The notes beneath the pieces are model-generated. The model did not search any database and was not told the DNA's origin. It saw only the letters and a list, made by a program, of their open reading frames with translations. Below, piece after piece: positions 1 to 64,000 of a stretch of 64,000 nucleotides of DNA; position 1 is the first letter of the stretch; each line of letters opens with the position of its first letter. This stretch comes from an uncultured Candidatus Saccharibacteria bacterium (GTDB lineage Bacteria; Patescibacteriota; Minisyncoccia; Phycocordibacterales; JACOZG01): positions 112,565-176,564 of the forward strand of contig CAYWPU010000001.1 in assembly GCA_964460805.1 (NCBI GenBank). The letters are read 5' to 3'. The position numbers were made by a program, and so were the translations under genes.

Positions 1-841
1 GCCAATCAATGTGGGTGATAGCACTCAGAACAAGTCCGGCCGCCTGGGTCTGGGTGCGCTCTCTGTCTTTGGCGATCTCTTGATCCCCTCTGGCGCCAAC
101 GCCGGTTATGTGTTGACTTCTGACTCGGCAGGGAAGGCTACTTGGGAGCCTCTGGGTACAATCCCCAGCGGAGGGGGAGGGCCCGGTCCAGCTGGCCCGA
201 GTGGCGATTCCCTCTGGCGCAAGATGACAGCGGCGACGGGCAATTTTCTCACTCCCATCACCCAGAGTGACCACCTTGGCCTCTGGCCGCAGACTAACAT
301 TGGTTCGGGTAAGAACTATGGTTGCTCCGGCTGTAACTCTACCAATAATATCCAGCTCTATAATTCCGGCGGCCATATGAACTTCTCTGTTGGTAGCGCG
401 GCCAATAAATTTATCTTTAGCGGCGGGCCGGTGCAGATCACGGCTGGCAACCCGGGCGCGGGGAAAGTTCTCACTTCCGATGCCAGTGGCAATGCCAGCT
501 GGCAAGCACCAGCCAGCACTGGCGGCAGTGGCCCCAGCACGCCTCCTCCCAGCTCTGGCGATAGCTTCCCCGCGGGCACGGTGGTGATGACGATGAACTC
601 TACCTGTCCCAGTGGCTGGTCTCTCCGGCAAGACTTTGGCCGGCGCTTCCTGATCGGCGCGGACTCGGCTCACCAGCCCGGCACGCTGACTGGTGTGCCA
701 CGCTCAGGACCAAATTATTCCTATACTCAGGAGGCCCAAGGCTTACCTCTCGCCGGACAGATTGGTGGTGCTGGTGGTGTGGGCTTAGCTCATAGCCACG
801 AGGTGCCTTCTATCTCTGTTAACTTCTGCCAAAAGCAATAA
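1..841 (+). CDS. Phage tail-collar-domain (tail-fibre-like) protein, 5'-truncated at the window edge. The real 5' end lies outside the window; the track's first codon is GTG at 11. Two ~20-aa repeats (GYVLTSDSAGKATWEP and GKVLTSDASGNASWQAP) precede the C-terminal collar domain.
   Basis: C-terminal stretch PAGTVVMTMNSTCPSGWSLRQDFGRRFLIGA...GLAHSHEV fits the tail-collar (PF07484-like) pattern P-GW-C-G...RF..G...H-H. The reading frame is open to position 2. Homology judged by eye, no search run. Confidence 0.5.
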   Translation, partial: PINVGDSTQNKSGRLGLGALSVFGDLLIPSGANAGYVLTSDSAGKATWEPLGTIPSGGGGPGPAGPSGDSLWRKMTAATGNFLTPITQSDHLGLWPQTNIGSGKNYGCSGCNSTNNIQLYNSGGHMNFSVGSAANKFIFSGGPVQITAGNPGAGKVLTSDASGNASWQAPASTGGSGPSTPPPSSGDSFPAGTVVMTMNSTCPSGWSLRQDFGRRFLIGADSAHQPGTLTGVPRSGPNYSYTQEAQGLPLAGQIGGAGGVGLAHSHEVPSISVNFCQKQ

Positions 842-865
842 CTTAGCTTAAGTTTTATCCTCTAC

Positions 866-905
866 AAAAAACTCTGTGAGTAAAACACAGAGTTTTTTGT
901 TTTTG
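866..905 (+). terminator. Rho-independent terminator: hairpin ACTCTGTG-agtaaaa-CACAGAGT followed by a T-run
   Basis: Perfect 8-bp stem followed by TTTTTTGTTTTTG, directly after the stop at 841. Confidence 0.7.
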
Positions 906-913
906 TTTGCCAT

Positions 914-982
914 TCCCGTTAGAAGTTTTGCAAGTTATCTTCGCGCGTTGTGATAGACCACTTACTTCTAACGGGATATAAT
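914..982 (+). promoter_or_regulatory. pilB promoter region: 12-bp inverted repeat TCCCGTTAGAAG (914-925) / CTTCTAACGGGA (965-976), spacer 39 nt, abutting a TATAAT -10 at 977-982
   Basis: Arms are exact reverse complements. TATAAT lies 7 nt before the pilB ATG (989), implying a leaderless or near-leaderless mRNA. The same repeat recurs at 52368-52398. Confidence 0.5.
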
Positions 983-988
983 TCAATT

Positions 989-2743
989 ATGTGGATTGAT
1001 CCGGAACAATTACAGAATTTTCTCGTTGATGCTGGTTTGCTCAGCAAGCAGGATCTGCCAGCACTCACCGAGCAGGTCACAGCAAGCGGTAAGAGCTTTG
1101 AGGAAGTAGTGCTCGCTGGCGGCAAGATTAGTGAGGATGATCTCCGCCGTGCCAAAGCTTATATTCTCGGCGTGCCGTTTGTAGACCTCAAGAAAGATAA
1201 GATAGACAGGGAAGTGCTGGGACTAATTCCGGAACCAATCGCGCGCAAGCACAATATTGTGGCCATCAAGCGTCATGGTGATGAGGCGCTGGAGGTGGCG
1301 ATGCTTGATCCGGATGATCTGGAAGCAATTGGTTTTATTAAGAAAGGCTCTGGTCTCAAGATCTGGCCGCGGCTCACCGATGCCGCTTCTATCAAGTCGG
1401 CTCTACTCCAGTATCAGAAGAGTTTAAAAGCGGAATTTGGCGACTTGATTGGCAGTGAGGCGACTAAATTGAAGACGCTGAGCGATGAGGAAGCGGCTGA
1501 GATTGGCGAAGGTGAGCTCAAGAAGATGGCCGAAGACTTGCCGGTGATCCGGATTGTGGACGCGCTTTTGTCTCACGCGGTCACTCAGCAAGCCTCGGAT
1601 ATTCACATTGAGAATTTTGAGAAAGAGGTGATCGTGCGCTATCGGATAGACGGCCTGCTCCACGATGCAATGGTCTTGCCCAAGAACGCGGGCCCGGGCA
1701 TTGTGGCGAGGATCAAAGTGCTCGCTAACTTGAGGCTGGATGAGAAGCGCTTGCCGCAAGATGGCAGATTTAAGATTGAACTGAGCGGCATGGGCATCTC
1801 GTTCCGTGTCTCTATCTTGCCTACTTATTTTGGCGAGAAGATTGTGATGCGCTTGTTGCCAGATACTAGCCGCGGGCTGACGCTAGAGCAAGGCGGCTTC
1901 CATGGCCAAGCTCTGGAGAGGATACAAGAGGCGACTAATCAGACGACTGGCATGATCTTGGTTACCGGTCCCACTGGCTCGGGCAAGAGCACGACGCTCT
2001 ATACGGTGTTAGAAATCTTGAACAAGCCGGACGTGAATATCTCTACTATAGAAGATCCAATTGAGTACCAGATGCCGCGGGTCAACCAGACGCAGGTCAA
2101 GCCGGAGATCGGTCTCACTTTTGGCTCTGGTCTCCGGGCTCTGGTCCGCCAAGATCCGGATATTATCATGGTGGGTGAGATCAGAGATAAGGAGACAGCC
2201 GGCTTGGCAATCAATGCCGCGCTCACTGGTCATCTCGTCTTATCCACCCTCCACACTAATAGTGCCGCTGGCGCGATCCCCAGATTGCTAGACATGGGCG
2301 CAGAGCCGTTCTTGCTTGTTTCTACTATCAATATTATTGTGGCGCAGAGACTGGTGCGGCGACTGGAGACAGGAAAAGAGAAGTATTTGCTCAGCGCGGC
2401 GGAACTCAAGAAGTTGGGTCAGCATGTTGACCTAGACCGCATTCTCAAATTATTGAAAGAGGAAAAGATTGTGGCGCCAGGTGCGGATTGGAAAAATATC
2501 TCGTTCTACAAGCCCAAGCCCAGTGCCGAGAGCGCGGACGGCTACAAGGGCCGCATTGGCATCCACGAGGTGCTCAAGATGAGTCCGGCGATTAAAGAAC
2601 TGGTGATGAAGGGCGCGACAACAGCGCAGATTGAGGAGCAGGCCAAGCAGGAGGGGATGGCCACCATGCTGGAGGACGGCATCTTCCAGGCCGTGCAGGG
2701 GACGACGACGATTGAGGAGGTACTGAGAGTGGTGAGCGAATAG
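989..2743 (+). CDS. pilB: Type IV pilus assembly ATPase PilB (GspE/PulE family). The track ORF starts at a GTG at 950; ATG 989 is preferred because of the -10 box at 977-982.
   Basis: Walker A GPTGSGKST. GspE N-terminal domain and family-typical RIDGLL and RLPQDGRF motifs. Confidence 0.85.
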   Translation: MWIDPEQLQNFLVDAGLLSKQDLPALTEQVTASGKSFEEVVLAGGKISEDDLRRAKAYILGVPFVDLKKDKIDREVLGLIPEPIARKHNIVAIKRHGDEALEVAMLDPDDLEAIGFIKKGSGLKIWPRLTDAASIKSALLQYQKSLKAEFGDLIGSEATKLKTLSDEEAAEIGEGELKKMAEDLPVIRIVDALLSHAVTQQASDIHIENFEKEVIVRYRIDGLLHDAMVLPKNAGPGIVARIKVLANLRLDEKRLPQDGRFKIELSGMGISFRVSILPTYFGEKIVMRLLPDTSRGLTLEQGGFHGQALERIQEATNQTTGMILVTGPTGSGKSTTLYTVLEILNKPDVNISTIEDPIEYQMPRVNQTQVKPEIGLTFGSGLRALVRQDPDIIMVGEIRDKETAGLAINAALTGHLVLSTLHTNSAAGAIPRLLDMGAEPFLLVSTINIIVAQRLVRRLETGKEKYLLSAAELKKLGQHVDLDRILKLLKEEKIVAPGADWKNISFYKPKPSAESADGYKGRIGIHEVLKMSPAIKELVMKGATTAQIEEQAKQEGMATMLEDGIFQAVQGTTTIEEVLRVVSE

Positions 2744-2926
2744 TTGTGTTCTAATTACGGCTAACTAGAGCCGTATTCTGGCGTGTCAAGCTTGACGAGT
2801 GTGTTGTATTGCAGGAAACGCTTGACAAGTATAGCCAGTTTGGTGTACACTGTAGAGAGTAAATAACTGCAGTTGGGATGGTCTCAACTCGCAAAACAGA
2901 ACCTTGATTTGTGAAAGGATGAAGAG

Positions 2927-3313
2927 ATGAGCGCAAATACGGCCCCTATTACTTTTGGCAAGATTACACTCGGTTCTTTGATTGGGTGTTTGCTGGCGGC
3001 CTCCGCGTCTTTCGCCGTTGTTGGGTTTGTGTTGGATCATGTTCGGTCCGCAGATGCCAAGACTGCAGACGCCAAGAGCGCCGAGGTGGCGAGTCCAAGC
3101 ATCTGGACTGTTTCCGGTCCCTTTGAGGCTCGCGGCGAACGAGGTGTGGCAGATTATTTTCTTCTGGAACATCCCACTCTCGGTCGCCGGCAGGTGAGGT
3201 GTGAAGAGATTGTGACTACCCCAGGAGGCGAGGTTCCTCACGCTGTGGAGGTCATAGGAAGCAAAGATTGGTACGAAGCTTCCTATTGGCCAGTGTTGTG
3301 GAAGAAAAAGTAG
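2927..3313 (+). CDS. Hypothetical membrane-anchored protein (single N-terminal TM) between pilB and pilC
   Basis: ORF with N-terminal hydrophobic segment LGSLIGCLLAASASFAVVGFVL and plausible RBS (aaggatgaagag). No recognisable family. Confidence 0.4.
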   Translation: MSANTAPITFGKITLGSLIGCLLAASASFAVVGFVLDHVRSADAKTADAKSAEVASPSIWTVSGPFEARGERGVADYFLLEHPTLGRRQVRCEEIVTTPGGEVPHAVEVIGSKDWYEASYWPVLWKKK

Positions 3314-3425
3314 TCGGTTGTCCAATTCAGTGATCACCGCCCCATGTTGCAAGACATGTGGGCGGTTTCTTTTTGCTCAAAAAATTTTATTTTCTGTTAG
3401 AATTAAGGGAGCATTTTCTAACAAG

Positions 3426-4640
3426 ATGAAATATTCTTATAAAGCGGCACGGGCGGATGGCACAGTGGCAAGCGGCGAGCGCGAGGCGCCGGATCGTTAT
3501 GCGCTGGCGCGGGAACTGCGCGGCGAGGGGCTGACGGTTACGCAGGTCAAACTGCTGGATGAATTGGGGGAGAAGCATCGGCTCCACTTCCAGAACCCGT
3601 TTGGCAAAGTGAGGGTGAAAGATAAAATTGTTTTTGCTTCTTCACTCTCGGCAATGATTGGTGCGGGCCTCTCACTCTCGCGGGCGCTCTCGGTGCTGGA
3701 GCGCCAGGTGGCGAATCAGAAGTTTAAGCAGATCATCGCCGGCTTGAGCCAGAGAGTGAACGGCGGCGAGCCGCTCAGCGCGGCCATGGCTTCTTATCCA
3801 GAGACTTTTCCACCCGTCTTCATTGCCATGGTGGGCGCGGGGGAGGAGAGCGGCAAACTGGCCGACTCGCTGGAGATTGTCCGCGCGCAACTCCAGAAGA
3901 GTTATGAACTGAGGCGCAAGGTGAAAGGCGCGATGATTTATCCGGCGATCATTGTGGTGGTGATTATTGCGATTGGTATCCTGATGATGATCTTCCTCGT
4001 CCCCAATCTCACCTCGCTCTTCCGCGATCTGGAGGTAGAGTTGCCAGTTTCTACGCAGATCGTGATTGCTGTGAGCGACTTCCTCACCAATCACACGCTC
4101 AGCTTTTTGGCTGGCTTAATAATTGCGCTGGGCGGACTCTGGCGCTTGGCGCGCACCACCAGCGGCCGCCTGCTCCTCACCAGGCTCTGGCTGCACCTGC
4201 CCGCGATCAAGAATATTATCAAGAATCTCAATTCTGCGATCACCATGCGCACGCTCTCTTCGCTCGTCTCCTCCGGTGTGAGCATGCTGGAGGCGTTGGC
4301 GATCACCGGCAAAGTGCTCCAGAATCCGTTTTATCAAGAGGTGATGGCCCAGGCAGTTATCTCTGTGGGCAAGGGCGCGCCGCTCTCGGGCTCGTTTAAG
4401 GATCGTGGAGATCTCTACCCGGTGCTGGTGGGCGAGATGACGGAGGTGGGCGAGGAGACCGGCAACTTGCCCGGCATGCTCTTAAAGGGCGCCACTTTTT
4501 TTGAAGATGAGGTGGAACAGGCTACCAAGAATCTCTCCACCATCATTGAGCCGGCACTGATGGTGCTGATCGGCGCGGCTGTGGGCTTCTTTGCCGTCTC
4601 CATGCTTGGGCCGATGTACTCACTAAGCGATGCGATTTAA
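3426..4640 (+). CDS. pilC: Type IV pilus inner-membrane platform protein PilC (GspF family)
   Basis: Two GspF-like repeats with conserved G(E/A)ESG segments and three TM blocks. About 404 aa from ATG 3426 (MKYSYK); the track ORF is extended upstream to 3318. Confidence 0.8.
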   Translation: MKYSYKAARADGTVASGEREAPDRYALARELRGEGLTVTQVKLLDELGEKHRLHFQNPFGKVRVKDKIVFASSLSAMIGAGLSLSRALSVLERQVANQKFKQIIAGLSQRVNGGEPLSAAMASYPETFPPVFIAMVGAGEESGKLADSLEIVRAQLQKSYELRRKVKGAMIYPAIIVVVIIAIGILMMIFLVPNLTSLFRDLEVELPVSTQIVIAVSDFLTNHTLSFLAGLIIALGGLWRLARTTSGRLLLTRLWLHLPAIKNIIKNLNSAITMRTLSSLVSSGVSMLEALAITGKVLQNPFYQEVMAQAVISVGKGAPLSGSFKDRGDLYPVLVGEMTEVGEETGNLPGMLLKGATFFEDEVEQATKNLSTIIEPALMVLIGAAVGFFAVSMLGPMYSLSDAI

Positions 4641-4644
4641 TTTC

Positions 4645-5103
4645 ATGAAGCAATCAGGCTTTAGTCTAATAGAAATAGTTATAGTGTTGGGCATCTTAGT
4701 GCTGATCAGCGCTTTTCTCGTCTCACCATTCGCCAATTTCCGCAATACTCAGATCTTGCAAGTTAGCGTGGAAGACGTGCTCTCAACGCTCAATAAAGCG
4801 CGCACTCAGACGCTGGCCGGCCACGGCGACTCGGCCTATAGCGTGCGTTTAGAGACCAATCGCGTTGTGCTCTTCCCCGGAGAGACTTATAGCGCTAACG
4901 ATCCCAATAATCAGGTTGTTAATCTGCACTCGCTGGTGAATATCAGCAATATCAGTTTATCTGGCGGTGGCAGTAGCGTAGTCTTCCGCCGACTCACAGG
5001 CGCCACCACCAAGACGGGTACAATCACACTGAGCCTAGCCAGTGACTCTAGTGTAAATAAAGTCATCACTATCCCCGCTACTGGCATCGCTTGGTCAAAC
5101 TAA
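4645..5103 (+). CDS. Prepilin-type N-terminal cleavage/methylation domain protein (type IV pilin or pseudopilin)
   Basis: Leader MKQSG followed by FSLIEIVIVLGILVLI, matching the G|FxLIE class III signal. Confidence 0.7.
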   Translation: MKQSGFSLIEIVIVLGILVLISAFLVSPFANFRNTQILQVSVEDVLSTLNKARTQTLAGHGDSAYSVRLETNRVVLFPGETYSANDPNNQVVNLHSLVNISNISLSGGGSSVVFRRLTGATTKTGTITLSLASDSSVNKVITIPATGIAWSN

Positions 5104-5125
5104 TTTTGCTAAAATTATCCTCAAG

Positions 5126-5596
5126 ATGTCACAGCGCGGCTTTGGCCTACTGGAGATAGTGATTGGCACCAGCATTATTTTTGTTTTTTTCTTTGCTCTC
5201 ATGGGTGCGCTAACTTCCGGCATCCGTCTCAACGAGCGTAACTTGCGCGCCACCCGGGCCTCTTTTCTCCTCACCGAGGGAGTAGAAGCGGCTAAGATGC
5301 TCCGTGCCAGCGGCTGGAGTGCCAATATCGCATCGCTCAATAGCAATACCGCTTATTCCCTAGAGTGGACTGGCACGGCTTGGCGTCCAACCACCACCAT
5401 CGCCTTAGTAGATAACCGCTACGAGCGTCGTCTCCACTTCCACTCTGCCTATCGTGACGGCAGTCAGGATCTTGCCAGCTCTGGCACCATAGACCCAGGC
5501 ACGCGGAGACTGGTGGTGAGTGTCTCTTGGCTAGAGAATAATGCGACTACCACAGCCACGACCACTACTTATCTCACTAATTTGTTCAATAACTAG
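5126..5596 (+). CDS. Prepilin-type N-terminal cleavage/methylation domain protein (minor pilin-like)
   Basis: Leader MSQRG followed by FGLLEIVIGTSIIFV. Confidence 0.65.
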   Translation: MSQRGFGLLEIVIGTSIIFVFFFALMGALTSGIRLNERNLRATRASFLLTEGVEAAKMLRASGWSANIASLNSNTAYSLEWTGTAWRPTTTIALVDNRYERRLHFHSAYRDGSQDLASSGTIDPGTRRLVVSVSWLENNATTTATTTTYLTNLFNN

Positions 5597-5598
5597 CC

Positions 5599-6120
5599 AT
5601 GACATCTCGCTCCACACACAAGCGCGCCGGTTACACCCTCATTGAGATGATTATCTATGTGGCCGTCTTGAGCTTGCTGGCTTCTGTATTGTTCGCCAGC
5701 ATCATCATGGTGATCCAGTCTTTTGCCCGTGTCCGTGCCGTGCGCGACCTGGCCGAGAGTGGCCGCGGCGCGCTGGAGCGGGTTACTTACGAGATCCGCC
5801 GCGCTAGCGCTATCAATGATGCTGGTAGCGTGTTTAATAATCCAGCCGGCCAGCTCCAGCTGGCCACCACCAATGATGCTGGCGAGGCAACGACTATTAC
5901 GTTTGGCCTCAGCGCCGGCAATCTCACTTTGCAAGAGGGCGTGAGCGCTCCGGTCAACTTGCTCTCTGGGCACATCTCAGTGAGTAGCTTCACTCTTGCC
6001 AAGTGGGCCACCAGCACCGCTGGCGCGGTAAAAGTGGAATTAGCTCTGAGTGATGACCGCTTGGCCGGTGCTACGCCGGTGATGTTCCGTACTACCGCGG
6101 TCTCGCGCGGCAGTTACTGA
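5599..6120 (+). CDS. Prepilin-type N-terminal cleavage/methylation domain protein (minor pilin-like)
   Basis: Leader MTSRSTHKRAG followed by YTLIEMIIYVAVLSLL. Confidence 0.65.
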   Translation: MTSRSTHKRAGYTLIEMIIYVAVLSLLASVLFASIIMVIQSFARVRAVRDLAESGRGALERVTYEIRRASAINDAGSVFNNPAGQLQLATTNDAGEATTITFGLSAGNLTLQEGVSAPVNLLSGHISVSSFTLAKWATSTAGAVKVELALSDDRLAGATPVMFRTTAVSRGSY

Positions 6121-6130
6121 TTAATATTTT

Positions 6131-8029
6131 ATGACTAAAACTAGAACTCAATCTGGTCAAACACTCTTAATGATAGTGATGCTCTTTATGCTCGCCTCGC
6201 TGGGCGTGGTTACTGGTCTGGTGGGGCCGGTGGTCCGGGCGAGCCAGAATAGCGCGGAGTTGCTCACTGCCAATCGCAACTATTACGCGGTGGAAGCGGG
6301 GACAGAAGATGTGCTCTACCGTTTGCTCTCCGGTAAAACAGTTTCTAATACAGAGAATCTGACAATTGATAATACTACTGTCGTGACAACTATCACAGAT
6401 AGCTTAGGGGGCAAGACAGTGAACACTGTTGGCAGTAATAATAATACCGTCCGCAAGGTAGAGGCGCGGGTGAGCACTGGTGAGGGTGTAGCTTTCACTT
6501 ATGCTATGCAGGCTGGCAATGGCGGCTTTGATATCAGCGGCGGCTCAACGATCAATGGCAATGTCTATGCCAACGGCAATATCACTGGCAATAGCGGCAC
6601 AATTACCGGCCACGCCACTGCGGCTAATAGCGCGCCCTTGGTGGCCGACCAGGCCAATGCTAGCCCTGCCACGCCCAGCAATAATTTAATTTTTGGTAAT
6701 AGCTCCGGCACGCAAGACTTGGCGCAGAGCTTCCAGGTCGCCAACACCGCGCCGCTGAACAAGGTGCGATTCTATCTCCAGCGCACGGCCACTGCTCCGG
6801 GCAATCTCACTATCCGTTTAGTATCTGATAATAACGGCTCGCCAGCTAGCAACACCGTTGATTCTGTCACGCTGGTAGCGAGCTCCGTACCCACAGCCTA
6901 TGGCTGGGTTGAAGTGAGCTTCAGTGGCTATGTCCAGTTGGAAGCGGGGACCACTTATTGGCTGGTGCTAGATGGCGGCAATAACTCCACCCGGTACTAC
7001 ACCATTGGCGCTAATAATACTTACGCTAGCGGCGTGGCCAAGACTGGCCAGTTCAATGGCAGTTGGGGCAACACCTCGCCCTCAGGCTTGGATGCTTATT
7101 TTGAAGTCTATACCGGCGGACTAACTTCTCAGATCTTTGGCACCGGCGGCTCGCAGTGGTATCAGCCGCTGGCGGTCAATGGCGATAGCTGGGCGCACAC
7201 CGTTTCTCAGACTAACACTAGCGGCACTATCTATTGCCAGGTTGGTATCTATAACGCTGGCGGCAAGACTTGCAATACTTCTCGCCCCGATCCCACGCCG
7301 CAAGGCTTCACAATCGGCGATAATCAGATCCAGGGCTGGAAAGATGACGTGACCAGTGCGCTCACTGGCGGCTGGACTTATTACGGCAATCTCACAATTG
7401 GCTGGCAGGGGACCACCACCACGGCCTTGCGCCGAGTGGAGGGCAACTTAACGGTGAACGGCGGCGGCGTAGCCGACTTGGGCGCTCTGGAGGTGACAGG
7501 CAATGTAACAGTCAGCGGCGGCGGCAGGCTCAAGGCCGGGCCGCTCAAGGTGGGTGGCGCGCTTAACGTGGGCTCTAATGGCTTTACTATTGAGGACACC
7601 GTCTGGGTGGTAGGCAATATTGTGGTGAGTAGCGGTGCTTCCATCAGCTTAGATTCCAGCTATGGCTCGGATAGCGGCGTTGTGGTCTCTGACGGACGCC
7701 TAGACTTGACCGGTGGCGGCGTCTTCTCCGGATCTGGTACTACCGGCAGTTATCCAATTGTGGTTACTACTAGCCGTTGCCCGGCGGATGCCTCTTGCTC
7801 AGGCGCTAACGCCATCACCCAGAGCGGCGGCTCGGGTGCGGTTGTGCTAGTGGCTCCTTATGGTACGCTTAGCGCCAGTGGCGGCACCAGCGCCAGGGCG
7901 ATGACAGCCTACAAGGTGATGATCAGCGGCGGTGGTTCGGTCACTTATGATTCCGGCTTGGCTGATATCAGTCTCTCTAGCGGCCCCTCTGGCGGATTTA
8001 ATATTGAAAGTTGGAAAGAAGTAGAATAA
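6131..8029 (+). CDS. Large pilus-operon protein with N-terminal TM/pilin-like anchor (SGQTLLMIVMLFML) and a Gly/Thr/Asn-rich beta-helix-like body. Putative pilus tip, adhesin or giant minor pilin.
   Basis: 632-aa ORF immediately after the three prepilin genes. Repetitive NGN(V/I)xxNGNITGNSG segments. No catalytic motifs. Confidence 0.4.
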   Translation: MTKTRTQSGQTLLMIVMLFMLASLGVVTGLVGPVVRASQNSAELLTANRNYYAVEAGTEDVLYRLLSGKTVSNTENLTIDNTTVVTTITDSLGGKTVNTVGSNNNTVRKVEARVSTGEGVAFTYAMQAGNGGFDISGGSTINGNVYANGNITGNSGTITGHATAANSAPLVADQANASPATPSNNLIFGNSSGTQDLAQSFQVANTAPLNKVRFYLQRTATAPGNLTIRLVSDNNGSPASNTVDSVTLVASSVPTAYGWVEVSFSGYVQLEAGTTYWLVLDGGNNSTRYYTIGANNTYASGVAKTGQFNGSWGNTSPSGLDAYFEVYTGGLTSQIFGTGGSQWYQPLAVNGDSWAHTVSQTNTSGTIYCQVGIYNAGGKTCNTSRPDPTPQGFTIGDNQIQGWKDDVTSALTGGWTYYGNLTIGWQGTTTTALRRVEGNLTVNGGGVADLGALEVTGNVTVSGGGRLKAGPLKVGGALNVGSNGFTIEDTVWVVGNIVVSSGASISLDSSYGSDSGVVVSDGRLDLTGGGVFSGSGTTGSYPIVVTTSRCPADASCSGANAITQSGGSGAVVLVAPYGTLSASGGTSARAMTAYKVMISGGGSVTYDSGLADISLSSGPSGGFNIESWKEVE

Positions 8030-8030
8030 T

Positions 8031-8801
8031 TTGATGAAGAAAATCATTGTCGCCAACTGGAAGCTTAATCCCGATTCGCCTCGCGAGGCGCGGGAGTTAT
8101 TCTTGAAGATTAAACGCACGGTATCTAAGCTGAAGCGCGTAGAGACTATAATTTGCCCGCCGGCTATTTTTCTGCCTGGTCTGGAGAAGGCGCGAGGGGC
8201 GGCCAAGAACTTGGCACTGGGCGGACAGGACGCCTTCCCGGCCCTAGACGGCGCTTGGACGGGGCAAATTAGTCCGGCGATGATCCGGAAGAGCGGTGCG
8301 CGTTACTTGATCTTGGGTCACTCCGAGAAGCGCGCGCTTGGTGAGAGTAACGAAGTGGTTAACCAAAAGCTTAAGCTCGCTCTGGCCCAGGGTCTAAAAG
8401 TAATCTTGTGCGTGGGTGAGCAGACTCGGGACGCGCAGGGGCATTATTTGCAGACGATCAAAACGCAATTATTAACAGCATTAGAGAAGGTGCCACGGAA
8501 GCTCGGCTCGCAGATCATCATTGCCTACGAGCCAGTCTGGGCGATTGGTGATGCGGCAAAATTTGCAGACACTCCAGCGGGTTTCCTAGAACAAGCAATC
8601 TATATCAGGAAAATCTTGAGTATTTGGATTGAACAAAAAGCGGCGATGCAGGTGCCGGTGCTCTACGGCGGCTCGGTGGATGCCAAGAACGCGCTCGGCT
8701 TCCTTGCTGATGGACAAGCGGACGGCTTGCTGGTGGGTCGTTCTTCGCTCCGGGCTGATATCTTTGGCGAGATTTTAAAATTAGCTGATGCGCTGGCTTA
8801 G
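8031..8801 (+). CDS. tpiA: Triose-phosphate isomerase
   Basis: VANWKLN, ILGHSEKRA, CVGEQ, IAYEPVWAIG and YGGSV motifs. Confidence 0.9.
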   Translation: MMKKIIVANWKLNPDSPREARELFLKIKRTVSKLKRVETIICPPAIFLPGLEKARGAAKNLALGGQDAFPALDGAWTGQISPAMIRKSGARYLILGHSEKRALGESNEVVNQKLKLALAQGLKVILCVGEQTRDAQGHYLQTIKTQLLTALEKVPRKLGSQIIIAYEPVWAIGDAAKFADTPAGFLEQAIYIRKILSIWIEQKAAMQVPVLYGGSVDAKNALGFLADGQADGLLVGRSSLRADIFGEILKLADALA

Positions 8802-9888
8802 CAATATCTCGGATAGTGAGCTGGCAGGCAAGCGCGTGCTCTTACGCTTGGACTTGAACGTGCCAGTGATCACCAGTCCGAGCGGTGCGGTGGAGATCAG
8901 GGATGATTTCCGGATCAAAAACAGTCTGCCGACTATCAAAAAATTGCAAGACGCTGGTGCTAAGATTACGGTGCTGGCGCACTTGGGCGAGAAAGGCGCG
9001 AGCATTAAGCCAGTCGCAGAATATCTGAAAAGTTTGGTAACGGGGGAAATAGAAGTGTTAGAAAATCTGAGATTAGATCCGGGTGAAGAGAATAATTCGC
9101 CAGATTTTGCAGAGAAATTAGCCGCGCGCGCGGATTATTATATCAACGAGGCTTTTTCTGCTTCCCACCGAGAGCATGCGAGTATTGTGGGCTTGCCAGC
9201 GCGTTTGCCCAGCGCGGCGGGCTTGGAGTTCCAGCAGGAAGTGGCGCATCTCTCGGCGCTGGTCAATCCCACTCAGCCGCTACTCGTGATAATCGGTGGA
9301 GCAAAGTTTGGCACCAAATTGCCGCTGGTGCGGAAGTTCTTGAATATTGCTGATAAAATCTTCATCGCTGGCGCGCTGGCGCATCCGTTATTTAAATTAA
9401 AAGGCTACGAAATTGGTCAATCTCTTTGCGACGAGAGCGCCGGTGATCTCTCTGATCTCGCTAATCATCCAAAAATTATCTTACCCAGCGAGGTGCTGGT
9501 AGCAGAAAATGGGAAAACTTACGCCACCACTCCAGACAGAGTAACAAAAGAGGGGAAGATTGTTGACGCTGGCCCGCGCGCGCTGGCTGACTTAGGGAAT
9601 TTAGTAAAAAATAGCCGGACGATACTCTGGAATGGGCCGCTGGGCAACTATGAGCAAGGCTACGGCGAGCCAACTCGCGAGCTGGCTAAGCTGGTTGCCT
9701 CAAGCGAGGCCGAGAGCGTAGTCGGCGGCGGCGACACCATTGCGGCCATAGAGAGCTTAAATATTTTTGAGCAATTTACATTTGTTTCCACTGCCGGCGG
9801 TGCGATGCTGGATTATCTCGCTAATGGCACTTTGCCAGGGATTGAGGCGCTGGAAGAGAGTGAGAAGAAGTTTATAGTTCACCCCTAA
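8788..9888 (+). CDS. pgk: Phosphoglycerate kinase
   Basis: N-terminus LAGKRVLLRLDLNVP; GGAKF..KL and GGGDT motifs. Overlaps the tpiA 3' end by 14 nt. Confidence 0.9.
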   Translation: MRWLSNISDSELAGKRVLLRLDLNVPVITSPSGAVEIRDDFRIKNSLPTIKKLQDAGAKITVLAHLGEKGASIKPVAEYLKSLVTGEIEVLENLRLDPGEENNSPDFAEKLAARADYYINEAFSASHREHASIVGLPARLPSAAGLEFQQEVAHLSALVNPTQPLLVIIGGAKFGTKLPLVRKFLNIADKIFIAGALAHPLFKLKGYEIGQSLCDESAGDLSDLANHPKIILPSEVLVAENGKTYATTPDRVTKEGKIVDAGPRALADLGNLVKNSRTILWNGPLGNYEQGYGEPTRELAKLVASSEAESVVGGGDTIAAIESLNIFEQFTFVSTAGGAMLDYLANGTLPGIEALEESEKKFIVHP

Positions 9889-10249
9889 TCTTCTCCGCAT
9901 TCCCCGCAAAGTCCATTTTGTCTCCGCTCTCGGCGCGCGGATCGGGGAAGATCCAGATGTGGGCGTGCGGCACGTCCTCGCCGGTTACCCGACTCCAGAC
10001 GCCTTCTTGCCGGAAAGCTTTCTGTTGCGCGCGGGCTATCTTGCTCACTACTTCAAAATATTCACCCACATTTGGCACGTCCCAGACCCAGCGATGGTGA
10101 ACTTTCGGTATCACCTGCACGTGGCCGGCTGATCGGGGATTGATATCCATAAACGCGAGAAAATCCTCATCTTCATAGACAATCTCAGCTGGAATCTGTT
10201 TATTGACGATTTTGCAAAAGATGCAGTTTGGGTCGGAGGCGCTTAACAT
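9872..10249 (-). CDS. HIT-family (histidine triad) nucleotide hydrolase
   Basis: CIFCKI...AGHVQVIPKVHH histidine-triad region. Convergent with pgk, with a 17-nt overlap. Confidence 0.7.
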   Translation of the reverse strand: MLSASDPNCIFCKIVNKQIPAEIVYEDEDFLAFMDINPRSAGHVQVIPKVHHRWVWDVPNVGEYFEVVSKIARAQQKAFRQEGVWSRVTGEDVPHAHIWIFPDPRAESGDKMDFAGNAEKIRGEL

Positions 10250-10265
10250 GCCATAATGCTAGCTC

Positions 10266-11957
10266 ATGTCGGAAGATTTGTTAAATCAGCTCTTGCTGGC
10301 GCGCGGACTGGAGACGCCGGAACAGCGCGAGCAATTCCTCCAGCCTAGCTACGCCCGCGATATTGCCGATCCGTTTTTATTATCCGGCATGGAGCAAGCG
10401 GTGGCGAGAGTTCTGCAGGCAATTAAAAATACAGAGAAGATAATAATTTTTGCGGATTATGACGCTGACGGCGTGCCAGGCGCGGCTGTGCTCGCTGAAT
10501 TTTTTAGGAAAATAAAATTTAGTAATTTTGAAGTTTATATTCCCAATAGACACACGGAAGATTACGGCCTGATGGAGAAGAGTGTGCGGGAATTTGCGGC
10601 TAATCAGGCTAAGCTGATCATTACTATAGATTGCGGGATTAGTAATTTTGCAGAAGTAAAATTAGCGAATGAGCTTGGTCTAGACGTGATTATCACTGAC
10701 CACCATCTTCCACCACCGGTTTTGCCAGGGGCTCTTGCGATTGTGAATCCTAAAGTGGGGAGTGAGAATTATCCCGACAAGATGCTCTGTGGCGCGGGAG
10801 TGATTTTTAAGCTAGTCCAGGCGCTAATCGCGCGTGGCGATTTTAATTTAGATAAAAATTGGGAGAAAACACTATTAGATCTAGTAGCTATTGCAACTAT
10901 CTCTGATCGTGTGCCACTGCTGGCCGAGAACCGCGCACTGGCTAAATTTGGCTTGCTGATCCTCCAGCGCACGCCGCGGCCCGGTTTGCTCGCGCTCTTG
11001 CAGGCTGGCAAGATCAAGCAGAAGTACATTACAGAAGATGATATCGGCTATATGCTGGCGCCAAGATTGAATGCGGCAAGCAGGATGAGTCACGCTTCAG
11101 AAGCTTATTTTCTCTTAACGACCAAGAATCCGGCCGAGGCGCAAGCAATGGCGGCGCATCTGGAAAATAAAAATAGCGAACGGAAAAAATTAGTGGAGGG
11201 TATTATGCAAACAGCAGAGTCTAAAATACCTGCAGATGATCTACCAGAGCTGATTGTGTTGGGAGATAAAACTTGGTCGCCGGGTGTGCTGGGCTTGGCG
11301 GCAAGTAAATTGGTAGAAAAATTCTCGCGCCCTGTTTTCCTCTGGGGTGGCAATAATGGCGAAGTAAAAGGCTCCTGCCGCTCAGACGGCACTATCAATC
11401 TTGTGGAACTAATGCGCGCGGTGAACAGAGATGATCCGCCAGCTGGCGGATTCTTCAGTAACCTGGGCGGCCATGCCATGGCTGGCGGCTTCTCGCTCGC
11501 GGCGGCAAAAGTGGCAGAATTAGAGCAGAAGTTGCTGGAGGCTCACGCGCAGGCAGAGAAATTGGAACCGGAAGCAGAAAATAAGTTTGACGCGGCTATC
11601 TCTATTGATGAAGTAGACGAGCGCGCCTGGCGGCTGCTAGAGCAACTCGCGCCATTTGGCCCCGGCAATCCCAAACCAATTTTCTATCTGCCGAATATAG
11701 AAATTGCTCAGGCCAGGACCTTTGGCAACGGCGGCATCCACCTGGAGTTGAGCTTTAAGAAAAGCAATCCGCCATCCGCCGGCTGGCGGAGCGGAGAAAA
11801 AGTCTGCGCCGTAGGCTTCTTCACCAGTTCTAGCAAGTTTAAAGATGTGAAGTTAACAGCGGGGAGCAAGATCAATCTCTATGCCACGCTGGAGAAGTCG
11901 TTCTTTAAAGCTAATCCGGAAATCAGGTTGCGGATAGTGGATATTGTGGCTCAGTAG
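10266..11957 (+). CDS. recJ: Single-stranded-DNA-specific exonuclease RecJ
   Basis: DHH family motifs (ADYDADGV, ITDHH), DHHA1 region and C-terminal OB-like domain. Confidence 0.8.
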   Translation: MSEDLLNQLLLARGLETPEQREQFLQPSYARDIADPFLLSGMEQAVARVLQAIKNTEKIIIFADYDADGVPGAAVLAEFFRKIKFSNFEVYIPNRHTEDYGLMEKSVREFAANQAKLIITIDCGISNFAEVKLANELGLDVIITDHHLPPPVLPGALAIVNPKVGSENYPDKMLCGAGVIFKLVQALIARGDFNLDKNWEKTLLDLVAIATISDRVPLLAENRALAKFGLLILQRTPRPGLLALLQAGKIKQKYITEDDIGYMLAPRLNAASRMSHASEAYFLLTTKNPAEAQAMAAHLENKNSERKKLVEGIMQTAESKIPADDLPELIVLGDKTWSPGVLGLAASKLVEKFSRPVFLWGGNNGEVKGSCRSDGTINLVELMRAVNRDDPPAGGFFSNLGGHAMAGGFSLAAAKVAELEQKLLEAHAQAEKLEPEAENKFDAAISIDEVDERAWRLLEQLAPFGPGNPKPIFYLPNIEIAQARTFGNGGIHLELSFKKSNPPSAGWRSGEKVCAVGFFTSSSKFKDVKLTAGSKINLYATLEKSFFKANPEIRLRIVDIVAQ

Positions 11958-11988
11958 AGCCCTGTTTTGCCAGAACAGGGGAAAGCAC

Positions 11989-12017
11989 TTGACTTTTAAA
12001 CTCGTTTGGTATATAAT
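11989..12017 (+). promoter_or_regulatory. Sigma70-type promoter: TTGACT (11989-11994), 17-nt spacer, TATAAT (12012-12017)
   Basis: Near-consensus hexamers. Sits upstream of the conserved leader (12018-12092) and the gene at 12093. Confidence 0.6.
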
Positions 12018-12092
12018 AGGGGCTGCTAGAGCGTTTCTAGCTCTTTGAGAACGAGAACCCGTTTTTTGGCTAAACTGCCAAGAGGTGCAGAA
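12018..12092 (+). promoter_or_regulatory. Conserved structured 5' leader element (copy 1): GGGGCUGCUAGAGCGUUUCUAGCUCUUUGAGAACGAGAACCCGUUUUUUGGCUAAA. Possible attenuator or small RNA.
   Basis: Roughly 90% identical to 16216-16273. Contains the hairpin AGAGC-guuucua-GCUCU, and an outer GGG...CCC pairing followed by a U6 run. Confidence 0.45.
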
Positions 12093-12341
12093 ATGATTTT
12101 TACGGAAAAATATCCACCGATTTCACCTGGGACACGTGTCAAGACGATCCAAGAAGACAAAAGGGTCATCCAGAGTTATGGAGGAAAAAGAGAAAGTGTG
12201 CAATGGGGTGTTGAGGGTGAGGTGCTCTGTCATTCCGATTGTCATGGGCTTTGTTATTATGTCAGGCACGATGACGGAAGGTCTGTCACATACGCTTGGT
12301 ATGAGCCGACAGAACTGAAAGTTATCACTGACGAGAGGTGA
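12093..12341 (+). CDS. Hypothetical small protein (82 aa, Cys/His-containing: LCHSDCHGLCYYVRHDDG)
   Basis: ATG 12093 preceded by RBS agaggtg. No family recognised. Confidence 0.45.
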   Translation: MIFTEKYPPISPGTRVKTIQEDKRVIQSYGGKRESVQWGVEGEVLCHSDCHGLCYYVRHDDGRSVTYAWYEPTELKVITDER

Positions 12342-12442
12342 TCTGCTTTAAGTGTTCACCAACAGCGCCGTCCCAAATCTGGGTACGGCGCTTTTTTCTT
12401 TGCCTCAAAAACTTTTCTCGCTTAGAATGGAGGGACGAAAAA

Positions 12443-12874
12443 ATGACTAAAATTATCTTACACACAGACGGCGGTGCGCGGGGGAATCCGGGACCAGCGG
12501 GGGCTGGGGTTGCTATTTTAGATGAGAAAAGTGCAGTTTTACAGACAGCAAAAAAATTTCTGGGTGAAGAATTGACTAATAATGAGGCAGAATATCAGGC
12601 ACTGCTCTTTGGTTTGCAGACGTTCTGGGAGTTTTTTAAAGAAAAAACCGAGCTTAAAAATTTAAGTTTAGAAGTCAAATTAGATAGCGAGCTGGTGGTC
12701 AAGCAATTGCGCGGCGAATATAAGATTAAAGAAGTCAGATTGCAGGCGCTGGCGGCAGAAGTGAAGGCGGTGATCAATTATCTGGGTTTGGCGAGTCTTA
12801 CCTTCACCCACGTGCGGCGGGAGGAGAATAAACTCGCTGATCAATTAGCTAACGAGGCGATGGACGCGCGATGA
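12443..12874 (+). CDS. rnhA: Ribonuclease HI
   Basis: HTDGGARGNPGPAGAGV matches the RNase H type-1 motif (TDGSxxGNPGPGG). Strong RBS (ggaggg). Confidence 0.7.
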   Translation: MTKIILHTDGGARGNPGPAGAGVAILDEKSAVLQTAKKFLGEELTNNEAEYQALLFGLQTFWEFFKEKTELKNLSLEVKLDSELVVKQLRGEYKIKEVRLQALAAEVKAVINYLGLASLTFTHVRREENKLADQLANEAMDAR

Positions 12875-14358
12875 CGCGGCGGGCCGGGTTCTTCTTATTT
12901 TTCTTTGCTGGCATTGGACTGGGGTCGGGTCTCGGCTGGGGCTGGGCGGGCGTAGTTTATTTTCTGCTCATCAGCGCGGGTTTATTTGCCGTCTCGCGCT
13001 CGCGGCCAGCAGAGCGCCGAGCGCTACTGATTAGCTTTTCTATTTTTAGCCTCGCTCTGGCATTGGGACTAGCGCGGGTTAATTTTGCTAATTTTGGCAC
13101 TGCTAGCGAGAGTGATTTGAGTGAAAAGATTGGCTCGGAGATAGAGCTGACGGGGATGATCTCCGGCGAGCCGGACGAGCGCGAGGAGAGCGTGCGGCTC
13201 ACTTTCTCGCCAGATGATTTAACAGAAAAAGTTCTGATAGTAACCGGCAAGTATCCAGCGCGCGTCTATGGCGAGCGTTTGCGGGTTACTGGCAAGCTGG
13301 AGCGGCCGGAGAACTTTGAAACCGATGCCGGCCGGCAATTTGATTATATTAATTATCTTAGTAAAGATGAGATCTACTACATCATCCGCCAGCCTAGATT
13401 AGAATCGCTTGGCTTGGATAATTCCGTGCTTGTAAAGACACGCCGCGCGCTCTTCACTTTTAAACAAGCTTTCCTCGCCAAGCTCACACGCACCTTGCCC
13501 GAGCCGCATGCGGCGCTCTTGGGTGGCGTGACGATTGGCGCGCGGCGGGGGATGCCGGAGCTGTGGCAGGAGCGCTTCCGCACCGCCGGACTCTCGCACA
13601 TTGTTGTTCTCTCTGGTTATAACATAACGATAGTTGCCGAGATGATGTTAAAAGCTCTGTCCTTCCTACCCGCACTCGCCGCCACGCTGGCTGGTGCCGC
13701 GAGCGTGGTGGTCTTCACGCTTGCTACCGGCGCCAGTTCCACCACCGTGCGCGCGTCTATCATGGCGCTGGTGGCACTGCTGGCGCGGGCCACTGGCCGA
13801 GTGTATCAGTCACTGGATGCGCTCTTGCTGGCCGCCTTCTGCATGATCATTTACCAGCCTAAAGTTTTGCTCTTTGATCTCAGCTTCCAGCTCTCGTTCC
13901 TGGCCACTTGGGGGATCATTGTTGGCCCGCCGCTCATCCGGCCTTATCTTGGCTGGATTACGGAACGCCTCAGCTTCCGTGAGTTAGTAGTCAGCACGCT
14001 CTCTGCGCAAATTGCTGTCTTGCCTTGGATCCTCTATAAAATCGGTCAGCTCTCGTTTGTCGCTCTGCCCACTAACTTGCTAGTGCTCACCTTTGTGCCG
14101 TTCGCCATGTTCTTGGGTTTCTTTGTTGCCCTCGCCGGATTCTTAAATTATTTCCTCTCGTTGCCGTTTGCTTATCTGGCTTATATCTTGCTCGCATACA
14201 TCCTGGCTATAACCAAATTTGCCGCCGCTCTGCCTTATGCGGCGGTTTACTTGCGCTATTTCCCGCTCTGGCTCACGCTTCTGGTTTATTTTTTCTTCAT
14301 CTGGTTCTGGCAAAGACGGGAAAATCAGGCAAAAAAACAGGCACGCGCACACCGGTGA
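12871..14358 (+). CDS. comEC: ComEC/Rec2 DNA-uptake channel protein: N-terminal DUF4131 and competence domain, no MBL domain
   Basis: Polytopic membrane protein with LGGVTIGARRGMPELWQERFRTAGLSHIVVLSGYNI, matching the competence-domain signature (SHLLAISGLH-like). ATGA start/stop overlap with rnhA. Confidence 0.7.
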   Translation: MTRRAGFFLFFFAGIGLGSGLGWGWAGVVYFLLISAGLFAVSRSRPAERRALLISFSIFSLALALGLARVNFANFGTASESDLSEKIGSEIELTGMISGEPDEREESVRLTFSPDDLTEKVLIVTGKYPARVYGERLRVTGKLERPENFETDAGRQFDYINYLSKDEIYYIIRQPRLESLGLDNSVLVKTRRALFTFKQAFLAKLTRTLPEPHAALLGGVTIGARRGMPELWQERFRTAGLSHIVVLSGYNITIVAEMMLKALSFLPALAATLAGAASVVVFTLATGASSTTVRASIMALVALLARATGRVYQSLDALLLAAFCMIIYQPKVLLFDLSFQLSFLATWGIIVGPPLIRPYLGWITERLSFRELVVSTLSAQIAVLPWILYKIGQLSFVALPTNLLVLTFVPFAMFLGFFVALAGFLNYFLSLPFAYLAYILLAYILAITKFAAALPYAAVYLRYFPLWLTLLVYFFFIWFWQRRENQAKKQARAHR

Positions 14359-14481
14359 GGTGATTGCGTGCCCTGGTTCAGCGATCTCCACTCGGGCCGA
14401 GGTGGTGGAGAATTGAAAGGGGGTTCTCCGTAGATCGCCAACCGTTTACCAGCCTATATTAAGTATTATAATCTGTCAAAG

Positions 14482-15357
14482 ATGTCTACACTCTGGCGCA
14501 AAGCAAGATGGTTCCTGCTCGGTTTTATTCTGGTTTCTAGTTTACTCACTTGGCGAGCGGTTTTTAGTTATAATCAGCAGGATTATCTCACTCTGGCAGT
14601 GTTAGATATAGGCCAGGGCGATGCGATTTTTATTGAAGATAGAGCGGGGCATCAGATCCTGATAGACGGCGGGCCGGGGAGTGCTATCCTCTCAGCTTTA
14701 CCAGAGCTGATGGACTTCTCTGATCGCCACATTGATCTATTGATCGTTTCTCATCCGCATGCTGATCACTTGTCTGGCTTGGTGGAGATCTTGAAGCGCT
14801 ATGAAGTTGATGCGGTGTTGGAGGCTGGGGCAATCTACGACAGCGCGCTCTTCCGCGAGTGGCAGCGCTTAATTGCGGAAAAGGAGATAACGCATATCAT
14901 CGCCCAGCGCGGCGAGCGGGTTAAATTAGCTGGTGGCGATGTGTTGGAGATCATCGCGCCGTTCCAGAATTGGGGAGGAGTGGAGGCTAAAGAGATCCAC
15001 GATAGCATGGTGGTGGCACGGCTCTGGGCGGCAGGCTCTAGTGTGGCGATGCTCACTGGTGACGCAGAGGTGAGTGTGGAAGCGGAGTTGATTAAAACAG
15101 GTGAGAATTTAAATTCTAAAATATTAAAAGTCGGCCATCACGGCTCTAAGACTTCTACTTCTGAGAGTTTTCTCACAGCAGTGGCGCCGGAGGTGGCTCT
15201 GATTTCCGTTGGTAATCCAAATAGATATGGCCACCCATATCCGGGAACTCTGGAGAGGTTAGAACAATTTGGCGTGCCAGCCTTGCGCACAGATCAAGAG
15301 GGGACTATTATTTTTAAGATAAACGGGGAAACAGGAGAGATTAGGCAGCAAACTTGA
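14482..15357 (+). CDS. ComEC-type metallo-beta-lactamase-fold domain protein, a separate ORF in the same frame as the upstream comEC
   Basis: LAVLDIGQGDAIFIE...HPHADHLSGL (HxHxDH MBL motif). Has its own N-terminal TM segment and a TATAAT box 12 nt upstream. Confidence 0.7.
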   Translation: MSTLWRKARWFLLGFILVSSLLTWRAVFSYNQQDYLTLAVLDIGQGDAIFIEDRAGHQILIDGGPGSAILSALPELMDFSDRHIDLLIVSHPHADHLSGLVEILKRYEVDAVLEAGAIYDSALFREWQRLIAEKEITHIIAQRGERVKLAGGDVLEIIAPFQNWGGVEAKEIHDSMVVARLWAAGSSVAMLTGDAEVSVEAELIKTGENLNSKILKVGHHGSKTSTSESFLTAVAPEVALISVGNPNRYGHPYPGTLERLEQFGVPALRTDQEGTIIFKINGETGEIRQQT

Positions 15358-15541
15358 GTTGCTTGCCGGCCTTGATGCACTTGGCGCAGAGACGGACGCG
15401 CTTGCCCTCGCCGGTGCGAGTCCACTGGAGATTGGGGTAACGCCGCACCTTGCCGGTGGGGTTGAACTTGGTGGCGCGGATGCGGTTGGAGTAACCGCCG
15501 CCCACGGCCGAACTGCGCTGACAGGTTAAACAAGCTTTCAT
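15341..15541 (-). CDS. rpmB: 50S ribosomal protein L28 (bL28)
   Basis: MKACLTCQRS...GKVRRYPNLQ...RVRLCAKCIKAGK resembles bL28 (C-x2-C, KRRF-PNLQ, C-terminal K-GK). Internal ATG of the longer 15341-15724 track ORF. Confidence 0.55.
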   Translation of the reverse strand: MKACLTCQRSSAVGGGYSNRIRATKFNPTGKVRRYPNLQWTRTGEGKRVRLCAKCIKAGKQLKFAA

Positions 15542-15577
15542 ATGAAGTAGCTGAGATGGTATCATAATATCCAGATT

Positions 15578-16183
15578 ATGCAAGCACTGGATCCAGTTTT
15601 CCTCATCATCATTCTCATCATCTCGGTGGTGCTCCACGAGGTCTCTCATGGCTACGTGGCAGATATGCTTGGCGACCCTACTGCTCGTCGGGCTGGTCGG
15701 CTCACGCTCAATCCCATCTCTCACCTAGACTGGTTTGGCTCGGTCCTTGTACCCTTCCTGCTCTACCTCCTGCCAGGTGGTCTAATGTTCGGCTGGGCCA
15801 AGCCAGTGCCTTATAATCCTTATAATCTCCGCGGCGGCCGCTGGGGTCCGGCCTATGTGGCTCTGGCTGGACCGGCTTCCAACTTGCTTATCGCGCTCAT
15901 CTTTGGCCTCCTGCTCCGTTTTGGCCTCCTACCCGTAACAGCCGTCTCACTGGTTTCCGTCCTAGTGCGCATTAACCTGATGCTGGCTGTCTTCAATCTC
16001 ATCCCCATCGCCCCGCTGGATGGCTCTAAAGTGCTTTTTGCTGTCCTGCCCAATTCGCTGGCTTGGCTGGAAGAGTGGTGGGTGCGTCACCAGCTCTTGA
16101 TCCTGGTCGTCTTGCTCTGGCTGCTGATGAGTACCAGCTTCTTGGAGCGGGCCGTTTTTGGCTTATTTTCCCTAATCACTTAG
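15578..16183 (+). CDS. Site-2 protease-family (M50) membrane metalloprotease
   Basis: HEVSHGY (HExxH) in the first TM region. About 6 TM segments. Confidence 0.55.
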
Positions 16184-16187
16184 CCCC

Positions 16188-16215
16188 TTGACAAGTTCTA
16201 CCCATTTGCTATAAT
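16188..16215 (+). promoter_or_regulatory. Sigma70-type promoter (family copy): TTGACA (16188-16193), 16-nt spacer AGTTCTACCCATTTGC, extended TGcTATAAT (16210-16215)
   Basis: Identical or near-identical to the promoters at 62328-62355 and 62881-62909. Confidence 0.65.
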
Positions 16216-16299
16216 AGGGGTTGCTAGAGTGTTTCTAGCTCTTTGAGAACAAGAACCCGTTTTTTTTGGCTAAAAATATAGCCAGAAGGAGAAGAGGAA
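16216..16299 (+). promoter_or_regulatory. Conserved structured 5' leader element (copy 2)
   Basis: AGGGGTTGCTAGAGTGTTTCTAGCTCTTTGAGAACAAGAACCCGTTTTTTTTGGCTAAAAA, roughly 90% identical to 12018-12075. Followed by RBS GGAGAAGAGG and ATG 16300. Confidence 0.45.
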
Positions 16300-16677
16300 A
16301 TGAGGATCTTGATTGTGATATGGGTCGTGGGTCTGGCATTGCTCACCGGTTGTGATCCGCCTGAAGAAGGGGGCGGTGCGTTGCGGAAAACGAATCAGGC
16401 CCAAGTCATTGATCTTTCTGTCTGTCGGACAGTAGGGAATCACACATATATCCCTATCAAGAAGTGTGGTTTCAGCCCGGATGACATCCACGAAGAGATC
16501 CTCCAGATTCTCCAAGCCTTCGAGCAGAGACACCTAGATTGGGTTGTGATTAGCTGGGCTACAGAGGCCAATCATAATTCTCATTCATACCCGGCGAACA
16601 CTTATGGTCTGTGGGTCAATCACTTGCCAAGAGAGGAGCTGAGACAGCTCCTCTCTACCAGTCAGCCAGCAGGCTAA
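16300..16677 (+). CDS. Hypothetical lipoprotein
   Basis: Signal peptide with lipobox LLTGC. Strong RBS. No family recognised. Confidence 0.5.
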   Translation: MRILIVIWVVGLALLTGCDPPEEGGGALRKTNQAQVIDLSVCRTVGNHTYIPIKKCGFSPDDIHEEILQILQAFEQRHLDWVVISWATEANHNSHSYPANTYGLWVNHLPREELRQLLSTSQPAG

Positions 16678-16757
16678 TCTGGCTCGGCTAGATTCGGCCT
16701 CAATCGCGCTACCTCACAAGTAGCGCGATTTTTATTTATTGTGCTAAGCTAGTTGAT

Positions 16758-17240
16758 ATGAGAAAGCTGTTTATTAGTTTTGCGGTTTTGAGTTTATTCT
16801 TTATTTTTGCAATACCTGCGCGGGCGCAGTCTTCTGTGGATCACACTCAAATCGTTTCTATCTTAGAGCGCTTGGCCAGACTATTGCCGTCTCCTCTACT
16901 ACCGCCTTCGTCGTCTGGGATCCTGGTGATAGTGAGAGACGAGCCGCCGGCGATCAAGAGCGTGAGCGGTCCGGCAGAGCTGGCGGCGGGGGAGAACGGT
17001 AAGTGGTGGATCCGCGTTGCCGATCCCTCAGCCAGTCCGCTAGTCTACAGCGTGCGCTGGGGCGACGATGGCGAGCGCGTCCAGGCTACCAAAGCGCCTT
17101 CTTATATCCCGGATGTGAAGTATCAGACCATTGTTTTCAATCACACTTATCGTGATGCTGGAGTTTATCAGATTATCGTCAGCGCCACTGATCAGTTTGG
17201 GCAGACGGCCAGCAGAGAGCTAAGTGTTAAGGTGATTTGA
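16758..17240 (+). CDS. Secreted PKD-domain protein
   Basis: Signal peptide (FAIPARAQS). PKD-like segment YSVRWGDDGE...HTYRDAGVYQIIVSATDQFGQTAS. Confidence 0.5.
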   Translation: MRKLFISFAVLSLFFIFAIPARAQSSVDHTQIVSILERLARLLPSPLLPPSSSGILVIVRDEPPAIKSVSGPAELAAGENGKWWIRVADPSASPLVYSVRWGDDGERVQATKAPSYIPDVKYQTIVFNHTYRDAGVYQIIVSATDQFGQTASRELSVKVI

Positions 17241-17301
17241 CACTCTTAGCTAATCTGTTAAGATGAAGCACGCTCGCTAAGGCGGGTATTTTTCTCACTC
17301 A

Positions 17302-17712
17302 ATGGCTACTATCAATCAGTTAGTTAAGCGCAAGCGCCAGATCATCCGGCGGAAGAGCAAATCCGTGGCGATGGAGCGCGGCTTCAATACGCTCAAGAAC
17401 GCTCCGGTCTATTACCCGGCGCCCTTTAAGCGCGGCGTCTGCACGCAGGTCAAGACGACTACGCCCAAGAAGCCGAACTCAGCTATCAGAAAGATCGCCA
17501 GGGTTAGACTAACTAACGGCATGGAGGTCACTGCTTATATCCCAGGCATTGGTCACAAACTACAAGAGCACAGCGTGGTGATGATCAGAGGGGGTAGAGT
17601 AAAAGACTTGCCCGGCGTGCGTTACCATATTGTGCGCGGCCGGCTGGATGCTGAGGGCGTGGAGAACCGCAAGAAGGGGCGCTCACTCTATGGCGTCAAG
17701 CGGCCGAAATAA
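17302..17712 (+). CDS. rpsL: 30S ribosomal protein S12
   Basis: [12 protein letters not shown] and [10 protein letters not shown] motifs. Confidence 0.9.
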
Positions 17713-17723
17713 TTTAAAACAAA

Positions 17724-18203
17724 ATGCGTAGGAAGTTAAAGTCTAAGCAAAAGCTCTCGCCTGATTATCGCTATAATTCTACTAAAGTGGCGAAGCTGAT
17801 TAACTATGTGATGGAGAAGGGTCACAAGCAGATTGCGCGGGACATTGTGTACGGCGCGTTTGATGATATTAAGAAAGATACGAAGAAAGAGCCACTAGAA
17901 GTTTTTGACGCCGCTCTGCACAACTCTGGTCCGCTGATGGAGATCAAGACTCGTCGTGTGGGTGGTGCTAACTACCAGATCCCGCACGAGGTCAGCGACG
18001 CGCGCAAGCTCACGCTCTCGCTCAGGTGGATCTTGGAGTTTGCCAGAGCCAAGAAAGGCAAGCCAATGCGGCAGAAGTTGGCCGAGGAGATCGTCCTGGC
18101 GAGCAAGAACGAGGGCGAGACGATCAAGCGCCGTGAGAACGTCCACAAGATGGCCGAGGCTAACCGCGCTTTTGCCCACTTTGCCCGCAAACCTCAGAGC
18201 TAA
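17724..18203 (+). CDS. rpsG: 30S ribosomal protein S7
   Basis: uS7 conserved order, with internal segments AIKN.P..E.K.RRVGG and NYQ.P. Confidence 0.9.
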   Translation: MRRKLKSKQKLSPDYRYNSTKVAKLINYVMEKGHKQIARDIVYGAFDDIKKDTKKEPLEVFDAALHNSGPLMEIKTRRVGGANYQIPHEVSDARKLTLSLRWILEFARAKKGKPMRQKLAEEIVLASKNEGETIKRRENVHKMAEANRAFAHFARKPQS

Positions 18204-18219
18204 TTTAAATTTTATCTAG

Positions 18220-20361
<2,142 letters not shown>

Positions 20362-20387
20362 TACAGCAACTCCCAACTCCAAGATTC

Positions 20388-20440
20388 AAAAAAATAACCC
20401 CGAGCAGACGGATTGTCTGCCCGGGGTTTGCTGGTTTTGC
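20388..20440. terminator. Bidirectional rho-independent terminator: CCCCGAGCAGAC-ggatt-GTCTGCCCGGGG with an A-run 5' and a T-run 3'
   Basis: 12-bp stem with one mismatch, between convergent fusA (+) and the lipoprotein gene (-). Confidence 0.7.
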
Positions 20441-20458
20441 GCCCAGCTTTGCCAAGTA

Positions 20459-21079
20459 TCAGCCAGCTCGGGCCATACTTTGCTTGACCAGCTTAGTCTC
20501 CGGCTCTGCTGGAGACGCGGGGGCTGGTGGCACAATGGGCGCACGCTTGCGTGCTTGGGCGATATCCTTTTTGAGTTTAAGGATAAGGGCGCCGATGACC
20601 GAGTTCTGCCTCGTACTATCGTGCCAGCCTGCCTCAAAGGCCTGATCGTGAAGTGCCGAATCGGCGCCCTCAATCAGCATACTGGCCCGGGTGCGGACCC
20701 GGCTTACCCCTTGGGTGGCGCCAAGGGCGGCACCGGAGCGCGCGTCATAGCCGCTCAGCACATACTTAATCTGGTAGGGGATCCCGATCGTCAATTGTTC
20801 CAGCTCGGCGGGCTCGTAGATATCCAGTATCTGCACCACCAGCTTGGCTCGTCGCGGGTCGGTCTCAGACCAAGCCAGATCGTCCTTGATTGCTCTGCTC
20901 AAATTGCTCTGTATCAGAGTACAGAGCTTGTCGGGGGCATAGGGTAACCCAGAACTAGCCTGGACTCCTGCCACCTCCAGCGATTGGTAACCCGAGAGCG
21001 AGAGGTTGCTCTCTGGCCCGCAACCGCTGACCAGGGCCACATAGGCCACTACCGCCCAAGCGATCCGTGCAATCTTCAT
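20459..21079 (-). CDS. Hypothetical lipoprotein inserted between fusA and tuf
   Basis: Signal peptide with lipobox LVSGC; C-terminal P/A-rich tail. Opposite strand to the str operon. Confidence 0.5.
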   Translation of the reverse strand: MKIARIAWAVVAYVALVSGCGPESNLSLSGYQSLEVAGVQASSGLPYAPDKLCTLIQSNLSRAIKDDLAWSETDPRRAKLVVQILDIYEPAELEQLTIGIPYQIKYVLSGYDARSGAALGATQGVSRVRTRASMLIEGADSALHDQAFEAGWHDSTRQNSVIGALILKLKKDIAQARKRAPIVPPAPASPAEPETKLVKQSMARAG

Positions 21080-21194
21080 GTTTCATCCTCCAGAAAAAGG
21101 GAAAAGAAGTGAAAGGAACTACGAACTAACGCCAATTACATCATAGCCCAGTTTCTTTTTTCTGGCTACCTGTTTGTGTTATAGTTTGGGTATT

Positions 21195-21854
21195 ATGAAA
21201 AATGCAAAATCCGGATTCACTATGCTGTCCCTCACCGTTCTGGTGGTCGTTGTTGCTCTAATTGCTGGCAGTGCCTATCTCTACACCAAGCCAGAAGAAG
21301 AGATAATTCCTGTCTCGCCAATAGATGGCGAAGTGAGCGAGGGAGAGGAAGGAGGGACTCAGATCGCTTGCACCATGGACGCTAGGCAGTGCCCGGACGG
21401 CTCTTATGTCGGACGTGTTGGGCCAAAATGCGAGTTTGCAGATTGTCCAAGTACTCCTTCTGTCAATTTGACCACGCGTGTCTCGGATGAGCAGATGATC
21501 GGTGCGGCAATCAGCCGATGGCCACCCCAGGAGTTCAGAAACAGTGCACAAGTCAAACAGATTTATCGTGGCGACCTAAATCGTGATGGTTTCGCTGATG
21601 CTATTGTTTCGGTTTTTGGTTGCGGCGCCTCTTGTGGCGAGGCGACATTCCTCATCATTGATGATGGTGGCTTACCCAAGCTCTTGCCGCCTGCACCCAT
21701 ACTTATTAAAGGTTATGGCTATGAAGATCCTGGCATAAGGGTGGTATCGATCAAGGACGGGATTATCACGGTCAACAACACAAAGAGTGGACAGTTTACT
21801 GGTGTGGTTAGCAAATATAGACTGGAAGGGGAGACAGTCGCTGAGGTTGAGTGA
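21195..21854 (+). CDS. Hypothetical membrane-anchored Cys-rich protein with a pilin-like N-terminus lacking Glu+5 (KSGFTMLSLTVLVVVVAL)
   Basis: ATG 21195. N-terminal hydrophobic anchor. Six Cys in the first 100 residues. Confidence 0.4.
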   Translation: MKNAKSGFTMLSLTVLVVVVALIAGSAYLYTKPEEEIIPVSPIDGEVSEGEEGGTQIACTMDARQCPDGSYVGRVGPKCEFADCPSTPSVNLTTRVSDEQMIGAAISRWPPQEFRNSAQVKQIYRGDLNRDGFADAIVSVFGCGASCGEATFLIIDDGGLPKLLPPAPILIKGYGYEDPGIRVVSIKDGIITVNNTKSGQFTGVVSKYRLEGETVAEVE

Positions 21855-21972
21855 TATTTGACTCTCTTCCCAGCCTCTGCTAGTATATGCCCACGCGTTT
21901 GCGCGGTAGTTTTTCGCTCTCGCTTTAGAAAAATATTATAAATTATTAGTTATTTAGTAAAAATTTAATTTT

Positions 21973-23175
21973 ATGGCAGAAACATTTGATCGTTCCAAGC
22001 CACACGTCAATGTGGGCACCATCGGCCACGTTGACCACGGCAAGACAACCCTCACGGCGAGCATTCTCCATGTACTTGATCTTAATAAAGATAAAGGCTA
22101 TGGCGCTCGGGTAGAGGGCATTGACGGTATTGATAACGCTCCGGAAGAGAAAGCGCGTGGCATTACCATTGCGCTCCACCACAGCGAGTACTGGACTCCC
22201 AAGCGTCACTACGCGCACATTGATGCTCCTGGTCACGCTGACTATATCAAGAACATGATCACCGGTGCCGCCCAGATGGATGGCGCTGTGATCGTTGTAG
22301 CCGCAACTGATGGCGTGATGCCTCAGACTCGTGAGCACATCCTGCTGGCTCGCCAAGTGGGCGTGCCTAAGATTGTAGTTTTCCTGAACAAGTGCGACAT
22401 GGTGGACGATGCTGAGCTGATTGACTTGGTGGAGGCGGAAGTCCGTGAGCTCTTGAGCAAGAACGGCTTTGACGGCGACAATGCGCCGGTAATCCGCGGT
22501 TCCGGTCTCAAGGCTCTGGAGGCCAAGAGCGCCAGCGACGAATGGGCGATGAAGGTCTTTGCTCTCATTGAGGCTCTGGATACTTATCTCCCTGATCCGG
22601 TCCGCGAGGTTGATAAGCCTTTCCTCATGCCGGTAGAGGATATCTTCTCTATTGAAGGCCGTGGCACGGTAGTGACTGGCCGCATCGAGCGCGGCAAGCT
22701 CAAGGTGGGTGAGGAAATTGAGATCGTTGGTCTCAATCCTACCACCAAGACTACGGTGACTGGCATTGAGATGTTTAACAAGCAACTGGACGAGGGTATG
22801 GCTGGTGATAACGCCGGTATCCTGCTCCGTGGTACTAAGAAAGAGGACGTGACTCGTGGTCAGGTGCTAGCTAAGACTGGCTCAGTTACTCCGCACACCG
22901 ACTTTGAGGCCGAAGTGTATATCTTGAAGAAGGAAGAGGGAGGTCGCCACACGCCGTTTCTCTCTGGCTACAAGCCCCAGTTCTATATCCGCACTACTGA
23001 TGTAACTGGTGAAGTCACTCTTGAGGACGCCAGCAAGATGGTGATGCCGGGCGACACCGTCAAGTTTGTCGTTAAGCTGGTAGCGCCTGTTGCTCTAGAA
23101 CAGAATCAGCGCTTTGCGATCCGCGAGGGTGGCAAGACGGTGGGTGCCGGTGTGGTAACTAAGATCATTGCTTAA
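21973..23175 (+). CDS. tuf: Elongation factor Tu
   Basis: [24 protein letters not shown] and NKCD motifs. Confidence 0.95.
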
Positions 23176-23184
23176 TCTTCAATC

Positions 23185-23544
23185 ATGACTGCCGAGACTG
23201 CTAAAACTAAGAAGAGTGCCAGTGCGGGCTTGGCGGAGATCCAGAAGATCCGCGTTAGGATCTCGGCTTACGAGTCTAAGATTCTAGACGCCTCAGTCAA
23301 GCAGATCATGGACACGGCGATGCGTTACGACGGCACGATAGAGGGACCAATTCCTCTGCCTACCGAGATCAAAAAGTACACGGTTAACCGCGGCGCCTTT
23401 GTCCACAAGAACGCGCGTGAGCAGTTTGAGATGCGCGTGCACAAGCGCCTGATTGATATCTTGAACCCGAGCGCCAAGATCATTGAGAGCATGAGCAATC
23501 TCACGCTCCCATCTGGCGTCAATATTGATCTCAAGATGATGTAG
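23185..23544 (+). CDS. rpsJ: 30S ribosomal protein S10
   Basis: IRVRISAYESKILD...GPIPLPT...REQFEMRVHKRLIDI uS10 pattern. Confidence 0.85.
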   Translation: MTAETAKTKKSASAGLAEIQKIRVRISAYESKILDASVKQIMDTAMRYDGTIEGPIPLPTEIKKYTVNRGAFVHKNAREQFEMRVHKRLIDILNPSAKIIESMSNLTLPSGVNIDLKMM

Positions 23545-23578
23545 CGCTAGATCCGCTTGAGTGAACAGAAATAAAATT

Positions 23579-24157
23579 ATGAAGTTTATTATTGGCCAAA
23601 AAGTGAAGATGACGCAGGTGTTTGATAGCACCGGCAAGACGACGCCAGCTACCTTGGTAGCCAGCGCGCCGTTGAGCGTGCGTCAGATCAAGACTGCTAG
23701 CCGCGATGGTTATGAGGCTGTACAGCTGGGTGGCCAGGTTGGCCGCAAGCGCGAGACACGCCGCGAATATCGCCTCAATGATGGCGAAGCAATGCCTGAG
23801 ATCAAGCCGGGGGATGCGGTGAGTGTAGCCGTCTTTGCGCCTGGTGACACAGTGCGGGTGAGCGGTGTGAGTAAGGGTAAGGGCTTCCAGGGTGTGGTCA
23901 AGCGCCACGGCTTTGGCGGCGGTCGCCGGACTCATGGACAGAAGCACAGCGAGCGCGAGCCAGGCTCTATTGGTGGCGGAGGGCGCGCCGGTGGCCGGGT
24001 GGCCAAGGGTATGCGCATGGCCGGCCGGATGGGTGGCGACAGGATTACAGTCAAGAATCTCAAGATTGTTGCCGTTGATGCTGATAATAATCAGTTGCTA
24101 GTCAGTGGCGCGATCCCCGGCCGCCGCGGGACGCTAATAGAAATCTATGGAAGCTAA
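23579..24157 (+). CDS. rplC: 50S ribosomal protein L3
   Basis: MKFIIGQKVKMTQVFDSTGK and KGFQGVVKRHGF. Confidence 0.85.
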   Translation: MKFIIGQKVKMTQVFDSTGKTTPATLVASAPLSVRQIKTASRDGYEAVQLGGQVGRKRETRREYRLNDGEAMPEIKPGDAVSVAVFAPGDTVRVSGVSKGKGFQGVVKRHGFGGGRRTHGQKHSEREPGSIGGGGRAGGRVAKGMRMAGRMGGDRITVKNLKIVAVDADNNQLLVSGAIPGRRGTLIEIYGS

Positions 24158-24911
24158 AGTCTATAATCAGGAAGGTAAAGAGTCTGGGACAACTACTCTG
24201 CCGGAGAGCATCTTTGGTCTGCCATGGAACGCTGATCTGGTGCATCAGGTGGTGGTAGGGATGCAGTCTAACGCGCGCCAGAACACCGCCCACAGCAAGG
24301 GTCGTGGCGAGGTCCGTGGTGGCGGCAAGAAGCCCTGGCGACAAAAGGGGACTGGCCGCGCTCGCCATGGTTCCAGCCGCTCGCCGATCTGGCGCGGTGG
24401 CGGTGTCACTCATGGTCCCACCAATGAGCGCAACTACACCAAGAAGATCAACAAGAAGATGAAAGTTAAAGCTCTCTATACCGTGCTCTCACAGAAGCAG
24501 AGAGATGGCGAGGTTGTCTTGCTAGATGCGCTTAAGTTGAAGGCGGCAAAGACTAAAGAAGCGCAGATCACGCTCAATAAGCTTGCTGGTGTGAAGGGTC
24601 TGGAGAAATTGAACTATCGCAAGGGTAGCAGGATGCTCTTGGCGCTCCCGGGTGCAGATGCGGCGCTCTACCGGAGCTTCCGTAACTTGCCCGCTGTGGC
24701 AGTGACGGAGATGCGGAACTTGAATCCGGAACTCTTGCTGAATTATCAGTATCTGGTAATCTCCAATCCAGAGCTGAGCCTGCCGGTGCTTGCTGGTCGT
24801 ACCAAGTCTAAGACTAAAACCAAAGAAACCAGTGCTAACGCTAAGCCGGTAGCAAAGGCGACTAAACCTAAAGCGAGCAAGACTACTAGTAGCAAGAAGA
24901 GTGTTAAATAA
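24147..24911 (+). CDS. rplD: 50S ribosomal protein L4 with a Lys-rich C-terminal extension
   Basis: KGRGEVRGGGKKPWRQKGTGRARHGS uL4 signature. Confidence 0.85.
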   Translation: MEAKVYNQEGKESGTTTLPESIFGLPWNADLVHQVVVGMQSNARQNTAHSKGRGEVRGGGKKPWRQKGTGRARHGSSRSPIWRGGGVTHGPTNERNYTKKINKKMKVKALYTVLSQKQRDGEVVLLDALKLKAAKTKEAQITLNKLAGVKGLEKLNYRKGSRMLLALPGADAALYRSFRNLPAVAVTEMRNLNPELLLNYQYLVISNPELSLPVLAGRTKSKTKTKETSANAKPVAKATKPKASKTTSSKKSVK

Positions 24912-24917
24912 ACAGCT

Positions 24918-25238
24918 ATGGCCAAGAAGTTAGCAAAAAAGACAGAAGAGCAGAGCAAAGCGACTAGCCCGTCTAATCCGGTGCTGGTGCGACCATTGAT
25001 GACCGAGAAGGCCAGCCGCGCGGGCGTGCACGTATTTGAGGTTGACCCGAGCGCCAATAAGGCGACTGTGAGCCAAGCAATCCAAGCGGCGTATAAAGTT
25101 GCGCCGCGACAGATCAATATCCAGAACCGCGCTGGCAAGCGCGTGTATGTGCGGGGCAAGCTTGGCCGCCGTACCGGGATGAAGAAGGCGATCGTCTACC
25201 TCAAACCAGGCGAGACTATTACTACCACTGCCGCTTAA
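24918..25238 (+). CDS. rplW: 50S ribosomal protein L23
   Basis: VLVRPLMTEKA...HVFEVD uL23 pattern. Confidence 0.8.
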   Translation: MAKKLAKKTEEQSKATSPSNPVLVRPLMTEKASRAGVHVFEVDPSANKATVSQAIQAAYKVAPRQINIQNRAGKRVYVRGKLGRRTGMKKAIVYLKPGETITTTAA

Positions 25239-25258
25239 GCATTTTATTTAAACTGAAT

Positions 25259-26098
25259 ATGAAGTCCTATCGTCCATATACTCCTAGCCAGCGCCAAGCC
25301 AGCACCGTGCCTTATCGCGGTGTGATCACGGCCAGCGAGCCCAAGAAGAGCCTGACCCGCGGCCGCAAGCGCGCGGTGGGCCGCAATCATGCTGGGCGCA
25401 TTACCACTCGCCACAAGGGTGGCGGCCACAAGCGTCTCTACCGCGAGATTGACTTTAAATACGACAAAATCAATATCACCGCACGGGTGGAGACGGTGGA
25501 GTATGACCCCAACCGCAGTGGCTTTATTGGCCTGGCGCTCTATGCCGATGGCGAGCGGCGCTACACGCTCTTGCCAGCCTCTCTGCGCCCAGGCGATCGC
25601 TTTATCACCAGCGCTGAGGCCGAGCTCAAGACGGGCAATCGTCTGCCACTCAAGAAGATCCCAGTGGGCACCTTTATCTACAATATTGAGGTCCAGCCCA
25701 ATGGCGGTGCCAAGCTGGTGCGCTCGGCTGGCTCTTTTGCCCAGGTACTCTCTAACGATGCTGGTTACACTAGCGTGAAGTTGCCCTCCACCGAGGTGCG
25801 GCGAGTGAGCGAGCTGGCCTGGGCTAGCATTGGCGCTGTCTCTAACGAGGAGCAGAAGCTAGCTAACCTTGGCAAGGCCGGGCGCAGTCGCTGGCTGGGT
25901 ATCCGGCCCACCGTGCGTGGCAGTGCCATGAACCCGGTAGACCACCCCTACGGCGGCGGTGAGGGCCGCCAGGGCCGCGGTACGCGTCGCCCCAAGACTG
26001 CCCACGGCAAGGTTACCGGCGGCCGCAAGACCCGCCGACCCAAGAAGTACTCCAACGTCTTCCGTGTTACCCGGAGGCAGAAGAAGGGGAGAAAGTAA
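25259..26098 (+). CDS. rplB: 50S ribosomal protein L2
   Basis: HKGGGHKR, VEYDPNRS and MNPVDHPYGGGEG uL2 motifs. Confidence 0.9.
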   Translation: MKSYRPYTPSQRQASTVPYRGVITASEPKKSLTRGRKRAVGRNHAGRITTRHKGGGHKRLYREIDFKYDKINITARVETVEYDPNRSGFIGLALYADGERRYTLLPASLRPGDRFITSAEAELKTGNRLPLKKIPVGTFIYNIEVQPNGGAKLVRSAGSFAQVLSNDAGYTSVKLPSTEVRRVSELAWASIGAVSNEEQKLANLGKAGRSRWLGIRPTVRGSAMNPVDHPYGGGEGRQGRGTRRPKTAHGKVTGGRKTRRPKKYSNVFRVTRRQKKGRK

Positions 26099-26110
26099 AA
26101 ACCGCGCTTT

Positions 26111-26467
26111 TTACTTTCTCTTTTGGGCTATTCCATAGCCTCCTAACCCACCACCGAACGCTCCAGTCAGAAAGCTTAATACTTCACTAAACAAGTCAGG
26201 TTTTTTCCACATGACTAGACCTGAAAACAATATTACGAAAATAAGAACAACTAGCAAATAGAACTTACTATCTCTTGATTCTCGTTTTTTGTCCTCGTGA
26301 ATGTAACCAGTTATTTCTCGTTTCTGTGAGAGTAGTTCATCAACCTGTTCTTTGGTAAAATTAGGGGTGTTGTCTGCCCCGAGAACTTTTTGTAACAAAA
26401 TACTCATTTCGTGTGAATTTTCTTCACGAGGTTGGGAAGTCGCGATGCTCTTATCTTCTTCAGGCAT
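26111..26467 (-). CDS. Hypothetical small membrane protein with a C-terminal glycine-zipper (GAFGGGLGGYG)
   Basis: 118-aa ORF in an AT-rich patch. One TM segment. Start overlaps the stop of the upstream ORF. Confidence 0.4.
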   Translation of the reverse strand: MPEEDKSIATSQPREENSHEMSILLQKVLGADNTPNFTKEQVDELLSQKREITGYIHEDKKRESRDSKFYLLVVLIFVILFSGLVMWKKPDLFSEVLSFLTGAFGGGLGGYGIAQKRK

Positions 26468-26726
26468 GTCTAACTTGTTTGGTTTTAAGATGCATAAACA
26501 TTGATCTTGTTTCAGTCTGCTGGTTTGTAAAAGGCGTCAATACTCTTGCCTCATTTTTAAATTCCTTCTTCAAGACCAAATTTAGTAACAATGCCGCCTC
26601 TCTCTCAGTGATTCTTTTCTCTATCCTCGCTTTCGTGATTGAATCTACAGTATCCACAAAATCATTTTCATAGAGGCTTTTTTCTTCTGAAAAATTATAG
26701 TTTTTGTCTAGATTTATTTTTTTCAT
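26460..26726 (-). CDS. Hypothetical small protein (88 aa)
   Basis: ORF translationally coupled to 26111-26467. AT-rich. No family recognised. Confidence 0.3.
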   Translation of the reverse strand: MKKINLDKNYNFSEEKSLYENDFVDTVDSITKARIEKRITEREAALLLNLVLKKEFKNEARVLTPFTNQQTETRSMFMHLKTKQVRHA

Positions 26727-26815
26727 AGTGATATGTCACCAGTATCATCATATACTATCCACAAAGAGATCTCAACCCCTCTCTTTTGCAAGTCGTAGTA
26801 AAATACTAGACAGGG

Positions 26816-26850
26816 CTAAAAACCGCACTAATAAAACAGGGCGGTTTTTG
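26816..26850. terminator. Hairpin AAAACCGC-actaataaaacag-GGCGGTTTTT, a bidirectional terminator candidate
   Basis: 8-bp stem flanked by an A-run and a T-run. A TTGTTATAAT -10 box follows, for the gene at 26866. Confidence 0.5.
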
Positions 26851-26865
26851 TTATAATAGAAATAG

Positions 26866-28560
26866 ATGAAAGACAAGACTTACTTCGCTGAGACTGACTT
26901 CCGTGGTAAGCGGACCAAGTTCGGCATCAAGTTTGAGGATAGAGCCCGGCACGTGTATGTGATCGGTAAGACGGGCATGGGCAAGAGTACGATGCTGGAG
27001 AACATGGCGGTGCAGGATATCCAGGATGGTCATGGCGTCGCCTTCATTGACCCGCACGGCGGCACGGCAGAAAAGTTGCTGGATTATGTGCCGGAGCATC
27101 GGATCAAAGACGTGATTTACTTTGCGCCTTTTGATCTCAATAATCCAATCTCGTTCAATGTGATGGAGGATGTGGGACCAGAGCAAAGACATTTAGTTGT
27201 CTCTGGCTTGATGAGCGCGTTTAAGAAGCTCTTTGGCGAGGAGAGCTTCTCTGACCGCATGCAGTATATTCTCCAGAACACGCTGCTGGCATTGCTAGAG
27301 TATCCGGAATCTACATTGCTTGGCGTGAACCGCATGCTCACTGATAAGGCTTATCGGAATAAAGTGGTGGCGAATGTGACGGATTCTTCGGTTAAAGCTT
27401 ACTGGACGCAGGAATTTGCCAATTACACCGAGCGCTTTGCGGCGGAAGCGACGCCAGCGATCCAGAACAAGATCGGCCAGTTCACTTCCAATCCATTGAT
27501 CAGGAATATTATCGGCCAGCCTAAATCCTCTTTTGACTTCCGCAAAGTGATGGACGAGCAGAAGATCCTGATCATTAACTTATCTAAAGGTCAGATCGGC
27601 GAGGGCAATGCCAACCTGCTTGGCTCCATGATCATTACCAAGATTTATCTCGCCGCCATGAGTCGCGCTAACTTGTCTGCCGCGCAGATCCGGCTCTTGC
27701 CAGCATTTTACTTTTTCGTAGACGAGTTCCAGTCTTTTGCCAACGAGTCTTTTGCCAATATTCTCTCAGAAGCCAGAAAATATAAACTCTCACTCACGAT
27801 TGCGCATCAGTACATAGAGCAGATGAGTGAAGAAGTGCGCGCGGCGGTCTTTGGCAACGTGGGTACTGTCGTGTCGTTTAGAGTTGGCCCTTTTGATGCG
27901 GAAGTATTTGAGAAGATCTTCAGTCCCACTTTTACTAAAGAGGATATGGTGAACTTGGGCTTTGCGCAGATTTATCTGACCATGATGATAGATGGCGTTG
28001 GTTCGCAACCCTTCTCAGCACTAACTCTGCCACCTATTAAAGAAGAAGCACGCTCGTGGAAGCCGGAGATCATTGAGAGCTCGCGACGGCTCTATGCTCG
28101 TCCCAAGGCGGCCGTTGAGGCGGATATCGCCGAGTGGGTGATCCAGAGGCCGCCTGGCGCGGCTGAGGCTCAGCCAGCGCCAGGCGGCAAGCGTCCGGCG
28201 GGGCGGCCCGAGGTGAGACGAGACGCGCCCGCCACGGCGTCAGTTGTGACAGTGAGCAAGCGCCACGTGGAGCCGGAGAAGGTTGCCAAGCCTGCACCTA
28301 GGAGGCCGGAACCAGTAGCGCCGGCGACTGTCTCGCTCAAGTCACTGGCGCAGAAGGCGGAAGGGAAAGAGAAGAGTACCGGCAAGCATAGTGCTGATCT
28401 GAAAGATGTGATCACGGCTGTGCAGAATGAATTGAAGAGTGCTTTGCCAAAGGCGGATGAGGTCAAAGTGGCAGAGACTGGAGATAAAGTATCCTCACCG
28501 TCAGGAGTAGAGAAAAAAGAGATACCGGAGGCAGAGCTGAAGAAGATGCTGGAGGTCTAG
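26866..28560 (+). CDS. Soluble TraD/VirD4-like (type IV coupling protein, DUF87/TraG-D_C-like) AAA+ ATPase with a Pro/Ala/Lys/Glu-rich disordered C-terminus
   Basis: Walker A GKTGMGKST. FIDPHGG. Walker-B-like FFVDEFQSF. RKYKLSLTIAHQYIEQMSEEVRAAVFGNVGTVVSFRVG resembles the T4CP C-terminal domain. No N-terminal TM. Confidence 0.55.
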   Translation: MKDKTYFAETDFRGKRTKFGIKFEDRARHVYVIGKTGMGKSTMLENMAVQDIQDGHGVAFIDPHGGTAEKLLDYVPEHRIKDVIYFAPFDLNNPISFNVMEDVGPEQRHLVVSGLMSAFKKLFGEESFSDRMQYILQNTLLALLEYPESTLLGVNRMLTDKAYRNKVVANVTDSSVKAYWTQEFANYTERFAAEATPAIQNKIGQFTSNPLIRNIIGQPKSSFDFRKVMDEQKILIINLSKGQIGEGNANLLGSMIITKIYLAAMSRANLSAAQIRLLPAFYFFVDEFQSFANESFANILSEARKYKLSLTIAHQYIEQMSEEVRAAVFGNVGTVVSFRVGPFDAEVFEKIFSPTFTKEDMVNLGFAQIYLTMMIDGVGSQPFSALTLPPIKEEARSWKPEIIESSRRLYARPKAAVEADIAEWVIQRPPGAAEAQPAPGGKRPAGRPEVRRDAPATASVVTVSKRHVEPEKVAKPAPRRPEPVAPATVSLKSLAQKAEGKEKSTGKHSADLKDVITAVQNELKSALPKADEVKVAETGDKVSSPSGVEKKEIPEAELKKMLEV

Positions 28561-28564
28561 TGTT

Positions 28565-29641
28565 ATGGATAATAAAATTAGGGTTCTGATTTTTTCTCTA
28601 GCGCCCTTATCGGCCATTGGTGGTGCGGAGGTGGCGGTTAGGGAATTAACTGAGCGGCTGGGCGATCACTTTGATTTTGCCGTAGTCAGCGCTGACATCA
28701 ATAATTTTTGGTCTAAATATTTTTATCCGCTTTGGGCGGTACGCCAGGCTCTGACCTTACACCGAGAGCGCCCATTTACGCTGGTCTGGTCGATTATGGC
28801 CAATCAGGCTGGTATAGCCGGTGCGCGCTTCAAGAGATTACACCCCAATATCCCATTTTTACTTACTCTGCAGGAGGGAGACGATTTGGGTAGCTTGTCT
28901 TATCGTTTGCGTTTGCTTGTACCCAGATTCTTTAGAGTTTTCCAGCTCGCGGATCATGTCCACGCAATTTCTAATTATCTCGCGCGTTGGGCGTGGCGGA
29001 TGGGAGCAACTTGCCCGATTGCTGTTATTCCCAACGGTGTAGATTTCCAGAAATTTGCCAATGGGCGAGAAACTAGCCGTCACAATTTAGAGAATAGAAA
29101 AGAAGAAATAATTATCACCACGTCTAGATTGGCCAGGAAAAATGGCATTGATATCTTGGTGAGAGCGCTTGCTCTATTGCCGGCAGATGTCAGGCTAGAG
29201 ATTATCGGTGATGGTCCGGAGGAGGCTAATCTCAAGCGTTTGGCCACGAGCCTGCAAGTGGCCGCTAGAGTCTCATTTTGCGGTCAGGTGAGGAGTTCTG
29301 AGGTGGGGCAGTGCTTGGCACGGGGGGCGGTTTTTGCCAGACCATCGCGCTCTGAGGGCCTTGGGAACTCTTTTATAGAGGCTATGGCTATTGGTTTACC
29401 AGTGGTGGCCACGGCGGTGGGTGGTATCCCGGACTTTCTCAAGCCCGGCGAGACCGGCTGGTTCTGCACCGTAGATGATCCGGTCAGCCTTGCCGCTCAG
29501 ATCAAGTATATTTTAGACGAGAAAAACCAAACAGACGTGAGTGAAGTGATAGCTAGAGCCAAAAAATTAGTGTCAGAGAGTTACGATTGGGAGGTGGTTG
29601 CCAAGCGCTTCCACAAACTGCTAGAGTCTATAGTGCAATGA
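28565..29641 (+). CDS. Glycosyltransferase family 4
   Basis: EGLGNSFIEAMAIGLPVVATAVGGIPDF (GT4 E-x7-E region). Confidence 0.75.
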   Translation: MDNKIRVLIFSLAPLSAIGGAEVAVRELTERLGDHFDFAVVSADINNFWSKYFYPLWAVRQALTLHRERPFTLVWSIMANQAGIAGARFKRLHPNIPFLLTLQEGDDLGSLSYRLRLLVPRFFRVFQLADHVHAISNYLARWAWRMGATCPIAVIPNGVDFQKFANGRETSRHNLENRKEEIIITTSRLARKNGIDILVRALALLPADVRLEIIGDGPEEANLKRLATSLQVAARVSFCGQVRSSEVGQCLARGAVFARPSRSEGLGNSFIEAMAIGLPVVATAVGGIPDFLKPGETGWFCTVDDPVSLAAQIKYILDEKNQTDVSEVIARAKKLVSESYDWEVVAKRFHKLLESIVQ

Positions 29642-30654
29642 AGATATTGCTAGCCACCGGGATCTACCCGCCGCAAATTGGTGGGCCGGCAACTTATGCC
29701 ACAAATTTACGCGAGCAATTTATTACGCTCGGTCATCGGGTGAGAATCTGCACATTTTCGCTGGAACATCATTTGCCAGCCGGAATTAGGCATATTTATT
29801 TTTTTGTAAAAATATTTTTTGTAATCTTGTTTTTTTCACCGGATTTTGTGCTCGCGCTGGACACTTTTTCGGTTGGTGTACCTAGTGTTTTAGTCGCCAG
29901 GCTTTTGAGAAGAAAGGTTGTAATTAGAACTGGCGGTGACTTTTTGTGGGAGGGTTATGTAGAACGGACGGGCAATCTAATTCTCCTGCGCGATTTTTAT
30001 ATCAAAATTAAATCAGGAGAAGTGAAGCTGAGTCTGAAAGAGAGAATTATTTTTGGATTAACTAGGTGGACAGTGAGAAATTGCAATCTTCTGGTTTTTA
30101 GCACTATCTGGCAACGAGGAATCTGGCGGGAGCCATATCGGTTGTCAGAAAGTAGAACGGCGATTATTGAGAATCACTTTGCTCCAATTGAAACTGAAAC
30201 TGCGGGCATGGTTCGTGGTCAGTTTTTTCTCAGTGGAGGCCGGCAGATTAAACTAAAGAATTGGTCTAAACTCAAACACATTTTTTCCCAACTTAATTTG
30301 CCGTTAGAGATTTTAAGCTTGCCCAGAGAACAATTTCTCGAGAGCCTACGTCAGAGCTATGCGCTGATTCTGATCTCAGTGAGTGAGATTAGTCCCAATC
30401 TTGTTCTTGATGCCATGCGCTACGGCAAGCCGGTTATCCTCACACAAGAAACTGGTTTGCGAGAGCGTCTGGGAGACACTGTGATCTGGGTGGATCCAAA
30501 TAACGAGGAGGATATCAAAAACAAAATACTATGGTTGATGGATGAAAGTAATTACCGAGTAATCTGTGAGCGAATAAAGAATTTTCGTTTCACTCATTCG
30601 TGGGAAGAAATTGTTGATGAGTTTGTTAAACTATTCCAAACGCAATGCATGTGA
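29638..30654 (+). CDS. Glycosyltransferase family 4-like
   Basis: N-terminus MKILLATGIYPPQIGGPATYA typical of GT4. ATGA start/stop overlap with the previous gene. Confidence 0.6.
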   Translation: MKILLATGIYPPQIGGPATYATNLREQFITLGHRVRICTFSLEHHLPAGIRHIYFFVKIFFVILFFSPDFVLALDTFSVGVPSVLVARLLRRKVVIRTGGDFLWEGYVERTGNLILLRDFYIKIKSGEVKLSLKERIIFGLTRWTVRNCNLLVFSTIWQRGIWREPYRLSESRTAIIENHFAPIETETAGMVRGQFFLSGGRQIKLKNWSKLKHIFSQLNLPLEILSLPREQFLESLRQSYALILISVSEISPNLVLDAMRYGKPVILTQETGLRERLGDTVIWVDPNNEEDIKNKILWLMDESNYRVICERIKNFRFTHSWEEIVDEFVKLFQTQCM

Positions 30655-31700
30655 TTAGCATTGGCTCAGATCGTAAGTTGTTTGAGAAGGGAAGCGAGGT
30701 GCGTCAGCGTCTCGCGACTCTCTCGGCGGCAATGGGCGAGCTTCATGTTATTGTCTTCACCACACGCGCTTATCCCAAATTAGTCAGAGTGTCCAATTCT
30801 CTATTTCTCTACCCGACCAATTCGCGCTCGCGCTGGCTCTATATTTTTGATGCTATCAAATTAGGCAAGGGTTTGCCCGGACCGGATGTAATAACAGCGC
30901 AAGACCCTTTTGAGTCTGGCCTGGTAGCCTGGTGGCTCTCGCGGTTTTTTAAGAGTCGTCTGCAACTACAAGTGCATACTGATTTGTTTAATAGAAACTT
31001 TGTCCGGCGAAGCTTGATTAATCGTGGGCGAGTGATCGTGGCGCGGTTTCTTTTGCCGCGAGCTGATTGTGTGCGAGTGGTGAGTGAGAAGATCGCCGCG
31101 AGCTTGAAGCAAGAAGGCGTTAAGTTGCAACGCGAACCAATTGTCTTACCAGTCTATATTGATACTGAGAAGATTAAAAATGCGCCAGTCCAGACCGATT
31201 TGCATCATAAATATCCTCAGTTTAAGCAGATTATTCTGATGGCTTGCCGTCTAGAGCCAGAGAAGCAATTAGATCTAGCGATCCGAGCCATGCCTGCAGT
31301 GCTAGAGAAATTGTCCCAAGCGGGCTTATTGATCGTTGGTTCTGGGTCACAATTGTCGGCTCTGCGTTCGCTGGTGGCCAGCCTAGGTTTATCTGCAAGT
31401 GTGATTTTTGAACCATGGTGTGATGACCTTGTCTCATATTATAAGACAGCCGATCTCTTCCTGCTGACCTCCAGTTACGAGGGCTATGGTAGAACTGTTG
31501 CTGAAGCTATTGCTTGTGGTCTGCCGGTAATTGCTACTGACGTGGGTAGTGCCAGAGAATTAGGGGCAATAATTTTAAAAGATTTGACCGATTTGCCCCA
31601 GATGACGATAGACCAGTTACAGAGAGGTAAAATGAAACCTTTTCTCCGGTTGCCGGACTGGGACACTTATCGCCGGCTTTATCTTAAGCAATGGTCCTAA
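30645..31700 (+). CDS. Glycosyltransferase family 4
   Basis: SSYEGYGRTVAEAIACGLPVIATDVGSAREL. Confidence 0.7.
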   Translation: MHVISIGSDRKLFEKGSEVRQRLATLSAAMGELHVIVFTTRAYPKLVRVSNSLFLYPTNSRSRWLYIFDAIKLGKGLPGPDVITAQDPFESGLVAWWLSRFFKSRLQLQVHTDLFNRNFVRRSLINRGRVIVARFLLPRADCVRVVSEKIAASLKQEGVKLQREPIVLPVYIDTEKIKNAPVQTDLHHKYPQFKQIILMACRLEPEKQLDLAIRAMPAVLEKLSQAGLLIVGSGSQLSALRSLVASLGLSASVIFEPWCDDLVSYYKTADLFLLTSSYEGYGRTVAEAIACGLPVIATDVGSARELGAIILKDLTDLPQMTIDQLQRGKMKPFLRLPDWDTYRRLYLKQWS

Positions 31701-31715
31701 TTTAAGAATGGTATC

Positions 31716-32726
31716 ATGACCAGACTATTGATACTCACGCAGGCAGTGGATCAGAATAATCCAGTTCTTGGATTTTTCCCTAGCTGGGTGGCCAAGTTCG
31801 GTGGGTATTGTGAGCGTGTTACCGTGATTTGTCTAGAGAGAGGAGAATATTCTCTCCCTGCCAATGTAAAAATCTTATCTTTAGGCAAAGAAGAGAAACG
31901 CGGTCGCTTACGGTATATGCTTCGTCTGTGTCGGTATCTCTGGCGGGAGCACGATAATTACGACACAGTCTTTGTCCACATGAACCAGGAGTATGTTTTG
32001 TTGGCAGCTTGGTGGTGGCGTTTGACTGGCAAGAGGATCTGGTTCTGGCGTAATCACCGCTACGGCAGTTGGCTGACGCGGCTAGCGGTCTGGTTCTCGC
32101 ATCGGGTTTATTACACCTCGCCTCAGTCCTTCACCGCGCGCTTCCGGAAGGCGCGACAGATGCCAGTGGGCATAGATACTACTATTTTTTGTTTACAGCC
32201 AGATGTTGTCAGAGTTCCACGCTCTGTCTTGGCATTAGGACGAATCTCCCGGGTCAAGCGCCTGGATGTTTTATTGCGGGCTTTACTCGTACTCCAAGAG
32301 CAGGGCATTAAATTCAGATCTGACATCATCGGTTCGCCCATCACGCCAGAAGATCGGAAGTATGAGGAAGAACTCAAGCAACTGGCTCAGCCTCTTGTCA
32401 GTGCTGGCCTTACGCAATTTCATCGGGCTGTCCCTCATTTGACTACACCGAGGTCGTACAATTCTCACGAGATCTATGTTAATCTAACCTCTGCTGGCGC
32501 GATGGATAAAACCATATTTGAGGCCCTGGCCTGTGGTGCTATACCAGTGCTTAAACCGGAACAGGAGGTGGTGATAACCGGGCTCGCGCTGGAAATCCAA
32601 AAGATTTTAGATCTGAGTATGGCGCAAAAAGAATTGATCCGGCGGGATCTGACCGAGGAAGTGAGGAGCAGGCAGAGTCTGGACATATTGGCAGAACGAT
32701 TGTTCGCAAACCAGATAGACCAATGA
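31716..32726 (+). CDS. Glycosyltransferase (GT4-like)
   Basis: C-terminal SAGAMDKTIFEALACGAIPVL. Confidence 0.55.
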   Translation: MTRLLILTQAVDQNNPVLGFFPSWVAKFGGYCERVTVICLERGEYSLPANVKILSLGKEEKRGRLRYMLRLCRYLWREHDNYDTVFVHMNQEYVLLAAWWWRLTGKRIWFWRNHRYGSWLTRLAVWFSHRVYYTSPQSFTARFRKARQMPVGIDTTIFCLQPDVVRVPRSVLALGRISRVKRLDVLLRALLVLQEQGIKFRSDIIGSPITPEDRKYEEELKQLAQPLVSAGLTQFHRAVPHLTTPRSYNSHEIYVNLTSAGAMDKTIFEALACGAIPVLKPEQEVVITGLALEIQKILDLSMAQKELIRRDLTEEVRSRQSLDILAERLFANQIDQ

Positions 32727-33814
32727 AAAAAATCTTATTTATCACCAGGGAGTCGTTGTCTGATCCTAAGAGAGGGACGCCAATCAGGATTCTCAATCTG
32801 GTTAGAGAGATGCAGAGGGACCACCAAGTCGTGGTTGCATCTCCGCTAGTGGACAAGAATCTGATCCATGATTATTGTCTCTACCCAAGCCGTTGGTGGT
32901 CGCGGTTTCAATACTTTTCTGAGATCATTAGAGCAGAAGGAATTGATATAGTCATGACTTCTACTGATATTGATATTGACCTACCTGTTTGGCTTAAGTG
33001 GCGCACGGGAGTGAAGATTGCCCTAGACCTCCACGGTCTCTACGCGGCAGAGATGTGTTACCAGGGTCACATGGGGCGAGTCAAGAGTTGGGTCCTGCAA
33101 CAGAAAATTAACTCCCTGATTCGGTTTTACGATCTGGTTTTGCCAGTCTCGCCCAAGTTGCTTGACTTCTATGGTTCTCGGATTAAGAAAGGAGTGGTGG
33201 TGTATGGTGGCGTAACCGAGAGCGATTTTTATCGCGGGCCTGTTTCACAACCAGAGGTTTTCACTATAGGCTATACCGGGAACGCAAAGCCTTATCAGGG
33301 GATAGATAATCTGCTGGCCGCCGCGGTTGACATTAAACGACAGAATCTTTTTCCTTTCCGCCTCAATCTAATCATGAGTAGCGGGCAAGGCGAAATTGAA
33401 GAGAAACTTAAGTCGCTGGGATTATTTGATCTAGCTAGTCTCACTTATAAAGTGTCGCACAAGGAGGTACCAAGGCTGATTGCTCGCTCCAGTGTGCTGG
33501 TAATTGCGCGTCCTAGTGTGGATATGACGGAGTATGCGTATCCTTCTAAATTGCCAGAGTATCTTGCAACCGGTATCCCGGTGGTGGCCACCCGGGTGGG
33601 ACCGATCGAGGCGCTCTTCCGTGACCAAGATTTTTTGATCGTCATTGATCCCGCTAATCCGGTAACCGAGTTGGTCCAGGCACTACTTAAACTAAATCGG
33701 TTGTCAGTAGCAGAACGAGCACGTATGGGTGCCCGAGCCATCCAGTTTGTGCGCGATTATCTCACATGGGAGCACATTGGTCGGGTTGCCAACCAAGCTC
33801 TAGGATCTATCTAA
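32723..33814 (+). CDS. Glycosyltransferase family 4
   Basis: YPSKLPEYLATGIPVVATRVGPIEALF. Confidence 0.7.
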   Translation: MKKILFITRESLSDPKRGTPIRILNLVREMQRDHQVVVASPLVDKNLIHDYCLYPSRWWSRFQYFSEIIRAEGIDIVMTSTDIDIDLPVWLKWRTGVKIALDLHGLYAAEMCYQGHMGRVKSWVLQQKINSLIRFYDLVLPVSPKLLDFYGSRIKKGVVVYGGVTESDFYRGPVSQPEVFTIGYTGNAKPYQGIDNLLAAAVDIKRQNLFPFRLNLIMSSGQGEIEEKLKSLGLFDLASLTYKVSHKEVPRLIARSSVLVIARPSVDMTEYAYPSKLPEYLATGIPVVATRVGPIEALFRDQDFLIVIDPANPVTELVQALLKLNRLSVAERARMGARAIQFVRDYLTWEHIGRVANQALGSI

Positions 33815-33819
33815 ACTGT

Positions 33820-34635
33820 ATGAAAACGACGCAACAGGTTTATCGGACTATGTGGGAGGATATTGGTGGGGATGCTGGGCGTGGTTATCTTGAGATCAAG
33901 TTCCGCCCCACTTACCGCATTGGTCTTACCAACCACGTCCGCGAGTGGGCGATATATCGCTTTCTTGATCCTAAGCCTAGCGATAAGGTCTTGGACGTGG
34001 GTTGCGCTTCCGGTCGGCAAATATTCCGAATTATTAATCGTGTTGCCGAGGGGCATGGGGTGGATATTGCTGCGAGCTTCATCGCCGTAGCCAATCGTTA
34101 CCGGTCCGAGCAGGGATTAATACGGACTTCTTTCCAAGTTGCGGCCATTGAGTCATTGCCTTTCACCGATGGCTATTTTGATAAACTAATTTGTGGCGAA
34201 GTGCTTGAGCATGTCTTTGATAGAGACGTGGCTTTAGCCGAATTGCGCCGTGTACTCAAGCCCGGCGGCTTGTTAGTCATCACTGTGCCTAATCTCAATG
34301 CCGACGGTACGTGGTGGGGGAGGCTTCTGAGGTATTTTAAAATCAGATCATTTACGCCCATGACGGAGTTTTCTCAAAAGGAGTTACATCGGCACGGTGA
34401 TTCTCATGTGAGAGAATTTACAGCTGAGACAATGCGTGATTGGCTCGAGGGTCGGCAATGGCAGGTCCTTGATCTTACCACGGCGTCATTTATTGATGGG
34501 CCTTGCATTGATTGGCTACTAAAGGTGCCCCTGCATTTGCCACCTGCTCGTTGGTTAATCATCCGATTGGAGTATTTTTTTACTTGGTCTCGGCTCAGAT
34601 TGGGTCGCCACCTGGTGGTGAAAGCTCGTCGCTAA
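33820..34635 (+). CDS. Class I SAM-dependent methyltransferase
   Basis: VLDVGCASGRQ (motif I) and LKPGGLLVITVPN. Confidence 0.7.
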   Translation: MKTTQQVYRTMWEDIGGDAGRGYLEIKFRPTYRIGLTNHVREWAIYRFLDPKPSDKVLDVGCASGRQIFRIINRVAEGHGVDIAASFIAVANRYRSEQGLIRTSFQVAAIESLPFTDGYFDKLICGEVLEHVFDRDVALAELRRVLKPGGLLVITVPNLNADGTWWGRLLRYFKIRSFTPMTEFSQKELHRHGDSHVREFTAETMRDWLEGRQWQVLDLTTASFIDGPCIDWLLKVPLHLPPARWLIIRLEYFFTWSRLRLGRHLVVKARR

Positions 34636-34652
34636 TCTGGTAAACTCGATAG

Positions 34653-34871
34653 ATGAATAAGTTCCTGCTCTGCGTAGTCAAGATCTTGGGCCACTGCTTC
34701 AAGTCTCTTAAACTGCCGCTTTTTAGCACCGACTTCATGTCTGCCTGGGCTTGGCGAGCATCTAATGGCGAGATCTATACGGCGGTGAAGACGGCCCCAG
34801 CGGTGACTGTGTTACCCTATTGGCAAGAGGGTGAGCGTTACTATGTACTCCTGATCGAGCAGTCGCGCTGA
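34653..34871 (+). pseudogene. Possible NUDIX-hydrolase N-terminal remnant
   Basis: AVTVLPYWQEGERYYVLLIEQSR followed by a stop, resembling the NudF-type start V.VLPY....VLL..Q.R. No Nudix box follows. Confidence 0.25.
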
Positions 34872-35010
34872 AATTGCCAGGACTCAAATCTGGGATTTCC
34901 CTGGTACTTGAGGTACTGAATCAGGCCCCAGGCCGTCATGAATACAGCCTGGGGCTAAATTATTGGAAAAGTAACGTCAAGATGCTAGGATATGAGATGC
35001 TTTCTAGACT

Positions 35011-35967
35011 ATGGCGAAGATTTTAATCACTGGCAGTAAGGGTGTAGTGGGGACTTGGCTCGTACAAATCTTGACCGCGCGAGGCCATGAGGTTTTCGGT
35101 GTTGATCTCATCCACCACCTAGGCTCAGTAGGTTTTGAACAGGAGATGTCGCGGGGCAAATTCCACTATGCCCGTTGCGATGTGGCCAATTTTCGCCAGC
35201 TCGAGCGTGTATTCCAGAAGGCTGGTCCTTTTGCTTTTGTCTATCATTGCGCCGCGGAGTTTGGTCGCTGGAACGGTGAGGACTATTATGAGCAGGTTTG
35301 GCAGACCAACGCGATTGGTACTAAGAACCTGATCCGTCTGCAGGAGAAACTAGGCTTCAAACTCATCCACTTTTCGTCTTCTGAAGTCTACGGTGACTAT
35401 CCAGAGGTGATGGAGGAAGAGGTGATGAACAGGGTAGAAATCAAGCAGATGAACGATTATGCTCTGTCCAAGTGGGTCAACGAACAACAGATCCGTAACT
35501 CAGCCATCAAGCATGGTACGCAGACGGTCATAGTGAGACTCTTTAATACCTATGGTCCCGGCGAATGGTATCACCCCTACCGTAGTGTAAACTGCAAGTT
35601 CTGTTACCACAGTCTCCACGGTATCCCGGTAGTAGTTTATCGCGGACATTCGCGCACCTCCACCTATCTTGAGGATACTTGTCGCACGCTGGCCAATATC
35701 ACTGATAACTTTAAACCCGGTTTAGTCTATAACATCGGCGGCAAGGTACAGCACGATATTGAGACCTTGGCTGGTATTATCTGGAAACACTCTGGCGCTT
35801 CCGAGCACCTTATTAGCTATGCCGACTCGGAGGTGCTGACTACCAAGGTCAAGCTGGTCGATAGTACCCGTGCCGAGCGCGATCTCGGTCACGCTTCCAC
35901 TGTAGATCTAGAGGAAGGTATTCGTCGCACCATTGATTGGATGAAGGAGTACTACCGCTTTGTCTAA
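35011..35967 (+). CDS. NAD-dependent epimerase/dehydratase (SDR family)
   Basis: ILITGSKGVVGTWL (Rossmann) and YALSK (YxxxK). Confidence 0.8.
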   Translation: MAKILITGSKGVVGTWLVQILTARGHEVFGVDLIHHLGSVGFEQEMSRGKFHYARCDVANFRQLERVFQKAGPFAFVYHCAAEFGRWNGEDYYEQVWQTNAIGTKNLIRLQEKLGFKLIHFSSSEVYGDYPEVMEEEVMNRVEIKQMNDYALSKWVNEQQIRNSAIKHGTQTVIVRLFNTYGPGEWYHPYRSVNCKFCYHSLHGIPVVVYRGHSRTSTYLEDTCRTLANITDNFKPGLVYNIGGKVQHDIETLAGIIWKHSGASEHLISYADSEVLTTKVKLVDSTRAERDLGHASTVDLEEGIRRTIDWMKEYYRFV

Positions 35968-36364
35968 CTCTTTGATCTCTCAGTTTCGACGTTATCCGGT
36001 TTTTGTTTTCGTAGGCGTGGTTGGTGTGGTACTTAACTTAGGGCTTACATATGTTTTCACTGACCTTCTAGGTTGGTGGTATTTACCCTCTTTTATATTA
36101 GCCACCTTGGTGACCTGGTCTGTTGGTTTCTGGCTTAATTCTCAGCTAACCTTTTCTGGTCACAACCAGGTCAATTTTTGGAAGTCTTATTTAAAGTTCA
36201 TATCCTTATATTTATTATTGAGTCCACCGGCTTTCTATCTCATTTATGCACTTACTTCCTGGGTTCATCTTCACTATCTTGTGAGCGCGTTATTGGTTAA
36301 TATTTTAAGTTCTGTGCTTACCTTCCTGATTACTCAGAGGCGAATTTTTAATTATTGCCCCTAA
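35960..36364 (+). CDS. GtrA-family membrane protein (polysaccharide synthesis/translocation)
   Basis: 134 aa. Four TM helices. N-terminus YPVFVFVGVVGVVLNLGLTYVFT is typical of GtrA. Confidence 0.65.
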   Translation: MSNSLISQFRRYPVFVFVGVVGVVLNLGLTYVFTDLLGWWYLPSFILATLVTWSVGFWLNSQLTFSGHNQVNFWKSYLKFISLYLLLSPPAFYLIYALTSWVHLHYLVSALLVNILSSVLTFLITQRRIFNYCP

Positions 36365-36372
36365 ATTTTTCT

Positions 36373-38196
36373 ATGTGTGGGATTATTGGCACGGCTGGTG
36401 AACCGATTGACTCTCAACACTTTTCTGAACGCGTGCAGAGTCTACGGCACCGGGGTCCAGATGGTACGGGTTACTTCTCGTCGCAGGACGGATCGCTCCG
36501 CTTGGCGCATCACCGCTTGGCGGTTATTGATCTCAGCGATCGGGCCAAGCAACCCATGACTATAGAGGGCTGTACTCTAGTCTATAACGGCGAGATTTAT
36601 AATTATCTGGAATTGAAGCGGGAAATTGGCGGAGAATTTTCTTCCAGTTCTGATACCGAAGTAATCTTGCGTGGTTACTTGCACTGGGGTGCGGCGGTAT
36701 TTGCCAAGCTAGACGGCATGTTTGCTCTGGCGATCTATGATTCCCGCTCGGGGGAGTTAATCCTGGCCCGCGATCGCATGGGGATCAAACCGCTCTATTA
36801 TATTCAAAAGGGCAATGAACTACAGTTCGCGTCTGAGATCCAAGGCCTAGAGACAGAGAGACAAATCAACCCTGACGCTATCCGTTCCTACCTATTCCAG
36901 AACTATGTTTATGCAGAAGAGGAAATTCTCTGTGGGGTACGGAGTTTCCCCGCCGGTTGTTATGGTCTATTTCGTCTCCAGCAGGGGAACTGGCTAGTGC
37001 AATCTTATCTGGCTGTGCCGGCACTTCCTCAAGCTCTGTCCGGTGTGGAGGGATTAGACATGGGCCGCCAGGTTCTGCGGGATTCTGTTCGGCGCTCACT
37101 GCTTAGTGATGTGCCCTTGGGAGTCTTCTTGTCTTCTGGCGTTGATTCCAGCTTGATAGCCGCACTAGCGCAAGAGGTCGCTGGCGGGGTTAACACCTTT
37201 ACTGTCAGCTTCGATTCCGCCTCTTTCGACGAATCAGCGAGGGCGGGAGAGATTGCTCAGATTCTGGGTACTAATCACCACCGCATCGAACTGGATAAGC
37301 GAGAAGTGTTAGCGCAGATTCCCCAGATTCTTGACCACTTCCATATGCCTTTCGGCGATTCTAGTGCCTTACCCTTTTATTTTCTCAGTCTCTATGCTCG
37401 AGAACGAGTGAAAGTGGCGCTGTCTGGCGATGGTGCGGATGAGCTCTTTGGTGGTTACCCCCTCTACTACTTACCGCCTATTGCGCGACTCTACCGTCTC
37501 TTGCCGGGCAGTTCTCTGGTGGAGTGGTTGGTATCCAAGCTGCCGGCTTCCTTCCAGAAGATGAGCTTTGACGAGAAGGCGCGGCGTTTTACCCTGGCCG
37601 CTAGGCACGATTATCGTGCGGCGCACTTCTGGTACCGCGCGATGCATAATAGTTTGGCGTTACGGCCGGAATATCAGCTGGACCCCCGGCCCTTACTCAG
37701 TCTTTTCGCCAGCTTGTCTGGCCTCAGTGTTCCCGAGCAACTAATGCGCGTAGATCAGCACACAGTGCTAGAGCGTGATTATCTGGTAAAAGCCGATCGC
37801 ATGAGTATGGCTCACGGCCTGGAAGTGCGATTGCCTTTCCTGAATAACCGGGTCGTTGACTTTGCCGCTAGCTTACCTGCAGAGCTTAAAGTGCGCCGCT
37901 TTACCACCAAGGTCTTGCTGAAGAAGATTCTGGAGGACTACCTGCCTAAGCGATTGATCTATACCAAGAAGCAGGGATTCTCCTTCCCGGTGGCCGAGTG
38001 GTTATGCGGAGAGCTTAAAGAGCTAATGTTCGCCACTCTCTCTCGCAAACAGGTGGCGCAAGTGCCGTACTTGGACTATAGTGGAGTGCAAGGAATGATC
38101 CAAGATCATCTAGAGCGCCGGCGCGACTATAGTCGCGAGCTCTGGGGATTGATCAGCTTGGTTCGTTATCTCAGCAGACAAGATGCAGAAGCTTAG
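36373..38196 (+). CDS. asnB: Asparagine synthase (glutamine-hydrolysing) family amidotransferase
   Basis: MCGIIG Ntn start and SGGVDSS PP-loop. Confidence 0.85.
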   Translation: MCGIIGTAGEPIDSQHFSERVQSLRHRGPDGTGYFSSQDGSLRLAHHRLAVIDLSDRAKQPMTIEGCTLVYNGEIYNYLELKREIGGEFSSSSDTEVILRGYLHWGAAVFAKLDGMFALAIYDSRSGELILARDRMGIKPLYYIQKGNELQFASEIQGLETERQINPDAIRSYLFQNYVYAEEEILCGVRSFPAGCYGLFRLQQGNWLVQSYLAVPALPQALSGVEGLDMGRQVLRDSVRRSLLSDVPLGVFLSSGVDSSLIAALAQEVAGGVNTFTVSFDSASFDESARAGEIAQILGTNHHRIELDKREVLAQIPQILDHFHMPFGDSSALPFYFLSLYARERVKVALSGDGADELFGGYPLYYLPPIARLYRLLPGSSLVEWLVSKLPASFQKMSFDEKARRFTLAARHDYRAAHFWYRAMHNSLALRPEYQLDPRPLLSLFASLSGLSVPEQLMRVDQHTVLERDYLVKADRMSMAHGLEVRLPFLNNRVVDFAASLPAELKVRRFTTKVLLKKILEDYLPKRLIYTKKQGFSFPVAEWLCGELKELMFATLSRKQVAQVPYLDYSGVQGMIQDHLERRRDYSRELWGLISLVRYLSRQDAEA

Positions 38197-39064
38197 CATT
38201 ATTATCCCAGCTTATAACGAAGAGGCAGCGCTCCAGGGGGTACTGCGAGAGCTCCTAGATTATCACTTTTCACTACCAATAGAACTGGTGTTGATTAACG
38301 ATGGATCTAGCGACCAGACAAGCGTAATTGCACATTCTTTTGCGGGCGACCAGCGGCTCATCATTATTGACCAACAGCAGAACCGCGGCTACGGTGCCAG
38401 CATTAAACAGGGGATCAAGAGGGCGAGCGGTGATTACATCGTTACTTACGATGCTGATGGGCAGTTTTCCCCCGAGCATATAGAGGGTATGATTAAGGTG
38501 GCGCGCGGACAGCAACTAGATGCGGTCTTTGGCGAGCGTCAAGGACGACTCCAAAATAGCTCGCATTGGCGAGTGCCGGGTAAGTATCTAATCCGCTGGC
38601 TGGTGCGCCAGCTGATAGAAGTGAGAGTGAGAGACTTCAACTGCGGTTTACGGCTTATGCGTCGCGAGGCGATCAGACCCTATTTACATCTATGTTCCAA
38701 CCGCTTCTCCTTTTCCACCACCTCAATGATGGTTCTAGTTAGTCGGGGCTACTCCCATACTTTCTGGCCTGTCCAGATCAAGAGTCGCTTGGCTGGCACC
38801 AGTGCTGTGAGAGTGTCTACTGGCTTCTCCACCATCCTTTTAGTGATCCGCTTGATTATGCTTTTCAATCCACTCAAGATTTTTTTTAGCGCCGGCCTCC
38901 TCTCTTTCTTGGCAGGTCTCATCTATGGACTACGTTTCTTTCTGATTGGTAATGGTTTGAGCGTGGGGAGCCTCTTCTTGCTACTCACGGGAGTGCTATT
39001 TGTCTCCCTTGGCCTGATGGCCGACCAGATCTCCGAGTTGAGGAAGTCGCAATTTGAACAATAA
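38183..39064 (+). CDS. Glycosyltransferase family 2, polyprenyl-phosphate sugar transferase (GtrB/DPM1-like) with C-terminal TM helices
   Basis: LSIIIPAYNEE, DAD motif and two C-terminal TM segments. Confidence 0.75.
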   Translation: MQKLSIIIPAYNEEAALQGVLRELLDYHFSLPIELVLINDGSSDQTSVIAHSFAGDQRLIIIDQQQNRGYGASIKQGIKRASGDYIVTYDADGQFSPEHIEGMIKVARGQQLDAVFGERQGRLQNSSHWRVPGKYLIRWLVRQLIEVRVRDFNCGLRLMRREAIRPYLHLCSNRFSFSTTSMMVLVSRGYSHTFWPVQIKSRLAGTSAVRVSTGFSTILLVIRLIMLFNPLKIFFSAGLLSFLAGLIYGLRFFLIGNGLSVGSLFLLLTGVLFVSLGLMADQISELRKSQFEQ

Positions 39065-39876
39065 TGCCAGTGCCCATTCAATCTGTTGCTAACGAGGGGA
39101 CCATTGGAGATTTCCACACACAGTGGACCAAATTTCAAAGGCAAGACGGAGTCTATGCTAGCGAGAGTCTCTTCTGGGATTACTTCGGGCCACTTCTGTC
39201 ACGGGAGGATTTGACAAACAAGAGAGTGGCAGAGGTTGGATCTGGAAATGGTAGGTTTGTGAAGATCTGCTCTCGTTATGCCGCAGAGGTGGTTGGTTTT
39301 GAGCCTTCTGGTGCAGTAGAGGTGGCGAGGCGCTACTGTTTGGGACTTGGGAACACCACTTTTGTTTCCCAGAGTGTCTATCAAATTGAGGTCAGAGATA
39401 ATTTTGATATTGTGTTGTGTTTGGGAGTGTTGCATCATCTGCCAGATCCAGTACACGCCCTCGCGATTATGAAATCGATGCTTGGCGCGGGGGGTTCTTG
39501 CCTCGTGTGGGTCTATGGTCGAGAGGGGAATGCCTTGTACTTAAAGATTTTTAAACCTCTGATGAGGATTACTTCGCGCCTGCCCCACAGTCTATTGAAT
39601 AGTCTCTCCTTCTTGTTGGCGCTAGCTCTTAGATGCTATAGTGCAGTGGTCCGGTTTTTACCTTTTGTGCCTTGGCCCCTTCGGTCTTATATCACTAACG
39701 TGATTTATCCTCTGGATATTTATCACACCAAGTTGGTGATCTACGACCAACTTAATCCTCGAATTGCTAACTATTACTCTCAAGCGGAGATTGAAGCAAT
39801 AGCTAAACAAGCCGGTTTCCAGAATATCCAGTCTTATCATCGTCACGGCTATAGCTGGACTCTAAGGCTAAGTTGA
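39064..39876 (+). CDS. Class I SAM-dependent methyltransferase
   Basis: VAEVGSGNGRF motif I. Confidence 0.65.
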   Translation: MPVPIQSVANEGTIGDFHTQWTKFQRQDGVYASESLFWDYFGPLLSREDLTNKRVAEVGSGNGRFVKICSRYAAEVVGFEPSGAVEVARRYCLGLGNTTFVSQSVYQIEVRDNFDIVLCLGVLHHLPDPVHALAIMKSMLGAGGSCLVWVYGREGNALYLKIFKPLMRITSRLPHSLLNSLSFLLALALRCYSAVVRFLPFVPWPLRSYITNVIYPLDIYHTKLVIYDQLNPRIANYYSQAEIEAIAKQAGFQNIQSYHRHGYSWTLRLS

Positions 39877-39885
39877 TATGCAAGC

Positions 39886-40641
39886 ATGAAAGTAACCGAA
39901 CAACTTCAGAAGGATCATTACGACAAGTTAGCTTTTGCCTACGAAGCGCACTATGACGACTACTGGAGTCAGGCTTACAGACGTCTTTTTGTCTACTCTA
40001 GGTTATTTCGGGATTCAGACTTGCGCGGCAAGGCGGTTCTGGAGGCAATGTGTGGCAGTGGTCAAGCAACCTCTTTTCTCATTAGCCACGGAGCTACGGT
40101 CACTGCACTAGACATATCCGATAAGTTGATTAAATCTCTCAGGTTAAAGCATCCCGGTGTTAAGGCTGTCTGTGCCTCTATTCTTGGTAGCGGTTTGCCA
40201 TCGGACCACTTCGACGCGGTAGTGGTTATTGGCGGGTTGCACCATCTCCACCCACATGTATCAGAGGCTGTCACTGAGATACATCGCGTTCTAAAAAAGA
40301 ACGGGCTTTTCTATTTTTTTGAACCGCATCAGTCCTCATGGTTTAATTGGTTGAGGTCAAGGTGGTACAGGATTGATCCCATGATGTTTGAGTCTAATGA
40401 AGCGGCAATTGACACTCGGTCTCTCGCAAGCCACTTTCGCGGTCGTTTCCGGCCAGAATGGGAACACTATGCCGGCAGTATTGCTTACCTTTTTGTTTAT
40501 AATTCACTGGTCTGGAGGATCCCATTATTTTTGAAAAAGTTTTATTCAGCGCCTCTGTTTGTCTTAGAGTGGTTGTTTAGTTTATTTGTGGGAGAAAAAA
40601 TGGGAATGTACGTGTTCGGTCGTTGGCGTAAGATCTTATGA
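39886..40641 (+). CDS. Class I SAM-dependent methyltransferase
   Basis: VLEAMCGSGQAT motif I and LKKNGLFYFFEP. Confidence 0.65.
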   Translation: MKVTEQLQKDHYDKLAFAYEAHYDDYWSQAYRRLFVYSRLFRDSDLRGKAVLEAMCGSGQATSFLISHGATVTALDISDKLIKSLRLKHPGVKAVCASILGSGLPSDHFDAVVVIGGLHHLHPHVSEAVTEIHRVLKKNGLFYFFEPHQSSWFNWLRSRWYRIDPMMFESNEAAIDTRSLASHFRGRFRPEWEHYAGSIAYLFVYNSLVWRIPLFLKKFYSAPLFVLEWLFSLFVGEKMGMYVFGRWRKIL

Positions 40642-42299
40642 CTTCAATTCGTAATCTAATTGGCCCCGTTTGGTTTTTTTGCGCAGTTTTGGTTGCTTAT
40701 ATTGGTGTACACCTCTATCTCCACCACGATCTGAATAAGTTCAATCTAAGTAGTGATGTCTGGATGGTGCAGTTTGCTAGCCTGCAGCAGCGTGGGGAGG
40801 TTTGGGACCATGTTCCGCCGTTCTACAATCAGGAGAAATATTATTTGACCTACCCTATTATCTATCACCTCAATCCCGGTCTGGAGAGTGGGATGTTTAC
40901 TTACCAAGCGATGATGCTTTTGTTAATCATTGCAACATACTTGGCTACCGGGTTGGTTTTTTACAAAATATTCGGTAATTGGCATGTAGCAGCATTGGGA
41001 GGTTTGATGTTTCTGATTCCCCACCAGATATTTACTACTCGTTTTGGTCTGCTTGGCTTCGGCAATCTTAGGGGGGTTGGTTTCTCTTTTCCCTTTTACG
41101 CTCCGCTGGGTTACTACTGGATTATGTGTGGTCTGCATCACCAGAAGCAGAATATCGCCCTAGCACTATTGGCGGCTTTTTCTGTATATCTGTACCCACC
41201 CTTCGGCGTGCTTGTTGTCCCCTTGATCGTTCTGACGGCCGCGATTCACACTGGCAGACGCATGCTTCGGCCGCTCATGTGGTTTGTGCTGGTCTATATT
41301 GGTGTTTCCGGATTGTTTTGGTACGGACACTTTTCCAATCCCCATGCTGGCATGTTAGACAATGATCCAGATCTTTCTGTGGATCAACTGGCTGCTCAAC
41401 AAGAGATCATTGATTACCGTATTCCCGATGGCTCACTGAGGGGGATAGATTTTGGCGTAGCCAAGAGGGCAGTGTGGGACGGGTTACCATTGATCGCTCT
41501 GCTTGTAATCTCTCCTTTCGTGTTAAGGAAAAAGCGGGAGGAACTTAGTCAGGATTCCATCGGATTCTATCATCTCAATCTCAAGCTTATGGCGGTGGTG
41601 CTCGCCTTTGTTCTGGGTGTAGAGGTTGTGAATACAATTCTGTATTTGTATTCACGTCCACCTTTTTTTATTGAACACCTGAGACTGCTGCGTTTTTTGG
41701 GGTTTGCACTGGTCGGGCAGAGTGTTTGGGTGATGTCAGTGCTTTTCTGGGGTTCTCGACGTTGGTTTTTGGGTTGCGTAGTGGTGACTTTTCTCCTGTT
41801 TTCCCCTCTATCTTTGTCGGCGCCACTGGTGCGTGACTTCACCAGACGTTTTTTTCCAGAAGAAATCCGCCGCCATTATAACCTTGCTCCCATTGTCCCT
41901 CCTAGCGAGACACGTTCACCAGAAAATCTTTCTCAGGCGGCTCTCTGGGCCAAGAGTCAGTCGGTTCACCCAGGCAATAAGTTCTTTGTTTTTAGCGATG
42001 ACCAAGAAGACTTTAAGTTTAAAGTGATTAGTCAACAAGAAACTAACCTTACCAACAAGGAAGGATCAATTTGGATTACTTCTGGTATAGAAAATAGTCA
42101 AAAGTGGTACCAAGAGCGCTTGCGGTATGATCAGGTAGTTGCGTCTGGAGATTTTGGTGCTATTGTTGACTTGGCGCGAAGTCTGCAGTCCTCGCATATC
42201 GTTTTACCAAGGGGCAAATTTACCGAACTTTATGAAGCGTCGGGAGAGTCGTTACGGTCGGTATATCGGAATGGCGATTACTCAATTTTAGAAATCTAG
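40638..42299 (+). CDS. Polytopic membrane protein, putative GT-C-fold glycosyltransferase (GtrC/ArnT-like), with a C-terminal soluble domain
   Basis: About 11 predicted TM segments over roughly 380 aa. Sits between a GtrB-like GT2 and a GT4. No sequence motif identified. Confidence 0.3.
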   Translation: MTSIRNLIGPVWFFCAVLVAYIGVHLYLHHDLNKFNLSSDVWMVQFASLQQRGEVWDHVPPFYNQEKYYLTYPIIYHLNPGLESGMFTYQAMMLLLIIATYLATGLVFYKIFGNWHVAALGGLMFLIPHQIFTTRFGLLGFGNLRGVGFSFPFYAPLGYYWIMCGLHHQKQNIALALLAAFSVYLYPPFGVLVVPLIVLTAAIHTGRRMLRPLMWFVLVYIGVSGLFWYGHFSNPHAGMLDNDPDLSVDQLAAQQEIIDYRIPDGSLRGIDFGVAKRAVWDGLPLIALLVISPFVLRKKREELSQDSIGFYHLNLKLMAVVLAFVLGVEVVNTILYLYSRPPFFIEHLRLLRFLGFALVGQSVWVMSVLFWGSRRWFLGCVVVTFLLFSPLSLSAPLVRDFTRRFFPEEIRRHYNLAPIVPPSETRSPENLSQAALWAKSQSVHPGNKFFVFSDDQEDFKFKVISQQETNLTNKEGSIWITSGIENSQKWYQERLRYDQVVASGDFGAIVDLARSLQSSHIVLPRGKFTELYEASGESLRSVYRNGDYSILEI

Positions 42300-42302
42300 C
42301 TT

Positions 42303-43406
42303 ATGAAATTTGTTTTTCTCGCTCCACGTTATCATACCAATCTGCACTTCCAGATTAAGACTCTGTGTGATCGCGGCCACCGGGTGTACTTCTTAAGCTT
42401 ATACCAGGGCGGTTCGGAGTATCACGGTGCGCTAGAGCCAGAGCTATTGGGTTACTCACCAGTATTCCTCTGGCTGAACGGGTGGTTAGACAGCTCTGGT
42501 GGCAACTTGACCAAGAATAACTTCGAGCTTAAGTATGGTTTTCCACCCCTGTCCCGTCTCCTTCGACGGTTGTGGCAGATTAAGCCCGATGTGGTGGTCA
42601 TCAAGAATATCGAGAGCGCCTACTCGCTTGTGTCAGCAGTGATAGCAAGATCGTTAGGCTCGCGTATTGTTTTTTTGATCCAGATCCCCAAGTATCGAGA
42701 GAAGCACAAGAGTTGGTCGGTAGCCTTGGTGGGCTGGCTCTTTGGAGCCTTGGCGCTCACTCCCATCCTGGGTGATGAGCGCTGGTCGAATGCCAATCCT
42801 AATTTGCGCTATCTACCGTTCAGTTATCCGGCGGTAGAGATTGCAGATAAGGCTGTTGCTCCGGGCGGTGTAAGACGACTGCTCTGCGTTGGCAAATTCC
42901 AAGAGCGCAAGGGTCAACTCCTGCTCTTGCGAGCAATAACCGCCTTGCGTTCAAATTATAAACTTGCGCTAACTCTGGTTGGCCAGACTGATGAAGATGC
43001 TTATTACAGCCAGCTGAGGGACTATGTCTGTAGTCAGAGTCTAGAAGACATCGTTACTCTCAAGTCTGATTTGCTGTGGGAAGAAGTGCAACAGGAATAT
43101 AAAAAGCATGATGTATTTATTCTTCCCAGTTGGGCTGAATCTGCAGCTTACTCGCCACTGGAGGCGATGGCCCACGGTTTACCGGTTTTGACCTCCGACG
43201 ACAACGGCACCAAGGATTATATTATTAACGGTGAGAATGGTTATCATTTTAGAGCAAAAGATGTCCAAGACTTGGCACACAAATTAGAGTTAATTATTAA
43301 AGACGAGGAAACAATACGTTGTATGGGTGCGCGCGGTCTGGAGGAAGCCAAAACTAAATATAATCCCGAGCTGTTCTACCAAAATTTCCTAGAGATGTTA
43401 GGCTAA
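42303..43406 (+). CDS. Glycosyltransferase family 4
   Basis: YSPLEAMAHGLPVLTSDDNGTKDYI. Confidence 0.7.
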   Translation: MKFVFLAPRYHTNLHFQIKTLCDRGHRVYFLSLYQGGSEYHGALEPELLGYSPVFLWLNGWLDSSGGNLTKNNFELKYGFPPLSRLLRRLWQIKPDVVVIKNIESAYSLVSAVIARSLGSRIVFLIQIPKYREKHKSWSVALVGWLFGALALTPILGDERWSNANPNLRYLPFSYPAVEIADKAVAPGGVRRLLCVGKFQERKGQLLLLRAITALRSNYKLALTLVGQTDEDAYYSQLRDYVCSQSLEDIVTLKSDLLWEEVQQEYKKHDVFILPSWAESAAYSPLEAMAHGLPVLTSDDNGTKDYIINGENGYHFRAKDVQDLAHKLELIIKDEETIRCMGARGLEEAKTKYNPELFYQNFLEMLG

Positions 43407-43411
43407 ACAGG

Positions 43412-45067
43412 ATGGATTACTGTGGTTTTCCCAAGAGCTTGATCCCCAGTCTGTGTTGCCCAGAACATGGATTGCAGCTGAGTCTAGAGCAGGCGGAGGT
43501 GGAGGATGGGCGAGTGGTCTACGAAGGATTGCTCCGTTGCTCCGCTGTCTCTTGTACTCGCGGACATGTAATTAGGGGTGGAATCTTGTATATGCTGGAT
43601 AGAGGACAGCTTAGCGAATTGCAGAAATCCGAGATTGTCTCACGTGATGATCAAGCTCCAGATTATGACCGTCGCCTAGCTAGTCGCCACGAGAAAGAGG
43701 TTCCCACTACTTTGGCAGAGTGTGGAAGGATCGCTGGTCGGAAGGTCATTGAATATGGCTGTGGTACGGGGAGATTTACTCTCCACCTGCTGGACGCTGA
43801 CGAGTTGCTGGCTGTGGACTTCTCCCTGAAGTCTCTGCAAATATTAAGTCGCAAGTTATCAAGGCACAATAGTAATGTTGGCTTGATCTGGGGAGATGTT
43901 GCCCGTTTGCGATTAGCGCCCAATTACTTTGATTTAGCACTCTCTACTCAAGTACTGGAGCATCTTGCTACTCCTCAAGATCGCCAGCGTTTTCTCACTC
44001 AAGTGGAGTCTTCACTTGTGGTTGGTGGTCGCTTGGTCTGCTCGGCCTACCACTATGACATACGACGCTGGTTCAAGTGCCTCCCTCAGGAGGGATTCCA
44101 TAATTCGGGTATTTTTTATCACTATTTTACGTTGAGCGAGATTGTTCAGGAAGTCAGTTCACGATTCCTGGTTTTGGCGGCTAGGCCGATTGATATCACT
44201 TGTCCACTAGAGTCGCGTCTTCGTATTTCTCCAACTTGGAGTGGTAGGTTTTCCCGATTATTGGAACGTTGTCCACCAATCAACCGGCTGGGGCACCTGG
44301 CGCTGGTGGTGGCGGTTAAGTTACCAGCGACCAGCCGTACTTGCGTCATCTATAGTTGGGGATTGTTGTTCCCCTGGTTGCTAGCCAAGCGCTGGTTCTG
44401 GTTCACAGAACCGTTTGATGTTCCGCGCACTGCGTTACTCAACTTCTTTTCTTATCAGGATATAAATGTTTCCGGTTTCCATCGTCGGCCAGGTCTTACC
44501 AGCGTGATAGACTTGAGTCAGAGTATTGAGGCCATTAGGTCTAAGATGCGGCCCAACTTCATACTCAAACAAATTAGTAAGGGGGAGAGGAGGGGTCTAG
44601 TGGCTAGACGCGATAAAGATGCCGGTTCGTTTAGGACACTATATCGGCGTTTCCGCTTGGTTCACCACCTACCAGTTGAGAAAATTAAACCATTACTTAG
44701 TCAGTCGCTGATTTATTCTGTATACAGTGGCAAGCGGGCAATTGCCAGCGGCCTGTTTATTAGTAATGGTGTCTATATGCGAGCTTGGGCGCTGGTGTCT
44801 CTAACCTCTCGCGAGGAACCAGATAGGGAACTGGTGGGTCAGGCTAATCGCCTACTTTTGTGGTACGCTATCCAGGATAGTAAAGCCTCTGGACACCAAC
44901 TATTTGATCTGGGGGGGATTTCTCCTGCTTCTCCGCATAAACATCTACGCACTTTAGCGGAGTTTAAAGAAGCCTTTGGTGGCGAGCGTCGCCAGACTTT
45001 CTATTATTTTAAGGTTTATTCTAGATTATTAAAAACTTGGATGAAAATAAGGGGTTGGGTATTTTAA
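43412..45067 (+). CDS. Fusion protein: N-terminal class I SAM methyltransferase plus C-terminal FemAB/CelD-like GNAT acyl-/aminoacyl-transferase domain
   Basis: VIEYGCGTGRFTLHLL (motif I). C-terminal ...WYAIQDSKASGHQLFDLGGISPAS...LAEFKEAFGG resembles the FemAB/PF13480 terminus. Confidence 0.5.
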   Translation: MDYCGFPKSLIPSLCCPEHGLQLSLEQAEVEDGRVVYEGLLRCSAVSCTRGHVIRGGILYMLDRGQLSELQKSEIVSRDDQAPDYDRRLASRHEKEVPTTLAECGRIAGRKVIEYGCGTGRFTLHLLDADELLAVDFSLKSLQILSRKLSRHNSNVGLIWGDVARLRLAPNYFDLALSTQVLEHLATPQDRQRFLTQVESSLVVGGRLVCSAYHYDIRRWFKCLPQEGFHNSGIFYHYFTLSEIVQEVSSRFLVLAARPIDITCPLESRLRISPTWSGRFSRLLERCPPINRLGHLALVVAVKLPATSRTCVIYSWGLLFPWLLAKRWFWFTEPFDVPRTALLNFFSYQDINVSGFHRRPGLTSVIDLSQSIEAIRSKMRPNFILKQISKGERRGLVARRDKDAGSFRTLYRRFRLVHHLPVEKIKPLLSQSLIYSVYSGKRAIASGLFISNGVYMRAWALVSLTSREEPDRELVGQANRLLLWYAIQDSKASGHQLFDLGGISPASPHKHLRTLAEFKEAFGGERRQTFYYFKVYSRLLKTWMKIRGWVF

Positions 45068-45076
45068 TTTACACAC

Positions 45077-46063
45077 ATGTACTTTATTATCACTGTCGAT
45101 ACCGAGGCCGACAACCAGTGGGCTAGAGAATCAACGATTACTCTCAATAATATCCCTTATCTGCAGCGCTTCCAGGATCTCTGCTGTAAATACGGATTCC
45201 CCGTCACCTACCTGGTGACTTATGAGGTGGCAGAGTCGGATGAGGCCGTTAATCTTCTAAAGCGTTTTGTTGCAGAGTGCGGAGCAGAAGTTGGGGCCCA
45301 TCTTCATCCCTGGACCAATCCGCCCTACGACCACAACGACCTATCCTGGGAGAGGAGTGTCCATCGCTTTCCTCATGAGCTTGAACGTAATCTGCTACGC
45401 TGCAAGCTGGAGTCGTTGACTAGTCTAATCACTAGTCGTTTCGGCGTTAGGCCTACCAGCTATCGGTCTGGTCGCTGGGGTTTCAATGGCGTGGTTGCGG
45501 TCGAGCTCATTAGACTGGGTTATCTGGTTGATTGTTCAGTGACACCCAAGCTTTCTTGGGTTTCTAATCTGGGCGATCCCCAAGGTCGAGGTGGTCCGGA
45601 TTATCGCTCAGCACCGGCTTGTCCGTATCATCTAGACTTGGATGATGTGAATAAGCCGGGTCCCAGTTCCTTGCTGGAAGTACCCCTTACCACCCTTTTC
45701 ACTACCAGATTATTTGCTGGCGGGGACCAGTCTCGCTTGGCTAAGTGGTTTCTGGGATTGCCCGATTCCCAGCTCAAGCGGTTACTTAATCACATGCTTT
45801 TCCGGATGCGGACATTGCGAGTATTCCCCAATTCTCGGGCCCGCATGTTCCGGTCCATACTAAGAGCCGCAGAGGCCGAGTGCTTACCAGTACTGGAGTT
45901 TATGATCCATTCCAGCGAGCTCATGCCGGGAGGTAGTCCGTATGCCCAGTCTGCCACGGAGGTGGAGCGGACTTATGTTTTACTGGAGAGGATGTTACAG
46001 TTGTTCCAGGCGCGTGGCCTGCAGGGTGTCACTCTCAGTGCTTACGCTCAGAAGGTTGATTGA
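45077..46063 (+). CDS. Putative carbohydrate esterase family 4 (polysaccharide deacetylase)-like protein
   Basis: IITVDTEAD (cf. NodB TFDDG) and HLHPWTN (cf. H-x-x-H). Weak. Confidence 0.3.
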   Translation: MYFIITVDTEADNQWARESTITLNNIPYLQRFQDLCCKYGFPVTYLVTYEVAESDEAVNLLKRFVAECGAEVGAHLHPWTNPPYDHNDLSWERSVHRFPHELERNLLRCKLESLTSLITSRFGVRPTSYRSGRWGFNGVVAVELIRLGYLVDCSVTPKLSWVSNLGDPQGRGGPDYRSAPACPYHLDLDDVNKPGPSSLLEVPLTTLFTTRLFAGGDQSRLAKWFLGLPDSQLKRLLNHMLFRMRTLRVFPNSRARMFRSILRAAEAECLPVLEFMIHSSELMPGGSPYAQSATEVERTYVLLERMLQLFQARGLQGVTLSAYAQKVD

Positions 46064-46066
46064 TGT

Positions 46067-46750
46067 ATGTTTAAGAGAATAGCTAAGCTTTTGCTAGAGA
46101 AGAACCAGAAACTGCGCCATTTTGCTGTGAGCAAACTGGTTAGATTACATAATTATAGCCATCACAAGATTGCCGAGCTGGCTAGTCTAGATGAGGGCAA
46201 TATTCACCCCAAGCACCGCTTAACACAGTACCACCGGTTTTTTTTAGACAGAGTGTCGCCAAACGATAGAGTTTTAGACGTGGGTTGTGGGGCGGGTTAC
46301 TTGGCTTACGCGATAGCCTCGGTAGCTAAACAGGTGGTGGGCGTGGATATCTCTGCGGCTAATATTGACTACGCTACAACTCACCACCACCGAGATAATC
46401 TAAAGTTTATTTTAGCCGATGTGACCACTTACCCCTGGGCAGGACATTTCGACAAGATAATCTTGTCGAATGTGCTGGAGCATATCAAGGATCGGATAGC
46501 TTTATTAAAGTCACTGGCTAAGCTTAGCGATACCATTCTCTTTAGGGTGCCAATGGAGACTCGCGATTGGCTGACAATGTACAAAAAAGAAAAAGGTTTT
46601 GAATATCGTTTGGATTCTACCCACTACATTGAGTATAGTCTTGAGACAATCCAGTCGGAGTTAAGTGCGGCTGGTTGGACCGTGGCCGAGTCTCAGATCA
46701 ACTGGGGGGAGTTTTGGGCTGTGCTTAAGAGAACACATGAACCGGCATAG
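46067..46750 (+). CDS. Class I SAM-dependent methyltransferase
   Basis: VLDVGCGAGYLAYAIA motif I. Confidence 0.7.
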   Translation: MFKRIAKLLLEKNQKLRHFAVSKLVRLHNYSHHKIAELASLDEGNIHPKHRLTQYHRFFLDRVSPNDRVLDVGCGAGYLAYAIASVAKQVVGVDISAANIDYATTHHHRDNLKFILADVTTYPWAGHFDKIILSNVLEHIKDRIALLKSLAKLSDTILFRVPMETRDWLTMYKKEKGFEYRLDSTHYIEYSLETIQSELSAAGWTVAESQINWGEFWAVLKRTHEPA

Positions 46751-47825
46751 CATTTTATTCCTCGTTAATAGCCTTGGTGTTGGCGGAGCGGAGCGGGCCA
46801 TGGTGGCCCAGGCTAATTATTTAGCTGATCGGGGCCAGAAGATTGTTTTTGTAACCTTACGACCCACAAATCAGGCTCTTTCTCTGGTGGGCGAATTGGA
46901 TGGTCGCGTGGAGTATTTTTGTTTAGATTGGCGGGCGCTTTTTGACCCTCACTCGTTTAGGAAAATAAATACCCTCGTTCGGTCTTGTTATGCAAGAACA
47001 ATATATGCCACTTTGGATCAGGCTATCATTGTGTCTAAATTGCTTAAGATTGCTCACCCGGGATTGAGATTAGTTATACGCGAGTCGGGCGTGGCCAGTC
47101 GCAAGAGTTGGCGGCTGAAGCTCTTGGATCTCGTTACCAACTGGATGTGCTACTCTATCATTGCTGTGTCTCCCGAGGTGGCAGAGAGTCTATTGGCCTA
47201 TCAGTCCATCTACGAAGGCAAAATCAGAATTGTCTCCAATGGAGTAGATTTACCTGCCCCGGTGATTCGTTCCAATAGAGATGTCCTCATCCTATTGCAT
47301 GTCGGGTCTATGAATAATCCAGGCAAAAGGCAGAGTGAGATCATTAAAATTTTTGGCGAAATTGTGCGTCGGACAAAAGAAAAACTCTCACTCGTCTTAG
47401 TGGGTGATGGTATATGTCGTCCAAGATTGGAGGCTCAAGTGCAATTCGCCGGTTTGGGGCAGAAGGTTATCTTTACCGGCTTACTCTCTCCCGCAGAGCT
47501 CTCTAATCTCTACGATCAGGCAGATATCTTTCTGCTCTATTCGGTAACTGAGGGGTCCCCCAATGTTGTTCTTGAGGCGATGGCTCACGGCTTGCCCATC
47601 CTGTCCACCCGTATTCCTGGAGTGAATGAGTGTGTGCTGGATCAAGCGACTGGATTATTGTCAGATGAGGGTCAACAAGAGCGGTATATTGATAACCTGC
47701 TCCGTATGATCAGCGACCGGGGTCTCAGACTCTCGCTGGGGGAGGCGGGCAGAAAGCGGGTCATGGCCCGCTTTCTCTTGGGACACACAATAGCTAAACT
47801 GGAACCGATTTTACTTTTTGACTAA
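46737..47825 (+). CDS. Glycosyltransferase family 4
   Basis: N-terminus ILFLVNSLGVGGAERAM and C-terminus VTEGSPNVVLEAMAHGLPILSTRIPGVNE. Confidence 0.7.
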   Translation: MNRHSILFLVNSLGVGGAERAMVAQANYLADRGQKIVFVTLRPTNQALSLVGELDGRVEYFCLDWRALFDPHSFRKINTLVRSCYARTIYATLDQAIIVSKLLKIAHPGLRLVIRESGVASRKSWRLKLLDLVTNWMCYSIIAVSPEVAESLLAYQSIYEGKIRIVSNGVDLPAPVIRSNRDVLILLHVGSMNNPGKRQSEIIKIFGEIVRRTKEKLSLVLVGDGICRPRLEAQVQFAGLGQKVIFTGLLSPAELSNLYDQADIFLLYSVTEGSPNVVLEAMAHGLPILSTRIPGVNECVLDQATGLLSDEGQQERYIDNLLRMISDRGLRLSLGEAGRKRVMARFLLGHTIAKLEPILLFD

Positions 47826-48648
47826 AATACGATTAAATCTGAGTCTAAAAATGCAGAAACTTAACTTCTCTCATTTTCGCCAAATTGTCCACGTCACCAA
47901 GCGGCAACGCATGGAAAGCGACTGGCTCTACGCTCTACTGCGCTCTGTTTCTGTCCGCTGTTCCTTTTGGCTCCTGAGTCTTTTTCCAAGTATTAGGCCT
48001 AACCACGTGTCATTAATGATGGTGCTGCTGGTGGGAGGGGTACTGATATCTAATCTCTACCCCTTCTCCGTTCCGGCGTATCTGGTTTTGCTAACCCAGC
48101 TCTTGCTCTTGCAATTAGCTTCCTTGTGTGATCGTGTTGATGGTGAGATAGCACGTTATCAGCAGCACTTCACTCAACGAGGCATATATTACGACCGAGT
48201 TTTTCATTTCCTTTACCCTTTTGCTCTCTATCTTGCTGTGGGTCACTACTTTGCCCAACTTCACAATCTCTCTTGGTGGCTAACGCTTGCTATGTTGCTA
48301 GCCATCCTGTCTGTTTTGGTGGGGATACAGGGCAAGATGCGTCATCATATCAAGTTTAAGATTTTGCTCGAAGGGCATCCCGAACTTATCAGGGATCTGT
48401 ATCCCAGCAGTTCTACCTCTCCGATTTTGGGGAGAGGGTGGCGCTTTTTTCATTATCTCGTTTTCATGACCTATACCTGGGTATCGGGCCTGTATTTATT
48501 CTTGCTGATCTTGAGCCAGTTCTCTCTGTATTGGTCTTCTGGGCTCTACCTCTTACACGCGTTTATTTCTATCGTCTGGTTCTCTTATTACTTGTTAGTA
48601 ACCTACCCCAGTCACGCTTTGTTCTCCAAGCAAGACTTCCAACTCTAA
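47818..48648 (+). CDS. CDP-alcohol phosphatidyltransferase-family membrane protein
   Basis: CDRVDGEIARYQQHFTQRGIYYD fits D-G-x2-A-R-x8-G-x3-D. Multiple TM segments. Confidence 0.45.
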   Translation: MTKIRLNLSLKMQKLNFSHFRQIVHVTKRQRMESDWLYALLRSVSVRCSFWLLSLFPSIRPNHVSLMMVLLVGGVLISNLYPFSVPAYLVLLTQLLLLQLASLCDRVDGEIARYQQHFTQRGIYYDRVFHFLYPFALYLAVGHYFAQLHNLSWWLTLAMLLAILSVLVGIQGKMRHHIKFKILLEGHPELIRDLYPSSSTSPILGRGWRFFHYLVFMTYTWVSGLYLFLLILSQFSLYWSSGLYLLHAFISIVWFSYYLLVTYPSHALFSKQDFQL

Positions 48649-49919
48649 GTCGAAGTTGACGGAAGCGGGAAGGCTTTATGGAAATAGTATTGGTAGACGA
48701 AAGTATTGAGGCCGTTACCGATGATTGAACCACAGACAGCGCCCCAGATACCCCATACTGGCAACATTAGGGCAAAAACACCGATCCGTATGAGCGGCGC
48801 GATAATACGCACAGCGTAGAGCTCTTTCTGCTTCATATGAGCGGTCATAGCGGTAGAGAAGAAGGTGCGTGGGAAGAAGAGTAGCGAGAGGGCGTAGACC
48901 TGAGAGAGCAGTAGTGCGCTTGTGTACTTGGGGAAGAAGAGGGGAAAGAGTAGGGGTGAGACTACCCAATAAGCCGCCACTGCTAACAAGATCAGCACCT
49001 CGAGGCGTAGCATTTTACCAGGTAGTGTCTGGCGGATTGTCTCGGGTGTGTCGCTGGCGCTGAGCTTGGGTAGAGCGAGGACGGACATGTTCTGGAGCAA
49101 GCTCTTGATCTGTCCTGGCGCTGAGGTTGCAATGATGTAGACAGCCAGTTGCGCCGCGCCTAAGTAGTGGAAGATCAACAACTTATCGATTTGTCCGGCT
49201 ACAGTCTTGAGTACTTCCATCAGACTGAGGTGGAAGCCGTAGCGGCCCAAAGAGGTAGTGTTGCTACTGACGGCGAGAGAGCTGGGTCGTAGACGGTAGA
49301 GAAAGAGGCTCTGCAGGATAATCTCTGGCACGAAGTAGACAACGATCAATAAGAGCAAATTGTCACTAAAGAAGAGGAACAATAAGATGCTAAGGGTGTT
49401 GAGTATCCTCACGGCGCTGGCGCTGTAGGCTAGGCGTCGGAAATCTCGCCGACCATTGAGGAGGGCCTCATACATGCCGCTCGCCGACACCAGCGGGATA
49501 CTTACCGCGCAGATCATCACACTGAGTGCGAGTGTGATATTGCCTTGTGCCAGATAATATAACGCTACGCCACCAGAGAGCACAGTGGCGAGTAGGGAAT
49601 AGGAGAGCTTTTTCTGTAATAGCCGCCAGAAGCTGGTCTCGTCACCGGAGGCGACACCCTTGATCGCGGCGGTATTGATACCGGGGAAGGTGGCCACCAT
49701 CAGCACGCTCATAATGGAGAGCACGTAACGGTAGTTGCCGTAAGTTTCAGCTGGGAGGAGATTGGCGAAGGCGATAGCGAGCAGTAATGACGAGATGGAT
49801 GCCACGGCCTGACTAAAGGTGAGCCAGACGCTGCCCTTGGCCAGATAGACCATATCAGTCTTGGTGTAGCGCTCGCTCCAGCGCAGAGTCTGGTGGGCCT
49901 TGTGTCGCCAGGTGCTCAT
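48645..49919 (-). CDS. Wzx-like oligosaccharide flippase (MOP superfamily polysaccharide biosynthesis protein)
   Basis: About 12 TM segments. N-terminal LPAETYGNYRYVLSI is typical of Wzx/PF01943. Confidence 0.6.
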   Translation of the reverse strand: MSTWRHKAHQTLRWSERYTKTDMVYLAKGSVWLTFSQAVASISSLLLAIAFANLLPAETYGNYRYVLSIMSVLMVATFPGINTAAIKGVASGDETSFWRLLQKKLSYSLLATVLSGGVALYYLAQGNITLALSVMICAVSIPLVSASGMYEALLNGRRDFRRLAYSASAVRILNTLSILLFLFFSDNLLLLIVVYFVPEIILQSLFLYRLRPSSLAVSSNTTSLGRYGFHLSLMEVLKTVAGQIDKLLIFHYLGAAQLAVYIIATSAPGQIKSLLQNMSVLALPKLSASDTPETIRQTLPGKMLRLEVLILLAVAAYWVVSPLLFPLFFPKYTSALLLSQVYALSLLFFPRTFFSTAMTAHMKQKELYAVRIIAPLIRIGVFALMLPVWGIWGAVCGSIIGNGLNTFVYQYYFHKAFPLPSTST

Positions 49920-50000
49920 TTTGTCTCCATACTACCATTTCCGCGGAGATGTGCTAAAGTGTTCTGCAATATAGTAAACACTGACAAACTCTGTAATTAC

Positions 50001-52181
50001 ATGAGCTTTCAACGCTATTTAATCTGGGCGATTGCGAGTGGCCTCTTCTTGCTTCTCCTCACCCCCCTGATCATCTCCAGTAGCCTCTTTTTCCCATATA
50101 TTACCGGCAAAGCCTTTTTCTTCCGGGTTATCGTGGAGGTCGTCTTCTGTCTCTGGCTCTTGCTGGCCTGGCGGGAGCCGGTCTATCGCCCGCAACGCTC
50201 GTGGATCATGTGGGGTGTGCTGGCACTTTTTGCCGCAAGCGCGCTGGCTACTGTATTTGGTGCTAACCCATACCGCAGCTTCTGGTCCAACTGGGAGCGC
50301 ATGGGCGGTCTGGTGAGCTATCTACACTTGCTAGCCTACTTTTTAGTAATCAGCGCCGTGTTCCGCAGTGAGCAGATATGGCGTTGGTTTTTCCGTAGTT
50401 CCATTTTTGTGAGCATGTGTGTGGCTGGTTACGGTTTAACGCAGTTCAGCGCCACGCGCGTGGATAGCACCCTTGGCAATGCCACTTACTTGGCTGTGTA
50501 CATGCTCTTCCATATTTTCCTCACAGCTTTCTTGCTGAAGCAAGACTGGAAAATAGTCTGGACAAGATATCTATATGGTCTAGTCGGCTTGCTACAGATC
50601 CTGATCTTGTATAAAACAGCCACGCGCGGTGCCATCCTAGGCTTGCTGGCGGGCGTTGGTGTGACGGCCTTGTGCTTGCTGGCTAAGCGCTGGCGCGAGC
50701 CGCGAGTGCGCAAGCTTGGCCTCGGTTTATTGCTGGTGTTGCTTGTGATTGTAGCGGGCTTCTGGAGCGTGCGGGATAGCAATTTTGTGAAAAACAGCTC
50801 CGTGCTCTCGCGCTTTGCCGATATCTCGCTACAAGAAGGCGGTAGTGCAGAGTCTCGTTTTACCATCTGGCAGATGAGCTTGCGTGGATTTGCCGAGCGG
50901 CCACTGCTCGGCTGGGGACCAGAGAACTTTGAGCTGGTTTTTGCTAAATATTTTGAGCCCAAGCTCTGGCGCCAGGAGCCCTGGTTTGATCGTTCGCACA
51001 ATATCTTCCTAGACTGGCTAATTGACGCCGGCGCGCTGGGCTTGCTCGCGTATCTCTCGCTATTTGCCTCGGCGCTCTGGTATATCTGGCGCTCGCGCGT
51101 GCGCGACTCGCTCACTCAGAGCCTGTTCACCGGCTTGCTCGCGGCTTATCTTGTTAATAATATTTTCGTCTTTGATAACCTGGTGAGCTATATTTTATTC
51201 TTCTCCCTGCTCGCTTATTTGCACGCCCAATCTTTGCCTAATCAACTTGAGCAGAGAGTGAGACACGTAGACGCGCCTGTCACTCCCGCGTTCTGGCTCA
51301 CGGGTGGCGTGCTTCTGGTTGCCCTCTGTGGTGCGGTGTATGTGGTGAACATCAAGCCGATGTTCGCGGCCTCGCGCTTGGTGCAGGTGCTTGGTCCGGT
51401 GAGTCAGGGCGTGGCGCCAGATGTGATCGTGAGCGAGCGCTTGGAGAAGTTCCGGCAGATTGCCTCTGCCCGCACTCTTGGCTCGCGCGAGGCGGCCGAG
51501 CAACTGGCCAACCAGGCCACGCAGATTGCCGCCTCTCCGGCCGTATCTGAGCCGCTCAAGCAAGAGATCAGCGCTCTGGCGATTGCCGAGATGGAGCGCG
51601 AGGCTCTCGCCGCGCCAGCGAGCGCGCGGACTAAATTAATTCTCGGCACCACTTACCTCAAGCTTGGCAAGACGCCGGAAGCTCTAGAGATTCTTGCTCA
51701 AGCTCACGAGCTGGCACCGCGCAAGCAGGCTATCATCTTCGCTCTTGCCTCGGCGCATCTCGCCAGCGGTGACGAGGAGACGGCCCTTGAGCTGGCCCAG
51801 CAAGCTTTCAATCTAGACGAAGCTTATCCAGAAGCGCGCAAGTTCTACGCGCTCGCGCTCATCCAGAGCGGCGATGTAACCACGGCGGGAGAGATCCTTG
51901 CTGGCGACCAGGCACTAGAGCTAGACGACAGATTCTTGAACGCTTATGTGGAGGCCAAGCGCTATGATCTCGTCTTCAAGCTCTGGCAAGATAAAGTGAA
52001 AAAAGAGCCAGGCAATACCCAGTTCCGGTTCTCACTTGCCGCGGCTTACCTGATGACGAACCAGCGCGCTTTGGCAATTCAGGAGTTAGAAACTGCGGCG
52101 GAGATTGACCCGCGCCTGGTGCCGCAAGTCGCGCGCCTAGTGAGCGAGATCCGCGCGGGGCGGAATCCAATTTCCCAATAA
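50001..52181 (+). CDS. O-antigen ligase-like (Wzy_C domain) polytopic membrane protein with C-terminal TPR repeats
   Basis: About 10 TM segments. Wzy_C-like loop region ...LYKTATRGAILGLLAG.... C-terminal roughly 250 aa of TPR-like helices. Confidence 0.55.
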   Translation: MSFQRYLIWAIASGLFLLLLTPLIISSSLFFPYITGKAFFFRVIVEVVFCLWLLLAWREPVYRPQRSWIMWGVLALFAASALATVFGANPYRSFWSNWERMGGLVSYLHLLAYFLVISAVFRSEQIWRWFFRSSIFVSMCVAGYGLTQFSATRVDSTLGNATYLAVYMLFHIFLTAFLLKQDWKIVWTRYLYGLVGLLQILILYKTATRGAILGLLAGVGVTALCLLAKRWREPRVRKLGLGLLLVLLVIVAGFWSVRDSNFVKNSSVLSRFADISLQEGGSAESRFTIWQMSLRGFAERPLLGWGPENFELVFAKYFEPKLWRQEPWFDRSHNIFLDWLIDAGALGLLAYLSLFASALWYIWRSRVRDSLTQSLFTGLLAAYLVNNIFVFDNLVSYILFFSLLAYLHAQSLPNQLEQRVRHVDAPVTPAFWLTGGVLLVALCGAVYVVNIKPMFAASRLVQVLGPVSQGVAPDVIVSERLEKFRQIASARTLGSREAAEQLANQATQIAASPAVSEPLKQEISALAIAEMEREALAAPASARTKLILGTTYLKLGKTPEALEILAQAHELAPRKQAIIFALASAHLASGDEETALELAQQAFNLDEAYPEARKFYALALIQSGDVTTAGEILAGDQALELDDRFLNAYVEAKRYDLVFKLWQDKVKKEPGNTQFRFSLAAAYLMTNQRALAIQELETAAEIDPRLVPQVARLVSEIRAGRNPISQ

Positions 52182-52340
52182 ACCGCCAGAATCTGGCTTA
52201 AATTAGACCCAGCTTTTTTCTTTTTCCAAATTTCTCAAATAGACTTGCTTTATTTTTTTATTTCTGCTAGACTAGTCCCCGTGGGTGCGGTTGCTGGCGC
52301 AAGCTGGCACTGCTCCGCTAAATGTAAATGTCTTGCGTAA

Positions 52341-52364
52341 GGCCCCCTCTCGTAGGGGGTTTTG
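52341..52364 (+). terminator. Hairpin CCCCCT-ctcgt-AGGGGG followed by TTTT
   Basis: 6-bp GC stem plus T-run, 160 nt downstream of the Wzy_C gene and inside the structured intergenic element. Confidence 0.45.
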
Positions 52365-52367
52365 CGT

Positions 52368-52398
52368 GTCCCGTTAGAAGCCTTGCTTCTAACGGGAC
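52368..52398. repeat. Perfect 13-bp inverted repeat GTCCCGTTAGAAG-ccttg-CTTCTAACGGGAC
   Basis: Same arms as 914-925 and 965-976 upstream of pilB. Confidence 0.6.
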
Positions 52399-52695
52399 GT
52401 GCCTGTTAAACTGCTGATAGTTTCTGCCCAGCCGTGGCTGGCGGTCGCACTCACGTAAAGACATTTAGTTTTTGGAGACAGCACCCGCTGGCCACGATTG
52501 CGCAGAAAACTTTTTAGAAAAATAAAAATTGCAGGAAATAAATTTTTACAAAATTTATTTCAAAAAAGTTATCCACATAATTAGTGAAAAATAATTGTTT
52601 CTGTTTTTGTTTTGACGGATAATTAATGCAAGAGCAACGATCACTAGTCGAGATTGTTGCGGAGGACTTTAAAAAATTTTCACGCAAAAAAACAA

Positions 52696-52785
52696 ATGAA
52701 GAAAAAGAAGAAAGCAACCAAGAAGAAGGTTGCAAAGAGAAAGACCACCAAGAAGAAGGCGACCAAGCGCAAGTCTCGCCGATAG
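52696..52785 (+). CDS. Possible 29-aa lysine-rich peptide MKKKKKATKKKVAKRKTTKKKATKRKSRR
   Basis: ATG ... TAG in frame, directly followed by the strong terminator at 52817-52858. Any RBS is weak or distant. The region also supports a 61-aa acidic ORF in another frame. Confidence 0.2.
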   Translation: MKKKKKATKKKVAKRKTTKKKATKRKSRR

Positions 52786-52816
52786 TCGTCTCTGTTCCGG
52801 TCTGTATTTAGCAAAT

Positions 52817-52858
52817 AATCCCGCTGTCTCAACCAAGAGAGGCGGGATTGTTTTTTGT
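52817..52858 (+). terminator. Rho-independent terminator AATCCCGC-(17 nt)-GCGGGATT followed by TTTTTT
   Basis: 8-bp perfect stem plus T6. Confidence 0.6.
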
Positions 52859-52884
52859 TGGTAAAAAGCGCATAATACCGCCAC

Positions 52885-55317
52885 ATGTCGCTTTTAACCA
52901 AGCTATTTGGCGATAATAGCACGCGCTATCTCAAGACGCTCCAGCCGCTAGTAGAGCGGATTAACGAGCTGGAGGCGGGCCTAGCCAGCTTGGAGACAGC
53001 AAGCTTGCCAGCTGAGACGGCAAAACTAAAAGCGCGCTTGGCCGAGGGCGAGAGCTTGGATGATATCTTGCCGGAGGCCTTTGCTCTCGCGCGCGAGGCG
53101 GCGCGGCGCACGCTGGGCCAGCGGCACTACGACGTGCAGTTGCTTGGTGGCATTGCTTTGCACCAGGGCAAAGTGGCGGAGATGAAGACGGGCGAGGGTA
53201 AGACGCTCGTCTCTACCTTGCCCGCTTATCTCAATGCGCTGGCGGGACGAGGCGTGCACTTGGTAACTGTTAACGACTATCTCTCGCGCCGCGATGCGGT
53301 GTGGATGGGTCAGATCTACGCCGCGCTGGGTCTCACCGTGGGTGTGATCAATCACGACGCTTCTTACCTCTACGATCCCGCGCATAGTGAGAAAGCACTG
53401 GACGAGAGCCGCGATGCCTCCGGCTCTTATAAAGTGTTCTACGAGTTCCTCAAGCCGTGCACGCGCCGTGAGGCTTATCTGGCCGATATTACTTACGGCA
53501 CTAATAACGAATTTGGCTTTGATTACCTGCGTGATAACTTGGCTTACGAGACCGCTCGCGTCTCGCAGATCAGCTTGCCAGATCGTCCGCGGCACCATTA
53601 TGCGATTATTGATGAAGTAGATTCTATCCTGATAGACGAAGCTAGAACTCCCTTGATTATCTCTGCCCCAGTTGCTGAAGCTGATAGCTTATATGCCCGC
53701 TTTGCGAAAATTTCTGCCGCACTCGAGCCGGAGGCTGATTATACTGTGGAAGAGAAAACACGGACGATTGCGCTGACAGAAGCAGGGATAAGCAAAGCAG
53801 AGCAGATGCTGGGCGTGAGCGATATTTATACTGAGGGAGGAGTGAAGTACGTCCATCACTTGGAGACGGCTGTGCGGGCGCGAGCATTATATGAGAAGGA
53901 TCGTGACTATGTGGTGCGCGAGGGTGAGGTGGTGATTGTGGACGAGTTCACTGGCCGGATGCAGCCTGGCCGGCGCTGGAGCGAGGGCTTGCACCAGGCG
54001 ATTGAGGCTAAAGAAGGTGTGGCAGTGAAGCAGGAATCGCGCACCATGGCGAGCATCACCTTCCAGAACTACTTTAAGCTCTATGAGAAGGTGGCGGGTA
54101 TGACAGGTACGGCTCTGACGAGCGAGGAGGAGTTCCAGCGCGTTTACGGCTTAGACACTGTTGCCTTGCCTACGCACCGCGAGAACAAGCGCCAGGACTT
54201 GAACGATCTCATCTTCCAGACAGAAAAAGGCAAATTGCAGGCAGTGGTCAAGAAAATCAGAGAATTGCATGAGTCTGGCCAGCCGGTGCTGGTGGGTACA
54301 ATCTCTATTGAGAAGAACGAGAAGTTGTCTGCTTATCTTAAGAAAGAGGGCATACCTCACCAGCTCTTGAATGCAAAGAACAACGAGCAGGAAGGTTTGA
54401 TCATCGCCGAGGCGGGCAAGCGGGGGAGCGTGGTGCTGGCTACCAATATGGCTGGTCGCGGCGTGGATATCAAACTGGGTGGGCCAGATGCAACCGAGCA
54501 AGAGCGTGAGGAGATCAGAGCGCTGGGCGGACTCTGCGTGCTGGGTACCGAGCGGCACGAGGCGCGGCGGATTGATAACCAGCTCCGCGGCCGCGCCGGC
54601 CGCCAGGGCGATCCAGGAGTAACGCAGTTCTATATTTCTCTAGAGGATGATCTATCGCGCATCTTTGAGGCCGAGAGGGTGAAGAACTTGATGGGCCGCT
54701 TTGGTATCCCGGAGGATGAGCCAATAGAGGCCAAGCTCGTCTCCCGGGTGATTGAGAGCGCGCAGACCAAGATAGAGGGCTTCCACTTTGACGCCCGCAA
54801 ACATCTCTTAGATTACGATAATGTGCTCAATCATCAGCGCGCCAGCATCTACGAGCGCCGCCGGGGATTGCTCTTTGGCGACCCGGATGCCTTGCGCGAG
54901 GCACTGGCTGGTCTTGGCGAGGAGGAAAAGCGCGACTTGAGTGAAGCGCAAGAACAAGTCTTGCGCCGGGCGATTTTGCAGATAATTGACCTGAATTGGT
55001 TGGAGCACTTAGAAGCGATGGAGCATATGCGCAGTAGTGTGGGCTTGCGCGCCTATGGTCAGCGCGATCCGCTGGTGGAATATAAGAAAGAAGGTCTAAA
55101 TATGTTCAAGTTGATGGAGGCGAATATTCTAGAAGAAGTTAAGCGTTTCCTCGCCAATTTGCCGGCTAATATTGAAGCAGTGAAGACGGAAGCCGTAGCG
55201 ATTCCCATCACCGCGTCTAGTTCTCCGGAAGCTAGTTCTATCCAACCAGCCGTGGGTCGCAATGATCCCTGCCCCTGCGGCAGTGGTAAGAAGTATAAAA
55301 AGTGCCACGGGAAATAA
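52885..55317 (+). CDS. secA: Preprotein translocase ATPase SecA
   Basis: DEAD motor motifs (MKTGEGKT, DEVDSILIDEART). C-terminal zinc motif CPCGSGKKYKKCHG. Confidence 0.95.
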   Translation: MSLLTKLFGDNSTRYLKTLQPLVERINELEAGLASLETASLPAETAKLKARLAEGESLDDILPEAFALAREAARRTLGQRHYDVQLLGGIALHQGKVAEMKTGEGKTLVSTLPAYLNALAGRGVHLVTVNDYLSRRDAVWMGQIYAALGLTVGVINHDASYLYDPAHSEKALDESRDASGSYKVFYEFLKPCTRREAYLADITYGTNNEFGFDYLRDNLAYETARVSQISLPDRPRHHYAIIDEVDSILIDEARTPLIISAPVAEADSLYARFAKISAALEPEADYTVEEKTRTIALTEAGISKAEQMLGVSDIYTEGGVKYVHHLETAVRARALYEKDRDYVVREGEVVIVDEFTGRMQPGRRWSEGLHQAIEAKEGVAVKQESRTMASITFQNYFKLYEKVAGMTGTALTSEEEFQRVYGLDTVALPTHRENKRQDLNDLIFQTEKGKLQAVVKKIRELHESGQPVLVGTISIEKNEKLSAYLKKEGIPHQLLNAKNNEQEGLIIAEAGKRGSVVLATNMAGRGVDIKLGGPDATEQEREEIRALGGLCVLGTERHEARRIDNQLRGRAGRQGDPGVTQFYISLEDDLSRIFEAERVKNLMGRFGIPEDEPIEAKLVSRVIESAQTKIEGFHFDARKHLLDYDNVLNHQRASIYERRRGLLFGDPDALREALAGLGEEEKRDLSEAQEQVLRRAILQIIDLNWLEHLEAMEHMRSSVGLRAYGQRDPLVEYKKEGLNMFKLMEANILEEVKRFLANLPANIEAVKTEAVAIPITASSSPEASSIQPAVGRNDPCPCGSGKKYKKCHGK

Positions 55318-55550
55318 TTTAACTAAAGGACACTCCCACCTTGTCCTTTAAAAAATGTCCTAAATGAGCCATATTTTGGACATTAGGACATTTTTTGTCT
55401 TGGCGGGATAATCTGGTTAGGCTTAGATTGAGCGGAAAAGTGAGGGTAAACCCTTGCTTTTTTTATTGTCTCGTGATAGTTCTGTTGTCAGTTCTAGCTC
55501 ATTGACTCGCTCTTTTGAGGTTCGTCGGAATTATTTATTTATCAATTCTT

Positions 55551-57083
55551 ATGGCCCAAGAGAGCCGTTTGCTGCACAATTTGGTCTCTTTCTTGATCAT
55601 CCCGGCAGTGCTCGGGTTCTTCTTTGTGCCTGGCCATAAGGCGTTTGCCCAAGAGGTAGTTGCAGAGGCTGAGCCAGCGCCGGTAGTGGAAACTGTAGAA
55701 GTAGAAACTGTGGAAATCGTAGAGACAGAGGCTACAACTACAGAAACTACAGAGCCGGCGGTAGAGGCTATTGGAGACGAGGTGCCGGCTGAGGAGCCGG
55801 TGGCTCCTGCTCCAGAGCCTGAGGACTCAGAGGGAGTTGATGTAGTAGTAAAAGCTGAGTTAGAGGCAGGAGAAGTAGCGAGTGCTGAGGAGGGAGAACC
55901 CGTGATCGCAGAGTTGCCGGAGGTAGAGCAGGAGATTGTGGTTGAGATTGCTGAAGAAGTAGTCTCAACTGATGCTCCCGCTGAGCCAGCACTCTCTAGC
56001 ACAGACTCGCTCGCGATCAGCGCCGAGTTTGGCGGAGTGGCTCTTGTCTCGGTGAGCGAGAGCACCTTCACTACTGCGCCAGTCGCTATCGGCGGCTTGG
56101 CCATCTCGGCGGAGTACTCCTTCAGCACCAGTTCCAACGGCGGCGGTTGCACCAGCAATTGCGGCTCTGGCGGCTTGGCTATCTCTGCTGAGTTCAGCTT
56201 CAGCACTCTGGGCGGCGGCTTGGCGATTTCTGACGAACAATCTTTTACCACCACTTCCGATGACAGCGGTTGCACCAGCAATTGCGGCGGAGGCGGTGGA
56301 GGTGGCGGCGGTGGTCGACGCCCCCCTCGTCCCGAGGAGCCGGAGACACCCATCGTCCCGTGTCCTCTTTACCTCACGGAGTATATCCGTTTGGGTCGGG
56401 CCAATAATCCGCTGGAGGTGCGCAAGTTGCAGGCCTTCCTGAACGTCTTTGAGGGCGAGCGCTTGGCAATTACTGGCGTCTATAGCCAAGCTGACTTTGA
56501 CGCCGTGTCCCGCTTCCAGCGCAAGTACGGCGGCGATGTGCTCGCGCCTTGGGCGATTGACGACTCTACCGGTTACGTCTTCATCACCACGCGCCTGGCG
56601 GTTAATAATATCTATTGCCAGCGCAGCACAGCGCACGATCTGGACCTGAGCCGCTTCTATCCAGAGGTTTACCAGCTCAATTTGCCTGGGGCCGCTGGAG
56701 TGACAGAGGAGGTAAACGAGGCAGAAGCAGAAGCCGTGCCAGAGCTACCAGAGGAGTCAGCAGACTTGTCTCTAGGTGGCCGTCTCCAGCTGGCGGCGCT
56801 GGCGGTGCTTAATATTTTCAAACTTAGTCCGGTGCAGGCGCTCATTGCTCTGATCGGCTTTGCCGTGCTCTTTACGCTCTTGATTATCTGGCGCTTGAAT
56901 CGTTATCCGGACACTGAAGCGCCAACTGATACTGGACTTGAAGAAGACAATTTCTATCCAATTAATACTGATGATCTTGAAGAAATAGCCGAAGATGAGG
57001 TGATTATTGAAGATGATCCGGCTGGCGAGCTTGAGGCTGGCTCGGATGACCCCACCCAGCCGCCGCTTGACAGCATCAAGTAA
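55551..57083 (+). CDS. Secreted acidic repeat protein with a peptidoglycan-binding (PG_binding_1-like) domain and a C-terminal TM anchor
   Basis: Signal peptide ...AFA|QE. E/V/A-rich acidic region. Repeats GGLAISAEFSFST and CTSNCG. Gly10 run. LQAFLNVFEGERLAITGVYSQADFDAVSRFQRKYG. TM at roughly 56790-56900. Confidence 0.55.
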   Translation: MAQESRLLHNLVSFLIIPAVLGFFFVPGHKAFAQEVVAEAEPAPVVETVEVETVEIVETEATTTETTEPAVEAIGDEVPAEEPVAPAPEPEDSEGVDVVVKAELEAGEVASAEEGEPVIAELPEVEQEIVVEIAEEVVSTDAPAEPALSSTDSLAISAEFGGVALVSVSESTFTTAPVAIGGLAISAEYSFSTSSNGGGCTSNCGSGGLAISAEFSFSTLGGGLAISDEQSFTTTSDDSGCTSNCGGGGGGGGGGRRPPRPEEPETPIVPCPLYLTEYIRLGRANNPLEVRKLQAFLNVFEGERLAITGVYSQADFDAVSRFQRKYGGDVLAPWAIDDSTGYVFITTRLAVNNIYCQRSTAHDLDLSRFYPEVYQLNLPGAAGVTEEVNEAEAEAVPELPEESADLSLGGRLQLAALAVLNIFKLSPVQALIALIGFAVLFTLLIIWRLNRYPDTEAPTDTGLEEDNFYPINTDDLEEIAEDEVIIEDDPAGELEAGSDDPTQPPLDSIK

Positions 57084-57183
57084 CTGCGGTAGTAGTATTG
57101 GTTGGAAAGTAGCTCTTTGAGAGTTACCAATAAATCGGGGCAGATTTTGTCAGCCCTCGTGCTGACGGAAGGAGAAGTGTGAA

Positions 57184-58002
57184 GTGAAGAAGTATTTTGG
57201 TCTCTGTCTGTTACTGGGGAGTGCTGTTGCTGTGGCCGGTTGTGACACCGTGTGCCTCACGGCTCCGGTTGGCGCTTTTGGTCTCACGGGTTGCAATGGC
57301 TCAGGTCCGGGGAGTGGGAATGGGGACAGTAACCCTAACGCCCCGGGTCAGCTCGGCCCGCTGGCGATGACCGGAACGCCCACCATCAACGGCGCGATCT
57401 ACGTGGACGGCGTGCCCATCAACATCTACTCTGGTAACGCGCTTTGCATTGACTTGCGGGGAGCGTTCACTGGAGGCCGAGGGCCCTGGCGGATTGAGAT
57501 CCTCCGGAACGCTGACGAGTCGCTGGTGCTGGGTCACCTTGGCCTGGACAACCCGGCCACCTGCTTCCTTTGGGAAGACTTGGAGGGTCGCCTGTCTGGT
57601 GGCTTCTACATCATCATGTTGACGGATGGCGGTGGTCACACGCTAAAGTGGCTCGTCCAGATCGTTGTGAATGTGGTGGGCGGTGGTGGAGGTGGGACGC
57701 CGGGCACTCCGGTGGGAGCCTTGGCACTCAACCTCACTTCGCCAGCCGAGCTCTCCACTTACCACCTCAATAATTTATTGGTGGTTGGTGGTGCAATTAC
57801 GGGCGGTAGCCCGCCTTTCACCGTCAAGATCAATCTCTATGACGGCAATGTGGCGAACCACCACATTGGATCTAATCGCAGTTTTTCCTTCAGTTTCTTG
57901 GTCTCTGTGGATACTGATGGAAATTGGCTGCAGAATCGGGTCTGTGTGTACTCTGGCGATGGTCAGAGTGCCTGTCTGCAACGGCAGATCCGTGTTCCTT
58001 GA
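57184..58002 (+). CDS. Hypothetical lipoprotein (GTG start)
   Basis: RBS GGAGAAG. Lipobox AVAGC. Gly-rich. Confidence 0.45.
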   Translation: MKKYFGLCLLLGSAVAVAGCDTVCLTAPVGAFGLTGCNGSGPGSGNGDSNPNAPGQLGPLAMTGTPTINGAIYVDGVPINIYSGNALCIDLRGAFTGGRGPWRIEILRNADESLVLGHLGLDNPATCFLWEDLEGRLSGGFYIIMLTDGGGHTLKWLVQIVVNVVGGGGGGTPGTPVGALALNLTSPAELSTYHLNNLLVVGGAITGGSPPFTVKINLYDGNVANHHIGSNRSFSFSFLVSVDTDGNWLQNRVCVYSGDGQSACLQRQIRVP

Positions 58003-58127
58003 GAGCTTCTTGGGGGACACATACCGTCTTGGCTCGCTCTGGTATATCCAGGGCAGGTCAAGGCGGTTTTTTTGTTTTAGTCTGTCCGGTCTTGCTTTAT
58101 TATCTTGCTTGTGGTAGTTATAAGGTC

Positions 58128-59006
58128 ATGAACAAGATATTCAGCAACTTTTGCGTTTTAGGCCTAATTTTGGCCGTATTATTGGTTGGTTCAGCTCCTG
58201 CTCTCGCGCAGACTGGTTTGACCGCTGGCATTAACAGCCCGGCTTCTGGCGCGACCCTCACTGTGGGTGTACCTTTCGCTTTCTCCGGTTCGGCCTCTGG
58301 CGGCGACTCTTCTTTCTATGCCTACGTCTGGAGCTTTGGCGATGGCACCTTTGGCGCTGGTCCCAACTATAATAAGACTTACACTGTCTCCGGTCCTAAG
58401 ACTGTAGAGCTAACGGTCACAGACGGCAGTGGTAATCACGCCAGCTTCTCCCGCAATATCAATGTTGTTTCTGCGCCCACCAGCGGCTTGCCGGTGATCA
58501 ATTTCCTCGCCAATGGCAGCGCTGGTTCCATCACTATCGCCACCACCACGGCTGTAACACTTTCTTGGACAACTACCGACGCCACCACCTGCACTGCTAG
58601 CGGTGCCTGGAGCGGCTCCAAGCCCCTGACTGGTTCTGAGGTGGTCACGGTGAGTAGCACCAGCACTTTCACTCTCTCTTGCACCGGCCCTGGTGGCACT
58701 AGTAACGCTAGCGTGACAGTTAATCTCGGCGGTTCCGGCCCGGTTGCTCCGGTGATCTCCAATATCCAGGTCAGCAATATTACGCAGACCACCGCCACTA
58801 TCACTTGGGACACCAATATCCCGGCCGATAGCCGCGTGATCTACGACACCGTCTCGCACCCCACGCTCGGCACGGCGCCTAATTATGGCTATGCCAATTC
58901 TACTGGCATCACCGATACTAGTCCGAAAGTGACCAGTCACTCTGTGCAGCTCACCGGTCTCTCGCCCAGCACGCAGTACTTCTTCCGTGTTCTCTCTCAG
59001 TCTTAA
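58128..59006 (+). CDS. Secreted PKD-domain plus fibronectin-III-like domain protein
   Basis: Signal peptide ...APALA|QT. YVWSFGDGTFGAGPNYNKTYTVSGPKTVELTVTDGSGN (PKD). C-terminal VISNIQVSNITQTTATITWDT (Fn3-like). Confidence 0.55.
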   Translation: MNKIFSNFCVLGLILAVLLVGSAPALAQTGLTAGINSPASGATLTVGVPFAFSGSASGGDSSFYAYVWSFGDGTFGAGPNYNKTYTVSGPKTVELTVTDGSGNHASFSRNINVVSAPTSGLPVINFLANGSAGSITIATTTAVTLSWTTTDATTCTASGAWSGSKPLTGSEVVTVSSTSTFTLSCTGPGGTSNASVTVNLGGSGPVAPVISNIQVSNITQTTATITWDTNIPADSRVIYDTVSHPTLGTAPNYGYANSTGITDTSPKVTSHSVQLTGLSPSTQYFFRVLSQS

Positions 59007-59122
59007 TCCAGACTCAGCGGCTGTGTTATAATCAGTCGCGCTATGTTGGCCTTGCAGACGATATTTGTCTTCATCTCTATCCTGGTTCTCCTTGTGGTCG
59101 TAATTGCTGAGAAAAACCATTT

Positions 59123-60082
59123 TTGACCACCAGCTTGTCTAGCATCAAGATCAAGCAGAATGTCCCGCTTGCGCCACTTACCAGCTTTGGTTTGGGCGGC
59201 CGTGCGCGTTATTACTTGCGAGTCAGCTCGTCTCAAGAGTTTGCTCAGGCGGTGGCCTTGGCTCGGCAACTCAAGATACCTCATCTCATTTTTGCCGGCG
59301 GGAGTAATGTCGTTTTCTCCGATCAAGATTACGAGTGTTTAGTAATCCACTATCTAGACGCGAGCAAGCCGGTGCTTAGGGAAACAGGCTCTGGAGTGGT
59401 GCTGGAGGCCTCCGCAGGCCTCGCCTTGGCGAGTTTGATCAAGAGCAGTATCAACCACAGCTTGGCTGGTTTGGAGGCGCTCTCGGGCATCCCGGGGACT
59501 GTGGGGGGCGCTATTGTGGGCAATGCCGGCGCTTATGGTCAGAGCATCTCAGACAAGATTACTGAAGTAGAAATCTTTGACGGCAAAAGAGTGCGCTGGA
59601 TCAAGAGAGTGGCTTGCAAGTTTGCTTATCGTGATAGCGTCTTTAAAGATAAAAATTCGCCGGCTGGCGAGTGGTTGGTCTTGCGGGTGCGGTTTGCGCT
59701 GGAGAAAGGAGATAAGAAAAAGTTAGCGCAGAAGTCGCGGGAGATCATCAGGATCAGGAACGAGAGATATAAGCCGGGTCTCAAGTGCCCGGGGAGCTAC
59801 TTCAAAAACGTCCTGGTAAAAAATGTTTCTCAGAAAGCGTTAAGCAAAATAGACAAAGTGAAAATTATAGACGGCAAGATCCCGACTGGTTACTTGCTTG
59901 AATCAGTTGGCGCGCGAGGGATGCGTGAAGCTGATATAGAAGTGGCGAGCTTCCACGGCAATTTATTATTTAATAACGGCAAAGGCAAAACCAAAGATGT
60001 CAAAATTCTTGCGGAAAAACTAAAGAAATTAGTCTGGCGGAAATTTGGTATCAAACTTGAGGAGGAAGTGAGATATATTTGA
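59123..60082 (+). CDS. murB: UDP-N-acetylenolpyruvoylglucosamine reductase
   Basis: FAD-binding N-terminus TSFGLGGRARYY...IFAGGSNVVF and MurB C-terminal domain. Confidence 0.75.
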   Translation: MTTSLSSIKIKQNVPLAPLTSFGLGGRARYYLRVSSSQEFAQAVALARQLKIPHLIFAGGSNVVFSDQDYECLVIHYLDASKPVLRETGSGVVLEASAGLALASLIKSSINHSLAGLEALSGIPGTVGGAIVGNAGAYGQSISDKITEVEIFDGKRVRWIKRVACKFAYRDSVFKDKNSPAGEWLVLRVRFALEKGDKKKLAQKSREIIRIRNERYKPGLKCPGSYFKNVLVKNVSQKALSKIDKVKIIDGKIPTGYLLESVGARGMREADIEVASFHGNLLFNNGKGKTKDVKILAEKLKKLVWRKFGIKLEEEVRYI

Positions 60083-60154
60083 CAGATTTAGAACTATTTG
60101 CTAATATAGAGCTCGGTAATCAAGCTGATTTGTTCAGCAGAAAGTGAGGTCTTT

Positions 60155-60520
60155 GTGATTAAAAAAGAGTTTTTCGGATTATTGCGGCGGGCGGTAGGGT
60201 CAGGGTCTTTCCAGGCATTCGTTAATAGCTTTGGTCAGGTCCGCCTACGTCGAGGAAAGAGTTGTCGATGTTTTTGCCCTATCGAGGCCGTTGTCTTCTT
60301 CCTGACCGGGAAATTTGTAAAAGTTGAGACCGAGTTGGAGGCGTACAATTATCTGGGTATCCGAGAAAGTGTGAGCTATAGCATCATTGATGCTGCCGAC
60401 ATGGATTACTACGATAGGGATGCATGGTGTGGTTGCTCGGTCGTTCGCGCACGACAATACCGCCGTCTCCTACTGCACGCCTGCGGCTTGCCGATGCCGA
60501 AGCGGAAGAAAGTGGCATAG
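60155..60520 (+). CDS. Hypothetical protein (GTG start)
   Basis: RBS GTGAGG 8 nt upstream. Followed by the terminator at 60531-60574. Confidence 0.35.
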   Translation: MIKKEFFGLLRRAVGSGSFQAFVNSFGQVRLRRGKSCRCFCPIEAVVFFLTGKFVKVETELEAYNYLGIRESVSYSIIDAADMDYYDRDAWCGCSVVRARQYRRLLLHACGLPMPKRKKVA

Positions 60521-60530
60521 TCTGCAATCA

Positions 60531-60574
60531 AAAGCCCAGCGCGATGACTCGCGCTGGGCTGATTTTTTTTTTGC
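60531..60574. terminator. Bidirectional rho-independent terminator AGCCCAGCGCG-atgact-CGCGCTGGGCT followed by T10
   Basis: 11-bp perfect stem and a long T-run. Confidence 0.75.
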
Positions 60575-60580
60575 GATTGC

Positions 60581-60790
60581 TTAGCTGGCGGCTTGGGCGT
60601 GATCATTTACATCTTTCTTGTGCTTCTCCTTGTGCTCGTCAAAGCGGTCGCTCTGGATCCGGAGGAAGCAATAAGGGCAAGTCTCGCAACAGCTCTCTTT
60701 TGTTCCTGGATCTTTTCGGTGCTCGGGGCAACGATCCGCTTGGACCCACGGTTCCTCTCGCACGCGCAGCACTCTTTCTTGCTCTGGCAT
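60581..60790 (-). CDS. Hypothetical small zinc-ribbon-like protein (69 aa; CPEH...CCETCPYC)
   Basis: Minus-strand ATG preceded by strong RBS AAGGAGA. The 3' end abuts the bidirectional terminator. Confidence 0.4.
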   Translation of the reverse strand: MPEQERVLRVREEPWVQADRCPEHRKDPGTKESCCETCPYCFLRIQSDRFDEHKEKHKKDVNDHAQAAS

Positions 60791-60880
60791 AGTCTGTCTC
60801 CTTACAGAATCTTGGCCTCTTTTGGGAACTATACTGTTTTTGAGACTAACACTAAATTGTGTTACAGTACAAGCGCAAAT

Positions 60881-62308
60881 ATGACTGCTTCTAATACTGA
60901 CTCGGGAACTGATTTACAGCTCACTGTTGGCTTGGAGATCCACGCGGAGCTCAAGACGGAGACTAAGATGTTCTGCCGGAGCAAGAACGATCCGGATGAA
61001 AAGAAGCCAAACGTGAACGTCTGTCCGGTTTGCCTCGCGCATCCGGGGACTCTGCCTACTCTCAACAAAAAGGCGATAGAGCACGTCTTGCGCGTGGGCT
61101 TGGCGCTGGGCGGCAAGCTGGCTGACTATACAGAATTTGACCGGAAAAATTACTTTTATCCAGATATACCGAAAGGTTATCAGATCAGCCAGTACAAGTT
61201 CCCGTTAGTTGCTGGCGGGAAACTGAACGGCGTGGAGTTGACGCGGATTCACTTGGAGGAAGATACGGCGCGGAATCAGCATAGTGACGAGCAAGATGGC
61301 GAGAGTTTGGTGGATCATAACCGCGCTGGTGTGCCGCTGATGGAGCTGGTTACCGAGCCCGTCATTACTAGTGCTAAGCAAGCTGGCGACTTTGCGCGCG
61401 AGTTCCAGCTCTTGCTGAGATACTTAGACGTGAGCGAGGCGAATATGGAGAAGGGCGAATTGCGAGTGGAGGCGAATATTTCCGTAGCGCCGGCCGGAGA
61501 CCCCTCGACGGGACTCGGGGTAAAGGGAACAAAAGTGGAAGTGAAGAATCTCAACTCTTTTAGGTCTGTTGAAAAAGCAATTGAATACGAACTAGCGCGG
61601 CAGAAGCGAGCGCTGGAGAAAGGCGAGAAGATTGTGCAAGAGACACGCGGCTGGGACGACGCCAAAGGCGAGACTTATTCGCAACGCAAAAAAGAATCTT
61701 CTCACGACTACAGATATTTTCCTGATCCAGATTTGCCTAAATTAAAAATTAGCGAAATTGCTGAATTTGCTGAAGCAAATTTAAGTAAAACGATCCCCGA
61801 ATTGCCGTGGCAGAAGCGGGAGCGCTTGCTCGCGCTGGGCTTGCAAGCGCAGGACGTGGAAGCGTATGTGAGCGATCTAGAATTAGGGCATTATTTTGAG
61901 CAGGTGATCGCTGGACTATCTGATTCTGGTCTGGCCAAAACCGCTTCTAATTTTATCTCTAACGATATTGTGGGTCTATTGAAGAAAGATGAGAAGTTAA
62001 AATTGCCGGCTGTTTCTAGTTTGGTAAAAATTATTAAATTATTTAGCGAGAAAAAGTTTAATTCTCGCCAGGCTAAAGATGCGCTTGAGAATCTGGTAAA
62101 ACATGGGACGGAAGCAGTGGAAGGCGCGAGTGTAGATTTAGGCGAAATTATTACTCAAATTATCGCTAGCAACTCTAAAGTGGTAGCAGAATATCAGAGT
62201 GGCAAGACGAGTGTTTTGCAGTTTTTAGTCGGCCAGGGGATGAAGTTGAGCAAGGGGAGCGCTAATCCGGAGGCGTTGAAAGAGATGCTGGAAAAAGCTT
62301 TAAAATAG
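60881..62308 (+). CDS. gatB: Asp-tRNA(Asn)/Glu-tRNA(Gln) amidotransferase subunit B
   Basis: GLEIHAELKTETKMFC...NVCPVCLAHPG (GatB N-terminus) and C-terminal GatB/YqeY domain. The track ORF is extended upstream to 60593. Confidence 0.85.
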   Translation: MTASNTDSGTDLQLTVGLEIHAELKTETKMFCRSKNDPDEKKPNVNVCPVCLAHPGTLPTLNKKAIEHVLRVGLALGGKLADYTEFDRKNYFYPDIPKGYQISQYKFPLVAGGKLNGVELTRIHLEEDTARNQHSDEQDGESLVDHNRAGVPLMELVTEPVITSAKQAGDFAREFQLLLRYLDVSEANMEKGELRVEANISVAPAGDPSTGLGVKGTKVEVKNLNSFRSVEKAIEYELARQKRALEKGEKIVQETRGWDDAKGETYSQRKKESSHDYRYFPDPDLPKLKISEIAEFAEANLSKTIPELPWQKRERLLALGLQAQDVEAYVSDLELGHYFEQVIAGLSDSGLAKTASNFISNDIVGLLKKDEKLKLPAVSSLVKIIKLFSEKKFNSRQAKDALENLVKHGTEAVEGASVDLGEIITQIIASNSKVVAEYQSGKTSVLQFLVGQGMKLSKGSANPEALKEMLEKALK

Positions 62309-62327
62309 GCCTCAAAACGCTGTTGCT

Positions 62328-62355
62328 TGCCAACGACTTGACAATTTCTGCCCAT
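62328..62355 (+). promoter_or_regulatory. Sigma70-type promoter (family copy): TTGACA, spacer ATTTCTGCCCATTTGC, TATACT
   Basis: Shares a 26/28-nt core with the promoters at 16188 and 62881. Sits upstream of the RRM-protein gene with a roughly 130-nt leader. Confidence 0.55.
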
Positions 62356-62485
62356 TTGCTATACTTGACCTTGTAAGTGTTTTCTCGCGATGTATTCTTA
62401 CGCTTTGGCGCTAAGGAGGACCAGGAGAAAAAGCTGGCAATAAGCTGGCAAAGTCGCCTTACACCATTGTTAAACAACTCAATAA

Positions 62486-62788
62486 ATGGCTAAGAAATTG
62501 TATGTCGGTGGCCTGCCTTACGCTACCACTGAGGATTCGCTGAAAAGCGCTTTCGCTCAGGCTGGTAACGTGGAGTCTGCCAACATCATCATGGATCGGA
62601 TGACCGGTCGCTCTAAGGGCTTCGGTTTCGTCCAGATGGTCACTGATGAGGAAGCCGACAAGGCTATTGAAATGTGGAACGGCAAGGAGTTTGAGGGTCG
62701 CAAGTTGACCGTCAACGAGGCCCGCCCACTGGAGGCTCGTCCTCCTCGCCGCAACGGCGGTTTCGATCGCGGTGGCAGCAACTGGTAA
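62486..62788 (+). CDS. RRM-type glycine-rich RNA-binding protein
   Basis: RNP2 KLYVGGLPY and RNP1 KGFGFVQM, with an RGG/Gly-rich tail. Confidence 0.85.
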   Translation: MAKKLYVGGLPYATTEDSLKSAFAQAGNVESANIIMDRMTGRSKGFGFVQMVTDEEADKAIEMWNGKEFEGRKLTVNEARPLEARPPRRNGGFDRGGSNW

Positions 62789-62880
62789 TTCACCAGTCCT
62801 GTGCACAAGAAAAACTCTCCCAGTAAAACGGGGGAGTTTTTCTTTTAGTTCTTGTTGTTTGTCTCAAGTCTTGACAATTT

Positions 62881-62909
62881 CTACCCATTTGCTATAATTG
62901 AGGCAGGAG
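62881..62909 (+). promoter_or_regulatory. Sigma70-type promoter (family copy): TTGACA, spacer ATTTCTACCCATTTGC, TATAAT
   Basis: Matches 16188-16215 except for one spacer base. ATG at 62918. Confidence 0.65.
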
Positions 62910-62917
62910 GTTTTGTT

Positions 62918-63202
62918 ATGAACGTAAAGTTCTTTAAACGGCTGATCAGACCCTTTTGGCGTCCTTGGTGGTTGCGTTGGTGTTGGTGGCTGGAGACTAA
63001 AAACCTGGAGTTGGATTTACATCTGCCAACCCACCATCAACCGATGAGATGGTGTCGTAATCTTAAGGTTCTGGGATTCAGTAATGTGGGAGAGGTTACT
63101 TGTGTGGAATTGAGTGGCACAGAGAATGGGTTTCCTCTCTATTCAGTGTCTCACATTTGCGGCATTACAATCCGCGTTGTAGATCCAGGACACCCAGATT
63201 AG
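62918..63202 (+). CDS. Hypothetical small Trp/Arg-rich protein (MNVKFFKRLIRPFWRPWWLRWCWWLETK...)
   Basis: ATG 9 nt after the consensus promoter. GGAGG lies upstream. Terminator at 63212-63248. Confidence 0.4.
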   Translation: MNVKFFKRLIRPFWRPWWLRWCWWLETKNLELDLHLPTHHQPMRWCRNLKVLGFSNVGEVTCVELSGTENGFPLYSVSHICGITIRVVDPGHPD

Positions 63203-63211
63203 GTCTGACAG

Positions 63212-63248
63212 AAACGCCGCGCTCAAGATTTGGGCCGGCGTTTTCTAT
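63212..63248 (+). terminator. Rho-independent terminator AACGCCG-(16 nt)-CGGCGTTTT
   Basis: 7-bp GC-rich stem plus T-run. Confidence 0.5.
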
Positions 63249-63335
63249 TGCCAAGAACCACTTCGTCTGCTATATTTAGCTCTCGCCGCTCCTGCGGCTA
63301 AAATTTTTCGCTTTTTATTTTTAATTATTAAAGTA

Positions 63336-64000
63336 ATGGAAATCAGGAACGTTGCTATCATCGCGCACGTTGACCACGGCAAGACCACACTGGTGGATGC
63401 GCTTTTGCGTCAGAGCAAAACTAAAATCTCTAAAGAGACTAGCGAGAAGGGGGATTTGATCATGGACTCTAACGACCTAGAGCGGGAGAGAGGTATTACT
63501 ATTTTTGCCAAGAACGCGGCGGTGAAGTGGGGCGAGCTGAAGATAAATATTATTGATACGCCCGGCCACGCGGACTTTGGCGGTGAGGTGGAACGCGTGC
63601 TCAAGATGGCCGATGGCTGTTTGCTCTTGGTTGATGCCAAAGAGGGTCCAATGCCGCAGACTAGATTTGTGTTGAAGAAAGCATTGGCTCTGGGTCTCAA
63701 GATTATTGTGGTGGTAAATAAAATAGATAAGCCAGACGCGCGGGTGGATTACGTGCTAGATAAAACTCTGGAATTATTTCTGGAACTGGGGGCGAGTGAC
63801 GAGCTGGCTAATTTCCCCGTGCTCTATGCGTCCGCTCGTGCTGGTCTGGCCGGCAGGGAAGCTGATTTGAGTAAAATGACAGATATCGCGCCGGTCTTTG
63901 AGATGATTATTAAGGAGATCAAGCCGCCGGCTGGAGATCCAAATCAACCTCTGCAGATCTTGGTGACCACTATTGCTGGTGACGAGTGGAAGGGTCGGAT
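63336..64000 (+). CDS. typA: Translational GTPase TypA/BipA, 3'-truncated at the window edge
   Basis: [32 protein letters not shown] and NKIDKPDAR motifs. The frame stays open to the window end. Confidence 0.8.
   Translation, partial: MEIRNVAIIAHVDHGKTTLVDALLRQSKTKISKETSEKGDLIMDSNDLERERGITIFAKNAAVKWGELKINIIDTPGHADFGGEVERVLKMADGCLLLVDAKEGPMPQTRFVLKKALALGLKIIVVVNKIDKPDARVDYVLDKTLELFLELGASDELANFPVLYASARAGLAGREADLSKMTDIAPVFEMIIKEIKPPAGDPNQPLQILVTTIAGDEWKGR

Follow-up and report, generated by a model that had tools for sequence, protein, structure and literature searches.

A probable small RNA and its base-pairing partner hairpin in the intergenic region upstream of secA in a Patescibacteria genome

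In the OxyS-fhlA kissing complexes and the RNAIII-rot loop-loop pairs, a trans-encoded sRNA touches a structured mRNA leader in two places. In CopA/CopT, RNAI/RNAII and hok/sok, control is exerted by an antisense RNA with loop-initiated pairing, and long duplexes of that kind are typical RNase III substrates. The Patescibacteria (CPR) have tiny genomes, are mostly uncultivated and possess minimal regulatory repertoires; to our knowledge, the regulatory RNAs described from them so far are few.

We analysed a 64-kb stretch of DNA from a Patescibacteria genome (hereafter the window, 64,000 nt). The intergenic region upstream of its secA gene is probably a compact locus of two conserved, mutually base-pairing Patescibacteria RNAs, a new sRNA (sRNA-1) and its target hairpin (the module). 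As in OxyS-fhlA and RNAIII-rot, a short RNA, here with a predicted promoter and terminator of its own, carries two seeds for pairing with a 5' leader hairpin, in its loop and in the strand next to it, and this pairing is maintained by covariation. Unlike those systems, with which it has no sequence or Rfam relationship, the pair is hosted by Patescibacteria, the sRNA-1 gene usually adjoins its partner, one seed is placed at the extreme 5' end of sRNA-1 and partly sequestered in its own hairpin H1, and the module is unattached to a gene in half of the loci. With CopA/CopT, RNAI/RNAII and hok/sok it shares pairing that probably begins at the apical loop and can reach 20-30 bp over several helices. 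In contrast to them, sRNA-1 and the module do not come from opposite strands of the same DNA, their complementarity is confined to short covarying boxes, and there is no plasmid or toxin context. The logic, not the membership, is that of T-box leaders, where a leader hairpin reads another RNA via two base-paired contacts; here a dedicated sRNA would replace the tRNA, no T-box sequence or Rfam match is present, and an expression platform is seen in only few sRNA-1/module loci. The region is highly structured and intergenic like 6S RNA, but it has two units, no single rod with a central bubble, and no match to RF00013. Finally, Yfr1 in Nostoc and an Agrobacterium sRNA are presented in the respective reports as controlling cell-wall genes (PMC6974561 and PMC6234868). 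The present locus would resemble them in tying riboregulation to peptidoglycan synthesis genes, in unrelated organisms and with presumably unrelated sequences.

The structured region sits between a gene encoding a Wzy_C and TPR protein (49893-52181) and a 29-aa lysine-rich ORF, which is followed by a terminator and then by secA. SecA (52885-55317) was confirmed by its Pfam SecA domains. It is at most 61% identical to that of any GTDB species representative, and its best matches are MAGs labelled Paceibacteria, Kaiserbacteria, Sungiibacteriota, Uhrbacteria and 'Saccharibacteria'. The murB gene of the window (59144-60079) is 6.6 kb from the module.

The original prediction had singled out positions 52262-52500 as a highly structured, rod-like element of about 240 nt, either an ncRNA or a MITE. 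The structure itself withstood the shuffle control. RNAfold gave -108.5 kcal/mol for the + strand, far below dinucleotide-shuffled sequences (mean -81.3 ± 4.9 kcal/mol, 0 of 200 as stable, z = -5.52). The - strand also folds stably (-96.3 kcal/mol, z = -5.3), but the + strand is favoured as the RNA because several stems depend on G-U pairs (such as UGCUGGC/GCUGGCA). As judged from sequence and its conservation, the region consists of two neighbouring RNA units, each with a putative promoter of its own, and a palindrome, H3, between them (Table 1). The ncRNA part of the proposal thus stands in the form of a conserved, covarying RNA structure on the + strand, divided into two units instead of forming a single 240-nt rod. 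The nested long-range complementarity exists as well, and is best explained by two transcripts that pair with each other. Of its two outer pairings, that of CTAAATGT..CTT with AAGACATTTAG is real, and the same pairing is conserved and covarying in relatives. The other, CCGTGGGTGCGG with CCGCTGGCCACG, can form in the window sequence but differs from the conserved pairing of relatives, where the partner of CGTGGGTGCGGTT (52280-52292) is GGTCGCACTCACG (52443-52455), and that of CCGCTGGCCACG (52485-52496) is CCGTGGCTGGCGG (52432-52444), the latter two forming the local closing stem of the module.

Table 1. Positions of the predicted features in the window
Feature	Position	Strand	Remarks
P1, putative sRNA-1 promoter	52245..52273	+	-35 TTGCTT, 17-nt spacer, extended -10 TGcTAGACT; consensus match only
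Predicted sRNA-1 start	about 52279-52281	+	from P1
sRNA-1	52280..52366	+	about 85 nt, P1 to H2 and U tract, predicted
Box a, CGUGGGUGCGGUU	52280-52292	+	sRNA-1 seed at extreme 5' end
Hairpin H1	52292-52309	+	contains G-U pairs
CUCC	52313-52316	+	in sRNA-1
Box b, UAAAUGUCUU	52325-52334	+	second seed; preceded by tandem copy UAAAUG
H2	52335-52366	+	GC hairpin and U tract; terminator-like
H3	52368..52398	.	perfect 14-bp palindrome, 3-nt loop, between RNA units
P2, putative module promoter	52383..52412	+	-35 TTGCTT, 18-nt spacer, extended -10 TGtTAAACT; consensus match only
Predicted module start	about 52418-52420	+	from P2
Module	52424..52506	+	long irregular hairpin, R1 instance
Module closing stem	52432-52444 / 52485-52496	+	
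a', GGUCGCACUCACG	52443-52455	+	in module
b', AAGACAUUUA	52458-52467	+	in module
UUGGAG	52472-52477	+	in module
GCACCCG	52481-52487	+	in module
DnaA-box consensus, exact, TTATCCACA	52569..52577	+	upstream of mini-ORF promoter; only copy in window
P3, putative mini-ORF promoter	52595..52623	+	TTGTTT, 17-nt spacer, GATAAT
Lys-rich ORF	52696..52785	+	29 aa
Intrinsic terminator after mini-ORF	52813..52859	+	
Putative secA promoter	TTGTTT at 52848; CATAAT 52871-52876	+	17-nt spacer

The module was found in relatives by an nhmmer comparison of the region with SecA-anchored loci, which matched its 3' part in three of them (L007, L008 and L004). These sequences and that of the window fold alike into one long irregular hairpin. 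The covariance model R1 then detected the module in two loci absent from its training set (L005 and L010, 51-53 bits, E about 1e-12 to 1e-13, such E-values being rough), and gave a weak match in L011. Metagenome contigs (L081-L160) were picked by a pattern scan and then searched with R1, which yielded 31 sense-strand instances among the 80 loci. The scan pattern fixed ACTCAC, TTGGAG and RCACC, so that the conservation of these motifs in L081-L160 is partly ascertainment; it placed no constraint on the stems or the loop, or on any part of sRNA-1. On the window itself, R1 scored 84.3 bits on the + strand versus 23.7 bits on the - strand.

The alignment of 35 module instances has 94.3% of its cells paired, with changes on both sides in 16 of the 22 pairs (141 cells); these counts were made over phylogenetically related loci and are hence not independent events. 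The covariation score was 0.53, versus at most 0.14 when the partners were slid, and none of 500 shuffles reached the observed values. The nucleotides of the internal loops, GYACUCAC and UUGGAGCUCGCACCCG, are highly conserved. A sigma-70-type promoter (e.g. TTGTCA, 17-nt spacer, TATAAT), often with an extended -10, precedes the module in most loci. In 20 of the 37 loci that were scanned, 11-15 nt separate the end of the -10 from the module; for P2 the distance to the start of the module model is 14 nt, the commonest among relatives. In GC-richer loci, -10 boxes of the TGCTACGCT type were read by eye. No clear terminator was seen 3' of the module in the window.

In 38 Patescibacteria loci that were inspected, most modules have a homologue of sRNA-1, with the same architecture, upstream of them, and such units were found in 31 of the 38. 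They share the order extended -10, GUGAGUGC (box a), variable H1, single-stranded linker with box b, and H2 with its U tract, and a GC-rich hairpin plus U tract closes every copy. In the window, H2 matches the intrinsic-terminator pattern (stem-loop 52345-52359, then TTTTGCGTGT); its U tract is short, UUUU followed by GCG. Among 25 relatives with enough upstream sequence, a promoter matching P1, mostly of the TGnTAnnnT type, lies 5-9 nt 5' of box a in 20, and in five more the distance is 2, 12 or 14 nt.

RNAalifold applied to a MAFFT alignment of all sRNA-1 copies gave no structure, the hairpins being misaligned. A model, R2, was built from a hand-drawn structure on a sub-alignment, followed by covariance-model re-alignment. 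The R2 alignment has 89.5% of its cells paired and 17 of 21 pairs changed on both sides, with a covariation score of 0.437 versus at most 0.145 for slid controls. R2 recovers sRNA-1 in loci outside its training set. At E < 0.01 it misses the copies of the window and of L159, because their H1 is longer, and the homology of the window sRNA-1 is therefore suggested by its alignment with L159 and by the common architecture. No other copy of sRNA-1 was found in the 64-kb window. One R2 match, in L154 (2860-2935, - strand), was discarded as a false positive consisting of a terminator hairpin only. An extra exact match to AAGACATTTA, the sole one in the window, occurs at 27186 inside a coding region and is probably due to chance.

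The seeds of sRNA-1 are complementary to the inner 5' strand (box a) and to the apical loop (box b) of the module. All 27 cognate pairs have 7 or more contiguous bp between box b and the loop, formed by 21 distinct duplex sequences. Examples are UAAAUGUCUU/AAGACAUUUA in the window, CAAACGAAAUGUUG/CAACAUUUCGUUUG in L156, GAUGAAAAACU/AGUUUUUCAUC in L133 and GAAUGACUG/UAGUCAUUU in L107. Box a forms at least 7 bp with GYACUCAC in 25 of 27 pairs, and where the sRNA-1 copy has the GUGAGUAC duplex, the module reads GUACUCAC (7 of 7). The helices of the window are 13 bp long for box a (CGUGGGUGCGGUU/GGUCGCACUCACG, with 4 G-U) and 10 bp for box b. An extension to the UUGGAG of the module usually pairs with CUCC or UUCC of sRNA-1. 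Between the window and L159, H1, H2 and the module's closing stem differ by compensatory changes, and boxes a and b and their partners are identical.

Co-folding of sRNA-1 and the module by RNAcofold gave either no intermolecular pairs or irrelevant ones, since a loop-to-linker (kissing) pairing counts as a pseudoknot in the model of that program. Duplex energies of cognate and non-cognate combinations were compared by permutation in its place. The mean for the loop duplex was -9.45 kcal/mol for cognate versus -6.03 kcal/mol for non-cognate pairs, and that for the duplex extended over box b and GGAG was -15.5 versus -10.7 kcal/mol. In both tests, the cognate mean was reached by none of 10,000 permutations (p<1e-4). 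The mutual base-pairing of sRNA-1 and the module, as predicted from these comparisons, is conserved and covarying across distant relatives.

Is this pairing made between two molecules, or within one? The two units are neighbours on one strand in 26 loci, and in the window only about 50 nt separate them, so that read-through could yield here one RNA pairing in cis. The locus might then encode one long structured ncRNA of about 230 nt, in which transcription from P1 would continue through H2, the 5' and 3' domains would pair in cis, and H1, H2 and H3 would be peripheral hairpins. The stability of the whole region (z = -5.5) and the same-strand adjacency agree with such an RNA. So does the fold around H2: its U tract pairs with an upstream A-rich strand, and the GCG that follows is also paired, which suggests that the RNA may run on past H2. 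We nevertheless regard a single long ncRNA as unlikely. A canonical promoter stands directly 5' of the module in most loci, and sRNA-1 is encoded on the opposite strand in two, with a divergent arrangement of the units in L129 and a convergent one in L083. sRNA-1 is about 1 kb upstream, with a gene in between, in L085, L135 and L097, and is not adjacent to the module in L007 and L008. The spacer between the units varies from 19 to 237 nt, and is filled with unrelated palindromes. Since sRNA-1 can be 1 kb away or on the opposite strand, the pairing would be one between two molecules, and the comparison favours two separate transcription units.

The two units are syntenic in relatives. The order there is TPR/Wzy_C gene, sRNA-1, module, and murB and/or secA, and one close relative (L159) has the entire 240-nt arrangement together with the downstream context. 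In 18 of 38 loci the murB start follows the module at a distance of no more than about 100 nt, and in one more it precedes the module end by 11 nt. Modules without murB are followed by their own terminator, a Lys/Arg-rich mini-ORF and/or secA. MurB of the syntenic relatives is only 42-63% identical to that of L005. A search with R1 detected no module 5' of the murB gene of the window.

The mini-ORF and the strong terminator announced by the original prediction are both present downstream of the module. The ORF encodes MKKKKKATKKKVAKRKTTKKKATKRKSRR, and similar ORFs exist in L159, L007 and L133; the hexamers and spacing of its putative promoter P3 are identical in L007. Pfam gave no match for two other ORFs here, the frame 52698-52784 and a 61-aa ORF (52626-52808), both of which differ from the mini-ORF frame. 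The U tract of the terminator overlaps the -35 of the putative secA promoter, and from the position of this promoter and of the ATG (52885), the secA mRNA would be leaderless. Exact DnaA boxes occur within 1 kb of the module as 15 copies in 15 of 38 loci, versus 0.53 expected. A reading of the DnaA box and AT-rich stretch of the window as oriC was rejected, as the GC skew keeps its sign throughout the window.

We propose the following scheme for an sRNA and its partner hairpin. sRNA-1 would be transcribed from P1 and end at the H2 hairpin and U tract, and the module would be transcribed from P2, with its hairpin beginning a few nucleotides after the start. Box b, often extended by CUCC or UUCC, would dock on the AU-rich apical loop of the module and on to UUGGAG. 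The 5' end of sRNA-1 (box a) could then invade the inner 5' strand, GYACUCAC, so that the upper half of the module hairpin would be replaced by an intermolecular helix of about 20-30 bp. Where the module makes up the entire murB 5' UTR, post-transcriptional control may be exerted by remodelling or cleavage of this 5'-terminal hairpin. Stability or translation of the mRNA might be altered, for example by a double-strand-specific RNase that removes the 5'-terminal hairpin. Plain masking of the Shine-Dalgarno sequence does not fit, because some 40 nt lie between the GGAG of the module and the AUG of murB. In the lineage of the window, murB would have moved away from the module, which might now stand alone, as a partner or as a sponge, or else serve the lysine-rich ORF and secA as a long leader. 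Transcription from P1 and P2, termination at H2 and any regulatory effect are all inferred here from sequence features.

A more ambitious version of this scheme, which we hold to be quite unlikely, is that the pair constitutes an RNA-sensing leader, with T-box-like logic and a dedicated sRNA in the place of tRNA, or else an obligate bipartite RNA complex. Conservation would then extend over much of the Patescibacteria, and genes of the cell envelope (murB, secA and the neighbouring Wzy_C/TPR gene) would be connected with a DnaA-box-marked locus.

The module could alternatively be a cis-regulatory leader of murB that binds a ligand or a protein, in the manner of a riboswitch, the complementarity to sRNA-1 being secondary. 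Its position as the murB 5' UTR in 19 of 38 loci and the high conservation of the internal-loop nucleotides would be expected of such a leader, and a terminator-like hairpin is present between module and murB in L008 and L093. Yet all 27 pairs show covariation between box b and the variable apical loop, which a ligand pocket leaves unexplained. About half of the modules have no murB next to them, many of these having a terminator of their own, and no Rfam riboswitch family was matched. A riboswitch-like leader is thus decidedly improbable.

The proposal that the region is a MITE, or another DNA-level inverted-repeat element, has become very improbable. It was inspired by the nested inverted repeats, which are present, and a second copy of the H3 arms exists. 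What had been described as a 13-bp inverted repeat is indeed an inverted repeat, but a perfect one of 14 bp (52368-52381 / 52385-52398). Its 12-13-nt arms recur at 914-926 / 964-976, 5' of a pilB/gspE-like gene, the two sites of the 64-kb window differing in the spacer; H3 may thereby be a candidate REP-like palindrome. L159 keeps the H3 arms, with a 20-nt nested insert in the loop, and other loci have unrelated, often much longer inverted repeats at this position. In the window, the right arm of H3 overlaps the -35 and spacer of P2. H3 belongs to neither conserved RNA and is, if anything in the region is, the part most like a small repeated element. In contrast, blastn and covariance-model searches found no further copies of the 240-nt region, sRNA-1 or the module within the 64-kb window. 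The outer pairings depend partly on G-U, the units are syntenic in distant relatives with strongly diverged proteins, and the changes across relatives are compensatory and preserve RNA helices.

Neither sRNA-1 nor the module belongs to any Rfam 15 family. A scan of the whole window at gathering thresholds returned nothing, and permissive scans (the region at E <= 10, 11 related loci at E <= 5 and E <= 1) gave only matches at chance level, such as ncr1175, miRNA families and a plastid 3' UTR; those that overlap a terminator hairpin reflect that hairpin. ARAGORN detected no tRNA or tmRNA gene in the window. That the region is a divergent housekeeping RNA (6S, SRP, RNase P or tmRNA), as its abundant structure and intergenic site might suggest, and as the supposed likeness to 6S RNA implied, is extremely improbable given that none of these families was matched (for 6S, neither at gathering thresholds nor at E < 10), that the fold is multibranched and made of two units of about 85 nt each, and that the universal motifs of the four RNAs, as far as we know their consensus sequences, are absent from it.

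Literature searches on murB-associated RNA motifs and on sRNAs of Patescibacteria yielded nothing relevant, and no description of the sRNA-1/module pair. For an sRNA and its partner hairpin, the locus has the merit that natural compensatory mutations define the pairing to the nucleotide, and that the module of many lineages is joined to murB, which is essential for peptidoglycan and a neighbour of secA. R1 and R2 provide two new covariance models for the annotation of CPR genomes. If confirmed, the pair would be a widely conserved riboregulator in the CPR radiation and a handle on the control of envelope synthesis. If the RNA-sensing leader or bipartite complex were true, these bacteria, with their minimal regulatory repertoires, would maintain a dedicated riboregulatory circuit.

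The secA gene seems, from the sequence of its upstream region, to be transcribed from a promoter whose putative -35 element overlaps the U tract of the terminator that lies before the gene. The transcription start predicted for this promoter lies 1-2 nt 5' of the ATG, and the secA mRNA would therefore be leaderless. The pilB/gspE-like gene (ATG at 989) appears to be leaderless as well.

Between the RNA locus and secA, a small Lys/Arg-rich ORF of 27-71 aa recurs. It has its own terminator and a conserved putative promoter (TTGTTT, 17-nt spacer, GATAAT). Just 5' of this promoter is the usual place of an exact DnaA-box consensus, TTATCCACA, present in 15 of the 38 related loci that carry the module, the conserved hairpin downstream of the predicted small RNA sRNA-1. 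The box is strongly enriched around the module: 15 copies were observed no more than 1 kb from it, versus 0.53 expected. Identification of the site as oriC was rejected, because the GC skew does not flip within the window. Control of a promoter by DnaA bound at TTATCCACA is a possible role of the box.

Features of the window discussed in this section
Feature	Position	Description
Putative secA promoter	52848-52887	TTGTTT, 17-nt spacer, CATAAT
Lys/Arg-rich mini-ORF	52696-52785	also in L159, L007 and L133; reverse strand in L083 and L142
DnaA box	52569-52577	TTATCCACA
First palindrome	914-976	36-nt spacer between arms
Second palindrome (H3)	52368-52398	3-nt spacer between arms
56-nt repeat, copy 1	12012-12067	TATAAT, hairpin (GCTAGAG..CTAGCTC), T run
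56-nt repeat, copy 2	16210-16265	same layout
Promoters of the 56-nt repeat type	62337; 62870	
Match to module loop	27185-27198	14-nt identity to AAGACATTTAGTT

Two palindromes in the window, one of them H3, which separates sRNA-1 from the module, are built from the arm CCCGTTAGAAG(C/T), and an equivalent palindrome is found on the reverse strand in the related locus L159. Both window copies touch promoter elements: the right arm of the first adjoins the TATAAT (977-982) of the pilB/gspE-like gene, and that of H3 overlaps the -35 element and spacer of P2, the putative promoter of the module. The CCCGTTAGAAG palindrome is a candidate REP-like repeat or operator. At the position of H3, between sRNA-1 and P2, seven relatives (L084, L116, L107, L152, L088, L133 and L093) each carry a distinct long inverted repeat, with arms of up to about 45 bp. 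This pattern looks like either repeated insertion of genome-specific palindromes at one position or a requirement for an insulator hairpin there.

Elsewhere in the window, the two copies of a 56-nt stretch, 4.2 kb apart, share 95% identity. Since the promoter type of this repeat recurs twice near 62.3-62.9 kb, the repeat and the related promoters may represent a shared leader or small RNA. A 564-aa ORF contains a match to the module's loop region. This match, which is probably due to chance, is also complementary to box b, the second seed of sRNA-1.

Inspection of C-terminal sequences alone indicated that the gene 5' of sRNA-1 or murB often appears to encode a TPR protein in the relatives (L003, L009, L114, L091, L099, L118 and L145). 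Because these C-termini, with ends of the type ..EIQAGRNP, resemble that of the Wzy_C/TPR protein encoded upstream of sRNA-1 in the window, the comparison suggests that the ancestral gene order would have been TPR gene, sRNA-1, module, murB, (mini-ORF), secA.

Follow-up and report, generated by a model that had tools for sequence, protein, structure and literature searches.

The locus analyzed here raises the question of how three promoters in front of different genes came to share not only their −35 and −10 boxes but also the spacer between them. When the whole 64-kb stretch of DNA under analysis (the window) was searched with the degenerate 29-mer CTTGACAAKTTCTRCCCATTTGCTATAMT, three matches were found, all on the + strand and with 0 mismatches to the pattern, at positions 16187-16215 (w1), 62337-62365 (w2), and 62870-62898 (w3). 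The number of matches expected by chance was 0.00, and 100 dinucleotide-preserving shuffles gave 0 matches compared with the 3 observed. The claim of the initial annotation that a near-identical promoter, spacer included, is present at three sites is borne out by this search; its coordinates were essentially right for the first site (16185-16215), but those for the other two (62327-62355 and 62880-62909) were each ∼10 nt off. The three copies differ from one another at 1-3 of the 29 positions, and the variable sites are positions 9, 14, and 28.

Each copy contains a −35 box (TTGACA), a 16-nt spacer with TG at −15/−14 (the TGn of an extended −10 element), and a −10 box that reads TATAAT in w1 and w3 and TATACT in w2, the copy in front of the RRM gene. 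Summed over both hexamers, w1 and w3 score 12/12 and w2 scores 11/12, and TTTGC lies immediately 5′ of the −10 box in 3/3 copies, which supplies the TG of an extended −10. All copies are intergenic: on one side lies the stop codon or terminator of the upstream gene, and on the other, at a distance of 20-120 nt, an AGGAG-type site and a start codon (ATG). In w1, which begins 4 nt past the stop codon of an M50 protease gene, the −35 box occupies 16188-16193 and the −10 box 16210-16215; w2 begins 29 nt past the gatB stop codon; and w3, whose sequence equals the family consensus, precedes AGGAGG and a start codon (ATG) at 62918. The spacer core TTCTRCCCATTTGC has exact matches only in these three copies within the 64-kb window, its looser matches are at chance level (13 found compared with 10.7 expected), and a scan of the window for copies with 3-9 mismatches to the 29-mer found none. 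Based on this anatomy, the 29-mer is predicted to be a full, near-consensus promoter for a housekeeping sigma factor (sigma70/sigmaA), and it is from sequence that we infer the activity and strength of its copies.

A chance resemblance among three good sigma70-like promoters, or an artefact of assembly, could give the appearance of such a family. An isolated match is plausible by our own estimate, given the enriched consensus hexamers and TG, and the exact-match 26-mer pattern used to search other genomes does have a lone match in an unrelated Faecousia metagenome-assembled genome (MAG). However, this explanation is refuted by the shuffles, which gave no match in 100 trials where the window has three, and by independent assemblies from five other sequencing runs, in which the same arrangement, including both of the copies near 62 kb, is repeated at 99.8-100% identity. 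We give it next to no probability.

The similarity among w1, w2, and w3 stops within a few bases of the 29-mer, and ungapped identity decays right after TATAAT. Their common stretch is therefore 29-35 nt, with no upstream module shared in the window; a gapped alignment lengthens the w2/w3 match by ∼17 nt upstream (to ∼50 nt at most), an extension that is not significant (162/1000 shuffles). The genes 5′ of the promoters encode an M50 protease (w1), GatB (w2), the RRM protein (w3), and, for a related promoter at 11989, RecJ, and they are mutually non-homologous. Of the genes 3′ of the promoters, that of w1 encodes a lipoprotein-like orphan of 125 aa, that of w2 the RRM protein, and that of w3 an orphan of 94 aa; these are mutually unrelated, and an all-against-all BLASTP comparison of the cargo proteins gave no match below E = 0.01. 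Because the similarity ends at the promoter and the flanking genes are unrelated, these sites did not arise by gene duplication. The initial annotation had proposed promoter reuse while allowing that the motif might occur only within a longer duplicated segment, and the end of similarity at the 29-mer, between unrelated flanking genes, upholds reuse. Around the four sites (w1, w2, w3, and 11989), neither shared inverted repeats nor direct target repeats were found, and no integrase, transposase, or recombinase gene adjoins the copies.

Each of these four promoters heads a unit with a single small ORF, which is preceded by the promoter and a leader and closed by an intrinsic terminator. Each unit is located at a synteny break relative to related genomes and is flanked by housekeeping genes on the same strand. 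The w1 ORF (16300-16677, + strand) encodes a 125-aa protein with a lipoprotein-like signal (…LLTGC), which has no Pfam or PHROG match and, in a search of 5.8 billion protein clusters, matched only itself, and it is followed by an intrinsic terminator at 16702-16740 (+). Behind w2 lies a 5′ leader (62366-62485, +) that is conserved in all relatives examined, then the RRM gene (62486-62788, +), which encodes a 100-aa RRM_1 RNA-binding protein, and an intrinsic terminator with a 15-bp stem and a T-run (62807-62852, +). The w3 ORF (62918-63202, +) encodes a 94-aa orphan with no Pfam or PHROG match; among 1.84 billion representatives, its sole match besides itself is a 29-residue stretch (residues 58-86, E = 7e-11) that matches nine times within one 539-aa protein. 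This unit ends in a terminator-like hairpin (63211-63244, +), and the typA gene that follows has a promoter of its own at 63248-63276 (TTGCCA-17-TATATT). The unit at 11989 contains an 82-aa orphan ORF (12093-12341, +) with no family match and an intrinsic terminator (12364-12398, +; z = −6.6). With narrower limits, three of these terminators span 16702-16730, 62807-62844, and 12364-12392. A fifth, loosely related promoter at 60079-60107 (+; TTGACA-GATTTAGAACTATTTGC-TAATAT) has a 17-nt spacer and shares TTT…ATTTGC-TA with the others. It precedes a 121-aa orphan ORF that begins at a GTG start codon (60155-60520, +) and a strong, bidirectional terminator (60533-60568, +), and this ORF lies inside ∼825 nt between murB and gatB that are absent from relatives. 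Pfam and PHROG searches with the orphan ORFs of the window gave no match, and two of these ORFs have a low GC3 (43-48%, compared with 53-65% in neighboring genes). The RRM gene is the single conserved exception among otherwise orphan and mutually unrelated ORFs. The same region contains a comEC competence gene.

The promoter at 11989-12017 (+; TTGACT-17-TATAAT) had been described in the initial annotation as a looser, fourth copy of the family. The promoter is present as described, but its spacer is unrelated to that of the 29-mer, and its kinship with the family runs through the leader. A leader that we call L, composed of a 5′ hairpin and, behind it, a run of U's paired with the purines of the Shine-Dalgarno sequence, occupies 16216-16299 (+) behind w1 and recurs at 12018-12092 (+). 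The segments 12012-12067 and 16210-16265 are 95% identical over 56 nt (∼75 nt when gaps are allowed), and the shared stretch runs from TATAAT downstream to the ribosome-binding site. Because the 11989 promoter shares leader L, and not the spacer, with w1, promoter and leader are separate modules, and the w1 unit reads as a chimera of the family promoter (as in w2 and w3) and leader L (as at 11989). A gathering-threshold Rfam search of the whole window, together with E-value searches around the four sites, returned no known RNA family, only terminator-like noise.

The family extends to other genomes. A scan of species-representative genomes with the exact 26-mer identified two loci in the Patescibacteria MAG H41-bin100_1, in addition to the one in the Faecousia MAG, and a metagenome scan with the same 26-mer identified contigs from Hainich groundwater, wells H41 and H51, three of them from H51. 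H41-bin100_1 is related to the window organism, as shown by an M50 protease with 73% identity and a syntenic recJ-to-fusA region. In the related genomes that carry the 26-mer, housekeeping genes are only ∼70-75% identical in DNA. Elsewhere, the 26-mer precedes small ORFs that are unrelated to one another and to those of the window, and one contig (L005) is syntenic with the w3 region in having the promoter, a small ORF, and typA; its typA is 73% identical in DNA, and the ORF behind its promoter is a different one. Two of the loci, L001 and L002, have 76 nt in common at 88% identity. The uniformity of these copies is in part an effect of their ascertainment with an exact-match 26-mer pattern, and it is therefore not used here as evidence of selection. 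The similarity of copies to the family is bimodal, with either 0-2 mismatches or at least 5. In the more distant relatives L020, L022, L023, and L024, no family copy was found within 9 mismatches, and the family is therefore limited to a sub-clade. Viral contigs scanned for the 26-mer and for the junction of the −10 box with the leader gave no match, so there is no evidence for a phage vehicle. With respect to the proposal in the initial annotation that the promoter was recently duplicated, reuse stands, but a simple duplication within one genome does not, as the same 26-mer heads genes in relatives whose housekeeping genes are only ∼70-75% identical in DNA.

Relatives that had been chosen without selection for the motif, by way of GatB (83-66% identity) and of the M50 protease (87-69% identity), provided a view of how the promoter varies. 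Six orthologous RRM promoters were compared, five from relatives found through GatB and one from a strain variant, L014, found through its identical RRM protein. All six keep the −35 box, the −10 box, and the 5′ leader, with 4-14 of the 29 positions departing from the family consensus. Throughout this motif-independent promoter set, the −35 and −10 boxes are nearly invariant and the central “ACCC” of the spacer is the most variable part. Three relatives (L015, L016, and L018) carry a spacer that reads …TCACCCGTG, L024 has another sequence, and the spacer of L017 matches at 12/17 positions. The RRM gene uses other spacers in 5/6 relatives. The types of spacer are discordant with relatedness as judged by GatB, as the window shares the type of L017, yet L015 is closest to the window. 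The w2 promoter is also located at a junction, as in relatives the interval from gatB to the RRM promoter is longer by ∼200-300 nt.

The slots after recJ and after the M50 protease gene contain different orphans, or none, genome by genome, and the slots between murB and gatB and between the RRM/desaturase gene and typA likewise hold differing ORFs or none. A diverged family promoter is present in the recJ slot of L019 (CTTGACAAGTTCTGTGTATTTGCTATAAT, 5 mismatches) and in the M50 slot of L021 (9 mismatches), and at position 9737 of L015 there is a promoter with a 17-nt spacer and the same right half, ATTTGC-TAcAAT-AGGGGTTG. In L019, the closest relative, the modules are reversed compared with the window: its M50 slot has leader L with a different promoter, and its recJ slot has the family promoter with another leader. 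In L014, whose RRM protein is identical to that of the window, the DNA matches the window at 100% identity from position 62351 on, there are 4 substitutions within 62345-62350, and the sequence upstream of the −35 box is unrelated, with a left flank, CTTGTTACTTGACAAAA, that matches the slot promoter of L015 at 17/17 positions. Because these changes and the unrelated upstream sequence adjoin an identical gene and leader, they point to a recombination breakpoint inside the spacer, in a contig that is 523 nt long with 1.7x coverage and could be chimeric.

A swapped ORF was found in the region upstream of frr, where L001, L008, and L004 are orthologous loci with flanks that are 77-84% identical. 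The promoter module is kept in 3/3 of these loci (L004 and L001/L008 have ∼92% identity there over 66-75 nt), but the three ORFs that follow it are not homologous to one another. When L001 is compared with L008, homology is lost in the variable ORF and returns precisely at its terminator; frr then has its own promoter. The upstream gene of L004 differs as well, so that its 66-nt promoter module is a conserved island between two non-homologous segments. Unit terminators are common only to orthologous loci, and no shared 3′ motif or recombination site was found.

The above findings can be read in ways other than descent from a copied promoter. One is that the spacer is functionally constrained, either by contacts of RNA polymerase with the T-rich tract and TGn and with the ACC at −21 to −19, or by the operator of a dedicated regulator, which would make the genes a co-regulated set; the spacer identity would then reflect purifying selection or convergence and not copying. 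An identical 26-mer is kept across several genomes whose housekeeping genes are ∼70-75% identical in DNA, copy similarity is bimodal, and the frr promoter module is better kept (∼92%, L004 compared with the other two) than its coding flanks (77-84%), all of which speak for constraint. In addition, positions −22 to −18 read ACCCA here, and both sigma70 and the beta′ zipper are known to sense the spacer: residue R451 of sigma70 senses spacer sequence near −18 (PMC3130263), and the “Z-element” of the beta′ zipper has been mapped at −22 to −18, where T7A1 has AACCT (PMC3173786). However, the reported effects of the Z-element are modest, ∼2-fold (PMC3173786), and seem too weak to fix 16 positions, and convergence on 16 spacer positions is implausible. 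Among promoters located by synteny or by an identical RRM protein, conservation is lowest in the central spacer, and L014 has four spacer changes beside an otherwise identical gene and leader. The genes served also differ between genomes, and the RRM gene itself uses other spacers in most relatives. For an operator in particular, the 29-mer lacks dyad symmetry (its best dyad score was reached by 471/500 shuffles), its only internal repeat is a weak direct repeat seen by eye (ATTTCTA/ATTTGCTA), the RRM spacer varies in the six relatives while the −35 box, −10 box, and leader are kept, and no regulator gene adjoins the copies. The lack of a dyad, the variation of the spacer at orthologous promoters, and the differing gene sets leave an operator in the spacer unsupported. 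The binding site for an additional factor that the initial annotation had placed at “CCCATTTGC” finds no support on the same points, its ACCC core being the most variable part of the spacer, and ATTTGC is better explained as a T-rich extended −10 (TGn). Overall, we regard functional constraint as an unlikely source of the shared spacer, although some constraint through RNA polymerase contacts is possible and would help to explain exact copies across diverged genomes.

A different reading is that the mobile entity is larger than the promoter, either a gene cassette, made of an insulating terminator, promoter, leader, ORF, and terminator, that inserts between housekeeping genes, or a promoter and terminator that serve as portable homology arms for swaps of ORFs after DNA uptake, so that the sites would be products of dedicated cassette exchange. 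The frr locus, where the ORF is exactly swapped while the promoter and terminator on either side of it are conserved, would fit this, as would the island-like promoter module of L004, the varying ORF content of the recJ, M50, murB-gatB, and RRM/desaturase-typA slots, the low GC3 of two window orphans relative to their neighbors, a match of one cargo protein to the phage family phrog_902 (E = 7e-12), and comEC in the same region. But a shared 3′ recombination site is lacking, as terminators are common only to orthologous loci; an integrase or transposase next to the copies and inverted or direct target repeats are all absent; and the window copies share the 29-mer only, without a common upstream module. 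The promoter is also used by the conserved RRM gene, and no identical cargo was seen at two sites. We therefore consider a dedicated exchange system quite improbable. A related proposal is that in this clade, a conserved strong promoter and the terminator after it delimit “expression slots” between housekeeping genes, in which orphan ORFs are exchanged by homologous recombination after DNA uptake, with the promoter module of ∼30-75 bp acting as a portable homology arm; we offer it tentatively, as something that would more likely prove wrong than right.

Comparison with known systems places the family closest to putative mobile promoters, which are similar promoters upstream of non-homologous genes that form small families, some of them cross-genome (Matus-Garcia et al. 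2012, PMC3488235; Nijveen et al. 2012, PMC3575422). A transposase is not necessarily involved in that process, and duplication by recombination is among the mechanisms proposed (PMC3488235). The family described here is likewise small and cross-genome, and both its upstream and downstream genes are non-homologous. By definition, putative mobile promoters have upstream regions that can be aligned for 50 nt or more with an identity of 80% or higher (PMC3488235); in contrast, w1, w2, and w3 share only 29-35 nt, and that length and identity are reached only by w1/11989 (56 nt, 95%) and L001/L002 (76 nt, 88%). Two further differences are that the reused piece here coincides exactly with the footprint of RNA polymerase (−36 to −7), with modules that recombine with one another, and that the copies are tied to orphan units at synteny breaks, in a Patescibacteria clade that lies outside the published survey.

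Other systems share single features with the family. Like extended −10 and spacer-sensed promoters, the 29-mer has T's before the TG at −15/−14, and it brings all known basal elements together. Compared with the Z-element (AACCT or AACAT), it has an ACC core at the mapped position, a three-base resemblance that makes this a candidate only. TGn and Z-elements are, unlike the 29-mer, short, loosely conserved, and ∼2-fold in effect, and they leave identity at all 16 spacer positions unexplained. Integron cassettes are promoterless and are expressed from the Pc promoter, in a system that comprises an integrase and attI and attC sites. The family resembles integrons in having unrelated small genes under a conserved promoter context, with content that varies at a fixed chromosomal position, but it has no integrase, attI/attC, or array, and each unit has its own promoter and an ordinary terminator. 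In MerR-type promoters, the spacer is typically 19-20 nt. As with spacer operators of the repressor or MerR type, the conserved sequence here lies between −35 and −10, but the 29-mer has no dyad, its spacer is 16 nt, and the site is not conserved at orthologous promoters. The promoters of phage single-subunit RNA polymerases (T7, T3, and SP6) are contiguous conserved sequences of ∼23 nt. The 29-mer is similar in that the whole promoter is kept base for base across unrelated genes and ends in TATA followed by G's. A T7-type promoter was nevertheless rejected, as the sigma70 hexamers are perfect and correctly spaced and are accompanied by TGn, the viral contigs are without the element, and no single-subunit polymerase was seen. 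An outward promoter carried by a MITE or an insertion sequence was also set aside, as there are no terminal inverted repeats or flanking transposase and the similarity ends at the promoter.

The explanation that we favor, and consider probable, is that w1, w2, and w3 are members of a promoter family that is small, dispersed, and restricted to one groundwater Patescibacteria clade (Paceibacteria/“Nomurabacteria”-like), spread by copying and short-tract recombination, and serving orphan genes. The copies would descend from one promoter sequence that was copied to new sites, and it is because of this descent that the spacer would be identical between them. The copies would also swap segments by short-tract recombination, because of which the −35/spacer half, the −10-proximal half, and the leader would occur in varied combinations. 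The result would be promoter reuse of the putative mobile promoter kind, in which newly acquired or newly arisen genes are provided with ready-made, strong expression. In this explanation, the anatomy of the promoter, the distribution of its copies, their unrelated flanks and cargo, the mosaicism of the modules, and the divergence of orthologous spacers are observations, and recombination as the copying mechanism is what we infer from them. It counts against an account by copying that w1, w2, and w3 fall below the 50-nt length by which putative mobile promoters are defined and that searches of repeats, viral contigs, and neighboring recombinases found no mobilizing agent. Neutral descent alone, moreover, would not predict that exact 26-29-mers are kept in genomes whose housekeeping genes are only ∼70-75% identical in DNA, and descent from a copied promoter must therefore be supplemented by selection on the element as a whole or by recent horizontal spread. 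The phenomenon is best read as the published one of promoter reuse, seen here as a lineage-specific case with mosaic recombination.

Patescibacteria combine tiny genomes with few regulators, and knowledge of their transcription signals is minimal. An all-consensus promoter that is conserved base for base is a candidate strong native promoter for uncultivated members of this group, of use in reading metatranscriptomes and in building genetic tools. The presence of reused promoter modules and orphans together at synteny breaks provides a handle on how new or foreign genes gain expression in reduced genomes, and the promoter-headed orphan slots mark sites at which groundwater populations can be monitored for gene turnover. 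If the exchange of ORFs in expression slots is true, it would be a recombinase-free mechanism of cassette exchange by which very small genomes try out new genes.

Three mutually unrelated ORFs are headed by copies of leader L, the 5' leader module common to two promoter units of the window (16216-16299 and 12018-12092) and also present at 6653-6737 of L019, a relative's contig found via its M50 protease gene. Its sequence includes a hairpin at the 5' end and a stretch of 6-8 U predicted to pair with the ribosome-binding site AGAAGGAG; in this it resembles a fourU-type RNA thermometer or translational gate. In L002 and L004, two loci with an exact-pattern match to the promoter, the leaders contain a hairpin that is related to this one but differs in its stem sequences, and CCTTGAAAAC comes after it.

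At the RRM gene, the 5' leader (window 62366-62485), which contains GTAAGTGTTTTCTCGCGATGTATTCTTACGC, is kept in all six relatives examined, including those in which the promoter spacer is altered. It had no match in Rfam, and its single-sequence fold was not better than those of shuffled sequences. This leader may serve in autoregulation or as a stability element.

In relatives' contigs found via GatB, the interval between gatB and the RRM gene contains a conserved structured region of ∼200 nt (L016 ∼11410-11650, L015 ∼8000-8257, and also in L017 and L018) that has its own promoter, CTTGAC-N17-(G/A)ATAAT, and its own terminator. The consensus fold of this region has 58 pairs, 18 of which show compensatory changes, and it matches no Rfam family. 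The region is absent from window 62309-62336. Judged from these sequences, it is a candidate for an unannotated small RNA gene that would have been deleted from the window genome. In the more distant relative L023, the slot after recJ (2330-2560) has no ORF; its promoter is followed by ∼200 nt that look structured and by a strong terminator. This slot may be another small RNA gene. A variable island separates the M50 protease gene from rpsL (window 16758-17240, and the same interval in L019-L023). It carries 0-3 genes whose products are surface proteins with PKD or PG_binding domains, the number differing by genome, and in L023 it includes a gene for an ECF-type sigma factor.

The same strain was found in five independent public sequencing runs (Logan SRR22388160, SRR31322477, DRR774217, SRR27317614, and DRR774219), as short contigs in every run that are 99.8-100% identical over window 61859-63574. 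The sole recurrent SNP among them is 63143 T>C, within the 94-aa orphan ORF. A strain variant, L014 (ENA ERZ3756518; positions 1-62), was aligned to window 62336-62810. Starting midway through the promoter spacer, its sequence is identical to that of the window. Four changes lie in the spacer, and the sequence upstream is unrelated. This pattern suggests a recombination junction within the promoter unless this low-coverage contig is chimeric.

A promoter-like sequence in a MAG of the gut Firmicute Faecousia sp. (JBJDYI010000151.1, 6152-6183) is identical at 31 of 32 positions to the promoter as it occurs in L008 and sits upstream of a gene for a 369-aa membrane protein, but the two loci have no further homology outside this match. 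Chance (plausible in view of consensus enrichment), horizontal transfer, and contamination are all possible origins.

A 98-aa membrane protein is encoded behind the promoter copy of L002 (2229-2522, - strand) in H41-bin100_1. Its match to phrog_902, a phage protein family of unknown function (E = 7e-12), hints that mobile elements are the source of some cargo ORFs.
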